Under the pieces are notes generated by a model. It had not been told where the DNA came from, ran no database searches, and worked only from the letters and a program-made list of their open reading frames with translations. DNA of 64,000 nucleotides, from contig JAWOEX010000013.1 of the NCBI GenBank assembly GCA_046482545.1, positions 1 to 64,000 on the forward strand. The letters run 5' to 3'. The first letter of the stretch is position 1. Each line of letters starts with the position of its first letter. Below, in pieces: positions 1 through 64,000 of this stretch. This DNA is from Candidatus Thorarchaeota archaeon (GTDB taxonomy: Archaea > Asgardarchaeota > Thorarchaeia > Thorarchaeales > Thorarchaeaceae). The translations under genes were made by a program, and so were the position numbers.

Positions 1-3000
1 GAGTATTGGTCAACAGACGAATTGGATATTGCTTTTACTTCAAATGCCAGCATTTCATTCGACTACGAAGCGTTCTTACTTGAACACAGATTCCACAACT
101 CAAGTTGGACAACAAGCATAGAAGAGGAAGGAGTAGAGTATACTATATATGACAATCAGAGTGCAGAACTTGGAGTACATACGTATGTGGGGACGCAGGG
201 GGACTACCAGCATTTCAACGTGACAATCAGGTTTCCAAATGACTGGGAAAACGTAACTGTGGAAGATCCCTTCCTCAATGACGTAACAAATGAGTGCATA
301 ATCACACAGAATAATCTGACTATTCCGACTTTCCTTCTTGAATCGCTTGGTTGGTGGGAAGTAACATTTCAGTCACCTAATTATGCGAAATCAATTAGTT
401 CGCAAAAATATGTGGATTCATCGGAATGGATAACAGCCGACTTGTTCAGACCCGGGAACATTACTAGGACATCTGTTGAACTTGGAACCGAATCGGAAAC
501 GCCGGTGATAGCGGACCTAGTGAATCTTACATGGTACCTCCCAAATGGTTCAATCTGGTGGAATGAATCAATTTCATCGGGAATAGCAGGATCACTGAAC
601 TCCAGTTCAATAACGTTTGGTGCAACGAATACTACTGCAGGTGAATGGTACATCGAAATGGAGTGGATGAATGGTACTGAGATAGCTTATGCATCATCTT
701 CCTTCTCGTTGTATCATATTGCTAGCTTAACGCCCGAATACAGCATTGTGAACGGCGACGTTGGACAAACTATAACCAATGCGCTCCGTTTTCAAAATGG
801 GTATACTGGAGAATACCTGATGAGTGATGACGCCACTTTGGTTGGAAACTGGTCGGGAGATTCAGTTCAGTTTGCTCCCAATGTTGTGAAGAATTGGTGG
901 GAAGGCGATTTTGATACTTCACTATCGGGAGGCGGCAACTTCACAGTTCTTGTACAAGCATCAAAACCATTCTATGACGAGGTGAATTGCACCTTCCACA
1001 TTGTTGCCACGTACACAACCCAGATGGAAACCGATGCTCCTTCAGATGTTCCAACTGAAATCGGGTTAAATGAGGTATATACTCTGAATGTATCATATCA
1101 GTTATCGAATGACACAGGCATTGAAGGGGCAACAATCAGCGTCAATTATACCGGACCTACCGACGGATTAGATATTGATTCTCCTGTGCCACAATCCGCA
1201 GGAGAGTATCAGGTGACAATGACTGGAAAGAAATCAGGAACGTATGTGGTCACCGTTGAAACCTCAAAGAGCTTCCATGATCCTCAATCTGATTCATTTA
1301 CATTGATTGTCGAGGAAACTGGCACCACACTCACACTAATCAATGGAACATCGTGCTTCGTGAGATATGGCAATGACTACAGGTACGTCGTTCAATACAA
1401 GAACTCCTCGGGTGATGGGCTTGAGGGTGCAAATATCAGTATAGAAAATGTGGAACCATCGTCGGGTCTTGAATATGCTTCGACAAATTATGTAGGAGAA
1501 GGACTCTATTCTATCCTTCTAACTCCAACAGATACTACCACATTTACGATATTAATCAAAGCCACGAAGGCAAATCATGAAACTCAGTACAGTACATTCA
1601 CCCTTACCGTAACTGAAGTCCCCACATCCTTGACACTGAATGCAACCAGTGTAACAATCTCCGTCCAAGAGCAATTCGTTCTTGGTTTAGTTTTTGAAGA
1701 CGAAACGGGAACACCGATTCCTGGTGCCACTATTGTAGCCCAGAATACACCTGCAGAACTTGATTTCTCTCCGGTGACAGATTATGGCGACGGCAATTAT
1801 TCGCTTGTCATCGATCCCTTATACGTTGGGTCATATTTATTGTCGTTTTCAGCTTCTAAGGACAATTACCTGTCTGGATACGAGTCATTCTCACTGAACG
1901 TTGATGAAATCGGTACGGCGTTGATTCATCAAAATGGAACAGCAGATAGCATACGGTTCGGTGGGGAATATAACCTCGTTGTAAGATATGTGAACAGCTC
2001 CGGATACGGCCTGCTTGGAGCAGGTGTAACGGTTTCGAGTGTATTGCCAGAAAGCGGATTGGAATATGGCACAACACAGGAAATTGGAGATGGATACTAC
2101 GGGCTTCTTTTGACTCCGGATTCTGCTGATACGTACACAATTGTGGTGAAAGCGAACCTCACAAATCACGAGACTCAGTTTACGACCTTTTCACTTACAG
2201 TTAGTGAAATTCCCACCAGCCTCACTTCTATACCCTCCAGTAGTACAATCGCTTTCGATTTGAATGAGACTGTTAAGCTGATATTTGAGGATGAGAATCA
2301 AAACCGTTTAGAAGGGGCCACCATAACGGTTCTGAACATCCCGGAAGGGCTGGAAGTTTCAGGAATTAGCGAACAAGGTAATGGAACCTATGAAGTTGTT
2401 CTCAACCCAAGTGAAGTCGGGTCTTACTCAATCCTACTAAGAGCCAGTTTGGAGAACTATCAGAATTCTACAGTTGGTTTTAGTCTACTGGTGAAAGAGA
2501 TTCCAACCGAGTTACTATTCTTAGAGAGCGATGGATCAGCATCCGTGAGCTTCTCCGACCCTTTCACTATAGAGATGATTTATGCCCGAACAGATTTGAA
2601 TCAGAATGTCACTGAGGCCAATATCAATATCACCCTAAGTCAACCAGATGGGCCTGCCTTCACTCTCACGTCTGTGGGTGAAATCTATAGGATTATGTTT
2701 GACACCGAGTACATAGGATCGTGGATTATTAATATCAAAGCCACAAGAGAGAACTACGAACCTAAAACTCGCGAATTCAAACTCACAATACAAAAAATCC
2801 AAACTGTAATTACAGATATAACATTGCAGGATGATTTCTTGTACGATCACACCTACACTTTAGACTACGATTACCTTGTTAGCTCCAATCGAACAGGAAT
2901 CAATGGAGCAGATGTTTCTGTATCAGGGATTGATGATGACTGGGTTGAGATATTCTCTCCGGGAGATGGACTGTATAGAATCAATTTAACTCCAACAAGC

Positions 3001-4182
3001 CTTGGTACCTATTCAGCTGTCTTCTCGTTTTCCAAGATGGGTTGCGCGTCTCAGACCTCATCGCTTGAATTCCATGTTGATGAAGTGCCAGTAGGTATTT
3101 CGCTCCTCGATGAATTAACTGATATTGCACAAGAAGAGAAAACACTCAGAATCCGATTTTACGAAAGGGAAACAGATATCCCTGTATCAGACGCAACGGT
3201 TACCTATGTAATATTCGGCTCGGAAAGGGGGTTGTGGAGAGAGGGGACTTTCACTGAAGAGGAGGATGGCATCTATTCAGCTACATTCACCATGCCTCCT
3301 GCAGATAATCAAGATTACCACATCAAAATCAGGATGGACAAACCAAACTACGTGCTGGAGGAGGATTCCGGAGTATACCCGATTAGTCCGTATCTCAGTG
3401 ACGAGGCATTCATGGGTCGGTTTGTCACAACCTATATGCTACCATTTTCCGTCATAGGGGCAGGGCTGGTTATTGCCTACGGGACGTATATCTTATACAG
3501 AAGGAAGAAACATGAAAGAACAGTTCAACAGAACCGTATCAAGAGAGTCTTCACAGATGCGCAGAACCTGCTTGGAGTATTGATTCTTAACACGGAAAGC
3601 GGTATTCCATTGTACTCTAGAATCATTAGAGAAGAGCTTGATGATACAGTAATCTCTGCATTCATATCCGCAATAACTCAATTCAAGTCAGAATTTGATT
3701 TAGCATCGCCGTATGAGGAGTGGGAGGTGACACCCATTTCAGACCTGATTCGTATAGTAGCCACCAAGGATCTGATATGTGCGTTTATCGTCGTACGGGA
3801 GCCAAGCGAGACACAAAAGGAGAAGATGAAACTATTTGCTCAGAAAGTAGACTCTATCTGGAGCGAAGTCTATCAAACCACACCATCAGAGGTGCTTGAT
3901 TCCACTACCAAGAGGGAGTTTGATAAGTTATTTGATGATGTACTAGATGCATCGCTGCTCAAGACACACGAAGTGGTCGATGAATCACAGCTTCCCGAGG
4001 AATTGAGAGACCTTGAGGACAAAATTGAAGGGATTGATGAAGATAGTCTCGATTTGACCAAGCTAGCACAGAGCTTGGTGGCTCGTGGCCTTGAAGAGAG
4101 AGAAGCATACACCCTCATAATGGATGCCTTAAAGAAACGTGCAATAGCAGAGACGGATGAGACCGCACCCGATAGGCTCTAA
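1..4182 (+). CDS. Very large membrane-anchored surface protein: repeated Ig-like beta domains, one TM helix, cytoplasmic longin/roadblock-like C-terminus (5' partial)
   Basis: Frame is open from base 1. About 100-aa beta-rich repeats (G.GI.GA.I...G.Y...L.P), many NxS/T sequons, TM segment MLPFSVIGAGLVIAYGTYILY-RRKK, then LLGVLILNTESGIPLYS...ISAFISAITQF. Confidence 0.75.
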   Translation, partial: EYWSTDELDIAFTSNASISFDYEAFLLEHRFHNSSWTTSIEEEGVEYTIYDNQSAELGVHTYVGTQGDYQHFNVTIRFPNDWENVTVEDPFLNDVTNECIITQNNLTIPTFLLESLGWWEVTFQSPNYAKSISSQKYVDSSEWITADLFRPGNITRTSVELGTESETPVIADLVNLTWYLPNGSIWWNESISSGIAGSLNSSSITFGATNTTAGEWYIEMEWMNGTEIAYASSSFSLYHIASLTPEYSIVNGDVGQTITNALRFQNGYTGEYLMSDDATLVGNWSGDSVQFAPNVVKNWWEGDFDTSLSGGGNFTVLVQASKPFYDEVNCTFHIVATYTTQMETDAPSDVPTEIGLNEVYTLNVSYQLSNDTGIEGATISVNYTGPTDGLDIDSPVPQSAGEYQVTMTGKKSGTYVVTVETSKSFHDPQSDSFTLIVEETGTTLTLINGTSCFVRYGNDYRYVVQYKNSSGDGLEGANISIENVEPSSGLEYASTNYVGEGLYSILLTPTDTTTFTILIKATKANHETQYSTFTLTVTEVPTSLTLNATSVTISVQEQFVLGLVFEDETGTPIPGATIVAQNTPAELDFSPVTDYGDGNYSLVIDPLYVGSYLLSFSASKDNYLSGYESFSLNVDEIGTALIHQNGTADSIRFGGEYNLVVRYVNSSGYGLLGAGVTVSSVLPESGLEYGTTQEIGDGYYGLLLTPDSADTYTIVVKANLTNHETQFTTFSLTVSEIPTSLTSIPSSSTIAFDLNETVKLIFEDENQNRLEGATITVLNIPEGLEVSGISEQGNGTYEVVLNPSEVGSYSILLRASLENYQNSTVGFSLLVKEIPTELLFLESDGSASVSFSDPFTIEMIYARTDLNQNVTEANINITLSQPDGPAFTLTSVGEIYRIMFDTEYIGSWIINIKATRENYEPKTREFKLTIQKIQTVITDITLQDDFLYDHTYTLDYDYLVSSNRTGINGADVSVSGIDDDWVEIFSPGDGLYRINLTPTSLGTYSAVFSFSKMGCASQTSSLEFHVDEVPVGISLLDELTDIAQEEKTLRIRFYERETDIPVSDATVTYVIFGSERGLWREGTFTEEEDGIYSATFTMPPADNQDYHIKIRMDKPNYVLEEDSGVYPISPYLSDEAFMGRFVTTYMLPFSVIGAGLVIAYGTYILYRRKKHERTVQQNRIKRVFTDAQNLLGVLILNTESGIPLYSRIIREELDDTVISAFISAITQFKSEFDLASPYEEWEVTPISDLIRIVATKDLICAFIVVREPSETQKEKMKLFAQKVDSIWSEVYQTTPSEVLDSTTKREFDKLFDDVLDASLLKTHEVVDESQLPEELRDLEDKIEGIDEDSLDLTKLAQSLVARGLEEREAYTLIMDALKKRAIAETDETAPDRL

Positions 4183-4197
4183 GGTTCCCAAGAGACC

Positions 4198-6213
4198 CTA
4201 GGTCGCAGGCTTTTCAAGGCGTTTCGCATTGATGGCAACAATCACGGTGCTGAGGCTCATCACAATTGCTCCAAAGGCGGGTCCAGGGAGGATACCAAAG
4301 CCTGCAAGTATGCCTGCAGCCAATGGAATTGCCACGGCATTATATCCTGTTGCCCAAGCGAGATTCTGAATCATTTTGGAATAGGTTCGCTTAGAAAGGC
4401 CAAGAATATCCACCACATCTCGCGGATCATTCTTCACGAGAACTATATCTGCAGTCTCCACTGCGACATCAGTGCCTGCACCAATAGCAATTCCCACATC
4501 AGCCTGAGCAAGTGCAGGAGCATCGTTGACCCCATCCCCGACCATAGCAACCGAGCCATATTCCTCTTGGGCTTGTTTGACTCTTTTTGCTTTCTCATCT
4601 GGAAGAACTTCAGCGTAGAAATCGTCAAGGCCAAGCTCGCTGGCCACCCACTCCGCGACGTACCTGTTATCTCCTGTCAGCATAAGGCATTTGATTCCTT
4701 TAGATTTCAAACTGTCAATAGCTTCCCGTGATTCATCTCTGATTTTGTCAGCCAAGGCCAATGCTCCGATGGGCTCCTCATCTTTGACAACGTAGACTAC
4801 CGTTTTGCCCTGCTGCTCTACAGCTTTGATTTCCTCATTTTCGAAGCCCCCGGTCAGTTCTTTAAGGTACTCAGGGCTTATGATCTGAAGATTTTGACCT
4901 TTTACCACTCCTGCCACGCCTTTTCCTGGAATTGCCTCGAAATCATCAACATCAAATAGCGGGAGATTCCGTTCCTTCGCACTGTTCACAATGCCGCGGG
5001 CCAAGAGATGCTCCGAATGGTTTTCTATTGATGCCGCGCGTTGAAGGATTTCTTCTCTATCCATGCTGCCAATTGAGAGAATGTCTGTGACTCCGAAAGA
5101 TCCGACAGTTAGCGTGCCAGTTTTATCGAATATGACCGCTTGCACATTTCTGGCACGTTCAAAGGATTGCCTATCTCGAATCAGAAGACCAGAACGAGCA
5201 GCCAGCGAGGTTGATACGGCAACAACAAGGGGGATAGCAAGACCTAGGGCGTGGGGGCAAGTTATCACCATCACTGTAGCTGCTCTCTCAATGGCAAACC
5301 CAAAGTCTGCTCCCAGAAATGACCACGATGCGAGTGTGATTGTCCCAACCGACAGTGAGATTATAGTGAGCCAGAATGCCGCTCGATTTGCTAGGTCCTG
5401 CGTCTTGGACTTGCTCTCCTGTGCTTCACGAACCATGTCCACAACTTGGTTTAGGTAGGTGTCTTTGCCCGTCTTCTCCACTTCTATCCGTAGTGACCCT
5501 TCTTGGTTGATTGAACCACCAATAACCTCATCGTTCTTGGATTTAGAAACTGGTTTCGATTCACCTGTTAACATGGCCTGATTGACGGTTGATGCGCCTT
5601 CAATTATTACACCGTCAACTGGAATTTTCTCACCTGGGCGGACAAGGACTATATCTCTTGGCTTCAAATCCTCAACATTCACATCTTCGATTGAACCATT
5701 TTTCACACGGTGTGCGTCAGATGGGAGCACTTTCACAAGCTCCTCCAATGCTCGGGAAGCGCCCAGAACTGATCGCATCTCAATCCAGTGACCAAGCAGC
5801 ATGATATCGATTAGTGTAACAAGCTCCCAGAAGAACAGCGAACCCTGAAGCCCAAAAACCACTGCAGAACTATAGCCAAATGCGACAGTAATTGCAACGG
5901 AGATAAGCGTCATCATCCCGGGTTGACCATCTCGTATCTCGCCTACAAACCCCTTGAGAAACGGGTATCCTCCCCAGAAGTAAACCACTGTTGAAATACC
6001 AAAGAGAACATACAGGGATCCTGGAAACTGGAACTCGATTCCGATAAACCCTTGGACCGCGGGGGATAATGCCAGAATTGGGACGGTTGCCAGAAGTGAG
6101 CCTAGGAACCGCCTCTTGAAATCATGCATCATGTTTCGATGATGATTCTCTTGGTCGTGTTGGCCTTCTTCATTTGGATGATTACGCGAAGCATCTTCAG
6201 AGTGCGAAGCCAT
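4198..6213 (-). CDS. copB: Copper-translocating P1B-type ATPase (CopB/P1B-3 type)
   Basis: His-rich N-terminus, TGES, CPHAL, DKTGT, GDGVNDAP, YN and MSLST motifs. Confidence 0.9.
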   Translation of the reverse strand: MASHSEDASRNHPNEEGQHDQENHHRNMMHDFKRRFLGSLLATVPILALSPAVQGFIGIEFQFPGSLYVLFGISTVVYFWGGYPFLKGFVGEIRDGQPGMMTLISVAITVAFGYSSAVVFGLQGSLFFWELVTLIDIMLLGHWIEMRSVLGASRALEELVKVLPSDAHRVKNGSIEDVNVEDLKPRDIVLVRPGEKIPVDGVIIEGASTVNQAMLTGESKPVSKSKNDEVIGGSINQEGSLRIEVEKTGKDTYLNQVVDMVREAQESKSKTQDLANRAAFWLTIISLSVGTITLASWSFLGADFGFAIERAATVMVITCPHALGLAIPLVVAVSTSLAARSGLLIRDRQSFERARNVQAVIFDKTGTLTVGSFGVTDILSIGSMDREEILQRAASIENHSEHLLARGIVNSAKERNLPLFDVDDFEAIPGKGVAGVVKGQNLQIISPEYLKELTGGFENEEIKAVEQQGKTVVYVVKDEEPIGALALADKIRDESREAIDSLKSKGIKCLMLTGDNRYVAEWVASELGLDDFYAEVLPDEKAKRVKQAQEEYGSVAMVGDGVNDAPALAQADVGIAIGAGTDVAVETADIVLVKNDPRDVVDILGLSKRTYSKMIQNLAWATGYNAVAIPLAAGILAGFGILPGPAFGAIVMSLSTVIVAINAKRLEKPAT

Positions 6214-6479
6214 CTTCTGGGTTCCTCCAATGAATGATTATTCTATTACCGGCCGCATATAAATCATACAGAATCTGAGCTTGTTGGGATCTCGGAGGTA
6301 TTTACGGGAAAACTCTCCAAATGAAAATGGGGGTGTATTCCTCTAATGTCAGGATAGTCTACTGAATGACATCACCCGAGTTTTTGGGCATTTCATCAAA
6401 GTATGAAACTCCTTGAGTAGCGGCTTCGGTCTGTTTTCTATCGATTTATATAAACTGCGGAGATTCTTTGAGGGGGCTT

Positions 6480-6860
6480 TTCAATGGCCGGTTTCTGGTT
6501 TCTATTCTTCAAGCTAATCACTCAGATGATAGTGCGCCCATATCCTGTCTCCCACAAGATAGGCACCAGACGACATTTGGTGGGTTCAAGAACATGCTTT
6601 TGGGTTATGCTCTTCTTGAATAGAGCGGAAAGAAATAGGGCTCTATGGAAACAGATTACAACTAAGAACTTTATGTTAGTTCCCGTCGGTTACCGGTTCC
6701 GCGTGATGAGAACACCGGGAAATAAAATCGGTGGTAAAAAGGGGCGCCAGAGAAACTCTGCATGTATTATCTGCGCTGATACAATTTGAATCTACACCTT
6801 ATATAGTTGAGAAACATCTTCATCGTAATAGGGCAGTTGCAAAACCTGAAGCAATGGATG
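6480..6860 (+). ncRNA. Candidate structured non-coding RNA of unknown family
   Basis: TATA-like TTTATATAAA at 6445-6454, followed by a run of hairpins closed by long-range pairs. No convincing ORF. Confidence 0.35.
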
Positions 6861-7826
6861 TTGTTTCATTGTAGGAGAAAGGGGGGACCCTTTCTCTTGA
6901 TGGCAATAGATTCAAAGTAGTTGCGAAGGGGCGTCTACTCAGGTTCTCTTCTTAAGATAGACACCAACAAGAAGCATCAGCACGCCAGAATGGCATCTCT
7001 ATCACCTTAATACTATCAGTTACTCCGACAAATCACCAAGCCATTAATCCCGCAACGAGTTACTCTTTGGTTCCACTCCTTGGCCGATTTTACGTGAGAA
7101 AGTATTGCTGCTAGTGACAATAATAAAAATATGCTCGGAAGAAGAAACATTGGTTTTCTGATTATTGACATGAAATTGCACAAACAGATGAGGAAAGAGA
7201 TACGAATTTTTCTCTATCCAAGATAAAAATGCTTGTTCAAGCGTTCAGCTCCCATTTCCGTTTGCACCCTATCCAATCGGTAATTAGTCCGTTCTCCGAA
7301 AGTTATCTGTCCACACATGCATGTTTTCTAGGTGCCTAAACAACCAGAACACTATTCATGGGGATCATTGAATCTGATATCATCCTAGAAAATAGGCTAG
7401 TGCACAAATAATGAACAGGATAATGCCGATTACTCCAATCAAAATACAACACCAATTATGGTGACCCATACTATCAGCTACAAGTTTCCACCTATACTCC
7501 GGACCGAGAAAGTCACTGCGTATTCTGTTCTTTACAGTAATCTCCGCACTGTTCATCCTTATGCGCGAGCCTCCCTTCTCAATGATCCATTCTAATCCTA
7601 AGAGGTTTTTTGGACTTAATTGTGTTACTGCGGAAAATCAGATTTGGTCACTCAAGGGGCAAACAACAGAAACGGCATCACAGGGAGAGCCATCTCCCTC
7701 TTGTAAAACTATAGTCCCAAAGCTATACTAGAGGAGCTACGAAGTCACACTTCTTCTTGAGCTTTCTGGATGGGGGTTCCGTCATCACCTGAGGAGAGAG
7801 CAAACCAGAGATGTCCTATCAGGGAT

Positions 7827-8159
7827 TCACATCTCTATCTCCTTGTGGAAGCATGATTCCTTACCAAGGTGACATGCCACTCCAGTCTGGTCTACAATAT
7901 ATACAATAGAGTCATTGTCACAGTCGGCAAGGATTCTCTTGACTTCCTGTACGTTTCCTGAAGTTACTCCTTTCTTCATCACTCGACCATGAGATCTCCG
8001 AAAATAGTGAGCATAACCAGTCTCTAGCGTTTTGTCTAATGCCTTTCTATTAACGTATGCAAGGGTGAGAATCTCGCCGCTGTCATTGCTCTGAACAACG
8101 ACAGGAATCAGACCATTGCCTTTTTTGAAATCCAAGTCTTCAATCTCAATTCTAATCAA
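7827..8159 (-). CDS. hisI: Phosphoribosyl-AMP cyclohydrolase
   Basis: [20 protein letters not shown] and ACH...SCF motifs. Confidence 0.95.
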
Positions 8160-8947
8160 CTTCGTATCACCACTCCGTTTTCACACAAGTATTTCTTAAT
8201 GACCGGAATCGGATAAGAACTGAAGTGAAAGACCGATGCCGCCAGAGCAGCATCTGCAACACCTTCTTGGAGGACAGATAGAAAATGAGCGGGTTCACCT
8301 GCTCCGCCACTTGCAATAACAGGGATTCTTACTGAATGTGCGATTGCTTCAGTTAGTTCTACATCATATCCGGTCTTTGTTCCGTCTCTGTCCATTGAGG
8401 TGAGGAGAATCTCTCCAGCACCCAACTGTTCGACTTTCTTCGCCCAATCAATACTGTCAATTCCAGTTGCTTTTCTTCCACCGTGAATGTACACCTGAGC
8501 TGCTGGCGAATGTTCCTTTTCCATACCCTCATTGGCTGGTGAGAGCCGCTTAACATCAATTGCGACCACAATGCATTGTGAGCCAAAAACGTTCACAGCT
8601 TCAGCAATAAGATTCGGATTTTCCACGGCGGCGGTATTGAGGGTGACTTTGTCGGCTCCCTTCTTGAGAACCGATCTGATATCTTGAAGGTTTCTTAAAC
8701 CTCCACCTACTGTGAATGGGATATCGAGTTTGGATGCAATTGCAGCAACAGTGTCACCAAGAATTTCCCTGGATTCCACTGATGCTGTTATGTCTAAGAA
8801 TACTAGCTCATCCGCCCCATTATCCCTATATCTGATAGCAAGCTCCACCGGGTCTCCAGCATCCCTCAAATCAACGAAATTGATTCCTTTCACGACCCGC
8901 CCATGATTCACATCTAGGCAGGGGATTATCCTCTTTGCAAGAGTCAT
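8156..8947 (-). CDS. hisF: Imidazole glycerol phosphate synthase cyclase subunit
   Basis: [35 protein letters not shown] motifs. Confidence 0.97.
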
Positions 8948-9672
8948 TGCTGCTCCTCCAGTGCATCTATTGCTTCTTTAAGTGAGAACCGCCTTTCATA
9001 CAATGCTTTTCCCACAACTACGCCTCTTACCCCTATATGCGAAAGCTCTGCAATGTCCTTCAAAGAAGATACACCACCAGCGGCCATGATATTGAGGTCT
9101 TTTCGTGAACACATCGTAGTAAGCTTTGCAATATCTGGCCCCTCAAGAGTACCATCTCTGTCTATCGCAGTAAGTAGAAACCACTTGAAACCAATTTCTG
9201 AAAGATGACTGATACCTTCATAGACAGATGTTTCAGTTTCTGTTGACCACCCATCAATACAAACACGATTTTGTCGATAGTCGAGAGCAACTACGATGCT
9301 TTCCGGACCATACTCTCTCAGTAAACTAATTGCATTCTGCATATTTCTGATTATCATGGAACCCAGAATAGCACGGCACCGATCGTTCCGTAGTAATTTC
9401 GTTGCAATAGTGGGCGATCTTAGTCCTCCCCCAATTTGGAATTTGCAGTCGACCTTATTGATGATTTCTTGAATTCTCTCACGGTTGTTTCCATGCCCTT
9501 TCGCCCCGTCTAGGTCGATTATGTGTATCGTCTTTGCACCACTATCCGCCCATAAAGACGCTATTTCTAGAGGAGTTCCCCAGTCAGAGTAACTGCACTG
9601 TTTCTTGGAATCGCCCTTGCGTAGTCTTACAACCTTCCCGCCCATCAAATCAATTGCTGGAATGATTTCCAT
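8944..9672 (-). CDS. hisA: ProFAR isomerase
   Basis: [37 protein letters not shown]. Start moved to ATG 9672. Confidence 0.95.
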
Positions 9673-9676
9673 TACC

Positions 9677-10279
9677 TTAACCCTCCGCAATCCTGAGAAA
9701 GCATGACAGGAGTTTTCCACCATCAGACCCTGACTTCTCCGGATGAAACTGCGTGCCAAAGAAGCTCCCGTACTGTACGACCGATGGAAACAAGATTCCG
9801 TACTCGGTTTCCGCCATTATTACAGACTTATTACTCGGTTGTACGAAATAGGAATGAGCGAAGTAAAACCAGGAATCTTCATCTACTTCAGTCAAAAGCG
9901 GGCTATTGCCAACAGACAAGAGCTGATTCCACCCCATATGGGGCACTTTCACTGTTCTTGGAAATCTATGAACCTTCCCCGGTATTATCTCTAGGCCTTC
10001 CGCGTTTCCTTCCTCACTGTATTCGAAAACTAGCTGCAGTCCGAGGCAGATTCCTAGTATCGGTACCGAGGATTCTAGATACGTTTTAATGATTCTGCTG
10101 AATCGCTTGATTCGCCTAGCGGCTACAGAGAAACTCCCGACCCCGGGAATCACAAGTGCCTCAACATTGCCTATCTCCTGAGGGGTTCTACATATTTTTA
10201 CTTCGGCTCCTTTACGTTCTAGAGCATTCTGTATACTAAACAGATTACCTGCTCCGTAATCGATGATGGCCAGAATCAT
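9677..10279 (-). CDS. hisH: IGP synthase glutamine amidotransferase subunit
   Basis: IIDYGAGN, PGVGSF, GICLGLQ, VPHMGWN, QFHPEKS motifs. Confidence 0.97.
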   Translation of the reverse strand: MILAIIDYGAGNLFSIQNALERKGAEVKICRTPQEIGNVEALVIPGVGSFSVAARRIKRFSRIIKTYLESSVPILGICLGLQLVFEYSEEGNAEGLEIIPGKVHRFPRTVKVPHMGWNQLLSVGNSPLLTEVDEDSWFYFAHSYFVQPSNKSVIMAETEYGILFPSVVQYGSFFGTQFHPEKSGSDGGKLLSCFLRIAEG

Positions 10280-10851
10280 AGACACCCCTTTGTGCTCTGT
10301 GGTAGATTCTTTACATCTCGATATCTGATTGCTTGCCTCATAGCCAAAGCTACCGCTTTGAAAGCAGCTTCAGCCTTGTGATGGTCGTTCTCACCATATT
10401 CTACATTCGTGTGCAAGTCAATTCTCATCGAAGCCGCAAGAGTTCTGATGAAATGTACCAAATCCTCTGTTGCAGTATCTTCTATTCGTGAACGTTTGAA
10501 ACCAAGATCAATGACCGCATAGGGACGTTCAGCTAAGTCTATAGCTGCCCGGGCAAGCGAATCCTCCATTGGTACAAAGGAAAATCCGAATCTTTCTACA
10601 TTTTCTCTGTTCCCGAGGGCTTCACCTAGAGCTTGTCCAAGAATCAAGGCGGCATCTTCTATGATATGGTGTTTGAGATCACCTTCTGCAATCATTTTGA
10701 TATCTATCAAGCTGTGTGTAGAGAACGTTCCAAGCATATGCGAGAAGAAAGCAGGAGTAACCTGCAATTCGTGCTTACCGGTACCGTCAAGATTGACCTC
10801 AACAGTGATATCCGTCTCACGAGTCCTTCTGCTAGAAGTTGCTTTCCTCAT
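10276..10851 (-). CDS. hisB: Imidazoleglycerol-phosphate dehydratase (monofunctional)
   Basis: R.TRETDI, HHIIED and NDHHKAEA motifs. Start MRKAT at 10851. Confidence 0.95.
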   Translation of the reverse strand: MRKATSSRRTRETDITVEVNLDGTGKHELQVTPAFFSHMLGTFSTHSLIDIKMIAEGDLKHHIIEDAALILGQALGEALGNRENVERFGFSFVPMEDSLARAAIDLAERPYAVIDLGFKRSRIEDTATEDLVHFIRTLAASMRIDLHTNVEYGENDHHKAEAAFKAVALAMRQAIRYRDVKNLPQSTKGCL

Positions 10852-11945
10852 GCAAGAACCTCCTTGAGTGTGCTTACAAAGCGATTCATGACTGGCCTTG
10901 GTCCAACAGTAACTCTGATACAATTCTCATGATTGAGAATGTGTCCTATATCACGAACTAGTATCCCCCTTCTTGCAAGTCCAGCAGTAACATCTCTTGA
11001 TGACTGCTTCGTCTTGAACAACACAAAGTTGGTTTCCGAATTGAATGCCTTGACTGTTGATAGTGCATTTAGCTTTGAAATCAGACACTTTCGTTCCATT
11101 ACCACAGATCTAATAGTGTTGTTCACCAAATCTTTCTGACTTAGAACCCGCGAAGCAATGTCTGCAGCAAGTGAACTGACCGGAAACGGGTGCTGCATGG
11201 AATGCTTAACCGTTGAGATAAGATTCTCTTGCCCCACGACATAACCTAATCTGAGACCAGCTAGGCCCGATGACTTGGAAAACGTACGAAGAATTACGAG
11301 ATTCTCGTGCGATTCAGTAAGTTTGACAAGACTGGTACCTGCGAAGGCAGCATACGCCTCATCGATAACAACCAAGCTGTTGGTTTCTGCCAATAACTTC
11401 TCAATATCGGTGGAATCGAATGAAACCGCAGTCGGATTGTTTGGTGAACAAAGGAATACCAATTGGCACGTGCTGTCAATCTCGGCAAGCAGTGTTCCCA
11501 AGTCTAACGTAAAATCACTCCTCAGAGGAGCCTCGCGGTAGGTTGTATTGTTTGCCAGCACGTATCTTCTGTACATCGCAAACGTTGGCCCAACAGACAC
11601 AACCTTGCTACCTGGCCTTGCTATGCATCTTACAAGAAGATCTATCAATTGGTCCCCTCCATTTCCAATTAGAACCTGCTCAGGCCTGATATTATGTTCC
11701 TTGGACAGCAGGTTTTCTAGTGCATCTATGGCCTCAACGGAGTATCTTCTCGGGTCACTACTATTCACAGCTTTTACCATGATGTCTCTTAGAATCTGGA
11801 GATTAAGGAAGATGTTTTCATTGGCTGACAGTCTTACAATATTCTGCGCCTGGAAGGCCCCCTCACCCATATTTGATTCATACTGTGGTGTACGTTGGGC
11901 TATCCTCTTCAGTCTTGTGTGCCACAACGAACTGCCCGAGGTCAT
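10848..11945 (-). CDS. hisC: Histidinol-phosphate aminotransferase
   Basis: LSANEN, CSPNNPT, IDEAY, RTFSK..GLAGLRLGY motifs. Confidence 0.95.
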   Translation of the reverse strand: MTSGSSLWHTRLKRIAQRTPQYESNMGEGAFQAQNIVRLSANENIFLNLQILRDIMVKAVNSSDPRRYSVEAIDALENLLSKEHNIRPEQVLIGNGGDQLIDLLVRCIARPGSKVVSVGPTFAMYRRYVLANNTTYREAPLRSDFTLDLGTLLAEIDSTCQLVFLCSPNNPTAVSFDSTDIEKLLAETNSLVVIDEAYAAFAGTSLVKLTESHENLVILRTFSKSSGLAGLRLGYVVGQENLISTVKHSMQHPFPVSSLAADIASRVLSQKDLVNNTIRSVVMERKCLISKLNALSTVKAFNSETNFVLFKTKQSSRDVTAGLARRGILVRDIGHILNHENCIRVTVGPRPVMNRFVSTLKEVLA

Positions 11946-13243
11946 TCAGTGAACCTCCCCTCTACAGCCTTCCCGTGGTTTGGGAGCCCTTCGCTTTCAG
12001 AAAGAGCCTCAATATGAGGTGCTACCTGCTTCAATCCGGACCGGCTAGATTCAACAATCATGTATGCCCTCACGAAATCGTCGACGGAAAGTCCTGAGAA
12101 GGCATTAGCAAATCCTTCGGTGGGTAGAACATGATTTGTACCTAAACAATAATCACTGGCGGCAACAGGTGTGTAGTCTCCAACAAGAACCAATCCTGCA
12201 GAGGTGATTCTCTCTGCTATTCCGATTGGTTCAGCGGCCATGATTTGAACATGTTCTGGCGCATATTGGTTGATGAATTCCAGTCCCCGCTCCAAAGTCT
12301 GACAGAAATAAATCAGACCGTTTTGCTGAAGCGCTTCAAAGACAGTCTCAGATCTTGGCAGAGTAGATACTTTTCTCTTCAACTCCGCCTCAACCTCGTC
12401 TGCTATCTTTTTCGATGGAGTTATCAATATAGCCGAGGCATCGAAATCATGTTCTGCCTGTGATATCAAATCGAGTGCAATAAGACACGGTTTGGCTGAG
12501 CTATCTGCCAATATTACAATCTCGCTTGGTCCGGCAGGCAAATCTATCTGCACATCACCCGAAACAATTCTCTTTGCCAAGGTGACATACTTGTTCCCCG
12601 GCCCCACTATCTTTTCCACTCTGTTGATGCTATCTGTGCCATATGCGAGTGCCGCTATCGCTTGAGCTCCACCGACTCGATATATCTCATCGACACCGCA
12701 TCTATCAGCTGCCACTAATGTCAACGCATTCACATTGCCATCTTTATCTGGAGGCGTGCAGAGAACAACTCTTTTGACACCAGCTGATCTAGCTGGGATA
12801 GATGTCATTACAACTGAGCTTGGATATGCGGCACGTCCCCCCGGAACGTAGCAGCCAACACTTCTGAGAGGGCTTATTTTCTTCCATGTTCTAATACCAT
12901 TAGATTTGAAACTGAATTCAGCACGTTGAAGATATCTCTTACTCGTAGAAGCCAGTCTTCTTATGGCAACCTCAATCGCGGCAAGTTGTTTATTGGTTAC
13001 CTCATTGTATGCATTCTCAATATCTTGGTCCGTGATTCGGAATCTACCGTCCAAATTTACATCATCAAAATCTTGAGTGAATCTGTCAACAGCTTGATCT
13101 CCTTCTAGCCTTACTCTACCTACAATCTCTTTAACGTCTTCGTAAGATTTGCCTCTATTCACCATCTTGCTGGGCCACCTTGACCCAAGCACATCTTGAG
13201 GAACGGAGTTTACTCTTCTGATTGTCAGCGTTTTGTCCGTCAT
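11942..13243 (-). CDS. hisD: Histidinol dehydrogenase
   Basis: GCYVPGG, GPGNKYV, AGPSE, QAEH, APEH, GTNHVLPT motifs. Confidence 0.97.
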   Translation of the reverse strand: MTDKTLTIRRVNSVPQDVLGSRWPSKMVNRGKSYEDVKEIVGRVRLEGDQAVDRFTQDFDDVNLDGRFRITDQDIENAYNEVTNKQLAAIEVAIRRLASTSKRYLQRAEFSFKSNGIRTWKKISPLRSVGCYVPGGRAAYPSSVVMTSIPARSAGVKRVVLCTPPDKDGNVNALTLVAADRCGVDEIYRVGGAQAIAALAYGTDSINRVEKIVGPGNKYVTLAKRIVSGDVQIDLPAGPSEIVILADSSAKPCLIALDLISQAEHDFDASAILITPSKKIADEVEAELKRKVSTLPRSETVFEALQQNGLIYFCQTLERGLEFINQYAPEHVQIMAAEPIGIAERITSAGLVLVGDYTPVAASDYCLGTNHVLPTEGFANAFSGLSVDDFVRAYMIVESSRSGLKQVAPHIEALSESEGLPNHGKAVEGRFTE

Positions 13244-14226
13244 TGGTTGTAACCTCCGGCAGCTGAGATTGAATCAAGTGGCAAGACTTGCCTTGGCTCA
13301 TAGACGACAAGCCCTTGAGCCAATTCTCGAAGTATGGGGATGAATTTGAGATACTGCTCTCTAGCAATGACTGTGTTAACCGCTACCCATTCCTCATCAT
13401 CAAGAGGCGATACAGTAGGTCTTTTGAGAGCAGGCAGCCTTTCCAACAACTCATCCAGGTTTTCTTTTTCCACATTTACAAACATATGGAGCTTCTTTCT
13501 GCCATCAACTACCCCCTTCAATACAGTCATGATATCCATGATTTTTGATGCCTTGGCTGAATCTGAGAGGGCGTCTCTATTTGCAATCAATACTGCAGAC
13601 GATTCCATGAGAGTTTCAATGGATTTGAGGCCATTTCGACGAAGGGATGTTCCTGTATCAACTACTTCCACAATGGCTTCAGCGGCAATCGGCGGCTTTG
13701 CTTCGGTTGCTCCAAAGGAAAGGTATACCGACACATCCGGATTGTCTCCGGTTCGCCACCACGGAGTTACCACTAGCGGCTTCTCATTCCCAAAATGTTT
13801 CTGATATGCTTCATTCTTCCTTATCGTATCTACGGCGATATTAGGATATTCGGTTGCTATCCTCAAGGGTTTCTTCTTTTTTCCAAACTTATCAAGAAGG
13901 TCTGACAGGGATGAAACATCATCCATCGTCTTTTGCACCGCAACTACCAAGGAAATGGTACTGTATTCGAGATTCAACAGATTCTCTACTTGTGCTTCCG
14001 TCTCAGTGAGCCAATCTACACCGGTAATACCAATATCTTGGAGACCTTCTTCCACATAGATAGGTATCTCCTGTGGTCGTAGAATTCTAAGTTTGATATG
14101 GTGATCGTTTATGGAAGGACTGTACGTACGCTCTTCACCTGATATCCTATAGCCAGCACGTTGCATAGTTTTCATCGTATCTTTCATCAAATGTCCGTTT
14201 GGTAACGCGAGTCTTACTTTTTCCAT
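13240..14226 (-). CDS. hisG: ATP phosphoribosyltransferase, long form
   Basis: RPQEIP.YV, DIGITG.DW, IATEYP, GATEA, DTGTSLR.NGL, plus C-terminal regulatory domain (PTVSPL). Confidence 0.95.
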   Translation of the reverse strand: MEKVRLALPNGHLMKDTMKTMQRAGYRISGEERTYSPSINDHHIKLRILRPQEIPIYVEEGLQDIGITGVDWLTETEAQVENLLNLEYSTISLVVAVQKTMDDVSSLSDLLDKFGKKKKPLRIATEYPNIAVDTIRKNEAYQKHFGNEKPLVVTPWWRTGDNPDVSVYLSFGATEAKPPIAAEAIVEVVDTGTSLRRNGLKSIETLMESSAVLIANRDALSDSAKASKIMDIMTVLKGVVDGRKKLHMFVNVEKENLDELLERLPALKRPTVSPLDDEEWVAVNTVIAREQYLKFIPILRELAQGLVVYEPRQVLPLDSISAAGGYNQ

Positions 14227-14463
14227 AACAAATCACCTAGAAGCAACTCAATAGTTGTACAATTGTAGGGCAACTCAAAATACTCAGTCGAGACTACTCT
14301 CCACTTCACATTAGTTGTCCAGAAAAACAGTACTTGCGGAGAAACCACTAGAGGCCTTCGTATGTTAATCTCTATGACGCTTGCCTTACAGATGAACACA
14401 ATCGCCACAGATGAACATAATACCTCATGTGTGGTTCACCATGTTTTCTACCGCTGGGCGGTG

Positions 14464-14471
14464 ATATATAA
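14464..14471 (-). promoter_or_regulatory. Putative TATA box of the his operon
   Basis: Minus-strand TTATATAT about 240 bp upstream of hisG. Confidence 0.45.
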
Positions 14472-14622
14472 GCATTGTTGTACAGATATGTACGTTGAGA
14501 GCTAATCTGGACTCGAACCTCATCTTTCTATGTACCGGGTAATACTAGCTTTCGTAGATCAGAGGAATCTTCTTCGGAATGAATAAAACCCTCTTCGGGA
14601 TTCACATCTAGGGGTTGTATCA

Positions 14623-15672
14623 ATTACTTCGCATAAGAAATCGCGAGTCTGTCTGATTGCTACTGGAGGAACTATCTCCAGCATATATGATGATGAGCTG
14701 ATGGCATATCGACCCGGCTTGTCTGCTGATAAGCTACTTGACGCGCTTCCGGAGGGTGCAAACGATATCGAAGTGATGAAACAAGATCTGTTCCAGCTTG
14801 ATTCAGCAAATGCTCAACCTCACTACTGGATTGAGATTGCACGGGCAATCAAGAAGGCCGATGAAGAAATCGGAGACCTCGACGGCATTGTAGTGCTTCA
14901 CGGCACTGATACAATGGTATATTCAGCTTCAGCAGCAAGTTTCTTCATTCAAGAATTTGGCCGTCCCATTGTGTTCACCGGGTCCCAGATTGCAGCCAGT
15001 GTCCCTTGGAGTGATGGGCCGAGAAATCTCCTTGATGCGCTCAGGGTGGCTGCTTGGGCTGATATTGGTGAAGTTTGTATTGTCTTCAATGGCGAGATTC
15101 ACAGGGCTACACGAACACGGAAAATCCGGGAGCGAGCACTGGATGCTTTCGATACTTCTGATCCAACACCGTTAGGTCTCCTAGCGCGCGAGATTGTACT
15201 ATATGAATCGAGGATAAAGCGTACGGAATCCATTCCGAATTATGATTTTGCCCTTGACGACGGCGTATTTCTTCTGAAGACATTTCCAGGCATGAGTCCC
15301 AATATACTGTCCAGAATAATAGAATCGGGGTACAACGGCATCGTGATAGAGGGGTTTGGGTCAGGGAATATACCGACGAAAGAAAACTCCTTAACTGATG
15401 CAATTGGAGAGATTGTTGAAGCCGGCTATCCCGTAGTCATCAGCACACAGTGTGCATTTGGCCAAGCAGATTTATCATTGTATGAAGTCGGCAAGGCAGC
15501 TCTTGATGTAGGAGCAATGAGTGCCCATGATATGACTTCAGAAGCCGCACTTGTCAAACTGATGTGGGTGCTTGGCCACACCAATGACTTGAACGAAATT
15601 GAAGAAATGATGATTACCAATTACGTTGGGGAAATTTCTTTTTCAGGAGCAGTTGGCCTTCGTGGAACCTAG
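14623..15672 (+). CDS. ansA: L-asparaginase type I; probable non-canonical ATT start
   Basis: HGTDT, TGSQ and EGFGSGN motifs. The catalytic ATGGTIS motif lies in frame upstream of the first ATG (14701). Confidence 0.85.
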   Translation: MTSHKKSRVCLIATGGTISSIYDDELMAYRPGLSADKLLDALPEGANDIEVMKQDLFQLDSANAQPHYWIEIARAIKKADEEIGDLDGIVVLHGTDTMVYSASAASFFIQEFGRPIVFTGSQIAASVPWSDGPRNLLDALRVAAWADIGEVCIVFNGEIHRATRTRKIRERALDAFDTSDPTPLGLLAREIVLYESRIKRTESIPNYDFALDDGVFLLKTFPGMSPNILSRIIESGYNGIVIEGFGSGNIPTKENSLTDAIGEIVEAGYPVVISTQCAFGQADLSLYEVGKAALDVGAMSAHDMTSEAALVKLMWVLGHTNDLNEIEEMMITNYVGEISFSGAVGLRGT

Positions 15673-15772
15673 CTGATAATAGCGGTGAAACGTCAGTTTT
15701 AAATCGCCATCAGAGTGTCTCTTGCCTGTTCAATGAGCGTATAACACATTCATTGTCCATACAAGTAAGAAA

Positions 15773-15916
15773 GCCCGGATAGCCAAGTGGTTGGCCTGTG
15801 ACATTTCGTCACAGGTTCGCAAACGGCGGCAGCCTGGAATGGGTACTTTCAAGAAATCCCCCTACGGGCAGCTGCTGTCCTTTGTGGACGCGTGCGTTCG
15901 AATCGCACTCCGGGCG
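15773..15916 (+). tRNA. tRNA-Ser(GGA) with two 30-nt introns (D-loop 15793-15822; canonical 37/38 at 15840-15869)
   Basis: Acceptor stem GCCCGGA/TCCGGGC, discriminator G, T arm GTGCG-TTCGAAT-CGCAC, long variable arm, anticodon arm GCAGC-CTGGAA^A-GCTGC. Lies directly upstream of rps13. Confidence 0.9.
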
Positions 15917-16015
15917 CTCTATTTAGAGGAATGCGCGCCGCTTCATGATAACTATTATAAGGTCTCTACTCCAGCCGGAAGTGAATCAGACCAGCCAGTA
16001 ATGAGGTTGTAGACC

Positions 16016-16510
16016 ATGTCCGAACAGAAGTATAAACACATTGTCCGATTAGTCGGTACCGACATTCCCGGAGAAGAAGATTTGCTCCAAGGACTGACTC
16101 AAATTACAGGTGTTGGTCTCAGAGTGGCAAAAGGGATTACTCGCCATTTGGGACTAGACGGATCGACAAGAATCGGTTTTGTGAGCGAAGAGCATATTGA
16201 AAAGATAGAGGACGTGCTCGATGATCTAGTTAGCAAAGGTTTCCCCAAGTGGTATGTGAATAGACAGCGGGATCGAGTCAGCGGGAAGAATCTACATCTT
16301 CTGGGGTCTGATTTGAGATTTGCACAGCGGACTGATATTGAGCGATTAAAGCGGATTCGATGCTGGAGAGGCGTTCGTCACCAGCTGGGTCTCAAGGTTC
16401 GTGGTCAACGAACAAGGACTACAGGTCGTGGTGGCATGGCCGTTGGTGTATCCAGAAAGCGAATCAAGCGAGAGAGACGCGAAGCCGAACAAGAAGAAGA
16501 AGAAGAGTAG
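16016..16510 (+). CDS. rps13: 30S ribosomal protein uS13
   Basis: IVRLVGTDI, WRGVRHQLGLKVRGQRTRTTGR. Confidence 0.97.
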   Translation: MSEQKYKHIVRLVGTDIPGEEDLLQGLTQITGVGLRVAKGITRHLGLDGSTRIGFVSEEHIEKIEDVLDDLVSKGFPKWYVNRQRDRVSGKNLHLLGSDLRFAQRTDIERLKRIRCWRGVRHQLGLKVRGQRTRTTGRGGMAVGVSRKRIKRERREAEQEEEEE

Positions 16511-16522
16511 GAGTGATAAGCA

Positions 16523-17113
16523 ATGGGAGATCCACGCAGGCAACAAAAGCACTATGTAATTCCGAAACGCCCTTTCGATTCTGATCGCTTCGAACGCGAG
16601 TTGCAGCTAATCGGCACATATGGCTTGCGTAACAAGAAGGAGCTTTGGATTCACAGAACCAAGCTCTCAGACTATCGACGACAAGCTCGGAACATTCTTG
16701 CCCTTCCACCGGAAGAGCGGCAGGAACCAACAAGGGAGCTGATTCGGAAACTAGATCGGCTCGGTGTTCTGTCAGGTGAAGTTACACTCGATACCGTACT
16801 TGACCTTACAGTCGAAGATCTCCTAGAACGCAGACTCCAAACAATTGTTTTCAAGAAAGGAATGGCTTCTTCGCTGCATCATGCCAGACAACTGGTTGCT
16901 CATGGTCACATTGCCCTTGATAGGGCGAGAGTGATGACACCAAGTAGAATCATCAATGAGTCGGAGGAAGAGCGAATCGATTATGCCCCCGGATCACCAC
17001 TCAAAGATGAGTCACATCCTGCGAGAGTAGCAGCAGCTGAAACAGCTGAGATGATGGCCGAGACAGGGGGGGCCGCACGGAATAGATATAACGAACCGGG
17101 TCAGCCCGATTAG
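16523..17113 (+). CDS. rps4: 30S ribosomal protein uS4
   Basis: MGDPR, YGLRNKKELW, LERRLQT, ARQLVAHGHI. Confidence 0.97.
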   Translation: MGDPRRQQKHYVIPKRPFDSDRFERELQLIGTYGLRNKKELWIHRTKLSDYRRQARNILALPPEERQEPTRELIRKLDRLGVLSGEVTLDTVLDLTVEDLLERRLQTIVFKKGMASSLHHARQLVAHGHIALDRARVMTPSRIINESEEERIDYAPGSPLKDESHPARVAAAETAEMMAETGGAARNRYNEPGQPD

Positions 17114-17126
17114 GAGATAATACGAA

Positions 17127-17528
17127 ATGAGTAAGAAAGACAATCGGGACAAATGGGCGATTGCCCACATTTATGCTTCATACAACGATACTATTGTACA
17201 CCTTACCGACATCACGGGTGCTGAGACTATTTCACGCAAATCTGGTGGAATGGTTGTAAAGGCAGACCGAAACGAATCGTCACCTCACGCTGCGATGCAG
17301 GCCGCTTTCCAAGCTGCACGAGAAGCAAAGGACAAAGGCATCTATGGTATCCACATTCGTGTACGTGCTCCTGGTGGACATGGTCCAAAAACACCAGGTC
17401 CTGGAGCACAGGCAGCCATTCGAGCTCTAAGCAGAGCCGGGCTCAGGATAGGTATTATTGACGAAGTTACGCCAATTCCCCACGACGGCACAAGAAAACC
17501 AGGTGGCCGACGAGGTCGTCGGGTCTAG
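17127..17528 (+). CDS. rps11: 30S ribosomal protein uS11
   Basis: [27 protein letters not shown]. Confidence 0.97.
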
Positions 17529-17559
17529 TTGAGCGTTATAGCGCTCATATTTCGTGTTT

Positions 17560-18894
17560 TCAAGGCATATGCCATTCTTCGATAAGATTAGTAGGTCCAC
17601 CACTGTTTCGTTTTCCTACTCTAGCATGAGGTCTAGTAAGATGCCGTTGCGCTCTGAGTGGTGGCAAATACAACTTCTCTGAGATTTCTCGTGGTATAAT
17701 CTCCTTGATCTTTTCCCCTTCTGGATCTCTGAAGCCACAGTTCTTGCATTTGTAACCCTTGTTACGGCCCGCACTTGTCATACGTCGAGAGCACTCTGGG
17801 CATATAGGGTTGTGATATCTTACTTTCTCGGTCAAGTTGATTACTTCCATTCCTTCAACGTTCGCTGTCATACCATGAGTGCGCGAAGCAGGCCGTATAC
17901 CCGAGTGTAGTATGATTTCATCTCCGGCTATCAGTTTCAGCACAGTTTTTCTGAAATCTCCCGTTGGTTCGTATGCTGCACATTCGATTGTTCCTGTAGT
18001 ATCTGATACTTGGAATATTGCATGACCACCTTCAATCATCTCTGGTCTTGCTGAGACCTCCCCCCGGATGGTTACGGCCATGTATGGTCTTAGATGTTGT
18101 ATCTCAAGATGGTGCCTAAGATGTTCTCCTGTTCCTTGATTTGTTCTGAAAAGCAACCAACGTTGCCTTTTCGGGGTACTGCGCACCATTTTCCCAGCCC
18201 TAACAGTATCGCCCGGTTTTTCCCCCCGTACGCCATAGATGACCGGATCCGGACCATGTGGAGCAATTAGGACGCGTCCTGTTCGATGATCGATGTTTGA
18301 AAAAACAGCATCATCCATTTTCTTATCCATGGTCTCTACTGATTCCGATTTCACTCCCCTTTCCCTTGAATGGTTCTCTAAGCTGCGATAGGCTATGTAT
18401 TCATAGGTATAATCGTCACAGAGCTGGTTACCAATTGCAGAAAGGGCACCTATGAGTCCGCGCTTGTTCCCATAGGCATGGAACTGAATATTCACTTCAT
18501 TGAGAAGCCGACGTACAAATGCTATTGGGATTACACGCCAAAGTGCCCGTCTCGACAAGGTACCAAGGATGGGTGGCACTTGACCCTTAACTAGAACAAC
18601 TCCGGGATTGGTATTCGAGTATTCTTCTTCTATGTAATTCTCAATTTCTTTTTCTAGGATGTCTAGAATTCCGTCAAAGTGTTTTTGCTCCACTCTAAGT
18701 CGAAGGGCAATTGATCCATTTCCCCGCGTTCTGTAGGGGATGTTCGGATTAAGTCTAATAAGATTAGGATAGTCAAGCCACCGTACACCAAGATAATCCA
18801 GCTTTTCGACGATGATGCTGGCAAAATGAGTAGTACATCGTCCTCGTGGACTATCAATATCATCCATACCAATGTGCAAAGTCTTGAGTGTCAT
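17560..18894 (-). CDS. tiaS: tRNA(Ile2) agmatinylcytidine synthase
   Basis: IGMDDIDS..G.CTT, RLNPNIPY.TRGN, TNQGT, AAYEPT, Zn ribbon, HLTRP. Confidence 0.93.
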   Translation of the reverse strand: MTLKTLHIGMDDIDSPRGRCTTHFASIIVEKLDYLGVRWLDYPNLIRLNPNIPYRTRGNGSIALRLRVEQKHFDGILDILEKEIENYIEEEYSNTNPGVVLVKGQVPPILGTLSRRALWRVIPIAFVRRLLNEVNIQFHAYGNKRGLIGALSAIGNQLCDDYTYEYIAYRSLENHSRERGVKSESVETMDKKMDDAVFSNIDHRTGRVLIAPHGPDPVIYGVRGEKPGDTVRAGKMVRSTPKRQRWLLFRTNQGTGEHLRHHLEIQHLRPYMAVTIRGEVSARPEMIEGGHAIFQVSDTTGTIECAAYEPTGDFRKTVLKLIAGDEIILHSGIRPASRTHGMTANVEGMEVINLTEKVRYHNPICPECSRRMTSAGRNKGYKCKNCGFRDPEGEKIKEIIPREISEKLYLPPLRAQRHLTRPHARVGKRNSGGPTNLIEEWHMP

Positions 18895-19163
18895 TATTCA
18901 TCCGCTCTACAATTGTCACAGATGGTGGCTTCTCCTTCCTTGATGCCATGGTCCTCACAGACAAGTTGTCCGCAGATATCACATGCTCGTGAAGCCAGAT
19001 ACTCCTTGCAAATGTAACAGCGCGCTTCCATGCAGACAAGGCATAACCCCTCTTTCATCACTAAGTCCTTGTCACATACATAGGCTCCACACATATTGCA
19101 TTGTGTCAGTGTGGTGTCTGCCTTTCCACAAATCTCGCATGACTCACCCGGACTGAACAACAT
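18894..19163 (-). CDS. Small Cys-rich zinc-finger protein (tandem B-box/AN1-like)
   Basis: Multiple CxxC pairs arranged in two repeats. Confidence 0.7.
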   Translation of the reverse strand: MLFSPGESCEICGKADTTLTQCNMCGAYVCDKDLVMKEGLCLVCMEARCYICKEYLASRACDICGQLVCEDHGIKEGEATICDNCRADE

Positions 19164-19228
19164 GACATCCACAATAGACAAGCTGAATGACAAACCTGAA
19201 ATCTATTGTGGAACGACTTGTATACACC

Positions 19229-19768
19229 ATGGCTGAAGTGGTCAACAGACCCCCTCGAATACTCATCTATCACGCTGGGCAGTGTGATCCAAAGAAATGT
19301 ACAGGATTGAGACTTGAGAGAATGGAGAAAGCCAAGATCCTCAACCACATACGTCAGATACCTAGGGGCTCTGTTGTTCTTAATCCCATTGCCGAAGTAG
19401 CATTCTCAGTCGCAGATGTGGATTTCGTCCTTCGCCGTGGCATTGTAGCTCTGGACTGTTCTTGGCGAAAAGCTGAATCGATTTTTCATGAAGCCCGTCA
19501 GGGTATCCAACGTGCTCTTCCCTATCTCCTTGCAGCCAATCCTGTCAACACCTACAAACCGATTAAGCTTTCTACTGCTGAGGCTCTAGCTGCAGCACTG
19601 TACATTGTGGGGATGGAAGGGAGAGCCAAGGACTTGCTGTCGGTGTTCAAGTGGGGCTCCAACTTCATAACCCTGAACAAGGAATGGTTGGATGTGTATG
19701 CTAAGTGCAACACCAGTTCAGAGGTTGTTGAAGTTCAGTCTGAGATTATGGAAGCTCACCAGAAATAA
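19229..19768 (+). CDS. tsr3: rRNA aminocarboxypropyltransferase Tsr3
   Basis: QCDPKKCTG, LDCSW, RALPYLLAANPVN, LSTAEA, FKWG. Confidence 0.95.
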   Translation: MAEVVNRPPRILIYHAGQCDPKKCTGLRLERMEKAKILNHIRQIPRGSVVLNPIAEVAFSVADVDFVLRRGIVALDCSWRKAESIFHEARQGIQRALPYLLAANPVNTYKPIKLSTAEALAAALYIVGMEGRAKDLLSVFKWGSNFITLNKEWLDVYAKCNTSSEVVEVQSEIMEAHQK

Positions 19769-19830
19769 TCAAGACTGATTGCTGAAATCTGGTCGGAAAT
19801 CATTTTATGTTTAAATGAACCGAAGGAGCC

Positions 19831-20988
19831 ATGCAATATCGTAAACACAATAGCCTAGAACTCTCAGAAATAGGTATCGGCTGTTATGCCCTGAGTGGTG
19901 CTTATGGTTTTGTAGATGTTCAACGTTTCAAAAAAATGATTCAACATGCCTATGAAATGGGAGTGAACTTTTTCGATACTGCAGAAGGATACGGTGAAGG
20001 CGAAAAGATTCTGGGCAAGGCCATCAATTCTTTTCACGAGGATGTCAACATTGCAACGAAGGTAGGTGTTCGCGAAAGAATCAAACCTAATCTCTCTGAG
20101 TCTTACATTCGCAAAGCCTGCGATCGAAGTCTCAAACAGCTTGACACTGATTACATTGATTTATACCAGGTTCATTTTCATGATTCAACTACACCAGTAG
20201 AAGAAACCATCGGGGCACTTGATTCGCTGGTGAGGGAGGGGAAGATCCGTCACTATGGTGTTGGACACCTTCCGAGGCATCAAGTGACGAAGTATTGCGG
20301 AAAGGGGACTCCTTTTTCAATTCTGATGGAACTAAGTGCGGTAACACGAAATTCACGGGAAGAACTCCTCCCTCTTTGTAACACCTATGATGTTGCCGGA
20401 ATTGCCTTCAGTACGACGGGTCGTGGTATACTTACCGGTAAATATGGATCCAACACGAAATTCGAACCGGGTGATATGCGGAATGTCGACCCTTTGTTTC
20501 AACGTGCACGGCTTGAGTCGGCTCTGCGAATCAAAGAGTGTTTCAAGCAGCTTGCACAAGGCTACGGGGCCACTTCTGTTCAGATGGCAATTGCTTGGGT
20601 GCTCGCGCAAGATGGCATCGTTTGTGCTCTTACAGGTACCTCGAAGATTGAGCACCTCGAGGAGAATCTGGGAGCAAGCGGATTGAGAATCAAGCGGACC
20701 GACTTGAATGAGTTGGAAAAGATATTCACCGAGGAGGATAAATGGCTGGTTAAGGAAGAAGAGCAAATCATCAAATCGATTCTGAGTAATCCGCTACCCA
20801 ATGACCCCCAACAAGCTTTTACTGACCTTGTATATGTACTCGAAACAAGTATAGACTTGGAATTGTTGAATGAGCAAACAGTTCATTCTACTTTCATGGA
20901 ACTCTGGCCACTCAAACAGAAACTTGACCAATCCATTCAACCCAAGCTGGTTGCTATTCAGAAGAAGCTTAAAGATTTGTTCTCCTAG
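19831..20988 (+). CDS. Aldo/keto reductase with C-terminal extension
   Basis: FFDTAEGYG, IATKVG, DYIDLYQVH, GKIRHYG. Confidence 0.9.
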   Translation: MQYRKHNSLELSEIGIGCYALSGAYGFVDVQRFKKMIQHAYEMGVNFFDTAEGYGEGEKILGKAINSFHEDVNIATKVGVRERIKPNLSESYIRKACDRSLKQLDTDYIDLYQVHFHDSTTPVEETIGALDSLVREGKIRHYGVGHLPRHQVTKYCGKGTPFSILMELSAVTRNSREELLPLCNTYDVAGIAFSTTGRGILTGKYGSNTKFEPGDMRNVDPLFQRARLESALRIKECFKQLAQGYGATSVQMAIAWVLAQDGIVCALTGTSKIEHLEENLGASGLRIKRTDLNELEKIFTEEDKWLVKEEEQIIKSILSNPLPNDPQQAFTDLVYVLETSIDLELLNEQTVHSTFMELWPLKQKLDQSIQPKLVAIQKKLKDLFS

Positions 20989-21060
20989 CTTGGTTTCATG
21001 TTTCAAATGTAACCAAATCTTTAAGCTACATGGAGAGTAATAACCAATAGAAAACAAAAG

Positions 21061-21416
21061 TGGCCTTGGTCCGAAGCAATAACCCCAATTCTGTTCCACC
21101 AACTGTGTTACCACTGATTGGTCTCGCGACATCAGACTGTTGCTCTCTACCCGGCGCCTCAGGTCGACACGTCACAGGCGCACTCTTGAGATTGCTCCCC
21201 AGTGTTGGGCCGTTTCATCGTTTCCAAGTAGATCCTCAGCAGAACTATGAAGCGCTGCATCATGGTCAATTCTTGCTTGGACGTGTCGTTTCTGCTCCCA
21301 GAGCGAGGTTCTCACCTCCCTGCTTTCGCAGGACTGGCGTCGACACGGAGTTGGGAGTTTCCTCAGCGTTCTATCCAAGGACAAACACCGTCAGTCACTC
21401 TTTCGCTCCAAGGCCA
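21061..21416 (-). ncRNA. rnpB: RNase P RNA
   Basis: Minus strand has GAGGAAACTCC (CR-I) and AACAGAATTGGGGTTA (CR-V). Ends pair as P1 (TGGCCTTGG/CCAAGGCCA). Confidence 0.93.
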
Positions 21417-21504
21417 TTGGTAATGCTGTATTCTACGCATAAAGGGTTTCACCTATTAGCACTGCCTTTGAAACTGAAGAAGGAGAGGGATTAGAGTGAA
21501 TTGG

Positions 21505-22500
21505 TTAATCCTTTTTCCACATTGAAGGATAGCGCCCTCGTTCCATGAGAACCCGCTGCGTGACAGCAACAATGCCTGTACTTTTCTTTGCTATATCATT
21601 GCTATTGCACTGACTGCGAGACAAGGCAACAGCTTCACCTTTCATCGTTCTGAGAAGTACCAAGCTACCTTTCGTGATGCCCGTTGTAAGTCTAACAATA
21701 CCATTTGCAGCCAAATCAGCTCCATGACAAATGGCATCAACAGCGCTATCCCTTAGTTCTAGGTAGGGGAGGTGCTGGAGTGCATATTCGATAGGAAGAA
21801 GATATTCGCGCAGTTCGTCCTCGTAGCCATCCTCCCTCCAGAAGCAGTAAGCGTCCTTTAAATCATAGAGGGAACATGTATGCTCTTCCTCCTTGAAGGG
21901 GCCGACTCTCGTGCGTCGGAGTTCTTTCATGTGACCTCCCGTCTTCAAGGCTTCTCCTAGATCATGACAGAGCTTTCGGATGTAGGTCCCAGCTTCACAT
22001 CCAACCTTCATGAGAACAAGACGCCCTTTGATTTCAAGGATTTCATTATAGTAGATTTCTCTAACCCGCAGTACTCTCTTCACAGATGATCGCAATGGTG
22101 GCTTCTGGTAGATTTTACCCGTGAACTCTTCGACAACCCTACGGATTTCTGCTTCTGGAGCTTTCTCGTGAAGCTCGAGAATAGTGATGTATTCCTTGCC
22201 AGCCGGGAGAAGGGCTTGCATCGCTTTGGTGCCGTCTCCAATTCCCAGTGGAAGAATCCCGGTCACCGATGGATCAAGAGTACCGCCATGTCCCGCCTTA
22301 TCTGATTCGAGTATCTTTCGTGTCCAAGTTGCTATTTCATGACTGCTCGGTCCTGCCGGTTTGTCTAAACTCACCACTCCTTTGCCAAGGAGATGTTCAA
22401 TCGGTATACCACTTAGGTTTCCGAATCCATATTTCGAGTTTGTGGAATCAGTAGCCTTGACTATGATCTCTTTTGGACGGTCTGCCGGCAGGATGCCCAT
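21505..22500 (-). CDS. cbf5: H/ACA pseudouridine synthase Cbf5/TruB
   Basis: DKPAGPSSHE, GHGGTLDP, GKEY, GTYIRKLCHD, PUA domain. Confidence 0.97.
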   Translation of the reverse strand: MGILPADRPKEIIVKATDSTNSKYGFGNLSGIPIEHLLGKGVVSLDKPAGPSSHEIATWTRKILESDKAGHGGTLDPSVTGILPLGIGDGTKAMQALLPAGKEYITILELHEKAPEAEIRRVVEEFTGKIYQKPPLRSSVKRVLRVREIYYNEILEIKGRLVLMKVGCEAGTYIRKLCHDLGEALKTGGHMKELRRTRVGPFKEEEHTCSLYDLKDAYCFWREDGYEDELREYLLPIEYALQHLPYLELRDSAVDAICHGADLAANGIVRLTTGITKGSLVLLRTMKGEAVALSRSQCNSNDIAKKSTGIVAVTQRVLMERGRYPSMWKKD

Positions 22501-22528
22501 AGGATTATCGCCCTAAATCTGGTTTCAT

Positions 22529-22819
22529 CTAAACCATTCTGACCTTGCTGCGGAACTTCTCAACAAGTCCTGCATTCTCTAGAGCCTCAAGGACCATGTC
22601 ATCATCTGCCCCTCTTTCAATATCTATAATCTCTTCCAAGGGTTCCAGATGTTTGATGTTGCAATCTCGTCTTCGAACACTAGATACGTGTTTCGGACCT
22701 GTAATCATTACATACTTGCCATCCATCTCATCAACAACTACACAGTAACTGCCAGCTTCACGCCCAGCAGTCTTAACACAAATTCTGCCTGTCTCGTATA
22801 GTACCATTGTTCTCACCAA
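22529..22819 (-). CDS. rpl14e: 50S ribosomal protein eL14
   Basis: GRICVKTAGREAG, VRRR.CNIKHLEP. Confidence 0.95.
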   Translation of the reverse strand: MVRTMVLYETGRICVKTAGREAGSYCVVVDEMDGKYVMITGPKHVSSVRRRDCNIKHLEPLEEIIDIERGADDDMVLEALENAGLVEKFRSKVRMV

Positions 22820-22945
22820 TCCTCAAACCCATCCCTCGTCGACCTGAACCCCCAAGTCACCTCAAGGATTCATTCTTGGGAGGGGAGGATATGTGGCTAC
22901 TTGACCAAGTCAATATCAGCTTTGCGCTAGCCACGCAAAGGAGCA

Positions 22946-23485
22946 TTAGTTATCCTGATTCAGGTTTCGAATTGCTGTAGAAATAATCGATACAACCCCT
23001 TGAAGGGAATAGAGTTCGGTGTTCAGTATCAGATCGTATACGGAATAATCAGAGATATCGATGCCATAATATTCCATATACCTTTCACCTTCACTTCTTT
23101 CTCTGATCAGGGTCTCTTCTTTTGCCTCCTCGAAAGGTGTCTCATCTCGGTCTGCTATTCTTTGTACTCTGACATTCAATGGTGCAGTAAGTAATATGCT
23201 CAGATCAGCATGTTTTCCGGCCATCCAAGCTGCCAATTGCCCGTCAAGAATCACGTTCCCCTTCCTGGCTTCCGCCTTGAGTGTGGCATCAAGCTTTCTA
23301 TCCACATCACTGTTTTCTTCGGCATAGGCACTGAACTCCTCCAAATTCATCCCCTTCTGCGCAGCTAATTTCCTGAAAATCTGGCCTGCTGAGACCCTAC
23401 GGAGATTGAATTCTTTTGCAATTCTATCCGCGACAGAGCTCTTGCCTGTACCGTGGAGCCCGCCAAGAGTTACTACAAGAGCCAT
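22946..23485 (-). CDS. cmk: Cytidylate kinase (archaeal)
   Basis: GLHGTGKSS, SAGQIFR, YYGID; conserved operon position. Confidence 0.93.
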   Translation of the reverse strand: MALVVTLGGLHGTGKSSVADRIAKEFNLRRVSAGQIFRKLAAQKGMNLEEFSAYAEENSDVDRKLDATLKAEARKGNVILDGQLAAWMAGKHADLSILLTAPLNVRVQRIADRDETPFEEAKEETLIRERSEGERYMEYYGIDISDYSVYDLILNTELYSLQGVVSIISTAIRNLNQDN

Positions 23486-23486
23486 T

Positions 23487-23756
23487 CTACTGCTCTCTTA
23501 CCTGTCTTTTGATTAGCCTTCGCACCGCTTTTGGGCTCAAGACCCCACCGTAGGGCCTATTTGGCCGCTTTGATGATTTGCTGGACTTTCTGTTTAGATT
23601 ATGTTTCGCTTCTTTCGGAAGATTCAGCTTGGTACCGGTAATTGGGCACCGTCCCTTCGGTGAGTAGAATTTCTCCCTGTGGACAACGTTGCGGCCCCCG
23701 GGGGTGGTTATTTTCCTGTTTGCTCTTCCTCTTGTCAATTCTCCTGGTCTAGGCAT
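23487..23756 (-). CDS. rpl34e: 50S ribosomal protein eL34
   Basis: TPGG, KRPNRPYGG; only one Zn-ligand Cys is retained. Confidence 0.9.
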   Translation of the reverse strand: MPRPGELTRGRANRKITTPGGRNVVHREKFYSPKGRCPITGTKLNLPKEAKHNLNRKSSKSSKRPNRPYGGVLSPKAVRRLIKRQVREQ

Positions 23757-23820
23757 GATTAATCACCATTGTTCGTTTTGTTCACGAGCATCGTTTCATC
23801 TTTTAAGGGCAATGGTGCAC

Positions 23821-23859
23821 ATAACCTGTTTTCTTTACAGTTGAGTGAACCCAACTGAG
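23821..23859. repeat. Dispersed ~38 bp hairpin repeat matching the end of the 61300 element
   Basis: ATAACCTGTTTTCTTTACAGTTGAGTGAACCCAACTGAG. Confidence 0.8.
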
Positions 23860-23901
23860 GAGACCCATACTATGCCATCCCCTTTGATCGAAGTGGCTTT
23901 C

Positions 23902-24459
23902 TTACATCACTTGAGTTCCCATAATTCGCTGAAGGATTGATGACAGACCAAGGCCTGATAGCAAATAGAACCCCCAGAAGGTCATACCGAATCCAGCAGG
24001 TGTTGGAAAACCAATCCAGCCAACAAGGAAGGGCAGTACTTTGTGAACGCTGAAGGGCAATACCGCGACAATCAAATCCCCTTCTGGACCGCTGAAGAAA
24101 GATCGCAGTATTGTGAAGAACAGAGCAAACGGGATAAAGAAGAACAGAGACGGCTTACAACGCTCAGAAAGCATTTCCCGCTGAATCTTCTCTATATACC
24201 CTCGTTTTCGCTCCAGCTTCTTGAGCATGTTTTCGTCTTGGCTTTCTTCTGCTTTTTTCTGGAGCTCTTGGAATTCCTTGATTTGTTTCTGATGCCGCTT
24301 GAGTGTCCGCATATCAGCAAAGCGTTTCATTGCAAGATTGCTAATGCTTGATATAGTAACCGATACGAAGACCACAAACAGGGCAGAAAGCGGTAGTTGC
24401 CTGAAAATGGCAAAGGTAGCGGTAAACCAATTCATAAAATCTGCGATTAAGTTTTGCAT
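23902..24459 (-). CDS. EMC3/TMCO1 (DUF106, Oxa1 superfamily) membrane protein
   Basis: TM, coiled coil, then two TMs; located between adk and eL34. Confidence 0.88.
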   Translation of the reverse strand: MQNLIADFMNWFTATFAIFRQLPLSALFVVFVSVTISSISNLAMKRFADMRTLKRHQKQIKEFQELQKKAEESQDENMLKKLERKRGYIEKIQREMLSERCKPSLFFFIPFALFFTILRSFFSGPEGDLIVAVLPFSVHKVLPFLVGWIGFPTPAGFGMTFWGFYLLSGLGLSSILQRIMGTQVM

Positions 24460-24465
24460 ATCTGT

Positions 24466-25068
24466 TTACTCCATTACTGTTTCTGCAAGCTTTGTAGCGG
24501 CTTCTTCTGCTTTCCCCTGGTAATTCTTGATGATTCTAATGGTTGCACCAGTAAGGGTACCTGCTGCAGCTGCAGCTGCCCTACACATCTCTTGGTGACT
24601 TGTGATTTCAGCCGTCAGCTGTACATCTCTGTCACGACTTTCGTCTTGGGCACGTCTACTGGCGATGTTTTTTGGTTCTGCTTCAATAAGCACTATGGTC
24701 TTTGGCATGATGGCCTTGACAACCCATTCTGGAAGTCCGATTAAGAACCCGTTGGGTGTCTCTATCAGGGTATGAGTATCAACAATAACGCGAGATGCTT
24801 CTGCTTTCTTTGCAATTGATTCACCCGCCAGCTGCTGAATTTCTCGTTGCTTATCGGTAGGAAGTTTTCGGATTTCGTCCCGATTTACTACGAGGCCTCT
24901 TGCTGAAGCAACCTCAAACATCTCGGTACCGAAGTTGATTACCTTGACTTCTTCGCCGAATTCTTTGTTGATGTATTCAATAGCACCATCAATGACTGTG
25001 GTCTTACCAACGCCTGGAATTCCAGTCGTTATAACTGCATTTCTTGATTTTGCCATACCATGGGTCAC
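24466..25068 (-). CDS. adkA: Adenylate kinase (archaeal)
   Basis: GIPGVGKTT, NFG..M, RDEIRKL, VDTH, GLP. Confidence 0.95.
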   Translation of the reverse strand: MTHGMAKSRNAVITTGIPGVGKTTVIDGAIEYINKEFGEEVKVINFGTEMFEVASARGLVVNRDEIRKLPTDKQREIQQLAGESIAKKAEASRVIVDTHTLIETPNGFLIGLPEWVVKAIMPKTIVLIEAEPKNIASRRAQDESRDRDVQLTAEITSHQEMCRAAAAAAGTLTGATIRIIKNYQGKAEEAATKLAETVME

Positions 25069-25198
25069 CTGCCGTATCGTATTCGCTCATCAACTATCCG
25101 GCTTTTAATAGTTCCTTCCCTCGGAAATGGGGATATTCACTTTTCCGGGCAGGCCCTTCGGACCCGTTCTCCAGCTGGGCACAAAGCAACATGAGTGA

Positions 25199-26692
25199 CT
25201 AGAGGATACCAAGCAAACCTTCGACACCTTCACCGCCCATAGAGGAGAGTTGTTCCTTGGCGATTTGCTCGTAGTACTGCTTGATGATAGATACCATAAG
25301 CAGAATTCCAGTTCCGCTTGCTAATGCCCCCAGAACATCTGCAGTTGCTGCTATACTACCAATTATGACTCCACCAAGACCAGCTACTACAGGGATATAT
25401 CTCTGCAACAGTCGTTCTAGCACTTTCTCGCTTCTCCTGAAGCCAGGGACTATGTATCCCGAATCCAAGAGCTGACGAGCAACATCCCGAGGTGCTATTC
25501 CTGAAATCTCAACCCATATAGTGCTGAAACCCCAGCAGAGGAGCACCATAATAACTGCGTATACGATGATATGAAGAATACCGTCGAACCCTTCATTGAT
25601 GACGCTAAACAGTCCCTGCGGCGGCGTTATGTATCTTGCCAATCCTCCATCTGCTATCAAGCGTGTGCTATTTGGATCCTGTTTGAACGTGCCTATGAGG
25701 TTAAGAAATGGATTATTGCCTTCACTATTGAAGTTGGTGAATATTATCTGGCCAAAGAAGAGGATATTCGCATAAAGGGCCTGCGAGAGGATAACGGGGA
25801 TATTCGAGGTATAGAGGAGCTTGATGGGATATCTTGCCTTCATTCCTCGATATCTTGCATATTGAAGGGGTATTTCTACACGAACAGACTCCAACCATAG
25901 GACCACAGCGAAAATGCCAAAGGTCACGACAAGTGACATGATGCTCGGATTGAAACCGTCTCGAATTAGGAACCAGCCCAAGTCGACGACTGGACCTTGG
26001 TCACCACCAATGCCAAACCACCGTAGAAGATTGGTGAGAAGTGCTGATATGATACCCTTTGGGAGATTCGTTGGATTTGCCTCAGGTACTGATTCTAGCT
26101 CCACGATATTGAACATGTTATAAATAACCTGTCCAGCAACATTGGTCATGATGAATAGTGAAACACCGGAACCAAGTCCCCACCCCTTCTGTACCAGCTC
26201 GTCCATGAGTATGACGACGACACCTGCTATGAAGAGCTGCAAGAATACAAGGACCTGACTATTCGGTGAGAGTTCTCCATATGCCCCACCGAAAATGTAG
26301 GCGAGAGCCTGGAATGCTGTCATGAACAGTGCGAGTACTTTCTGTCCACCAGTGAATAGAGCGCGCTCCTCAGGATTTCCATAGTCAACATCAATAATCT
26401 TCGACCCTGAAAGCAGCTGCATGACAAGTCCTGCTGTGACAATAGGCCCTATACCGAGTTCCATCAGCGTACCACGTGAGCTGGCTAGGATGACCCTCAT
26501 TGCCCATAGGTAGTCAGTACCGGTTTGTGGATCTACGCCATAAAGAGGCATGTGTGACATGACTAGAAAAATTATGAGAATCAAGAGAGTCCATATCCCT
26601 TTTTCTCTGAACGACACTTCTCGATCTGGTGCCTTCACCTGCGGCATGATTCGCACGAAAGGTGAAAGCAATCTGAGGAATGTAGATGTCAC
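25199..26692 (-). CDS. secY: Preprotein translocase SecY/Sec61 alpha
   Basis: GTLMELGIGPIVTAG, GWGLGSGVSLFI, YPIKLLYTSNIP, SGTGILL. Confidence 0.98.
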   Translation of the reverse strand: MTSTFLRLLSPFVRIMPQVKAPDREVSFREKGIWTLLILIIFLVMSHMPLYGVDPQTGTDYLWAMRVILASSRGTLMELGIGPIVTAGLVMQLLSGSKIIDVDYGNPEERALFTGGQKVLALFMTAFQALAYIFGGAYGELSPNSQVLVFLQLFIAGVVVILMDELVQKGWGLGSGVSLFIMTNVAGQVIYNMFNIVELESVPEANPTNLPKGIISALLTNLLRWFGIGGDQGPVVDLGWFLIRDGFNPSIMSLVVTFGIFAVVLWLESVRVEIPLQYARYRGMKARYPIKLLYTSNIPVILSQALYANILFFGQIIFTNFNSEGNNPFLNLIGTFKQDPNSTRLIADGGLARYITPPQGLFSVINEGFDGILHIIVYAVIMVLLCWGFSTIWVEISGIAPRDVARQLLDSGYIVPGFRRSEKVLERLLQRYIPVVAGLGGVIIGSIAATADVLGALASGTGILLMVSIIKQYYEQIAKEQLSSMGGEGVEGLLGIL

Positions 26693-26910
26693 GAGTAGGA
26701 GTTCTCCTGCAGGTTACTGTGGGTGCACCTTGATTGTGCCTTTAAACGTATTGATGAATGAATGCCTCTTTTTTCTGGAAACTAGCCATAAAATAAATTG
26801 CTTAGCGATAACCCTTCAATTAACCCGTCTGTTCTATATGACGAATCTTCTGCTGACTGAACAACAAAGTGGGTGTGATATGTGCATAATCAGGAAAAGG
26901 GATGCGGCGT

Positions 26911-27360
26911 TCAATCTTCCTTCAGGTCGATTGTACCGCCCACATCATTGATCTTCTTCTTGGCACTATCAGATATATCCTCAACGCCTCGAAGATCGAG
27001 TTTTCGTGTAACTCTGCCTGCACCAAGCACTTTATCGATGCCCATCTTGGAAATATCGATTTCATATCTCTCTCCTTTCTTCTCCCCAAGACCATCTTCG
27101 ACAAGCTGGTCGGCGCGCATATCGATATCCCGTACATTCAGTACGCTGACGTCTTCAACAACCCGCTGGGGCCTTGTGAAACCATGTTTCCCAAAATAAT
27201 GGGGATCTTCAGCCATTACTTTCTGGTAGTGATGTTTCTTGGATCCTGCTGCACCTTTTCCCCCTCGCTGCCCTGATTTCCGGTGACCTTTAGTAAACCC
27301 GTATCCTGAACCCCGTCGTCCACGAGTTTTGTTAATCTTCTTTTTCTTGCGATTAGCCAT
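26911..27360 (-). CDS. rpl15: 50S ribosomal protein uL15
   Basis: GQRGGKGAAG, FGKHGF, KVLGAG. Confidence 0.95.
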   Translation of the reverse strand: MANRKKKKINKTRGRRGSGYGFTKGHRKSGQRGGKGAAGSKKHHYQKVMAEDPHYFGKHGFTRPQRVVEDVSVLNVRDIDMRADQLVEDGLGEKKGERYEIDISKMGIDKVLGAGRVTRKLDLRGVEDISDSAKKKINDVGGTIDLKED

Positions 27361-27373
27361 TATTGTATCTCCT

Positions 27374-27925
27374 CTATGCTTTCTTTAAACGGATTTCGAG
27401 CACGCCGTTTCTGATTGACGAACTAGCGTCTTCTTTCATCACTCTACTTGGTAACTCGACTTCTTTGTAATATGGCTTGTTTGGATTATCGACATGTATA
27501 GTAAGGTGTTGCCCCTTGACGCGGACCTTAATATCATCCTTATCTACACCTGGCAGTTCCGCCACAACAATAATCTCATCCTTTTCATCAATGACATCAA
27601 CTAGTGGTTCATAGTGACCTGCCCTTGGAGTTCCTTTCTCTTGGAAATCAGTATTACCGAATTTCTTGATGACTGGCTGGCCATCCGGTCCGACGCTCAT
27701 AGAGAATCCGAAGACGAACGGATTGGTCTGTCCTTGCTGTTTGATGAACTCATTGAGTGATTTTCTATCAAGCATGTTCTCATCTCTCATTTGTCTCATC
27801 ATCCGCTCCATCATCTTATCGATCTCTGCAAAGACCCCTTCTGGAAGGAACTCACCGAACCACTTACGTAGTTCTTTACGTGGGTCCTCATCGTCATCAT
27901 CATAGTACCATGACATAGTTTTCAC
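27374..27925 (-). CDS. hsp20: Small heat-shock protein Hsp20
   Basis: FGFSMSVGPDGQP, EPLVDV, AELPGV.KDDI, NGVLEI. Confidence 0.93.
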   Translation of the reverse strand: MKTMSWYYDDDDEDPRKELRKWFGEFLPEGVFAEIDKMMERMMRQMRDENMLDRKSLNEFIKQQGQTNPFVFGFSMSVGPDGQPVIKKFGNTDFQEKGTPRAGHYEPLVDVIDEKDEIIVVAELPGVDKDDIKVRVKGQHLTIHVDNPNKPYYKEVELPSRVMKEDASSSIRNGVLEIRLKKA

Positions 27926-27938
27926 CTCTTTTGCTTCA

Positions 27939-28403
27939 TCATATCATTCTCTTGGCAAGGTTATTAATGTCGGGGCCGCGGTATCCGAGAACTCCACCTG
28001 TCTTAATCGGCTCATTGATTTTACCACGATATCCTCCACTGGGTGGACTCAATCTGAACAACGGTTTCAGCCCTTTAACGTCCGATAGTTTGGCCTCACC
28101 AGCGGCAAGTGCTTTTGAAAAGTCTTTCATGGATTTGTACTCAGAGTGCTCTTTGACGTATTCATCGCTCAATCTTCTGTTTGCGGAAAGCCGACCGCGT
28201 TTTCTGACAAGGATTTCAGCGATTTCAGAGTCTATCTCTCCCCAAGTAACATAATCCTTGACTTTGTTAATCATTCCTCTCATAGCTGGGGTATTCTTTA
28301 CAACAATGGCGCTGTGATTTCGTCCCAGCCGTAGCTTCTTCAGGGCATCTTGAATCTGCGGCCTCACTCTCACGTCACCGCGTGTGCGAATCGCTAGTAA
28401 CAT
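27939..28403 (-). CDS. rpl30: 50S ribosomal protein uL30
   Basis: AIRTRG, KVKDYVTWGE, FRLSPPSGG, GYRG. Confidence 0.95.
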   Translation of the reverse strand: MLLAIRTRGDVRVRPQIQDALKKLRLGRNHSAIVVKNTPAMRGMINKVKDYVTWGEIDSEIAEILVRKRGRLSANRRLSDEYVKEHSEYKSMKDFSKALAAGEAKLSDVKGLKPLFRLSPPSGGYRGKINEPIKTGGVLGYRGPDINNLAKRMI

Positions 28404-28410
28404 TTCTCCT

Positions 28411-29070
28411 TCATTGCTCACCTGTAACCACTCCTGATTGTCTAGCCCATTCTTGAGGGGGGAGCATTCTGTAGGTCTGCTGTAGTGCGTCAACAAATGC
28501 CTTGGCGAAGTTACCTGAGATTCTAGAACGCCCTCGCCGCTCCGACCAAATATCTTCGACACCAGCTATACTAAGTACAGTCTTTCCAACATCTGCAGTG
28601 ACTAATCCTGTTCCCTTCGGAGCTGGCTTCAGGGTTACTCTTACTGAACCCGATTTTCCGGTGACCTTGAAAGGAATACTATGCGAATCGTCGCATCGAC
28701 ATTCCCAAGACCCACAGCCACGTCTGAACAGAGTCAGATTGAGTTTGGCTCTTGCTTCCGCTGCTCGAATGGCAGGAACGAATTCTGCTGCCTTTCCAGT
28801 GCCTATTCCAACTATACCTTCCCCATTACCGACAACAACGCTAATCCTGAAGCTTCGTTGTTGACCACTGTCTGACTGTCTGCGCACAACAGTTACATCA
28901 ACAATCTCTTGCCGAAGGTCGGGATATAGCATATCGGCAATCTCTGGTTCCCGTATGGTGTAGTTATTCTCAACTATTTCTTGAAGACTGTTGATATGTC
29001 CTTCCTTGACAAGACGACCAAGTCTGGTCTTCGGGACCCAGTCTTCTAGTGAATCTCTATTCCTGCTCAT
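28411..29070 (-). CDS. rps5: 30S ribosomal protein uS5
   Basis: WVPKTRLGRLVK, RGCGSWEC, PAPKGTGL. Confidence 0.97.
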   Translation of the reverse strand: MSRNRDSLEDWVPKTRLGRLVKEGHINSLQEIVENNYTIREPEIADMLYPDLRQEIVDVTVVRRQSDSGQQRSFRISVVVGNGEGIVGIGTGKAAEFVPAIRAAEARAKLNLTLFRRGCGSWECRCDDSHSIPFKVTGKSGSVRVTLKPAPKGTGLVTADVGKTVLSIAGVEDIWSERRGRSRISGNFAKAFVDALQQTYRMLPPQEWARQSGVVTGEQ

Positions 29071-29084
29071 TTCTCATCAATCCT

Positions 29085-29831
29085 CTATTTTTTGCGCTTC
29101 TTGTCATGGCTTTGAACCAGTCTTCTTCGATGCTTGATGGGCTTAGCCCGTGGTGGGTGCTCCTCGGGTTTCTCGCGCTCCTTAGGCTCATGTTTTTTCT
29201 GTATGGCCCGTCTTTCCTTTGCATCCTTCTTCATCTTTTCAAGCTCTTTAACAGAGCTTTCCATTATTATATTGTTGACCTTTTCAAACTGTTCAGGAGT
29301 CTTCTGAACTTCAACCCCTTTCCGTTCAAGTCGGTCAAACATATGACTATCTTCGTCAGATTCATTGAAATGCTCATAGGCAGCTGCAATGTGTTCGCCT
29401 GTTATTCGAGAATCGCTTGGCAATATCTTTGGGTCGTGGGGAACGTCTACTCCGGCGTCAAGTGCTCCCTTCAAAACCGCAAAAACTGTAGACCCGCTGA
29501 CCGGTGGATTCAGTCCAATGTCCAGTACCGCTTCTTGAATCCCTTCTTCCTTGGCCCTGTTTGCCGCGAGCAGACCAGTCAGATAGGCTGCCGGCATGTT
29601 TCCCATGCCCATATCCCAGCCATAAGCATATAGCTCGCTAGACACCGCTGATGCTACCGTGTGATCTCCAGAGCGCTTTGCTATGATAAACTGTGCAATA
29701 GTTCGTGTATTGGTCCTCCTAACAACCAACCGTGGCTTTCCAGACAACAGAAGCTTGCGCCTACGATAATAGTCAGTGCGGCCTTCACGGCGCCGTCTGA
29801 ATTTGACTTTGTATGTTGAACCACGTGCCAT
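29085..29831 (-). CDS. rpl18: 50S ribosomal protein uL18 with charged C-terminal extension
   Basis: RRRREGRTDY, AAYLTGLL, GALDAG. Confidence 0.95.
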   Translation of the reverse strand: MARGSTYKVKFRRRREGRTDYYRRRKLLLSGKPRLVVRRTNTRTIAQFIIAKRSGDHTVASAVSSELYAYGWDMGMGNMPAAYLTGLLAANRAKEEGIQEAVLDIGLNPPVSGSTVFAVLKGALDAGVDVPHDPKILPSDSRITGEHIAAAYEHFNESDEDSHMFDRLERKGVEVQKTPEQFEKVNNIIMESSVKELEKMKKDAKERRAIQKKHEPKEREKPEEHPPRAKPIKHRRRLVQSHDKKRKK

Positions 29832-30283
29832 TATTCTCCAGTCTCCAAGTTTCTTTCTGATATGTAGGTCCTAAGATGTGCAACGTTTCTGAATGTGTTA
29901 CCCTTTGCCTTTCTGTAGAGTGTTCTGTAGACCGAAGATGTAATCATGCCTTCATCACGCAGCCGCCGAAGCTCCTTTCTAATTGGTCTGATTCTTCTAA
30001 TCCAACGATCCTTCTTCGACAGCTTTGCGGTAGCCTTACCTTTCTTGCGGCCAGGTCCTTTCTGCTGTCCTTTTCTTCGCTGGTTGGCCTTGTGTCGTGC
30101 TCGACCTCTGCTGACACCCTTCTTTGCCTTCTTCTGAATGATACCTTCGTCAATGAGTCTTCTGATGTCATTCTTGGTGATGGCCAAGCTTACCTCGTCT
30201 ACCCATTCCGGATCAATCCAAACACGGGATTTGCCAACTCCCATCACCTCTGCAGCTAATCTCTTTTGTGCAGTGAGCTTCAT
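29831..30283 (-). CDS. rpl19e: 50S ribosomal protein eL19
   Basis: QKRLAA, RVWIDP, GPGRKKG, LYRKAKG. Confidence 0.96.
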   Translation of the reverse strand: MKLTAQKRLAAEVMGVGKSRVWIDPEWVDEVSLAITKNDIRRLIDEGIIQKKAKKGVSRGRARHKANQRRKGQQKGPGRKKGKATAKLSKKDRWIRRIRPIRKELRRLRDEGMITSSVYRTLYRKAKGNTFRNVAHLRTYISERNLETGE

Positions 30284-30284
30284 T

Positions 30285-31439
30285 TCATTCCACCTCGATA
30301 TCTTCTAAGCCTTCAAGCTCTTCGAATAGCTCTTCTTCAATGATAGCTTCCTCAACACCCGGATTGAGAATCCTGAGCATCATGGCATCAGCTTTCTGAA
30401 TGATGTTCTGACGCTTTCTCTCACCAACAGTACCACCAATTCGGACAGCTTGCTTCGTGGGGTCAAGTCCCTCTAGGTCAGCAGGGCGATGAACAAGAAC
30501 TTCTTCATACCCTGAAGGATGAAGCCCGCGTACTTCCTTGGGGGTACGGAAGCCGGCTGATGGCATCTTTATATGCCCCTTCTTCTTTTCACGAATATCA
30601 CTATCGATTCCACGAACCCTTCTCCAAGAATCTTTCACTCTTTTCCAGCGATGAGCTTGGTTATGTCTAAACTTCGGTTTGCGTTCTCTTTTCTTCTTGG
30701 CAATCTTCCAGAGGCGCTCATCAATCTCTGGTTCAGTATCGATTTCAAGGCTAGGCTCTTCTGATATCTCGGCCTCCTTTGGTGGACTCGGTTTCTTCTT
30801 TTTCTTTGGTTCCTTGGGAAGCATCTCCTGAGCCTGTGCAATCATCTCACCAGCTTTGTTCTCGCTTATTCCATCAACCTCGGAAGCGATATTCGCTGCC
30901 TTTGCTGTTGTCAAGTCCTTGAGCGTCTTGTATCCAGCGTCAACCAGTCTATCTCGGAGGGTTGGCCCCACGCCAGATATATCGCTCAATGAGGGTTCTT
31001 TCTTCTCTTTCTTCTTCTTTTTTGGTTTAGGGACAATCTTTTTCGCTTCGGCAATCATCTCACCAGCTTTGCTTTCGCTTATCCCATCAACCTCGGAAGC
31101 AATATTCGCTGCTTTTGCTGTTGTCAAGTCCTTGAGCGTCTTATACCCCGCATCAACCAATCTTTCTTCGAGAGTCGGACCAACACCTGATATATCGTTC
31201 AATGAGGGTTCTTTCTTCTTTTTCTTCTTTTTTGGTTTAGGGACAAGCTTCTTCGCCTGAGTAATAAGGTCCTTAGCTTTGCCCTTGCTGATACCTTTCA
31301 CTTCTGCAAGTTCTTCAGGTTCAGCTTTTGCTAGATTCTTAAGTGAGGAGTAACCGCCTTTGGTCAGTCTCTCTTGTAACGTCGGACCTACTCCGTCCAA
31401 ATCCTTGAGAGTGGGTTCTTCTTTGGAATCTCCTGTCAT
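30285..31439 (-). CDS. rpl32e: 50S ribosomal protein eL32 fused to three N-terminal helix-hairpin-helix repeats
   Basis: C-terminal WRRVRGIDS and RGLHPSG; three L.DI.GVGPTL..RL..AGY repeats separated by poly-Lys linkers. Confidence 0.93.
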   Translation of the reverse strand: MTGDSKEEPTLKDLDGVGPTLQERLTKGGYSSLKNLAKAEPEELAEVKGISKGKAKDLITQAKKLVPKPKKKKKKKEPSLNDISGVGPTLEERLVDAGYKTLKDLTTAKAANIASEVDGISESKAGEMIAEAKKIVPKPKKKKKEKKEPSLSDISGVGPTLRDRLVDAGYKTLKDLTTAKAANIASEVDGISENKAGEMIAQAQEMLPKEPKKKKKPSPPKEAEISEEPSLEIDTEPEIDERLWKIAKKKRERKPKFRHNQAHRWKRVKDSWRRVRGIDSDIREKKKGHIKMPSAGFRTPKEVRGLHPSGYEEVLVHRPADLEGLDPTKQAVRIGGTVGERKRQNIIQKADAMMLRILNPGVEEAIIEEELFEELEGLEDIEVE

Positions 31440-31452
31440 TTTTCTGCCTCCC

Positions 31453-32016
31453 TTACACTATTGATTCTATTTCGTCACCCTTTCTCTTCCTGATAACATA
31501 GATACCGTCCAGGAAGATTCGTCTGTCTTTGTCTCTGATTTTCAGTGATTGCTGAATATTGGCTGCTGTTTGAGAAACGGCTTCGATATCTATTCCACTA
31601 ATGATTACATCATCATCAGTAGTCTCGATTTCCACATCTCCCATTATTCTTGCTCGACGAGGTCCTTGTTCTCCGATGAAATTATTGATGATCACTTCAT
31701 CTCCTGCCTGTTCCACACTTATCGGGAAGTGACTATAGACAATCTTCATCTCGTACGTGTATCCTTTCGTGACACCAATAATCATGTTACGAGTGTGAGC
31801 AATGACAGTACCGACCAATGCCCTCGTCTTCTTACGAGATATCGGAGTTGTAGCTACTAGCTCATTTCCCTCGATGGATATGTCTACAAGTGGTTCTGGG
31901 AATGTTCTTTCAAGACTACCCAGTTCTCCAGTCACCTTGATGGTTTTGCCGTCTACAGTAACATCTGCCTCACTGGGAATTTCTATTCTTTGATCGTATG
32001 CTGCTTCTGTGGACAA
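31453..32016 (-). CDS. rpl6: 50S ribosomal protein uL6
   Basis: YSHFP, NFIGE, DRRIFLDGIY; TTG start. Confidence 0.95.
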   Translation of the reverse strand: MSTEAAYDQRIEIPSEADVTVDGKTIKVTGELGSLERTFPEPLVDISIEGNELVATTPISRKKTRALVGTVIAHTRNMIIGVTKGYTYEMKIVYSHFPISVEQAGDEVIINNFIGEQGPRRARIMGDVEIETTDDDVIISGIDIEAVSQTAANIQQSLKIRDKDRRIFLDGIYVIRKRKGDEIESIV

Positions 32017-32029
32017 TTTCGAACCTCCT

Positions 32030-32422
32030 TCAATATACATAGGCCAGCAATCTTCCGCCAATTCCACGTTTTTTGGCTTCTCGGTGTGTCATCACCCCTT
32101 GAGGGGTAGTGATTATGAGAACTCCATAGTCATAGGCAGGCAAGTATTCTTTCTCAAAATCTTCGTAGCCATCATGCTTGACAGGGAATCTGGGTTTGAT
32201 TACGCCGCACTTGTTTGTACGCCCCATCAATTGTACTCTGAATCTCCCCGCTTTTCCATCGTCAATGCGTTCGAATTCTCCGATGTACCCTGTCATTTGC
32301 AAGACTCGCAATACTCGCTCAATCAAACTTGACGCTGGAGCGATGGATATTTCTGGTTTTCCGACTAATTCCGAGTTGTAAATGGTTGACATCGCATTGG
32401 CCAATGGATCTAGTAATGTCAT
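32030..32422 (-). CDS. rps8: 30S ribosomal protein uS8
   Basis: [29 protein letters not shown]. Confidence 0.97.
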
Positions 32423-32438
32423 CTTTCGTCTTACCTCC

Positions 32439-32606
32439 TTAGCTGTATTTGCGGAAACCGAGTTTCTCTGCTACCTCTCTAAAGCAACGTCGGCAAAGAT
32501 TCAGATTATATCGACGAATGATGCCCTGATGTGTACCACAGCGCATACATGTCCTGTTTCCTTTGCCCATCGGCTTATTCTCCTTCTCATCATTGTTCGT
32601 CATCAT
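32439..32606 (-). CDS. rps14: 30S ribosomal protein uS14 (below the ORF-track size cutoff)
   Basis: Manual translation ...[42 protein letters not shown]. Confidence 0.95.
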
Positions 32607-32614
32607 CTGTCACC

Positions 32615-33190
32615 TCAGAAGAGGTATGTTCGCTCCCTTTCCTTTTCAAGAATCTCAACACCAAACTTTTGCTTGATGAAAACCATGCTTTCCTCCGGTG
32701 TCAGTCTATGGCGATAGGGTATCTTCTTCTTCCGTTTTCTCCTTCGCTTTATCCTGAAACCTGGTCTCTCTACACATACAGTGATATTCATACCTTGAAT
32801 ACCGAGATTTGGGTCGTATTCGATACCTGGGATATCGATATGCTCCTCTATGCCAAACGCGAAGTTACCGCTTTGGTCCCAATTCTTGATTAGAAGTACA
32901 TTCTCCTTGGCTTCAAGGGCTCTTTTCAAAAAGCGGATGGCCTTATCATGTCGAAGTGTAACTCTAACCGCTATTGGTTCTCTACGGCGTATACCGAATT
33001 CTCGAACGGTTTGTTTTGCCCGTGAGTATGCGGGTTTTTGATCTGTAAGTTTCTCAAGGACAGTCTCCGCCTTCTCTAGCTCGTCTCCGCCACTGGTGCA
33101 CATGTCCACAACTACTTTGGCTATCTTTGGCTGTCTCATTGGATAAGCTTGCCAATCTTCGATGTACAGTTCTTCATGTGGTATACTCAT
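32615..33190 (-). CDS. rpl5: 50S ribosomal protein uL5
   Basis: AKQTVREFGIR, GNFAFGIEEHIDI, YDP. Confidence 0.96.
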   Translation of the reverse strand: MSIPHEELYIEDWQAYPMRQPKIAKVVVDMCTSGGDELEKAETVLEKLTDQKPAYSRAKQTVREFGIRRREPIAVRVTLRHDKAIRFLKRALEAKENVLLIKNWDQSGNFAFGIEEHIDIPGIEYDPNLGIQGMNITVCVERPGFRIKRRRKRKKKIPYRHRLTPEESMVFIKQKFGVEILEKERERTYLF

Positions 33191-33933
33191 CTAGAATCGT
33201 CCCCCAAGCTAATCTCGGGCTTGTCTTCCCCTAATGCAAATATGTAATCTAGGGCCGTTTCAAACCTGTCACCTTGCCTGTCCTGGATTGTGACAGTACT
33301 CGCATGAGTACCGAGCTGTTTCTGAATCTTAACGAGGGTTCCTTCCATGCCAACGTTTTTTCCACGAGTAACGAGTGCAACCACTCCCTCCTTAAGCGGA
33401 ATGACCTTGAGTATGTCTTGGTCCGGTACTGAAATTTTGAGTGTATCATAGCGCGAATACTCAGAGGGATCTTCCCCTTCGGGAAGTAAGATGTTCTTTC
33501 CATCGTGGAGTGTAATCTGAACCCTGCCCCCAGGAGCCATCATCTTTTTCTCAATTCTGCAGATTTTCATCTTTCCTTCTTCATCATCAATCGGATGCAG
33601 TCGAAATCCCCCCCTCGAACGGGGCAAGAGGCGGAATATCTCATCTGAACTTTCAATCTGTACAACATCCATAAGGCCAACGGGAAATCGTGGATCTTTG
33701 CGTATAATTCCATCCACTTTTAATTGCTCACTGGACAGTATTGCCTTTACTTCCCGCATGTTCTGAGCATATTCAAGAACCTCTCTTAGTAACAGGGTTA
33801 ACGTAAGACAGTGTTCCTTTGGATGTGGTCCTGGAATCACCCTTGCAACGAATTTGGTTTCCTTCCTAGGAATAGGCCAGTTCTTCGGCGCTGGCAAACG
33901 TTTCTGGTGCTTTTTTTGTCCTCGGCGTACCAT
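33187..33933 (-). CDS. rps4e: 30S ribosomal protein eS4
   Basis: KHQKRL.AP, PGPH, FPVGLMDV, LHDG.N. Confidence 0.96.
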   Translation of the reverse strand: MVRRGQKKHQKRLPAPKNWPIPRKETKFVARVIPGPHPKEHCLTLTLLLREVLEYAQNMREVKAILSSEQLKVDGIIRKDPRFPVGLMDVVQIESSDEIFRLLPRSRGGFRLHPIDDEEGKMKICRIEKKMMAPGGRVQITLHDGKNILLPEGEDPSEYSRYDTLKISVPDQDILKVIPLKEGVVALVTRGKNVGMEGTLVKIQKQLGTHASTVTIQDRQGDRFETALDYIFALGEDKPEISLGDDSR

Positions 33934-33935
33934 AT

Positions 33936-34319
33936 CTATTCACTCTCCATGCTTCGCATCATTCTCTTCTCTATTCGTTCTTCTCTCTCATCGTCCATTT
34001 CGGGTTGTAGAAGCATGAGATTTGACGGATGAATCGGCACGTTTATCTCGGTACCATCCGCCTTCTCAATTGTTGCACTGTCGAGGTATACTCTCACTTC
34101 TTTGTAATCGAGTCGCTCCACAGTACCCTCTGTTTCTCTGAATCGCCCCCGCATGATTTTAACCAAGTCGCCTTTCTTGAGCTTCATGGATCTAAAACCG
34201 TATTCTTCTCTTAGGAATTCATCCAATCTCACATTGAACATATTCTTGTGTGAATGTATACTGCCCTGATGAATGCGTTTCCGCTGCTTGCTCGGAGATT
34301 TTGGACTGTCTTTTGTCAC
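33936..34319 (-). CDS. rpl24: 50S ribosomal protein uL24
   Basis: PSKQRK, GDLVKIMRG, IHPSNL. Confidence 0.95.
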   Translation of the reverse strand: MTKDSPKSPSKQRKRIHQGSIHSHKNMFNVRLDEFLREEYGFRSMKLKKGDLVKIMRGRFRETEGTVERLDYKEVRVYLDSATIEKADGTEINVPIHPSNLMLLQPEMDDEREERIEKRMMRSMESE

Positions 34320-34330
34320 CTGTATCAACC

Positions 34331-34753
34331 TCACACTATCTTGGATGCAATGGCCGCTACTCGGGGCCACTTGAGAGTCACTTCCTTTGCCATAGGTCCT
34401 CGCAACTCTGAACCCTGTGGTTCTCCACCTGGTTTTACGAGAACGGCTGCATTATCTTCAAACTGAATCCACGACCCATCTGGTCTTCGGTAGGGCTTTC
34501 GCTGCCTGATGATTATTGCTTGAAGCACCTGTTTCCTGAGTTCCTGTTTTCCCTTGATAACACCGACATTCACCAAGTCGCCAATGCCTGCCTTGCCAAT
34601 TTTTCTGACGTTGCCTTTGTAACCGAAAACAGTTATGATTTCCAGCTGCCTAGCTCCTGAATTATCGGCACATAGAAGTCGTGCACCGATAGGGAGTCCC
34701 CTAGCTATTCTCGGCATGAATCTCCTGATTCCTCTCCCAACTTTTCTCGACAT
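34331..34753 (-). CDS. rpl14: 50S ribosomal protein uL14
   Basis: ADNSGA, RQRKPYRR, FEDNAAV. Confidence 0.97.
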   Translation of the reverse strand: MSRKVGRGIRRFMPRIARGLPIGARLLCADNSGARQLEIITVFGYKGNVRKIGKAGIGDLVNVGVIKGKQELRKQVLQAIIIRQRKPYRRPDGSWIQFEDNAAVLVKPGGEPQGSELRGPMAKEVTLKWPRVAAIASKIV

Positions 34754-34756
34754 TGT

Positions 34757-35122
34757 CTACTCCTCCTTGGCTGAAATTGACGGTCGTGCTGACACAACAA
34801 CACATGAAACATTCTTACTCAATGGTCTACACTCGACTACTTTCACCATGTCACCTTTCTTGAGCTTGATACAAGGTGGTAGGTGTGCATGTTTCTTTGT
34901 TCGGCGACGCTCATACCGAGAGTACTTTCTGGCAAGAGATAGGTAATCCATCTGGAAGGTAATCGTGTTGTGCATTTCCGTACTTGTTACAACCCCCTCC
35001 ATGATCCTTCCTCTTACGGGCAAGTGCCCATGAAACGGACAGTTTGGATCGTCACAAACGTCCTCTGGAGGTTCTACCCCGGGAATACCAATATTTCTAA
35101 CTACGTTTTCACCCTTTGCCAT
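34757..35122 (-). CDS. rps17: 30S ribosomal protein uS17
   Basis: CDDPNCPFHG, KYSRYE, ECRPLSK. Confidence 0.96.
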   Translation of the reverse strand: MAKGENVVRNIGIPGVEPPEDVCDDPNCPFHGHLPVRGRIMEGVVTSTEMHNTITFQMDYLSLARKYSRYERRRTKKHAHLPPCIKLKKGDMVKVVECRPLSKNVSCVVVSARPSISAKEE

Positions 35123-35124
35123 GT

Positions 35125-35406
35125 TTACCATCTCCTGAGCCTCTGCTTCATTCGTTCCTCAGGTCGTCCTTGCAGAATCTTTCCGTTGACCCTGACCACT
35201 CCACCATCTGGAAGTGTAAAATCGAATACTGCGGTCTGCTTTGGAATCTTAACCGTGCCAGCAGTAGTTTTCAGTTCCAGTATATTCTTGCTTTCTGTAA
35301 TGACCTGTCCTTTTCTTGAAACCAGGGTCGAATCCGTTGATTCTGTCACATGAGCATCCAATCCCACCAGCTCGTGTCTCACAATGTTTTCGGGTTGAAT
35401 TCTCAT
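35125..35406 (-). CDS. rnp1: RNase P protein subunit Rpp29/Pop4
   Basis: HELVGL, IPK, GRPEER; conserved position after uL29. Confidence 0.92.
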   Translation of the reverse strand: MRIQPENIVRHELVGLDAHVTESTDSTLVSRKGQVITESKNILELKTTAGTVKIPKQTAVFDFTLPDGGVVRVNGKILQGRPEERMKQRLRRW

Positions 35407-35615
35407 CGGGATACCCCCAGTTCTTCTTCTCTTTGAACAGTGAGAATGCGCGCAATAGTTTTCTTCACTTGTCGGATTTGATAGGGATTCTCAGTTCCGC
35501 CACCTGTTGCGACTTCTATACGAAGACTGGAAAGCTGGTCATACAGGTCTTCTAGTCTTCGTTTGCGTTCCTCAGGTGTGAGGTTTCTGATATCTTGAGT
35601 GGTAAGTCTTGCCAT
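35403..35615 (-). CDS. rpl29: 50S ribosomal protein uL29
   Basis: ENP..IR..KKTIARILT. Confidence 0.95.
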   Translation of the reverse strand: MARLTTQDIRNLTPEERKRRLEDLYDQLSSLRIEVATGGGTENPYQIRQVKKTIARILTVQREEELGVSR

Positions 35616-35618
35616 ACG

Positions 35619-36530
35619 CTACTCCTCTTCCTCTGTTTCTTCAGTAGATGGATCGAGATCATCCAGTTCCTCGAGCTCCTCTAGAGTGCTCTCGGTATCT
35701 GCTGCTGATTCTTCTTCCGGTTCTTCTTTAGTGACTTCGGTTTCCTTTTCCTCAGGCACTTCTTGGGCTGGTTCTTCTTCTACGAGTTCCAACTCGTCAA
35801 GCTCTTCAAGTTCACGCAATTCCTCAAGATCAGTAATACCCTCGGGCACCTCTTCGCCCTCTTCAGCCTCTTCCTCTTCCTCCTCCTCTTCTTCAGGTTG
35901 AGCAAGAAGACGAGGCTCTTCTCTCTCCCTATCTTTCGGTTCTTTAACGTGAACCGTACCAGGGAGTTTGGCGTCTGCTTTCATGATTCTGACTTTGATT
36001 CCAATCGAACCAGGCTTCAAAATCGCAGTATCATCCGCTTCATCGACGAATGCTCTAGCTGGTTCACCAGTTTTGGTAATCGTACCTTTCCGAAACTTCT
36101 GATAACGACCGCGCCTGCTTGAGAGCTTGCCTTTTACGATGATTTCACAGCCTTCTGCACCAGCCCGCATTATCCTGTTGATGATCCAGTACACCATTCT
36201 TCTGAATCTGACACCGCGCTCCATTTGTCTAGCAATTCTGGAAGCCATCACCTGTGCGTTGAGCCATGGGTTCTCTATTTCACTAACCTCGACTTGCGGG
36301 TTGTCTATCATAAACTGGGTTTCAAGTGTATACGTCAATTCTCTCACATTTGAACCCCGTCGACCGATTACAACACCTGGCCTCGAGGCGTAAATGATGA
36401 TATCTGTTCTCATGGGTCCTTCCTTGATTTCAAGGCCACCATATCCAGCTGTATTCAGCTCACGGCTTAGAAACTCGTCAATGGTGAGTTTCTTCGCATT
36501 CTGCTCGATGAAATGTTTGATAGCCGACAT
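35619..36530 (-). CDS. rps3: 30S ribosomal protein uS3 with long acidic tail
   Basis: RPGVVIGRRG, GAEGCEIIVKGKL, GIKVRIM, followed by ~90 aa Glu-rich C-terminus. Confidence 0.96.
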   Translation of the reverse strand: MSAIKHFIEQNAKKLTIDEFLSRELNTAGYGGLEIKEGPMRTDIIIYASRPGVVIGRRGSNVRELTYTLETQFMIDNPQVEVSEIENPWLNAQVMASRIARQMERGVRFRRMVYWIINRIMRAGAEGCEIIVKGKLSSRRGRYQKFRKGTITKTGEPARAFVDEADDTAILKPGSIGIKVRIMKADAKLPGTVHVKEPKDREREEPRLLAQPEEEEEEEEEAEEGEEVPEGITDLEELRELEELDELELVEEEPAQEVPEEKETEVTKEEPEEESAADTESTLEELEELDDLDPSTEETEEEE

Positions 36531-36531
36531 T

Positions 36532-36996
36532 TTAGCCAACCTCTTCAAGCACGATTTCGACATGTGACGTGTGTTCAAAGTACTCAGTACTTCTTCCAAA
36601 TGCCCGTTCGATATAGTTCTTGTAGGTTCGGCCCTTTTGTGTGGCTGCATGCTTGATTCTAAGGCGGTCTATGTCGAGACCCTTATGATCTGCATTTGCC
36701 TCTGCGTTGACTAGGACTTCCCTAATCTTCTTCGACGCCTTTACCGGATGTCCGCCTGTGTGCCATTTTTTCATTCCTGAGTGGTGGGCCCCTTTCTTCT
36801 TGTACTTCTTGTATGGAATCCAGGCCTCTTCGTCTATGACCTTGTCAAGAAGGTCGAGAGCATCATGTAACATCTTCCCCCTGATTTCGTTACATATCTC
36901 CACACAATGTTTGGGGGAGCATCTCATGTTTCGACCACTAGCCACGGCTGTCTTATCCGGGTCTAGGCCTATTATGCTATATCCGTAATTGGGCAT
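36532..36996 (-). CDS. rpl22: 50S ribosomal protein uL22
   Basis: SPKH..EIC, NAEANA..KGLD, RAFGR. Confidence 0.96.
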   Translation of the reverse strand: MPNYGYSIIGLDPDKTAVASGRNMRCSPKHCVEICNEIRGKMLHDALDLLDKVIDEEAWIPYKKYKKKGAHHSGMKKWHTGGHPVKASKKIREVLVNAEANADHKGLDIDRLRIKHAATQKGRTYKNYIERAFGRSTEYFEHTSHVEIVLEEVG

Positions 36997-37279
36997 AACG
37001 GTTCACTTCCCGTGTTTTTGACTCCAAAAGGCACACGTCATGTCAACTCGGTGAGCCGACGAGTCATATGGCGCCCTCAACAAGGCATCCATAACCTATC
37101 CGGCAAACGTATACAGGCGGTTCGCGCACGCAGAACAAGCTGCCTGCACTGCTCCTTCGGTTAGTGAATTCTTGTGTTCTAAGAGCGACATGCAGGTGCG
37201 GCAAGAATCTACTTTTAAAGCTTATCAATTAGCGAAACTGACTAATCATGAAACTCACTATGATTGGAATAGAATGCGT

Positions 37280-37669
37280 CTAGGGATTATCTCCGAATTC
37301 CTCCGTTACTCGTCTTAAACGACCACTGGGAATCGAGCTCTCAACTAAATCAATTCCCTTCTGCGTTAGCGTAGCCCTGATGTAATGTACCCCTGCAGAT
37401 CGGATGTAGATGAGATTCTTTTCTTTCAACCGTTTTAGACTACCCAGAACTATCTGTGTTAGTTCATCATCTGTCAGATTAACCCTGCCTGTAGGACTCT
37501 GAATTGTCTCGGTCATTTTCAATATATTCTTCATACTGCTCAATTGCCTTCTGTTGTTATCGTATGGATTTGTGAATAGCCACAACAACACTATAAGGTC
37601 AACTACACTCAAGCCTATGTTTGGGTTTCGCGTAAGCAATCGTTTTGCTACGAGCTCTACCATCGGCAT
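37280..37669 (-). CDS. Hypothetical winged-helix-like protein
   Basis: Intact ORF with a C-terminal L..LKEKNLI....LT.KG wHTH-like pattern. Confidence 0.55.
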   Translation of the reverse strand: MPMVELVAKRLLTRNPNIGLSVVDLIVLLWLFTNPYDNNRRQLSSMKNILKMTETIQSPTGRVNLTDDELTQIVLGSLKRLKEKNLIYIRSAGVHYIRATLTQKGIDLVESSIPSGRLRRVTEEFGDNP

Positions 37670-37720
37670 CGGTCTTCGCTCTCCAATCTCGTAAGTTACC
37701 TATTGAATGAATCGTGTTCA

Positions 37721-38431
37721 CTAGACTAAACTGATTTTGCTTCTACTTGGAGCGAAGATGTGTCCATTCCGCATCAGCTTTTCAAGTGACGATTCGACTG
37801 ATGATTCGGATACTCCTTTCTGATGAAAGTATTTGATGATATCATCTAAATTCGCGGACCCATCTCGTTCTCTCAACATCTCTACTATCTCATCTGAAAC
37901 ATCGACGTCTCTCTTTGTTGATTCCTCATCATCTTCAATTCTTCCTACCATCTGAACAGACCACGGTCTGGGAAAGATAAGATTCCCCTCATTAGACATT
38001 TTGCTAATCTGTTCCTCAACCCACGACCATTCCAACTTGTACTCCTCACAGAGTTTCTCAATACGTTCCAACGAACAGGCCTGTCCCTTGGCTTCTTTCG
38101 CCAGCATTTTGAGGAGCCGGCGTCGTTTTCCAGTGCTTGGTGGTGGTTCTTCATCTGTTTCCAGATCCTCTACCGTTAGTCTTTCTGCAGGCATCAGGGC
38201 CTTGACCCGTTTCTTCGACTTCTCAACCGCTGCATGGAATTCCTCATCTCCCCCAGCATTATATTCTCTAACAGCTGCGGATGCCCTATCATGACCGTCA
38301 AACACAGTTTTCAATGCCTTCCTGATGTCAATTATTTTTCCGCAGTAGCTACACCTTCTCTTCTTCTGCCCCACCGGTGCCAGAGTGAAATGATGGCACT
38401 TGGGACATGCGAAAACGAAGTAGGATTTCAC
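37721..38431 (-). CDS. Zinc-ribbon (DUF1922-like) protein with two winged-helix-like domains
   Basis: CPKC...CSYCG at the N-terminus; two x.LMxxG.IF.P motifs. Confidence 0.65.
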   Translation of the reverse strand: MKSYFVFACPKCHHFTLAPVGQKKRRCSYCGKIIDIRKALKTVFDGHDRASAAVREYNAGGDEEFHAAVEKSKKRVKALMPAERLTVEDLETDEEPPPSTGKRRRLLKMLAKEAKGQACSLERIEKLCEEYKLEWSWVEEQISKMSNEGNLIFPRPWSVQMVGRIEDDEESTKRDVDVSDEIVEMLRERDGSANLDDIIKYFHQKGVSESSVESSLEKLMRNGHIFAPSRSKISLV

Positions 38432-38475
38432 TGAACCATCTCCTTACTAGTAAGCTCTTGTAATGCTTTCGATTT

Positions 38476-38512
38476 ATAACCTGTTTCTTATAGTTGAGTG
38501 AAACCAACTGAG
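38476..38512. repeat. Dispersed 37 bp hairpin repeat matching the end of the 61300 element
   Basis: ATAACCTGTTTCTTATAGTTGAGTGAAACCAACTGAG. Confidence 0.8.
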
Positions 38513-38683
38513 CCAATCTGTTTTCATATGAAGGTTATCTTAGTCTTACAGCAATTTTGCACTCTGGTACGTCAATCCACTTCTCTCGAGGGAGCTATTA
38601 ATCCTCTTCAATTGTCATCAAATTATCTTACATGAATATCGTTATATCGTAAACGCTCTCCAAGCTACTTGGAGAATTCTTCG

Positions 38684-38905
38684 ATGCCAAAACGCGCAAA
38701 AAGGATAGTCATTGATGAAGAACTGTGCAAAGGCTGTCACATATGCATCTCTGTTTGTCCGCAGAATGTCCTAGAGAAGTCAGATGAGGTGGACAACAGA
38801 GGATTTTTTCTTCCTGAAGTGAAGGATTTCCAATCCTGCATCGTATGCAGGTTATGCGAGATGGAATGTCCCGATTTTGCAATTTCGGTTATAGAAGAGA
38901 AATAG
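38684..38905 (+). CDS. 2[4Fe-4S] ferredoxin (2-oxoacid oxidoreductase delta-like)
   Basis: CKGCHICISVCP and CIVCRLCEMECPDFAI. Confidence 0.9.
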   Translation: MPKRAKRIVIDEELCKGCHICISVCPQNVLEKSDEVDNRGFFLPEVKDFQSCIVCRLCEMECPDFAISVIEEK

Positions 38906-39020
38906 ACCAATTTTCGTGACTCATAACTTGTTAAGTTCCTTTTAAGGATAGAACTTAACTATAATATTACACCATCTGATATATTCATAACGAGATTGTC
39001 TCTTTTCGTACAATCGGCAG

Positions 39021-39614
39021 GTGCTCAAATTGGCAGAACGCAATGTTCAAGCACTCTTGGATCTCAAAAGTGACCTCAAAGAACAGCTTGAGGAGGCGAG
39101 GGCGACTGTAGAACGGCTTGAGTCATACCTTGACGCTATTGACTCCATTATAGGAAAAGGCAGCTTTACGACTGCAGCCTCCGCATTTGCAGCCAAAGAG
39201 CCACCTTCTGGAACCCTCGAACAGATGGAGTCCACAGCGAAGACTGAAGCCGAAGATGAGGAATTCAGGACTATTGAAGTGATGGATAAGGCGGGAGAGA
39301 AAGATCTTGCAACGATTGAACTGCAAGGTAATACATTGGATATTCTTCCAGCTGAACATGCGCTTTATGATATTAAGAAGGGAGCATTTGCCCGTTTCTT
39401 TGTTGAACGGATTCTGGGCCAGTTTCAGCAGAGCGACAGAAAGAGAGTTGAAGAAGGCGAGATTGATTGGGAACAAGCATTCGATTTCGAAGTGCATGCT
39501 GATGATGGCATCCTTGAAGAGATAATCATTCGTAACTATGGCGATAAGAGTCGCTTGGCGGAAATACAGAATACACTGCGATGGGCGCTTGAGAAAATCT
39601 ATAGACCCCGCTAA
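39021..39614 (+). CDS. Hypothetical protein with N-terminal coiled coil
   Basis: 197 aa ORF with plausible protein composition. Confidence 0.7.
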   Translation: MLKLAERNVQALLDLKSDLKEQLEEARATVERLESYLDAIDSIIGKGSFTTAASAFAAKEPPSGTLEQMESTAKTEAEDEEFRTIEVMDKAGEKDLATIELQGNTLDILPAEHALYDIKKGAFARFFVERILGQFQQSDRKRVEEGEIDWEQAFDFEVHADDGILEEIIIRNYGDKSRLAEIQNTLRWALEKIYRPR

Positions 39615-39737
39615 GCGGGAATTCATAGTTTAAAACGCGCCTTCCAACTCACCCTCTGTTTCCTATGCAAAAATGATATAACTCCCAACACTGTCTTTTG
39701 TGGTGAGCAGCTTTGAGAGACGCGGAGTGCCAGAAAT

Positions 39738-40361
39738 ATGTATCATGATGAAGACAGCCAGCTCGTGGTAAAGCCTCAAGAAGTTGTTCAAACCATCCGG
39801 GATGCTCACGAATTTTTCACTGAGGCACGAATTGATGAGCGATATGGAAGCATGGCACTGGATTTGATTCGCCGATACATATCTGAAGAGGGTATGCCGC
39901 GAGAGCTTGACCCTTTCTTCGCTGCAGCACTTTATTTGGTTAGCAGACATCCATGGAGCCATCCAAATCCCTTAACCAAGACTGAATTTGCCAGCAAGTT
40001 TCGCATGAAAGAATCCAGCTTGGAGTGGTATACTGAAAGTATCGTTGAGAAGTTGGATTTCATCATTCTGCATGACAAGAATCACCTCCCTTTTTTCATT
40101 GATTCACAAGGTACCATATCTAGTGTCATGTATTCAGTTGTTAGAATGAGTGTGGGGGAAGCAGTTGTCAACAGTATTGTACGTGGGAGTCCTGTTTCAT
40201 CACATGAGTTGACCGAAAGAATTGTCGATCAGCTCTGTGATGTAGTGAAGATTATTCCTCCAGCATTTCAGCATGAACTTCGAGGCGTAATTAGAAATAG
40301 AATTGAAGCTGAAAGTGAGCGTTTGACTGAGAAGCTGGGTGGGCGGGAAGCAGTCCTCTAA
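39738..40361 (+). CDS. Hypothetical protein with a TFIIB/cyclin-like repeat
   Basis: FAAALYLVSR...LTKTEFA....KESSL resembles a TFIIB core repeat. Confidence 0.55.
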   Translation: MYHDEDSQLVVKPQEVVQTIRDAHEFFTEARIDERYGSMALDLIRRYISEEGMPRELDPFFAAALYLVSRHPWSHPNPLTKTEFASKFRMKESSLEWYTESIVEKLDFIILHDKNHLPFFIDSQGTISSVMYSVVRMSVGEAVVNSIVRGSPVSSHELTERIVDQLCDVVKIIPPAFQHELRGVIRNRIEAESERLTEKLGGREAVL

Positions 40362-40654
40362 CTGTCTTCCGGTTCAACGGTGACATCCTCGACGACCTGT
40401 TTTCCAGCAACAACTTGATCGATTGAGTGTATCACCGCACCAGCTTGTTCAAGGATTTCCTTGATTGTATCGTAGTCGAGGTCATTTCCTTCAAGCGTTA
40501 TTGATATGCTCTCTGTGTTTTGATCAACTTCCTTAACTGTAATATTAGTCCCATTCACACGCTCTTCGCGAGAAAGCATCATGGCCAAATCAGTAACTCT
40601 GGGCGTGTGAGGTTTCAATACATCTAAGACGATTCTTCGTACACCTTGTGGCAA
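40358..40654 (-). CDS. DUF211 family protein
   Basis: RRIVLDVLKPH, G.VIHSIDQV..G. Confidence 0.9.
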   Translation of the reverse strand: MPQGVRRIVLDVLKPHTPRVTDLAMMLSREERVNGTNITVKEVDQNTESISITLEGNDLDYDTIKEILEQAGAVIHSIDQVVAGKQVVEDVTVEPEDS

Positions 40655-40910
40655 CTAGTCTCAAACCCCGATGATGACCGTTTAAGGTCAATTGTACCGT
40701 TGCGACTAGCACTTGACCATTACTGTTTAAAGCTTACTACAGTTGCATCATTATCAAAATATTATTTCTAGGATGCTTCGGCAACTGAATGCCAGCTGGT
40801 TTTTGGCGCGGAAGTGTTCAGCATGTGCCAATTCTTATAATCGTCTATTCCCCGGCCCCTATTGCAACTTGTACTGAGTTGTACAGGGAAGAATCGAAGA
40901 AGGAACCACG

Positions 40911-41231
40911 ATGAGTCAACAGCACAAATTAACTGACAAATCTATTGATACCCAGAATAAAGGAGAATATTCCAAGTTAAAAGCCGATCTAGAAAGAGAG
41001 GTTGAATCATCTAGGCTCGTCGATATTGACCTCAGCGATTTCAAGAGTCACCCCCTTTGGAAAATTTTGGTAGAGACGGCGCGCAGAAATCCGATGTACG
41101 GTGGACTGTGTGGCTATATCCGCAACAGCATTCTAGAGAATGAACCGAATATTGGCGTTAGGGAGCTGGCAAGTCGCCTGTCAATATCCATCGGTGAAGC
41201 CCTTGTCATACTCGACGAGATTCGCAAGTAG
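40911..41231 (+). CDS. Hypothetical protein with possible C-terminal HTH
   Basis: ORF with SD-like GAAGGA; RELASRLSISIGEA segment. Confidence 0.6.
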   Translation: MSQQHKLTDKSIDTQNKGEYSKLKADLEREVESSRLVDIDLSDFKSHPLWKILVETARRNPMYGGLCGYIRNSILENEPNIGVRELASRLSISIGEALVILDEIRK

Positions 41232-41313
41232 TCGTTGACTGCTCTTTCTGCATGTAGCCAACAAACGAACTATAAGTATCTGCAAAACAGTCCTTCTATA
41301 GAAGGAAGCTGCC

Positions 41314-42402
41314 ATGTTAGAACAATCTGAGTTCAGAGATCGCAGGTATGCCAATGCCGTTTTGAAACAGATCAAACAGTTGAGCTCGGGAAAGGCTATC
41401 AGAATTGTTCACGTGTGCGGCACCCATGAACACACTATAAGCCACAATGGCATACGTACAATTCTACCAGATGAAATCGAGCTAGTTGCAGGCCCTGGCT
41501 GTCCAGTTTGTGTATGTGCGGCTGAAGATATTGACAAGGCTATAGAACTAGCAAGACGTGACCATATTATTACAACCTTTGGTGACATGATGCGAGTTCC
41601 AGCTACTGACTCAACGCTTGCTGAGGAACGAACAGCTGGTGCTGACGTTAGGGTTGTCTACGGACCGAATGATGCAGTAGAAATTGCAAGAAAGAACCCT
41701 GATAGAAAAACTATCTTCGTCGGTGTTGGTTTCGAAACTACGGCCCCTACAATCGGAGTAGAAATTATGAGAGGCCCTCCTGATAATCTCTCGATACTGA
41801 CATCACTCAAGTTGATACCTCCTGCGATGCATCTGCTGGTCAACTTGGAAGGATTCGACGTGGATGGCTTCATAACTCCGGGTCACGTATCTACTATCAT
41901 TGGAACTGAAGTGTATCAGAGTATCGCCGAGGAACACAATGTCCCCTGTGTTGCAGCCGGTTTCGAACCTTTAGATGTATTAGAATCAATCAGAATGATC
42001 CTGATTCAGATTAGAGAGGGAAGGACGGATTCAGAGAATGAATATTCGCGGGTTGTTCGCCCTCAAGGGAATCCCGCTGCTCGGAAAATCCTTGAAGACG
42101 CTTTCAAGATTGATGATGCTCCTTGGCGAGGCCTTGGTGTCATCGCGGATTCAGGATACTACATTAGAGACGAATTCTCAGAACATGATACAAGAAAACA
42201 GTTCGACTTCCCGCAGAAGGAATCCGTAGACATACTACCTGGTTGTGTCTGTCACGAGGTTATCTTGGGTATGACAGATCCCGTTGAATGCAGACTCTTC
42301 GGAACGCGTTGTACGCCGGATAATCCCTATGGTCCATGCATGGTGGGATATGAAGGGACATGCAGAATCAGGGCCGAAAGCATGGCTCTCCAGCAAGATT
42401 AG
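41314..42402 (+). CDS. hypD: Hydrogenase maturation protein HypD
   Basis: HVCGTH, GPGCPVC, GFETT, PGHVS, GPCMV..EGTC. Confidence 0.97.
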   Translation: MLEQSEFRDRRYANAVLKQIKQLSSGKAIRIVHVCGTHEHTISHNGIRTILPDEIELVAGPGCPVCVCAAEDIDKAIELARRDHIITTFGDMMRVPATDSTLAEERTAGADVRVVYGPNDAVEIARKNPDRKTIFVGVGFETTAPTIGVEIMRGPPDNLSILTSLKLIPPAMHLLVNLEGFDVDGFITPGHVSTIIGTEVYQSIAEEHNVPCVAAGFEPLDVLESIRMILIQIREGRTDSENEYSRVVRPQGNPAARKILEDAFKIDDAPWRGLGVIADSGYYIRDEFSEHDTRKQFDFPQKESVDILPGCVCHEVILGMTDPVECRLFGTRCTPDNPYGPCMVGYEGTCRIRAESMALQQD

Positions 42403-42415
42403 TGACATATGGGTG

Positions 42416-43027
42416 TCAAAAACTCTCAAATTGAAGTAGCTCTTCTCTGGTATTCGCATTCTTGAAGCTGTCGAGGCTAGGATCTACCTGTTTTAAGATT
42501 TCCACAGAAACGAATAAGACATCTTCTAGTGCATTCACAAGGTCTCTCATCTTGAGTGATTGACTATCAAGCAACCTCTTGGCCTTGGAAGCTGCTGATG
42601 TAGTCTTGTATATTGAATGGAGCGGTTCAATGTATCCTGAAGGCCATAGCGGTACCACTGCATCATGATTGTTTCGGAGCCCCAGAATCAGTTCAATAAG
42701 AGGGGGTTTCAGCAGAGGTGTGTCGACTGGAAGCAACTGACAGAATTGCTCTTCACAGGATGTGAAGGCAGCCAGTGCCGCAGTGAGTGGACAACCGGGA
42801 TACCCGTCTGAATCGAGGACTACAGGAATATTGTTGATAAGCGGCTGAATCTGCTGTTTTTGTTTGTCGTTTGACACAACAACAAATACCGAGTTGGAAA
42901 TCTTCTGTGCAAGCTCAACCATGTGTGAGATGAGTGGGTTTTGATGGAATCTTGCCAATGATTTGTTGCTATGAAACCTATTTGATTGTCCTCCACTGAG
43001 TATTGCAAGACAAGTATCACTCTCCAT
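42416..43027 (-). CDS. mobA: Molybdenum cofactor guanylyltransferase
   Basis: ILSGGQSNRF..NK, PVDTP, EPLHSIY, N.NT.EEL. Confidence 0.88.
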   Translation of the reverse strand: MESDTCLAILSGGQSNRFHSNKSLARFHQNPLISHMVELAQKISNSVFVVVSNDKQKQQIQPLINNIPVVLDSDGYPGCPLTAALAAFTSCEEQFCQLLPVDTPLLKPPLIELILGLRNNHDAVVPLWPSGYIEPLHSIYKTTSAASKAKRLLDSQSLKMRDLVNALEDVLFVSVEILKQVDPSLDSFKNANTREELLQFESF

Positions 43028-43360
43028 TGTAGACTCCCCAGGTTGGAGCACAATCAGTCAATTTGCGTGAATACAACAAGTCAATCTTGCCGCGGCACAT
43101 GGATAGTCATAAGGATTGCTTATCTCCTTATATTTTCCTCTTAGTACCTTGATAAGATACTCATCTATCATGGCCAAAATCTATCCGCCAATATAGTGCT
43201 GTGATGATATAGCGGCGCTTTGGCTAGCCGATATAAAACACAAACAGGCCGCTTTCTTCCCCTTGTCTGAAAAATTTGCTATTGATTACTACCCTCTCAG
43301 TACTCTTTTTACCCACCAAAGAGATAAAAAGAGTAGTTGAGGGCCAAAATCTGAGCTACG

Positions 43361-44134
43361 ATGCCCGGCAAGGTGTGGAACTATATCACAGAAAAGCTGG
43401 ATACTGATGGAGCCCTTCACTTCTCACTGCTCGATCCAGACCCGCTGAAGATGACTGCTGAAAAATGCATTGAACTAGCCACCATAGCTGAGGATGCAGG
43501 TACTGATGCCATAATGGTTGGTGGCAGTACGATATTCGGGGTAGTTGACCCTGTTGTAGAGGCCGTTACCGAAGCCCTAGATATTCCGACTATTCTCTTC
43601 CCTGGTAACATAACCGGCGTGTCAGAGCACGCTGATGCAATGTTCTTCATGAGTCTTCTAAACAGCACCAATCCGTATTGGATTATAGGGGCACAGGCAT
43701 TGGGTGCAGGTAAGGTTAGGCTTTCTGGCATTGAAACCATTCCCATGGGCTATCTCCTTATCGAGCCTGGTAAGACCGCAGCTTGGGTGGGTGACGCGAA
43801 GTGCTTTCCGAGAGACAAACCAAAACTTGTTCTTATGTACGCGCTAGCTGCTCAATTCATGGGTTTTGATCTGGTGTATCTAGAGGCTGGCAGTGGTGCA
43901 GAGGGCGGTGGCGTACCTACTGAAATTATTCAAACGGTGGATCAATATTGTGAACTACCGATAATTACAGGAGGCGGCTGCAACGACCGAGAATCAGCTG
44001 TTAGATTGGTAGAGGCCGGAGCCTCAATTGTGGTGCAGGGCACCTACATTGAAGAAAACTGCCGCGAAGACCGAGGTAAAGGCTTGGCTACCATCATTGA
44101 AGGTCTTAAAGATGCAGCTTCGGACCGTGTATGA
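43361..44134 (+). CDS. Geranylgeranylglyceryl phosphate synthase
   Basis: LLDPD, IMVGGS, ILFPG, FMSLLNS, YLEAGSG. Confidence 0.95.
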   Translation: MPGKVWNYITEKLDTDGALHFSLLDPDPLKMTAEKCIELATIAEDAGTDAIMVGGSTIFGVVDPVVEAVTEALDIPTILFPGNITGVSEHADAMFFMSLLNSTNPYWIIGAQALGAGKVRLSGIETIPMGYLLIEPGKTAAWVGDAKCFPRDKPKLVLMYALAAQFMGFDLVYLEAGSGAEGGGVPTEIIQTVDQYCELPIITGGGCNDRESAVRLVEAGASIVVQGTYIEENCREDRGKGLATIIEGLKDAASDRV

Positions 44135-44196
44135 GGATTGTTTAAATAGTCTGAACATGTGAAACAGTCTCAGATGCATCGGGAGGATTTGGAATC

Positions 44197-44589
44197 TTGT
44201 CAGCTAAGACCGAAATGCTCAGAGAACTGCTTGAGGACTTAAGCCGTGCCTCCCAAGGCAATATTGAGGCCAGTATCATAATATCGCGATCGCAGGGCCT
44301 TCCAATTTACAGCTGGTTTCCGGAAGATTCTTCTGATGATGTACCCACTGAAGATGTGATTGCGGGGCGATCAATGCAGATTCAAATGGAGACAAGGAAG
44401 GTATTCAAAGAGCTGGAACGGGGCTCTATGGTGCGAATGCTTGTCGAAGGGAACAATGGGTACGCTATAATCTGCGGAGCCGGCGATGAGGCGATTCTTG
44501 CGGTATTAACCAACAAGAGAGTTAACCTCGGCTATCTTTTCTTTATGATGTCTCGCATAGCAAAAGGGATTGAATCCGCTCTCGCATAG
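44197..44589 (+). CDS. Roadblock/LC7 domain protein
   Basis: IEASIIIS..GLPI, G...MLVEG.NGY, NLGYLF. Confidence 0.85.
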   Translation: MSAKTEMLRELLEDLSRASQGNIEASIIISRSQGLPIYSWFPEDSSDDVPTEDVIAGRSMQIQMETRKVFKELERGSMVRMLVEGNNGYAIICGAGDEAILAVLTNKRVNLGYLFFMMSRIAKGIESALA

Positions 44590-44593
44590 ATAT

Positions 44594-44608
44594 GTAACCT
44601 GTTTCTTA
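44594..44608. repeat. Partial copy of the dispersed motif
   Basis: GTAACCTGTTTCTTA, a 14-nt identity with the element end; the hairpin has decayed. Confidence 0.5.
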
Positions 44609-44735
44609 AAGATGAATTCACTCTGTTCTTTGTTGTGAGGGATATTTGTTCCTCGTGCTTTCAACCGTTCCACAATTCTTTAATTGCCTTTGAATGCATG
44701 CTTTTTGTGAGTCGGCCTCTCAGACGGTGACTGTT

Positions 44736-45668
44736 GTGTCGGAAGAAGAAAAGAATACTACAAATGAAGAAGAACAGGACGAGGACGAATGGGCCAAGTG
44801 GAAAGAAGCGGGCATTGTAGCTAATGAAGCTCTAGATATTGCACGTGAGATGATTGAACCAGGTACCAAAGTCCTCGATATTGTTGAGGCTGTTGAGAGC
44901 TACATTTTGGAGAATGCCAGTGGGATATCTTTCCCATGCAATGTTGCCATCAACAACGTTGCCGCACACTATACCTCTCCCCTCGGCGATGAAACCGTTA
45001 TAGAAGAAGGCGATCTCGTGACTATCGACTGTGGAGCACACATCGATGGATGTATTTCAGATTCTGCCTTTACTATTGCTCTTAATCCCGATCATGAGGA
45101 TTTGGTTCAGGCGTCAGTGGATGCCACGAATGTTGCTATCAAGATGTTTCGACCTGGTGCTAAGCTCAATACGATTGGGGCTCTGATAGAACAGACAATC
45201 GAGGATGCAGGCTTTAAACCAGTGAAGCAGCTAACCGGACATCAACTGAGAGAATACGAGCTCCACGCAGAGAAGCAAGTGCCATGTGTATCAGGCAAAT
45301 CCGAAGTGAAAATTGAGGAAGGAGAGATCTATGCGGTCGAAACCTTCGCGAGCACTGGGGCAGGGAATGTTACTGATGGTCCCGATGCGTTTATCTATCA
45401 ACTCCTGCCTGTACGCGTGCCTGTACGGTTCAGAGGATCCAAGAAGTTCTTGGCCATTGCTCGAAGTGAATATGGTGAATTCCCTTTTGCGGAGCGCTGG
45501 CTGGCAAAAGAAATGAAGCACGCATCACTCAAAATGGCAATCAGAGAGCTGGAAAAGAATGGCGTGCTTATCGGTCATAATGTTTTGTCTGAGAAAGAAG
45601 GCGAGTTGGTTTCTCAGCACGAACACACCGTCATAGTCACCGAGGACGGTTACCTCCAGACTACCTAG
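44736..45668 (+). CDS. map: Methionine aminopeptidase type II
   Basis: AAHYT, D.GAHIDG.ISDSA, LTGH, AVETF, QHEHT. Confidence 0.96.
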   Translation: MSEEEKNTTNEEEQDEDEWAKWKEAGIVANEALDIAREMIEPGTKVLDIVEAVESYILENASGISFPCNVAINNVAAHYTSPLGDETVIEEGDLVTIDCGAHIDGCISDSAFTIALNPDHEDLVQASVDATNVAIKMFRPGAKLNTIGALIEQTIEDAGFKPVKQLTGHQLREYELHAEKQVPCVSGKSEVKIEEGEIYAVETFASTGAGNVTDGPDAFIYQLLPVRVPVRFRGSKKFLAIARSEYGEFPFAERWLAKEMKHASLKMAIRELEKNGVLIGHNVLSEKEGELVSQHEHTVIVTEDGYLQTT

Positions 45669-45858
45669 TCATCTGTAAAATTCTGAGAGGCCAAAAATAT
45701 ACTCTCCTAGACTAGGTACCGCTACTATTATTCAAAGGTTCAACAGATACCAGTTAGAGACCCATGTTATGGTATATTCTGGCCTATCACTTGTTCGAAA
45801 CATGGACCACTACACAGCTTCAACTGAATCGTTTACGGAAGCTATGAGAAAGACAGCA

Positions 45859-46218
45859 CTATCGTCTTCCCTGTCTATGGCTCCAGTCTATTTTGATTTT
45901 CTCGGGCGGAAAACCTAAATCCGATAGCACATCTTCAATTCTGCCACGATGATCACCCTGTAGTTCAATGTGACCATGTTTGGCAGCACCTCCACATGCT
46001 AGTTTACTCTTCAGCTGTGAAGAAAGATCGTCGAGATCTATGTTCTTATCGAAATTGCTCACAATAGTATACATTCTTCCCCATTTTCGGCGCTCGACGG
46101 TTACTTCTATCTGTGCCTCTTCTTGTGCAATAGTCTCACAAACGCACAAGTCTTTCGGTAATCCGCAGTTTGGACATATGCCACCTTCGTCTTCGCTCAG
46201 TAAAAATTCCACCTTCAT
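45859..46218 (-). CDS. Translation initiation factor aIF1/SUI1
   Basis: CGLPKDLCVC, LKSKLACGG, IELQGDH. Confidence 0.95.
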   Translation of the reverse strand: MKVEFLLSEDEGGICPNCGLPKDLCVCETIAQEEAQIEVTVERRKWGRMYTIVSNFDKNIDLDDLSSQLKSKLACGGAAKHGHIELQGDHRGRIEDVLSDLGFPPEKIKIDWSHRQGRR

Positions 46219-46294
46219 TCTTAGGTTCTTATTTGCTTGGGTGTTTACGCGCAATCATGGCATATAAGTGCTACCAACTAATAGATGTACATCC

Positions 46295-47881
46295 ATGACT
46301 CAGAAGACTCTGATTGTTGACGCCTTAGCCGCGGGTTCAGGAAAGCGAACCAGTTCAAGGGACTCCATTGGCTGTGGACCGAGAAGCATTGCAGGCATAT
46401 TTGAGAAAAGCGACATACCGTGCAGAATCAAACGAGCTGAAGAATTACTTCAAAAACCTGCCCGGATGAAGAGGTTCTCCCACATCGCTATTTCAGCCAT
46501 GACCATGGACCTGCCGGCTACCCAATCTCTCATTGGATTATGGCGCTATCGTCAACCATCCGGCAAAGTGATTCTGGGGGGTCCCATCACACAAGCACCG
46601 GAACACATACTTAAATCATTGAAGCCAGATGTGCTTGTTGTGGGTGAAGGGGAAGCTACCCTTGATGAACTACTCTCTGCTGGATTCCTTGAAGGTTCTG
46701 TTTCACTATCCTCCATAGACGGAATCGGTTACTTGGAAGAAGGCAAACCGGTACTTACAGATCCTCGCACACCCCTTTCTGAGCGGGATATTTCCAAAAC
46801 ATACATTCCCTCAACTGTACGAATCGTTGACTACACGACCTACCCTGCAGCGAAGGTGTATGTAGAAACTGTTAGAGGTTGCTCCAACTTCAATCGAACG
46901 AGGATTCAACTACCTGACGGAAGAAAATGTTCAGAGTGTGGAAATTGCGATTCGGATAATCCCCGTGTGCGAATGAATTGCCCTGAAGGAATTCCGCCAG
47001 GTTGCGGGTTCTGCAGCGTGCCCTCTGTATGGGGACCTCCTAGGAGCAGGTCTGCGAATTCGATTGTAGACGAGGTTCAAGAGCTTCTAGAATTGGGTGT
47101 TCATAGGATTGTTTTGGAGGCTCCGGGTTTCTTGGACTATTTTCGTGGAAGATATCCTCTAACGAATCCATGCAATCCGCCACCGAATTTGGATGCTATA
47201 TCCGATCTTCTGGACCGCCTATCCGCATTGCCACAGTTTGCGAATGGAACAGCTCACTTGAGTATCGAGAACATCAAGGCTTGCCTGTTCGATGAGAGTG
47301 TCGCACAGATTCTTTCACAAACGGTTCCAGAGACCTCTCCCAACATAGGTCTTGAAACGGGATCTGAAGAACACCGTCAGAGAATTGGAAAATGTGGTAC
47401 TATATCCGGTGTGCTAGATGCTGTCGAAGTGGCTTCTGAGTACAATCTCAATCCGTATGTCTACTTAATCTATGGGTTGCCGGGTGAAACTAAGGAAACC
47501 GTGGCAGAGTCAATCAAGCTCATGCACAAGCTTCACGAAGCCGGAACAAGGCGCATAATCCTTTATGGTTTTCGTCCGTTACCCAGTTCAGCGTTCGAGT
47601 CCTTTCCACCTCCACAAGTGGGCGAGCCGGTGACAAAGCAATTGAGGAAGGAGGCTGCCCGGATTAACCGATATGAGAAGCAGTCCTATATGGGAAAAAC
47701 AATTCGAGGCGTTGCAGCCGAACCTTCTTGGTCACGTCATGGTTACACTATGGTCTACCCTCTCGGAGAGGGACCAATCATCACCGTTCATGGTGGATTC
47801 ACTCCTGGCACACTACTCGACGTAAAAATCACTGATGTTTTGAGTGAGAATCTTCTTGCGGGTAAAGTTGTACGTTCTTGA
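46295..47881 (+). CDS. B12-binding-like radical SAM protein with TRAM domain
   Basis: LGGP, GEGE, E.VRGCSNF-[insert]-GCGFC, GLETGS, GLPGE. Confidence 0.88.
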   Translation: MTQKTLIVDALAAGSGKRTSSRDSIGCGPRSIAGIFEKSDIPCRIKRAEELLQKPARMKRFSHIAISAMTMDLPATQSLIGLWRYRQPSGKVILGGPITQAPEHILKSLKPDVLVVGEGEATLDELLSAGFLEGSVSLSSIDGIGYLEEGKPVLTDPRTPLSERDISKTYIPSTVRIVDYTTYPAAKVYVETVRGCSNFNRTRIQLPDGRKCSECGNCDSDNPRVRMNCPEGIPPGCGFCSVPSVWGPPRSRSANSIVDEVQELLELGVHRIVLEAPGFLDYFRGRYPLTNPCNPPPNLDAISDLLDRLSALPQFANGTAHLSIENIKACLFDESVAQILSQTVPETSPNIGLETGSEEHRQRIGKCGTISGVLDAVEVASEYNLNPYVYLIYGLPGETKETVAESIKLMHKLHEAGTRRIILYGFRPLPSSAFESFPPPQVGEPVTKQLRKEAARINRYEKQSYMGKTIRGVAAEPSWSRHGYTMVYPLGEGPIITVHGGFTPGTLLDVKITDVLSENLLAGKVVRS

Positions 47882-48024
47882 CCGTAGTCTCATTCTTTCT
47901 CAGAGTATAGTTTGTGCAACGCTAAGCAAAGCTTCATATGTCCAAAATCAGCTCCTTTGTCTGTGGTTACTATCAGCTAGATGTTGCCACATTTTACATA
48001 ATAGCACAGGATGGTTATCCAATA

Positions 48025-48168
48025 ATGGTCTACGTATGTCGCAAATGCAGGAAAGAAGTCACTACCGAAGGTCTAGAAACCTTGCCGGGTGTCAAATGTC
48101 CATATTGCGGTAGCAGAATCCTATACAAGGTACGCCCTCCAGTAGTTAAGCGAGTCAAGGGAGTCTAA
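48025..48168 (+). CDS. rpoP: RNA polymerase subunit Rpo12 (P)
   Basis: YVCRKC...KCPYCGSRILYKVRP. Confidence 0.93.
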   Translation: MVYVCRKCRKEVTTEGLETLPGVKCPYCGSRILYKVRPPVVKRVKGV

Positions 48169-48289
48169 CCCTCCTTTTCCGCCTTCTATGGCTTGAATAT
48201 GAGATAGGCAGCAGCCACAACTGATGCCAAAAACAGTAACACCAATAGAAATGACATTATCTTCCGCTTTAGACTATATCTCATGAACT

Positions 48290-49249
48290 CTATTCCTCCT
48301 TTTCAACAAGAATGTCTCCAACCTTTCTGAGGTCTTCGATTCCTCTGATCTCTTCTTCGTACAAAGGTAGCTCTGTAATGTGCATATCATGAAAGAGATC
48401 TCTAATATCAGCTAGGTTTCTTTGCTGCATTTCACGACGATGACTGCAAAAGGTACAGTCTGGATTGGGGGGGACAATCTGGTTTACTATTATATTGTCC
48501 GAAGGAATGTCCCATGCTGCAAGACTCCCGAGCAGGCGCTGGGTTTCAAATACTGCCATGGCTTCGGGAATCATGACAACAACAAACTGGGTAATATCCG
48601 GATTGGACAATTCATCTCGTGCTAGTTTGATTTTTTCCTTTGTTTGCTGGAGCATTTGCCATGATGTATCTTCTTGTTCTTGATTTCCGAACATGCCTTT
48701 CAAACCAGACATCATTGAGCTAAGCCGTTGCCTGAGTGTCATGATTCTCCCTAACCAACTGTCTAACAAATCTGGCAGTTCCAGAAGCTTCAGGGTGTGG
48801 CCCGTTGGAGCTGTATCGAAAATCACCCGGTCATAGGAAGCATCTTCCACAAATTCCAGAATCTTACCAAATGCCATCGCCTCATCTGATCCTGGCGGCG
48901 ACATTCCCCCCATATCTCCCATAAGCTGAGATGCCATCTGGCCTTCAGCACCAGCAGTTCCAGATCCTAGCATATCCTGAAACTGTTGCATCCCCTTGTC
49001 CGTATCAATTTCCATTCCCCAGAGCTTATCCACACCTTCAATTGGTATGACATCACCCCCAGATAGGTTCTGATTAAAGCTGTCACTGAGACTATGGGCT
49101 GGGTCAGTAGATAACACCAATGTACGGAAACCATGTTCTGCAGAAAGAAGGGCCATTGCTCCCGCGCAGGTTGTCTTTCCGACACCACCTTTACCACCTG
49201 AAAGGATGAATCGCACAGTATCATTGTATACAATGTCATGCAGGGTCAT
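48290..49249 (-). CDS. ArsA/Get3 (TRC40)-family ATPase
   Basis: GGKGGVGKTT, STDPAHSL, FDTAPTGHT, CxxC; single ATPase domain. Confidence 0.93.
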   Translation of the reverse strand: MTLHDIVYNDTVRFILSGGKGGVGKTTCAGAMALLSAEHGFRTLVLSTDPAHSLSDSFNQNLSGGDVIPIEGVDKLWGMEIDTDKGMQQFQDMLGSGTAGAEGQMASQLMGDMGGMSPPGSDEAMAFGKILEFVEDASYDRVIFDTAPTGHTLKLLELPDLLDSWLGRIMTLRQRLSSMMSGLKGMFGNQEQEDTSWQMLQQTKEKIKLARDELSNPDITQFVVVMIPEAMAVFETQRLLGSLAAWDIPSDNIIVNQIVPPNPDCTFCSHRREMQQRNLADIRDLFHDMHITELPLYEEEIRGIEDLRKVGDILVEKEE

Positions 49250-49423
49250 CAGTGGACTCCACTTGGAATCTCCTGTACAGTAGTCTATTAATTCTTTCAT
49301 CAAAGCTATTTTCGAGAAAGACAGTCATCTTGCTCGTATCCGTTTGAGGTAACCTTTAAGCCGGGCCATTTCACGTCAACACCCCGGTAGCAATACCCCC
49401 GAAGACCAAAGAGGAAAAACCTG

Positions 49424-50146
49424 ATGTCATTTCCACAGATTAGAACCTATCCGCAGGAGTTCACGTCTACCCTTCTCAGCCTGCTGAATGTGGAATCACC
49501 GGGTTTTCTACCATCCCCCAATAATGAGTTGATGGAACGGTTTAATCCTAACTCAATTTTCCTTATCATGATTGACAACTTCGGCCTGTTCGAAGCCGTT
49601 GTGTACAAGCCCGAGGCCCTGATTAAGAAGCTCGAGGCCGTAGCCGTCTTGGAGACTGAAGAGCCCTACGCCATACCCCTTATTGACACAATTCTGAATG
49701 GTCCTGAAGAACAGGAATTCAACCTCTTACAGCATGTCTCTGGGAGTGGTAAAGTAGTACAGGCCATCTGTCGAGAGGACGACCAGAAACAGTTCGGTCT
49801 TGACCCGTTGTTCACCATAACTATCAGAAACGATATGTCTGCTTACGTCGAGTCTACGAAACACATCTTCCGAAGCCAGCTACTTTACGTGCACTTCCTT
49901 GATTTTGAAAGCCTATACGCAAAACACGGGCATCGTACACCTCCGAAGAAGCTCTTGAAGAAAATAGTACGACGTACCGATAACTGGATCAAAGTCTTCT
50001 GGAGACAGGCTCGGAAAGACACTCTTTTCGTCGTAGTAGGCAATCACGGTAGGACCAAGATTCCACTTGATTATGATGACAAGTTGGCTGAGTGGCGTAA
50101 TGCCAACGCTCCCATAGCCGTGATGTTCCAGAAGCGAACTAAATAG
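49424..50146 (+). CDS. Hypothetical alkaline-phosphatase-superfamily-like protein
   Basis: LIMIDNFG, D...HG and VGNHG motif remnants. Confidence 0.55.
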   Translation: MSFPQIRTYPQEFTSTLLSLLNVESPGFLPSPNNELMERFNPNSIFLIMIDNFGLFEAVVYKPEALIKKLEAVAVLETEEPYAIPLIDTILNGPEEQEFNLLQHVSGSGKVVQAICREDDQKQFGLDPLFTITIRNDMSAYVESTKHIFRSQLLYVHFLDFESLYAKHGHRTPPKKLLKKIVRRTDNWIKVFWRQARKDTLFVVVGNHGRTKIPLDYDDKLAEWRNANAPIAVMFQKRTK

Positions 50147-50936
50147 CCGTCAGAATTCCTGGTAGGCCGAATGCTATAGCAATCGCACCGAGAACGAGAC
50201 ACAATTTCCAGAACTTTATCCGCTTGGTTAGTCTGAGTAGAGATTCCATTGAAGCTAAGCCTACAGTGAACACGATGATTTCAGTGATAGCCAAATCAAT
50301 CGGAGTCATTTGTGGTGGTAGGGAGGCACCCGTAATCATCTCAATAGCAAAGATACCAAGAACTGCAGGAACACTCATAAGAAAACTGAGCTTCATTGCT
50401 GCCTCTTTATCGACCCTCTGCATGAGCAATGAAGAGATAGTAAGGCCAGATCTGCTGAGTCCCGGCAAAATCGCAAATCCTTGTATCAATCCGGCAACAG
50501 CAGCATTTTTGATTGATGTTGCCCTAGTTGTAACGTTCTCAGTACCGCTCCTCGTGGGCAGATAGAGTATGATTGCCGTAAACACTAACAGCATCCCGAC
50601 CATGGTATTCAAGGTCTCACCGTGGAAGGTGGATAGGCTAGACTTGAGTAGTATATACAGGGGGATTGCCGTAACAGCGGTACAACCAGTAGCCACTAGT
50701 AAGAGCTTGAAAAGATTCTTGTCCTGAACTGTTATGATAGACAGTATTTCTCTGGGATATCTAACAAGAACCGCACAAGCAGTTCCAAGATGAAGCCATA
50801 CAATCAGGGTTAGAAGACTTTCAGCTGGAAATGTAGCGAAATTGTAAACGAACAGCATTGTTTGCCCTTCGCTACTGATGGGTAGCCATTCAACAAGTCC
50901 CTGAAGTAATGCCACGACCGCCTGCCATGGTTCCAT
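50139..50936 (-). CDS. uppP: Undecaprenyl-diphosphate phosphatase BacA family
   Basis: QGLVEWLPISSEG, HLGT, PGLSRSG, SFLMSVP. Confidence 0.93.
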   Translation of the reverse strand: MEPWQAVVALLQGLVEWLPISSEGQTMLFVYNFATFPAESLLTLIVWLHLGTACAVLVRYPREILSIITVQDKNLFKLLLVATGCTAVTAIPLYILLKSSLSTFHGETLNTMVGMLLVFTAIILYLPTRSGTENVTTRATSIKNAAVAGLIQGFAILPGLSRSGLTISSLLMQRVDKEAAMKLSFLMSVPAVLGIFAIEMITGASLPPQMTPIDLAITEIIVFTVGLASMESLLRLTKRIKFWKLCLVLGAIAIAFGLPGILTAI

Positions 50937-51006
50937 CTAGTTTATCCTCTAGCGCAAACCAGCTGGCGAAGACTTAAAAGCTCCTCTAAACCTGCCGACC
51001 CCGAGA

Positions 51007-51684
51007 GTGTTGGTGCGAAATATGGTTCTTGACAATGGACGATTTCTAACTCAAGAGCTGGCAAATATAACCCAGATGCTTGAGGAACACTTCCGGTTTG
51101 CTCTTTCTGCAAACAAGATAGTAACACAGAGCCTCAATATGTGGCTTGACGAGGGAGAGAAACTTTCTTCAGACAAACTGGAGAAAATCACCTCCATAGA
51201 AGAAAGAGCAGACCAGTTGAAGCGGTCCATTCTCAATGAACTCGCAAAAGCCAACTCACTCATACAGCGCGAAGACCTTCTGCGACTTGTTCATTCTAAC
51301 GACAAGCTGATTGATGGAGCGGAAATAGCCTGTTATCATTTGGCTGCAGTGGCCAGTAAGTGGAATCCCAGTGACAAACTCAAGAGAGTGGTTTCCAAGA
51401 TAGGTGAAAAAATCATTTCCACCGTAACCGAACAGAAGGAAGGAGTGCGGTTTCTCTCCATTAACATGGAGAAGTCAATGGAGAAGGCAAATCAGATTTG
51501 CAGTATTGAGAAGGAAATCGATATCCTCCAACGAGAAGCTATCACCTTATTATATCCTTCAGATGTTGATATAGCTATTGTCCTTAGGTTCAGAGACTTC
51601 CTTAACACACTCGAGGAGATTGCCAATCTGAGTGAAGATGCCGCTATTACTATACGGTCACTTTCTCTCACCTTGCGCACGTAA
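51007..51684 (+). CDS. DUF47/PhoU-like protein
   Basis: EERAD.LKR, REDLL.L, E.IAN.SEDA. Confidence 0.85.
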   Translation: MLVRNMVLDNGRFLTQELANITQMLEEHFRFALSANKIVTQSLNMWLDEGEKLSSDKLEKITSIEERADQLKRSILNELAKANSLIQREDLLRLVHSNDKLIDGAEIACYHLAAVASKWNPSDKLKRVVSKIGEKIISTVTEQKEGVRFLSINMEKSMEKANQICSIEKEIDILQREAITLLYPSDVDIAIVLRFRDFLNTLEEIANLSEDAAITIRSLSLTLRT

Positions 51685-51708
51685 TCACTACAGGCGAGTG
51701 ATGTCACT

Positions 51709-52272
51709 GTGTCAGAGATATCAAGTGAGATAGAAGGTCAGCTGGTCAATGACCGAACTATAGTATGGAATCCTGACCACAGCAGCATGCTCTATAGAAT
51801 AGGCTATTTTGGACAACCTGTAGGTATCAGGAAACCCAAATCACCTGATTTTGAAAAACCACTTCAACTGTCTTTGCTGGAAAGTATCTACCTTAGTGAA
51901 GAGGGCATATTGGTTATCAAGAATGCAGAAAATGAGCGCATCCTTGAGAAGACTGAACTCATCCAGATAGGATTAGAGAAGACGCCTGATTTCAAAGTTC
52001 GATACCGGGTATATTCAGAGCTTCGTAAGCGCGGCTATGTGGTACGGCCCGGGCTGAAATTCGGTACAGATTTCGCTGTTTATGAAGAAGGACCCGGGGA
52101 AGATCACGCACCCTTCATGGTCCATGTAATCCCGCAGAAGAAAGGTGTTGATCCGCTTGATATTGTACGGGCAAGTCGTCTAGCCACAAGTGTGCGCAAG
52201 AAATTCATCATTGCCACTGTGGAAGACCGCGGTGATATTGGCTATTATTCCTTTGAATGGTTTAGGCCTTAG
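51709..52272 (+). CDS. endA: tRNA-intron endonuclease catalytic subunit
   Basis: LSLLE..YL, GLKFGTDFAVY, HA, R.A.SVRK. Confidence 0.95.
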   Translation: MSEISSEIEGQLVNDRTIVWNPDHSSMLYRIGYFGQPVGIRKPKSPDFEKPLQLSLLESIYLSEEGILVIKNAENERILEKTELIQIGLEKTPDFKVRYRVYSELRKRGYVVRPGLKFGTDFAVYEEGPGEDHAPFMVHVIPQKKGVDPLDIVRASRLATSVRKKFIIATVEDRGDIGYYSFEWFRP

Positions 52273-52433
52273 TGTTTGTCAGTGGCAACTTTCTTTACTT
52301 TGATATAGGTACTGAGTTCAATTGATGCTTCTACATCTTCCTTCCTGAGAAGAATCATATTACAATAAGCAAGACAAATAAAGGGTCCGCCCAATCAATT
52401 CCATACGTTCACAGTTCAATAGGGTGAAATTTA

Positions 52434-52751
52434 ATGGCAGACAAAGCGGAAAACGCAAGAACCTTCGGCAAGCTTCTCGCGGATGCTTGGGAAAACACGC
52501 CCAGTTTCATCTGCAGCAATGATGACTATGCATACTGCTTGTATCCCGCCGACAAGAACAAGGAGAAATGGATTGAGGGGTCTCTCACGTTTCCGGATGG
52601 ATTCTTTGATAAGAAGGAAATTACCCCCCAAAAAGCTATTGCCCTGCTGATTGAGGAACTCAAGGTTCTCCCATCTTATGGTGCGGAAACCATAGTCAAC
52701 ACAAAGGCCAAATTCGACAATCTTGTGGCTAGACTTGCAGAGCTCGCCTGA
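52434..52751 (+). CDS. Hypothetical protein
   Basis: ORF with SD GGGTGA. Confidence 0.7.
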   Translation: MADKAENARTFGKLLADAWENTPSFICSNDDYAYCLYPADKNKEKWIEGSLTFPDGFFDKKEITPQKAIALLIEELKVLPSYGAETIVNTKAKFDNLVARLAELA

Positions 52752-52804
52752 TTCCCCATCGGATTTCCTCTTATGCTACCAATCCTCCAGACGGAGGTTC
52801 GTGG

Positions 52805-53431
52805 TTGATTGATTACGTAAAAGTCCTTTCGGGTATGAATGAGAACTCTCGGGAGGCATTGCTTTCTAGGGCTGAGAGGATTGTACTGAATCGTGAGCTT
52901 GATAGATTGACAGAAGAAATTGTGGCGACTAGACAGGCCCTCCAGCTGGAAAATGCTGACAAACAATTCCTTGCTGATAGAGCTAAAGAGCTTGGTGATA
53001 GACTCAAACATATCAAGAACAGGCAAAGAGAATTGGAGCATACGACTGGCGAGATACTTCTTGAAAAGATGATTAAAAGTACGAAACGAATGCATAACAA
53101 TCGACCGAAATTACCCGGTGTATTCTCATCCCTGAAGGATTCTAGCCCGCTGAAGACTAATGGCTTCGGTAAGATGGATCCATCTGAACTTGATGTGGAG
53201 CTAGCCAAAGAAACTGATTGTATGAAGGGCTGCATAGAGTCTCTGAAAGATGCCGCTCAGAAGTTAGCGAAACAAGAAGTACAGCTACGTGCAAAATACG
53301 ACATCGGTGACATCTCACGTTCTCGCTTTCTCACTGCACACTCTGAGATCCGGAGAAATCTCGCAATTCTAAAAATCTCTGAAGAAATACTTGACCAACT
53401 TGCATGCCAAGCCGAGGATGTGCTGGAGTAA
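52805..53431 (+). CDS. Hypothetical coiled-coil protein
   Basis: Heptad-rich 208 aa ORF. Confidence 0.6.
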   Translation: MIDYVKVLSGMNENSREALLSRAERIVLNRELDRLTEEIVATRQALQLENADKQFLADRAKELGDRLKHIKNRQRELEHTTGEILLEKMIKSTKRMHNNRPKLPGVFSSLKDSSPLKTNGFGKMDPSELDVELAKETDCMKGCIESLKDAAQKLAKQEVQLRAKYDIGDISRSRFLTAHSEIRRNLAILKISEEILDQLACQAEDVLE

Positions 53432-53811
53432 TGCAAGAGATATACCTCTCCTGCCATTGTGGCCAAGGAGAATGATGGCTGATCGCTTACTACCTGTTAT
53501 CACCTGGAATAGATATGGCCAAAAATTAATGCACTTCAAATTTATCAAAGATTGTGACCATTATGCGAACCTAGAACAGAGCTGTTTTCTTTCCGAAGTG
53601 CCAGTCCCACAATGCCTATAAGCACCGTGCTGGAAAGACGACAAAGATGGTGAAGAGACGTGCTGGATAAGGTTCGCCCGGAAATGAGGGCTATAATCTA
53701 TTTCATGGTCGCTCTATCACTCATAGGGATAGGGTTACTACTCGGGCAGAAGGCTTTCGCACTCGAATTCTTAGCCCCTCCGTGAAGTACTAATTCTCCG
53801 AGAGGATTTGA

Positions 53812-54792
53812 TTGTCCCGCCTTGATGATATCGTGGACACGCTACTTTCATTTGATGGTATTTCCCGAAAATTTGTGCTTCCAAGTATAATCAGTCGTCT
53901 TCGAAAATCATCTTACAACGGTGATTTTCCTCATGCTCTAGGTGAGGACTCAGCAGCAATAGAGACTAGTTGTGACGAGTATATTCTCTTAACAACGGAC
54001 GCCATAGTTGAAAAGATGTGCCTCCATCACCCGCGAGCAGCTGGCTTCAACGCTATTCTGGCAAATGTGATGGATATCTATGCAGCGGGAGGTATACCCA
54101 CATCACTCGCTGTAGCCTTGTCTTATTCCGATGAGGAAGTGGGCGAGGAGTTACTTGAGGGGCTTATTGACGGATCCCATAAGTTCAGGATTCCCCTTGT
54201 CCGCGGTCACACGAACTCACAATCTCAGTCAACCTACGTTGTTGGCTCTGCTACGGGAACAGTCGAGAAATCGAATCTGTTGACAGCTGGAGGTGCAAGC
54301 TCCGGAGATTACTTGGTTTTGCTTTTCGATAGGAATGGCAAGATTGGGGAACACTACAAGCTGGGCTGGGATTCAGTAACTGAACAAGATTCGGAAGCGG
54401 TTATTCAGCGTTTATCTACTATGAATGAACTAGCGGAGCTCCGTTTGGTACACGCCTCTAAGGACGTTTCAACTGCTGGACTGATTGGTACTGCAGGCAT
54501 GCTCCTCGAATATTCCGGTAAAGGTGGATACATCGACCTAGATGCAATAGAAGCAGAGATTCCAAATACAGTCTCTCTTGAGGACTGGTTGCGTATGTAC
54601 ATCTCACTAGGCTTTCTAGTAGCAGTACCCCCCGAGAAACATTCCCAGTTATCAAGTATTGGGACGAGACACGGCATGGCGCAGATAGTCGTGGGGCGTG
54701 TTGATGACTCTGAGTCGCTTAGGCTACAATTGGGTGAAGCGGAAAAGCCGATTTTCGATTTCTCACATGGGCCTGTCCTCACTCCAAAATAA
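53812..54792 (+). CDS. AIR synthase-like (PurM/ThiL/SelD superfamily) protein
   Basis: GEDSA, N.MDIYA.GG.P, RGHT, KDVS.AG. Confidence 0.85.
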   Translation: MSRLDDIVDTLLSFDGISRKFVLPSIISRLRKSSYNGDFPHALGEDSAAIETSCDEYILLTTDAIVEKMCLHHPRAAGFNAILANVMDIYAAGGIPTSLAVALSYSDEEVGEELLEGLIDGSHKFRIPLVRGHTNSQSQSTYVVGSATGTVEKSNLLTAGGASSGDYLVLLFDRNGKIGEHYKLGWDSVTEQDSEAVIQRLSTMNELAELRLVHASKDVSTAGLIGTAGMLLEYSGKGGYIDLDAIEAEIPNTVSLEDWLRMYISLGFLVAVPPEKHSQLSSIGTRHGMAQIVVGRVDDSESLRLQLGEAEKPIFDFSHGPVLTPK

Positions 54793-54900
54793 TCAGCTTT
54801 CAGAGAATGAATCAGTTCTCTATTTCTCAAAGAGCCAATGTCTGCCAAAGCGGAAATCATTATAATATCGCTTGAGTTTCGTCACTCAGATGTGACAAGT

Positions 54901-55113
54901 TTGGCTGATAAGACATGCAGCATTGTGGGTTGCGACAAGCCTGTCAAGCGATCCTTTCCGACTAAGAGGATCGCCAACAGCATAAGGAAGGCAGGCCTAC
55001 AGATGGAGGCCTCGCGCTATAGGCGCACATATCTATGCCGGAAACATTGGAAAATTGTCAAAAAAGAATATAAGAAGAAGCGCGATGTTGAGCGTCTTCG
55101 ATGGGGGCCCTAG
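54901..55113 (+). CDS. Small basic Zn-binding protein
   Basis: CSIVGC...LCRKH. Confidence 0.65.
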   Translation: MADKTCSIVGCDKPVKRSFPTKRIANSIRKAGLQMEASRYRRTYLCRKHWKIVKKEYKKKRDVERLRWGP

Positions 55114-55177
55114 TTCACAGTAGCTCTATTTAATACCGGTGACATTCCAACATAGGCTGCCCTAGGAGGCGTGTTTC

Positions 55178-55534
55178 TTGCCTGCAAGTGAAGAAGTCCT
55201 TACTAAGGTTTCACCTGAATGGAAGCTCTGGCTGGAATATGATGGAGAATACATATTTGGCCCTGGCGCATACGCGATTCTTGAGAGCATAGACGAAGAA
55301 GGTACGATAACAGCTGGTGCTGCTGCTCTGGATATGTCATACCGGTATGCATGGGGCGTAGTAAGAGACATCGAGAAAAAACTTGGTGTCAAGATACTTG
55401 ATACTTATCGAGGGGGGGCAGTAGGCGGAGGCGGTGCAAAATTAACTCAAGAAGGCCGCAAGCTCATGGATTTATTCGCCACCGTAAGTGGCAAATTGGA
55501 ATCTGCTACTGCGGATTTCCAAAATAACCCGTAA
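55178..55534 (+). CDS. ModE N-terminal-like winged-helix regulator
   Basis: FGPG, GTI..A..L.MSYRYAW, RGG..GGGA.LT. Confidence 0.88.
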   Translation: MPASEEVLTKVSPEWKLWLEYDGEYIFGPGAYAILESIDEEGTITAGAAALDMSYRYAWGVVRDIEKKLGVKILDTYRGGAVGGGGAKLTQEGRKLMDLFATVSGKLESATADFQNNP

Positions 55535-55636
55535 CTCATTCATCAAAAGATTATGTTCCGCTCCTGTATTCTATTGCATACATACTTGAGCAGAGCCGCT
55601 TGTACTGGCTCTGCCTTTGCAAATACAAGCTAGCTT

Positions 55637-56689
55637 TCACAGGAATCTTATCTGGATTGCATCATTTGGACAATGACTCTTACATTCGAGACACATAATG
55701 CAATCGGGGCTGTGCATGTGTTGATACGGGAAACTGCGAATTCGGATATTCATAGGACAAACATCTTCGCATACGGTACAAGTATCAGGAGTACAGCGTG
55801 CGGGATTTCTTCCTATTCCAATGAGGGCGTCTCTGGAGAAGACACCGTACAGCCATCCTGCTGGGCAGAGCCATCTGCAGAACCAGCGTGGGAACCAGTA
55901 TGAAATCGCAAGAATAATACCTATGAATACAACCTGCAGCCAGAACACAGGTTCCCATGTTAAGAGAAGCCAGAACTCGTCAAATCCAGTTGGCCATGTT
56001 TGTTCTGGGAAAATGACAAACAAGATATATGCCGGATTAAGAGGGTCGAAGGCTGCCTTTGCGAATGGTCCTAGAACTCGGACCAAGTTCTCTTCATTTC
56101 CTTGTATTCTACTGATTCCTACCCACGCGACCAAAAACATCACTATGACAAATATGTACGCCTTAATTTGTCTAAGTTCCTTCTCTGAGCCTTGCGAGGG
56201 TTGAATTTTTGTCCTATTTGGCAAGGTTACGAAATCTTGGATGGTCCCAATTGGGCATATCCATCCGCATGGTGTCCTGCCTATTACTATCAGAACAAGA
56301 ATCATGGCCCCAATTGTGAAGAATGGAAAAGCACCATTTGTAAACACCTTTTGCATAACATCGAATGACCCCGCAATCATTGCAAAAGGCGCCTCAAGAG
56401 GGGCGATTATCGGCAAAGTAGGCAGAATTTCGTGAAAACTGCTCCAGAACTGGACAATCTGGTCTTGCCCAAACCATGCACTGAAAACATAGGCATTGAT
56501 TCCCAGTAGGAACAGAATCTGTACCAGCCGGCGAAGCATTCTGACATTTATGACACGCCCAATTAAGTCGCGGGCATCGAAACCCTTGGAAGAATCATCG
56601 GAGGCGAATTCCTGTTTTGAAGGTGCTCCGTCTTCCTGAGATTCGTCTGGTTTGTCGACCTCATCGGCATTGTCTGCCATGGCATTCAT
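55637..56689 (-). CDS. Membrane polyferredoxin (NapH/FixG-like 4Fe-4S protein)
   Basis: GR..CGWICPIG, RWFCRWLCP.G and two ferredoxin motifs. Confidence 0.88.
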   Translation of the reverse strand: MNAMADNADEVDKPDESQEDGAPSKQEFASDDSSKGFDARDLIGRVINVRMLRRLVQILFLLGINAYVFSAWFGQDQIVQFWSSFHEILPTLPIIAPLEAPFAMIAGSFDVMQKVFTNGAFPFFTIGAMILVLIVIGRTPCGWICPIGTIQDFVTLPNRTKIQPSQGSEKELRQIKAYIFVIVMFLVAWVGISRIQGNEENLVRVLGPFAKAAFDPLNPAYILFVIFPEQTWPTGFDEFWLLLTWEPVFWLQVVFIGIILAISYWFPRWFCRWLCPAGWLYGVFSRDALIGIGRNPARCTPDTCTVCEDVCPMNIRIRSFPYQHMHSPDCIMCLECKSHCPNDAIQIRFL

Positions 56690-56786
56690 TCCTCAACTGG
56701 AACAATCTTGGCGGCGTCAACCTGAGTTGACGTTAAAAGGATTATGTTGAAAACGTCTCCTATACCTGAAGAAGAATGCCACGTGA

Positions 56787-57197
56787 TTACTCTTCAGAAT
56801 TAAAGCTGAGTTGAATTACTTCATCAACAATTCTGATGGTGAGTGTGTAGTATCCTTCCCCTTCCAGACCTGATGATACCAGATTGTGGCTGTAGGTGTC
56901 TGGCCATGAACCAACTACCTCTCCATCTTGTGAATAAGTGATGGTCAGTCTATTCCCGTCAATTTGCATCTCACAACCCTGTGGCACATTTACACCTACC
57001 ACTGTTGTGTTTGCCAAACCTGTATCAACTTGTTCTGTTGCATTATGTATTTGGATGGCGGTCTGTTGTGCTATTTCGAAGTGGGACGCGCTAGCCATAA
57101 GATTAATCGCATGCATCAACAGAGGTACTCCGACAATAACCGCACTTGATAGCCCAACCGCAATGAGCATCATCTTTTCTAGCGATCTGGAAACCAT
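56787..57197 (-). CDS. Hypothetical N-terminally anchored, pilin-like protein
   Basis: Short N-terminus with Glu, a hydrophobic helix, then a beta-rich domain. Confidence 0.5.
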   Translation of the reverse strand: MVSRSLEKMMLIAVGLSSAVIVGVPLLMHAINLMASASHFEIAQQTAIQIHNATEQVDTGLANTTVVGVNVPQGCEMQIDGNRLTITYSQDGEVVGSWPDTYSHNLVSSGLEGEGYYTLTIRIVDEVIQLSFNSEE

Positions 57198-57336
57198 ACC
57201 CTGCTGTGTGTATTTTCCCCAATAAACCACCCGCAATAGGGAAATGTAAGAAGCATACCACGGGCATTGGTTCAACTTTCAGCTTTTGTGATAATATTTT
57301 AACGGGGAACACCACTAATTCTTTCGGAGTACGACC

Positions 57337-58731
57337 TTGAAACGCCCGATTCCCGTACATGTGGGACTTATAGGCCACATAGATCATGGCAAGACAGAGC
57401 TGGCGAAACGTCTCAGCGAGAAGGCATTCACGGCCGGGCATGACAAACACCCCCAGTCAAAAGAGAGAGGTATCACGATTGATTTGGGTTTCAGTATGTT
57501 CTCCTCAGACCAATACCTCGTGACCCTTGTGGATGCTCCAGGTCATGCTGATTTGATTCAGAGTGTGGTAGCTGGTGCCAGTATCATGGATGCCGCTATT
57601 CTTACGGTGGCAGCTGATGAGGGCCCTCAGATTCAGACCGTTGAACACATAACGGTTCTCAAGGCGATGGGTATAGAGAAACTGCTCGTTGCTATCACCA
57701 AGGTTGACCTTACTGAGGGCGAAAGACTGAATCTAGTCCTGCAGCGGACCAAAGGTATGGTTGAGAGATTAAAGTTCGATATGGTAGACTACGTATCTGT
57801 ATCTGCTCGGACAGGTTTTGGAATTGAAAAACTACGGGGGAAACTATTGGCTTTCCTCGCTCCGCCTGACCGTCAGGAAGATGGCCCCCTTCGCATACCT
57901 GTAGACCACGCATTCCCTGTTACAGGACACGGGACCGTATTGACCGGTACCATTCTGAGGGGATCACTTTCCATAGGTGATACTGTGCAACTGGTGCCAG
58001 GGGGAGACCAAGGAAAAGTGCGTACGATTCAAACCTTTGGACAGGAACGGGATTCAGCAAGTGCGGGCGACCGAGTAGGTGTCAATATTCCTGCTCTTGA
58101 CCATGAGAACATTCAACGTGGGAACTACTTATGTACTCCCAATAGCTTGGAGACTTCGAACTCATTTCTGACTACGGTCGAGATTAATCCTCAGTACAAA
58201 GGTCGTATTACCTCAAGGATGATTCTGAATGCAACAATCGGGATGTCCAGCGTAACAGCCGAAATTATCCCTTTCCGAAAGGAGGGAGAACATAGAATTC
58301 CAATCGAAGAACCTGAGAAGCGCATATTCGAAGCTGTACTTCTCCTGAAACAGGATGTGCCTGCGGAGGTAGGCAATCGTGTTCTACTCATGCGGACCGA
58401 TATGCCTGTAACAAGCATGCGGATAGTAGGCTGTGGAAATATTGAGAGCCTGTCTACAACGGTAATCCTAGACCGAAAGAAAACAAGAAGCGGAAAAATC
58501 AGCAGAATACGAGAAGATGATGTGCTGGTGGAAGGTTTAGCTACGAACAAGCAGCAAGCAAGGATTCTGAAGGGGCGCATCATCCAAGCTGACAACGGAG
58601 CAAGAGGTGAGCTTGTGGACTCCTTTGGAACTCGTGGTGTACTGGTTGCCAGATTCAATCAAGAAATCGAACTCGGAGAGAAAGTCGTTTTGGAGGACTA
58701 CATTGAGGAGGAATATCATTTTGGCAGATGA
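57337..58731 (+). CDS. selB: Selenocysteine-specific elongation factor
   Basis: GHIDHGKT, RGITIDLGFS, DAPGH, DHAF...GHGTV.TGT; C-terminal FGTRG domain. Confidence 0.93.
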   Translation: MKRPIPVHVGLIGHIDHGKTELAKRLSEKAFTAGHDKHPQSKERGITIDLGFSMFSSDQYLVTLVDAPGHADLIQSVVAGASIMDAAILTVAADEGPQIQTVEHITVLKAMGIEKLLVAITKVDLTEGERLNLVLQRTKGMVERLKFDMVDYVSVSARTGFGIEKLRGKLLAFLAPPDRQEDGPLRIPVDHAFPVTGHGTVLTGTILRGSLSIGDTVQLVPGGDQGKVRTIQTFGQERDSASAGDRVGVNIPALDHENIQRGNYLCTPNSLETSNSFLTTVEINPQYKGRITSRMILNATIGMSSVTAEIIPFRKEGEHRIPIEEPEKRIFEAVLLLKQDVPAEVGNRVLLMRTDMPVTSMRIVGCGNIESLSTTVILDRKKTRSGKISRIREDDVLVEGLATNKQQARILKGRIIQADNGARGELVDSFGTRGVLVARFNQEIELGEKVVLEDYIEEEYHFGR

Positions 58732-60052
58732 GCCCATTGACAAATTTGAAGAGCTTATACCTGAGAGCATGAGAGCACGGGGACGCATTACAGTCGATGC
58801 ATTACTTTCGCCTGTTCGTGATGTAATAAATCGCAGAGGATTTCCGAAAGAACCGCTCTCTGACGAACAGGTTGAGTTATTATTACATCTCCTTTCCTCC
58901 ATGGATACGGACAAGGACCCGGAGGCAGCCAGAGTGGGGGAACGGGAGGGGCGAACCGCAAGTCCGTTGATAGAACGGTTAGCGGCAGGTTTCAACCATG
59001 GAATTGGTCGCAGTGGTCATCTGACAGATCCTCAACCAAAGGCTCCAGGAGCTTCCACAATGCAGCGAATAACCAATTCTGTGGCCCTAGACGCTATCCG
59101 CAAGCTGGGTCTACCCAACGTTCGTGCCGGCTTAGTTACGCCTCTTTCGACCGGCATGACATTGGCATTGGTATTTGGAGCGCTGCGAAGGGAAGAAGGG
59201 GTACGAATACTCATCTATCCCCGAATCGACCATACATCACCTGACCGCGCAATCCAGTTTGCCGGACTGACGAAGATTCCAATATCTACTATTCTGGATG
59301 GAGATGCGGTTCTTCCGGATATGAACGAGTTCGAGAAACAGTTGCACGATGTAGAAGATGCCGCTGTTTTGGCAACAACTACCTTCTTTCCCCCACGTGA
59401 ATCAGATCCCGTCAAACCAATAGCAAAGCTTTGCCAAGAAGAGCAGGTTCCATTGGTCATTAACAATGCTTACGGCGTTCAATCTGAACGCATTATGGGT
59501 GAGATACGTTCTGCAATTGATGCTGGGAGGGTGGATGCCGTTGTACAGAGCAGCGATAAGAATTTCTTGGCACCAGTTGGCGGTTCAATTCTGGTATCCC
59601 CTCGAGATGATATGATTGAACAAGCTGCCGAGACTTACGCCGGACGAGCAACAGCCGCACCTGTCGTACAGACATTAGCTGCGCTACTAGTTCTCGGAGT
59701 CAATGGATATACTGAGCTACGTCAGGCACAGGTACAGAATCTTGATTTCCTAGAGGACGAGATGGCTACCATAGCAGATTCTGTTGATGAACGTCTGCTA
59801 TCGGTTTGGAATCCTGTTGCTTGTGCAATGACCCTAGACGGGTTTGATTCAAAAGAGATTGGAGGTCACCTCTATAACAGAAGAGTCACCGGCCCGCGAG
59901 CTGTTCCTAAGAGCGGGAAGGGCTCGTCAATAAATGATTACCCACATAGCTACTTGGTGATGAATGCAGCAATCGGGGCGAGCCGTAGAGACGTTGAGCA
60001 AGCCACCAGCAGACTATATAAGGAATTAACCGAATGGTTAAAGAAGCGTTGA
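58721..60052 (+). CDS. spcS: O-phosphoseryl-tRNA(Sec) selenium transferase SepSecS
   Basis: VGEREGR, HGIGRSG.L..PQPKA.G, NNAYG, SSDKNF..PVGG. Confidence 0.95.
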   Translation: MADEPIDKFEELIPESMRARGRITVDALLSPVRDVINRRGFPKEPLSDEQVELLLHLLSSMDTDKDPEAARVGEREGRTASPLIERLAAGFNHGIGRSGHLTDPQPKAPGASTMQRITNSVALDAIRKLGLPNVRAGLVTPLSTGMTLALVFGALRREEGVRILIYPRIDHTSPDRAIQFAGLTKIPISTILDGDAVLPDMNEFEKQLHDVEDAAVLATTTFFPPRESDPVKPIAKLCQEEQVPLVINNAYGVQSERIMGEIRSAIDAGRVDAVVQSSDKNFLAPVGGSILVSPRDDMIEQAAETYAGRATAAPVVQTLAALLVLGVNGYTELRQAQVQNLDFLEDEMATIADSVDERLLSVWNPVACAMTLDGFDSKEIGGHLYNRRVTGPRAVPKSGKGSSINDYPHSYLVMNAAIGASRRDVEQATSRLYKELTEWLKKR

Positions 60053-60068
60053 TAGAGGTCTTTTCTGT

Positions 60069-60719
60069 ATGGAAGACTTAGAGAACCAACCCAAGGCCAA
60101 GCGAACCATCAGCTACGACCGCCCACAATCCTCGACGATTTTCCGCATTAGTTGGTACGCTATCGGCCGGAAACCCGGGGTAATGCTGAACGAGTACAGC
60201 GAAGGAGAGGGAAAGATGTTCAAGGGCAAGGCCATGTTTATGGTTCCCTTAGATGACACCAAGACGCAAGTTCGTTTATGGGTCGAGGAGGCCCAGCGGT
60301 CTATCGAACTGACCGCTTGGGGAACAGATGAGGGAATGCTAACGGATTACTTGGATGATGTTGTTTCTAGGCTGGAAACTTACATTGCCAAGTACCTTGA
60401 ATTATCTGACGAAGATCGACAGAAGGTTCGCAGGGCACTGGTTGCAAAGACATGCTGGGACCGCATAATACATCAAATTCTGAATAAGGCCCCACTGAGT
60501 TCCATTTACGTTCAGATAGCGCACGGCCGAGAAATGATGATTAAAGCGACTGAAGGCGAAGAGATTCGTCCGTTAGCTTTGACTACAAGCGGATGGTTGA
60601 CGAAAATCGAAGACCTACCTCATGATGAAGTGCCACCATCGGATATTGCGGAAAACATTGCCAAGAAATCAATAGAATGGAAAAAGGAAACCCATGAGGT
60701 CATAGGTCACTATCTCTAG
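60069..60719 (+). CDS. Hypothetical protein inside the Sec cluster
   Basis: 216 aa ORF starting 16 bp after SepSecS. Confidence 0.7.
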   Translation: MEDLENQPKAKRTISYDRPQSSTIFRISWYAIGRKPGVMLNEYSEGEGKMFKGKAMFMVPLDDTKTQVRLWVEEAQRSIELTAWGTDEGMLTDYLDDVVSRLETYIAKYLELSDEDRQKVRRALVAKTCWDRIIHQILNKAPLSSIYVQIAHGREMMIKATEGEEIRPLALTTSGWLTKIEDLPHDEVPPSDIAENIAKKSIEWKKETHEVIGHYL

Positions 60720-60818
60720 ATGTTTCCGTTTACCAACTCAGTGCATTTCAAAGGATGTCTGTTCCTACCCGGAAACTTAAGTCACAAATGTATGTAGATT
60801 TTATATTGTCTTATTCAT

Positions 60819-60909
60819 GGCCTCCTCTAGGGTTGGTGGTCCGACCCCATGGGCTTCAAACCCATGATGGCACAAGCCATAAGTGTTCGATTCACTGAGG
60901 GGGCCGCCA
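60819..60909 (+). tRNA. selC: tRNA-Sec (UCA), 9/4 fold
   Basis: 9-bp acceptor stem GGCCTCCTC/GAGGGGGCC plus GCCA, 7-bp D stem, 6-bp anticodon stem with loop CTTCAAA, long variable arm, 4-bp T stem. Confidence 0.95.
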
Positions 60910-60946
60910 ATCTCATGCCTGATAGGCGAAGCAGAAGAAGACTATT

Positions 60947-62215
60947 ATGAGATTTGAAGGAAACAAAACCCACCGCGGCAGCTATTCCCCTTTTGATAGA
61001 CTGGCAGAGAGGTATGATGACTGGTTTGAAGACGATGGACGCTTAATCTTCTCTACTGAAGTGAAGGCCTTCTACACCCTGCTTCCAATGTTGCCTGAAC
61101 CATGGCTCGAAATAGGCGTTGGCAGTGGACGTTTCGCTAAGGCATTAGGAATTAGACTCGGTATTGATCCTTCCGGAAAATTGCTGGAAATGGCGAAACA
61201 AAGAGGAATAGATGTCATACTTGCGCGGGGCGAGGATGGGGTATTCAGGAATGAAACTTTAGGTACAGTGTTTATGATTGTTACTATCTGTTTTCTAGAT
61301 AACCTGTTTCTTACAGTTGTAGCAACTGCATGAAACTTCTGTGTTCCACCCCTCCCCTGCCAGCGTCGCCGCTCCCAAGGCTACCCAGTGGCTCCTTGAG
61401 TCAGCAGGGGCTTTGTCCGCGTTCACCGGAATAGGATTCCTCCCGCGGTCCTGGCTTCTTTCTCCTGTCGTTGTCCCGGGTCATCACTCCGGCGACAGCG
61501 AGGTCTTCCACAGTCTTTGCCACGGCGTGGTCATGATCACCCACCTCAGCTTTGTCACCGCCGCTGAGGAGGTCCATTACGGACAAGGTGAACAGCCGCG
61601 GACTCTCCGGAACCTGATGGGTTTCCTTTGGTGGAGAGTGAGGACTTCTGCTTAGTGGAACGAGTCCACCTCACAGCCTTCGGGGCTGAGCGCTTCTCCC
61701 GTTGGGGAGTGGCTCACCGCCCTAGTCCTACTAGACCGGACTCTCGTACCAGGCCTAATAAACTCCCCTCCAAGGCTACAATAGTGCTTGCAGGAAATGT
61801 TACAGTTATTTTACACTTTTCCACTCGCATTTTTTTAGGATTTTGTAAGATTTCTATCCCTCTAGACTCCCCTATGAAGGTTCTACAGGAGGCTAATCGC
61901 ATCCTCTCCCCAGGAGGTAGGCTTGTCCTTGGGCTGGTCTTACGAGAAAGCCCATGGGGCAAATACTATCGAGAAAAGAAGGCGGATGGACACCCTTTCT
62001 ATGATTATGCCACCTTTTCCACTATCAATGATATCACAACTTTGCTTCAAGAAACGGGGTTTATTATTGAGAAGACTGTATCAACACTTTTCCAAAAGCC
62101 AGGGAATGTCAAGCATACGGAAGAGCCCCGCGAAGGGTATTCACCAAAGGCGGGTTTCACCGTTCTCGTTGCAGCAAAGCGGGATAATGATGCTCCTGAC
62201 GGGAAAGAAGAATAA
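60947..62215 (+). pseudogene. Class I SAM-dependent methyltransferase interrupted by a 567 bp insertion
   Basis: 5' half has LEIGVGSGRF and GIDPS; 3' half has EANRILSPGG. Removing 61300-61866 restores an in-frame 233 aa ORF (..VTICFLD/SPMKVLQE..). Confidence 0.88.
61300..61860 (-). mobile_element. Non-autonomous, non-coding, RNA-structured insertion element without TIRs
   Basis: Bounded by TCTAGA direct repeats (61294-61299 and 61861-61866), interrupts a gene, has a subterminal hairpin at one end and 10-bp phased repeats at the other. Strand is inferred. Confidence 0.8.
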
Positions 62216-62517
62216 GGCCCCGCAGAGTGATAGTAATGCTTACCCACAAGAAGGCTTGCGTTGAACCTCAGCAGCTATCTGGGGCCAAAACCAACTTTTG
62301 CTAGTAGAAGGGATTGCAGTGCTTATTGGTTTCCGAATTGGAAGACTAGTTTCTCGTGATACAGAATCTAAATGAGTGGAAGTGGGACTTTCAGTGCCGT
62401 TATAGGTTTAGGATCAATAACATTGCTGAAAGATTTCTTTGCATTGCTTTCACCAATTCACGTGAAGTCAGAACAACATCTCAGAACTATCCACCGCAAC
62501 TTAGTATTCGTTGGTTC

Positions 62518-63291
62518 TTACCCGTTTATTTTGCCGGAGAGAAGCTTTTCCAACTCCGTTCTCAAGAGGGTCCGGGTGGCTTCCAAGCTCCAGTCTTCAG
62601 TCAAGGCTTGCTGTAATATTCTTCTTCTCGTTATGTGAATACGCTCATCAAATCCAAGATCAGGATTGTTTTCTAAGAACTCAGAAACTACTCTCCTTGT
62701 TGTCACATCAAGTTGGTCGTTGTTTTCATCTGTGACATGTCGGGGTTCTTTCTCAACTTCCAAGTCCTCCAGTTTCCTCAGAATTTCAATGGCCCCTTCC
62801 GAAGCAGCAGTGCTGCTTAAATCAATGGTTACCAACGGTTCATCCCATGCGTATTTCTTCCCTGGGAGGTCCAACCTTTCATCAATTCGCCGGATGACAT
62901 GTTCTGGGATTACGAACTCCCGTGCCCTGTTCCATTTCAAGGCTGTTTCAAGAGGAGTGCTTACAAAAACAGATTCATAGATACAATCGTGCTTGAGGGC
63001 GATATCGCGGATCTCGTGTCTCATGCTTGCATAGTAGTTTGTATCATCGTGCACAACTGACAGTTGCTTCTCAGCTATTGCATTGGCTTTTCTCAGTGCT
63101 TTCTTCCGCACCTCGTTTTCTTTGTTCGGCGTGAAATCTGCATAGAATACATCATCTCGCCAATCGTCTGTACTGATAATCTGTACATTTGATGGCAATG
63201 GATGATGGTGTTTGATTTGCTTGGCCAGGGTAGTCTTTCCAGAGGCGGGTATACCACAGAGTGCGATAAGAAATTGCTTCATGTTACCCAC
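62518..63291 (-). CDS. pstK: L-seryl-tRNA(Sec) kinase
   Basis: CGIPASGKTT, DDTNYYASMR, KYAWD; located in the Sec cluster. Confidence 0.88.
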   Translation of the reverse strand: MGNMKQFLIALCGIPASGKTTLAKQIKHHHPLPSNVQIISTDDWRDDVFYADFTPNKENEVRKKALRKANAIAEKQLSVVHDDTNYYASMRHEIRDIALKHDCIYESVFVSTPLETALKWNRAREFVIPEHVIRRIDERLDLPGKKYAWDEPLVTIDLSSTAASEGAIEILRKLEDLEVEKEPRHVTDENNDQLDVTTRRVVSEFLENNPDLGFDERIHITRRRILQQALTEDWSLEATRTLLRTELEKLLSGKING

Positions 63292-63359
63292 TATCGACTA
63301 CTTCACTTACGGACTACAGCATCATCTTATGGCCGTTTCTTTTGATGCTGAGTTAATGG

Positions 63360-64000
63360 CTATCGCCGAATGCGAATATTCAGGTCTTGTGCCAGTTCCT
63401 TGTATCTATTGCGGACTGTAACCTCAGTTACATTGGATGCTTTGGCAATCTCTCTCTGAGTTCGCCGGTCATCCTCAATAATACCGGCAATGTACAACGA
63501 AGCGGCTGCAATACCTCCTGGGTCTTTGCCTGCGGTTATCCCCTTCTTCTTGGCTGCATTGATAATCTTGGTAGCTGTTTGCACTGTCTTGCCGCTCATT
63601 TCCAAGTCTGATGAAATCCGTGGCATCAAATCGTTAGCCGAGGGTATGGGGATATGAACATCGACATGTCTGATGATAAGTCGAACACAATGGGCCAGGG
63701 ATTTCCTGTTAACCCTTGCTTCGCTGACCATCTCATCCAACTGTCGTGGGATTTTATGGATTCGGCAAGACAAGTATATAGCAGCAGATACCATTCCTTC
63801 AATACTTCTTCCCCTAACAAGACGCTTATTCAAGGCTTTTCTATAGATTAGGGCTGCAGTCTCCTTCGTTTCCCGTGGGATACCTAGCTGGGAACAAAGC
63901 CTATCCATCTCACTCATAGCAAGACTCAGATTACGGTGCTGAGAACTATGAGCTAGTGTGCGGATCTGCCATTTACGCATTCTGTAAATTGCAGCTCGCC
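63360..64000 (-). CDS. tfb: Transcription initiation factor IIB (5' partial)
   Basis: RKWQ, RNL..A, GRSIE, GKDP.G.AAA.LY, VTEVTVRNRYKEL. Confidence 0.97.
   Translation of the reverse strand, partial: RAAIYRMRKWQIRTLAHSSQHRNLSLAMSEMDRLCSQLGIPRETKETAALIYRKALNKRLVRGRSIEGMVSAAIYLSCRIHKIPRQLDEMVSEARVNRKSLAHCVRLIIRHVDVHIPIPSANDLMPRISSDLEMSGKTVQTATKIINAAKKKGITAGKDPGGIAAASLYIAGIIEDDRRTQREIAKASNVTEVTVRNRYKELAQDLNIRIRR

Follow-up and report, generated by a model that had tools for sequence, protein, structure and literature searches.

Transposons of the IS200/IS605 type do not duplicate their target and insert 3′ of a fixed motif of 4-5 nt. The TnpB of IS605-family elements acts in retention, by means of a guide directed against the vacated site. 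To our knowledge, Y1 enzymes make no target duplication, and the same applies to serine TnpA. Two groups of Asgard TnpB have been linked to aCas1, Cas1H-Asgard-1 and Cas1H-Asgard-2 (Altae-Tran et al. 2023, PMC10691335, citing Makarova et al. 2020). The main text of that paper suggests that aCas1 is the transposase, on the grounds that repeats often flank its loci; downstream of tnpB it reports a conserved T, a hypervariable region and a GTTCACTCA motif (PMC10691335). This hypervariable region may correspond to the flank that is here called the guide. So far, the proposal that Asgard Cas1 variants act as transposases has been based solely on neighbouring genes and flanking repeats, and no experimental DNA integration by aCas1 was found in the literature examined. 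Cas1-family chemistry yields target duplications, and Cas1 has four catalytic residues in the pattern E...H...DxxD (PMC9939771). For casposons, exit from the donor site is an open question (PMC6977970).

Here we analysed a window of 64,000 nucleotides, contig C34 of a 3.05-Mb, 99%-complete genome of a Candidatus Thorarchaeota archaeon. It holds an element of 561 bp that encodes no intact protein and is almost certainly a derivative of an aCas1-TnpB element. Proteins of the genome match Thorarchaeota, and homologues carry the same name, which places the family in Asgard archaeal hosts.

A precise insertion in a methyltransferase gene

The element occupies positions 61300-61860 and has ends in common with its family and with longer parents. 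As an earlier note made from the letters of the window had stated, it is flanked by TCTAGA on both sides (61294-61299 and 61861-61866); the two copies match each other and the consensus TCNNGA. The insertion separates the 5′ half of a class I SAM methyltransferase gene (Methyltransf_11; 60947-61299, plus strand), which ends in the target hexamer, from its 3′ half (61867-62215, plus strand). When 567 bp were taken out, a single frame of 233 aa was restored with the junction ICFLD-SPMKVLQEANR, in agreement with the in-frame rejoining claimed before. An uninterrupted 233-aa orthologue in a genome of the same genus (G001) reads ICFLD-NPMKVL and aligns without gaps across the site at 74% identity. 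Seven further orthologues are also continuous at this position, and relatives thus contain the empty allele that had been proposed as a check.

Both junctions are spanned, nearly letter for letter, by DNA contigs of one public run, and the left junction is also bridged by short contigs from two other studies. The insertion is therefore real and not an assembly artefact. That it is recent, as the note had put it, is plausible given the perfect duplication and the undecayed gene halves, although the nearest assembled full-length sisters are only 86% identical. At this site the RNA of the element lies antisense to the methyltransferase gene.

Copies, ends and target duplications

Genome-wide BLAST and profile searches found 82 omega-side ends and 53 far ends. 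Among the complete pairs, 32 copies measured 531-581 bp and five were internally shortened; in addition, a single copy of 1.8 kb and two copies of 8.2 kb were found. The BLASTN search that had been suggested therefore yielded both about 32 complete short copies and longer parents that carry ORFs. Family copies were 70-89% identical to the window copy. Of 36 same-family genomes, 24-26 contained relatives; the 24 more distant genomes searched contained none.

A TCNNGA-like hexamer was found on both sides in 25 of 36 complete pairs. When the junctions were tabulated, the central dinucleotide was identical left and right in 21 of these 25 copies, compared to a mean of 4.05 and a maximum of 13 in 20,000 shuffles. 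Nine different central dinucleotides were in use, and all six bases agreed in 19 of the 25. Bases that deviate from the consensus were duplicated as well, as in a copy on contig C33 with TCTGTA on both sides. TCNNGA abuts 34 of 74 omega ends, against a frequency of 0.0055 per bp across the genome. Removal of the element together with 6 bp restored long frames at 5 of 19 sites, while removal with 4, 5, 7 or 8 bp did so at none or one. As seen, the duplication is 6 bp long. Since this length is read only from filled sites, in which the outer T and A hardly vary, it could be 4-6 bp if the terminal A and T belong to the element; an A also persists at omega ends that lack the rest of the hexamer. 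Matching hexamers were absent from 11 of the 36 complete pairs and from several long copies (L021, L029 and L043), which could result from decay, from recombination between copies or from one-ended events.

The ends contain recurrent subterminal boxes. TCTTACA lies 9 bp inside the omega end (61309-61315, plus strand) and is a candidate binding site of the integrase. Its inverse, TGTAAGA, lies 9-10 bp inside the far end (61844-61850 in the window, followed by a 10-bp variable spacer up to the terminus). Two more direct boxes, 11 bp apart, are found farther inside the far end (61798-61804 and 61809-61815). The termini themselves are not inverted repeats, so that the reported lack of TIRs holds for the outermost bases but not for the inverted 7-bp boxes 9 and 10 bp inside, which recur throughout the family. 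Short and long copies have both the TCNNGA duplications and the TCTTACA boxes in common. Genomic evidence of movement comes from the roughly 30 copies without protein, which lie at unrelated positions (several in genes) and mostly in duplicated TCNNGA.

The full-length parent element

Two parents of 8.2 kb are present in the same genome, at C20:228517-236754 and C28:133385-141693 (L022 and L023), with the same two ends as the short copies. Their target duplications are perfect (TCCAGA and TCCTGA, respectively), and a third parent from another assembly (L063) is flanked by TCAGGA. Each of the two 8.2-kb parents encodes a TnpB of 544-559 aa and a divergently transcribed protein of 1,410 or 1,655 aa, neither version of which had a Pfam match. 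Among 23 loci from other genomes and metagenomes the divergent pair was found at 13, and several of the others are cut by contig ends; a later protein look-up found it again at 5 of 7 loci, with one repeat not counted.

As in its sister copies, an internal deletion has removed tnpB and the giant gene from the short element, leaving the two ends of the parent and the omega-RNA. The short element maps to the parents in two pieces: 61300-61729 (74-80% identity), which matches the 3′ end and 3′ flank of tnpB, and 61791-61853 (77-80%), within the AT-rich second end (61791-61860) that in the parents lies beyond the giant gene. For the segment of about 60 bp between these pieces no match was found in the long parents. 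It holds a TATA-like box, TTTATTAG (61755-61762, minus strand), which is a candidate promoter; in 21 of 25 short copies the distance from this box to the start of the RNA homology is exactly 33 nt. This geometry suits a promoter, because the distance from TATA box to start in the parents' own tnpB leader is 29-30 nt; a scan with a sigma-70 model is not applicable to archaea. A TnpB remnant, which the earlier note had missed, is also present: tblastn identified the minus strand of 61728-61432, overlapping the RNA, as the decayed 3′ coding part of tnpB (residues 460-558; 50% identity, E 4e-17), broken by stops and a frameshift.

Enzymes of other transposon classes were also searched for. No PolB gene was present in the ORF lists and Pfam scans of the two full-length parents or among the recurrent neighbours. 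The parents contain no Y1 HUH TnpA, and the single TnpA of the genome has neither an adjacent tnpB nor the ends of the element. Pfam models for the IS110 recombinase (PF02371) and the serine recombinase (PF00239) had no match in the genome, and no IS110 recombinase is encoded by the parents. Neither a tyrosine integrase nor a reverse transcriptase was found with Pfam models in this 99%-complete genome. Aloposons were considered as well and differ in gene set and size.

A separate observation concerns the leader of tnpB. In 21 distinct parents, the region upstream of tnpB contains a TATA box and, about 30 nt further on, the start of a hairpin. A copy of the scaffold end follows, and then 11-15 nt that match the promoter of the same locus. 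The longest match was on average 11.6 nt to the own promoter and 5.8 nt to the promoters of other loci, and the own promoter was best or tied for 17 of 21 leaders (p at most 0.0005). At the two loci with the poorest match the promoter is lost. The GAGTGAACTC of this cassette is complementary to the omega loop. By its sequence, the cassette looks like an autoregulatory guide; alternatively, it is a maintained tandem duplication of the promoter.

The giant protein resembles Cas1 and Cas4

The giant proteins, 1,400-1,960 aa long, fall into 188 clusters that make up one closed family. Residues 1-900 were modelled with AlphaFold (pLDDT 72.9), and the model was compared with 48,161 solved chains. 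The nine best folds for residues 7-245 were all catalytic domains of Cas1 or casposases. The best Cas1 match had a Z value of 13.1 (rmsd 3.5 Å, 177 aligned residues; 13.7 in a repeat comparison) and casposase 6opm one of 10.6; since chance matches of helical bundles can attain values close to those for Cas1, residue conservation serves as second support. E79 was kept in 90 of 91 homologues, H174 in 95 of 95, D181 in 94 of 96, D184 in 92 of 96 and R187 in 96 of 96, and E79, H174, D181 and D184 follow the four-residue catalytic pattern of Cas1 (PMC9939771). The modelled residues 7-245 are therefore best matched by the Cas1 catalytic fold. The alignment begins at Cas1 residue ~80-114, so that the usual N-terminal beta domain appears to be absent.

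When folded alone, residues 300-575 gave a model with a pLDDT of 89.5. The best match of this nuclease domain was Cas4 (Z 8.0, rmsd 3.2, 115 aligned residues, and Z 6.7), followed by AddA, MGME1 and RecB, and its motifs H, E, D, (D/E)xK and QxxxY are invariant. Foldseek alone missed both the rank of the Cas1 domain and the nuclease domain. Residues 598-880 have a RecA/KaiC fold that has decayed and does not contain the conserved Walker A lysine. Neither Pfam nor the protein atlas returned anything for the C-terminal 500 aa. All these conserved residues are retained by both 8.2-kb parents.

In TnpB, the aspartates of RuvC-I and RuvC-III are kept. The glutamate of RuvC-II is replaced by glycine in all but one of 112 scored homologues; ahead of the zinc finger, 117 of 117 have an alternative glutamate. 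Such a rearranged RuvC centre was predicted to be active in the main text of Altae-Tran et al. 2023 (PMC10691335). The parent TnpB, with its rearranged RuvC-II (RIIr type), is probably an active nuclease as judged by these residues. A nuclease-dead protein of the TldR or Cas12k-like type was dropped, as both aspartates are kept and the alternative glutamate is found in 117 of 117.

The omega-RNA and its predicted guide

The RNA scaffold covers about 430 nt of the minus strand (61300-61729). It overlaps the 3′ end of tnpB and terminates at the element boundary, with variable flank beyond. The minus strand folded better than its shuffles (z -3.64, 0 of 100), while the plus strand reached z -2.21. 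RNAalifold on 60 homologues gave 88 pairs, of which 44 show compensatory changes (with a covariation term of -11.6 kcal/mol); as the sequences are related to one another, the changes counted are not independent. The coordinates of the hairpins in the earlier note were all exact. Two of its helices are part of the family structure, CCCCTGC/GCAGGGG (paired in 97% of the 60 homologues) and CCTCAGC/GCTGAGG (92%, with 94 doubly changed, compensated cells). TCCGC/GCGGA (79%) and GTTCACC/GGTGAAC (73%) were not upheld, and the family instead pairs CCGCGGC with GCCGTGG (99%). Similarly, only GTGAT of the box-C-like GTGATGA is conserved, the last base being C in 27 and A in 22 of the 60. The note's broader proposal of a non-autonomous element with a structured RNA of about 430 nt is borne out, and a guide scaffold, here a TnpB omega-RNA, was the right one of its options; for a ribozyme, a retro-template or a bridge RNA no support was found. 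The covariation analysis and the Rfam search that it had called for gave the result above and no match to any Rfam family, respectively.

The terminal hairpin lies at 61314-61328 on the minus strand. In the family its loop is the GTTCACTCA motif, which is found downstream of tnpB in the parents and most relatives and is deleted in the subfamily of the window copy.

Conservation among 74 omega ends stops sharply at GAAAC-RGG-TTA, which is the element terminus. Because this stop coincides with the terminus, the guide would be the flank, beginning with the hexamer. For the window copy, the predicted guide of about 20 nt is GAAACAGGTTA (61280-61299, minus strand), of which the first copy of the target duplication forms the first 6 nt. 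No clear TAM was visible beside the empty sites, where only a weak bias was found (T two bases before the hexamer and a pyrimidine three bases after it). A CTTAA motif that precedes the promoter match was tried as TAM and did not recur at empty sites. In some relatives, fixed guides of 16-21 nt match adjacent tRNA genes; two of these matches lie at the interruption point of the neighbouring tRNA gene.

In RNA runs (unstranded contigs) the excess cover of the element was about the same as in DNA runs, and therefore reflects copy number. No joint that skips the element was listed in the RNA runs.

Mechanism and alternative explanations

The shared ends and duplications suggest that the short copies are MITE-like elements that are moved in trans by the Cas1-like protein and generate a true target duplication, an explanation that we consider likely. 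At either end, the TCTTACA boxes would be bound by the giant protein from a full-length copy. The element ends would be freed or trimmed by the Cas4/RecB-type domain of this protein or in another step, and its Cas1-type domain would attach both 3′ ends, in a staggered manner, across TCNNGA. Gap repair by the host would then produce the duplication, as for casposases with longer targets. The choice of target would be directed by protein, through TCNNGA, and not guided by RNA. The omega-RNA would be retained since the element end lies inside it; transcribed from the TATA-like box into the flank, it would provide TnpB in trans with a guide against the empty site. The same genome holds parents in which the active-site residues of the Cas1-type, Cas4-type and RuvC domains are conserved. 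This mechanism would account for a puzzle that the earlier note had raised, a 6-bp duplication at an element with an omega-RNA: integrases of the Cas1 family duplicate their targets, whereas, as far as we know, Y1 and serine TnpA do not.

A more far-reaching possibility, which seems rather unlikely, is that the parent represents a functional precursor of type V CRISPR-Cas within one element, and that its RNA-guided complex additionally steers integration or keeps it in check. Such a precursor would combine a Cas1-Cas4 fusion integrase, TnpB, a tracr-like long RNA and separate crRNA-like units, one of which would repress its own promoter while others would target tRNA genes. If this were true, the short elements would be mobile guide-scaffold cassettes for which a new guide is written with every insertion.

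Returning to the hexamer, it could also be a crossover core that is carried along by conservative recombination via a circle, performed by the giant protein or an undetected recombinase; insertion would then occur at matching hexamers only. The nearest sisters often have TCTTGA or TCTGTA in common, and copies with the same hexamer were slightly more alike (p 0.02-0.12 in pairwise tests; whole-length permutation p 0.02). In addition, the inverted boxes are nearly symmetric around the would-be circle junction, as in an att site. However, nine different cores are in use, and on the copy tree the hexamer changes 16 times compared to 14-19 times for shuffled labels (p about 0.22). The signal of core inheritance is thus a weak and inconsistent hint. 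Because there is little signal on the tree, the hexamer appears to behave mostly like a target that is chosen anew. Moreover, neither a serine or tyrosine recombinase nor IS110 was found in the genome, and Cas1-family chemistry gives duplications. We therefore regard a carried core as improbable.

Mobilisation of the short copies by other resident enzymes is very unlikely. The genome does contain four to five DDE transposase genes (PF01609, ~305 aa) and one Y1 TnpA of a lone IS200, and the TIR of the DDE element holds CTGTAAAA, which is close to the TGTAA(G/A)A box. This motif faces the opposite way, though, and the DDE insertion sequences have perfect terminal repeats of their own (starting with GGCTC or GGTTC) and flanking repeats of about 9 bp. 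The ends of the short element are common to the aCas1 parents and not to the DDE or IS200 elements, and Y1 enzymes make no duplication.

Similarly unlikely is RNA-guided integration, in which TnpB with the omega-RNA or a crRNA-like RNA would steer the Cas1-like integrase by a short seed, as in a Cas1-based CAST. The tight linkage of tnpB and the giant gene, the fixed 16-21-nt guides of relatives that match tRNA genes beside the element, and the complementarity of the crRNA-like cassette upstream of tnpB to the omega 3′ loop would be in line with it. Against it, none of the 74 guides had a second target in the genome above chance (best 15-18 of 20), and sisters have nothing in common past the hexamer. 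No internal segment covaried with the insertion site (p 0.51, n = 19 copies). The alternative catalytic glutamate, present in 117 of 117, also makes TnpB nuclease-like rather than a dead subunit like Cas12k.

An element mobilised through RNA (an ORF-less group II intron, a HYER-like ribozyme or a retro-template) would fit a large covarying RNA without protein, but it can practically be dismissed, as the RNA has no Rfam match, corresponds to the 3′ end of tnpB in a DNA element that keeps both DNA ends, lies antisense to the host gene and shows no EBS-like covariation among 19 copies, and no reverse transcriptase was found in the genome.

Comparison with known systems

Movement in trans by the Cas1-like protein, the explanation that we prefer, can be approached biochemically, since the family supplies a minimal donor (the 561 bp or the ends), a target motif, an expected product and the catalytic residues. 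If confirmed, it would represent a Cas1-based transposase outside the casposons, without terminal repeats or PolB. It would also bring Cas4-like and Cas12-like parts together in one mobile unit, which bears on the origin of type V CRISPR. For one clade of TnpB, the family provides an omega-RNA of 430 nt that is supported by covariation and has a defined guide boundary.

The Cas9 tracr-L is a distant parallel to one part of the parents: Workman et al. (2021, listed in PMC8730458) reportedly described CRISPR autoregulation by such a natural guide with a short match. The tnpB leader of the parents likewise combines a scaffold-like end with 11-15 nt that match its own promoter. In contrast, the cassette sits in a TnpB transposon, is absent from the window copy, and the repression is putative.

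With IS200/IS605 and IS607 the family shares an omega-RNA that overlaps the 3′ end of tnpB and runs to the element end, a guide (in this family predicted) taken from the flank, and non-autonomous derivatives, here probably moved in trans. Unlike these, the parent has neither a Y1 nor a serine TnpA, a target duplication is made, and its TnpB of about 550 aa has a displaced RuvC-II glutamate (RIIr type). Compared to IS200/IS605, the window family repeats a variable hexamer on both sides; compared to IS607 with its fixed GG crossover, the core is variable and no serine recombinase was found. The window RNA of about 430 nt also differs from sotRNA (RF02656/7), as no Rfam model matched it. IS110/IS1111 elements are different in that no IS110 recombinase was found in the parent or the genome.

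Casposons resemble the parent in having a Cas1-fold integrase with four catalytic residues (in the parent according to the structural model), a target duplication and a Cas4-like nuclease companion, and some relatives of the parent are inserted in tRNA genes. However, the parent lacks PolB and terminal inverted repeats, and its duplication is 6 bp instead of ~15 bp. Its integrase is a fusion of 1,400-1,960 aa without the N-terminal beta domain of Cas1, and its family occupies many dispersed sites and carries TnpB and an omega-RNA.

The closest likeness is to aCas1-TnpB: an Asgard host, TnpB beside a divergent Cas1 variant, the GTTCACTCA motif and flanking repeats. This parent class is already published, from computational work (aCas1-TnpB, Altae-Tran 2023). 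The ends, target consensus, duplication length, RNA structure and protein-free derivative are absent from the main text of PMC10691335. In the published text consulted, we found no earlier account of the ends and target duplication, of the MITE, or of the promoter-matching mini-guide upstream of tnpB. Because the window element fails the PolB and terminal-repeat definition of casposons as well as the definitions of IS605, IS607 and IS110, we infer that it is a non-autonomous aCas1-TnpB derivative that combines casposon-like chemistry with an IS605-like RNA.

A guide-like cassette in the tnpB leader

The 8.2-kb aCas1-TnpB parents of the window element in the same genome (G000), L022 and L023, carry a crRNA-like cassette 5′ of tnpB on the minus strand, at L022:2845-2960 and L023:2815-2930, respectively. 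Such a cassette was also found 5′ of tnpB in the related loci L028-L031, L035, L037, L038, L040, L043, L046, L047, L050 and L062-L066. Within the tnpB leader its order is a TATA box, a hairpin, a copy of the scaffold end and 11-15 nt that match the element's own promoter. When 21 loci were compared, this 11-15-nt segment and the promoter covaried, and from these sequences the cassette is a candidate autoregulatory guide. The repeat of the cassette is complementary to the 3′ loop of the omega-RNA, a loop that the window copy has lost.

Guides and insertions at tRNA genes

In two relatives, the guide 3′ of the omega end (L042:5070-5085 and L030:8793-8810) matches the adjoining tRNA-like gene (L042:5155-5330 and L030:8856-9055, respectively) where its T-arm is interrupted. 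The L042 guide is identical at 16/16 nt across the uninterrupted tRNA junction, and 15 nt of the L030 guide are identical and reach the T-arm junction. As far as the sequences can tell, this suggests that these guides target intron-less tRNA alleles and that the intron would confer immunity.

tRNA genes are also the insertion site or the guide match of L040, L125, L035, L016, L031, L036, L064/L083 and L088. For instance, insertion of L040 (77-130, 201-278 and 7662-7700) split a tRNA-Arg(GCG) at the anticodon, and the far end of this element carries a divergent, intact tRNA-Arg(GCG). Just 18 nt of the same guide are left in L125. In L035 (9453-9540 and 11810-11830) and L016, the guides resemble tRNA-Leu(TAG), with mismatches to the adjacent tRNA-Leu at 5/21 positions.

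Variant omega ends and further long elements

Behind the first scaffold end and guide-like stretch, a second such unit forms a mini-array at L041:11811-11910 and L066:11818-11895. The second guide-like unit of L066 is the start of the host gene itself and may be a self-target. At seven omega ends in G000 (C10:30873, C30:8805, C20:117701, C10:14858, C9:326599 and two more) an additional TA lies between the terminus and the TCNNGA hexamer; these copies may belong to a subfamily whose end is 2 bp longer, or the joining may have been imprecise.

Two additional divergent full-length aCas1-TnpB elements, at C23:124195-124302 and C28:874-8800, have giant ORFs of ~1,500 and ~1,960 aa, and neither far end matched the far-end profile. 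The C23 copy adjoins a tRNA-Gly(TCC). Two other elements (L065:3876-5517 and L066:3050-4222) have a RecA/RadA-family gene at or close to the point where the giant gene stops, which may reflect chance or a target preference. Beyond the window, the tnpB copy at C34:112500-114320 has in place of the giant gene an AbiE-type toxin-antitoxin-like pair and a 367-aa nuclease-like ORF, names given by sequence inspection alone; its tnpB leader has lost the promoter matched by the mini-guide.

Genomic setting

G000 also harbours a second dispersed repeat family of ~140 bp (79-94% identity), unrelated to the window element, with copies at C37:37711-37850, C22:139052-139192, C33:6673-6810, C14:57614-57753 and about ten more sites; one copy adjoins a DDE element on C4. 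The insertion site in the window is surrounded by a selenocysteine locus, comprising genes for a SelB-like GTPase (57337-58731), SepSecS (58607-60052) and tRNA-Sec (60819-60905, Rfam) on the plus strand and a KTI12/PSTK-like kinase (62518-63291) on the minus strand.
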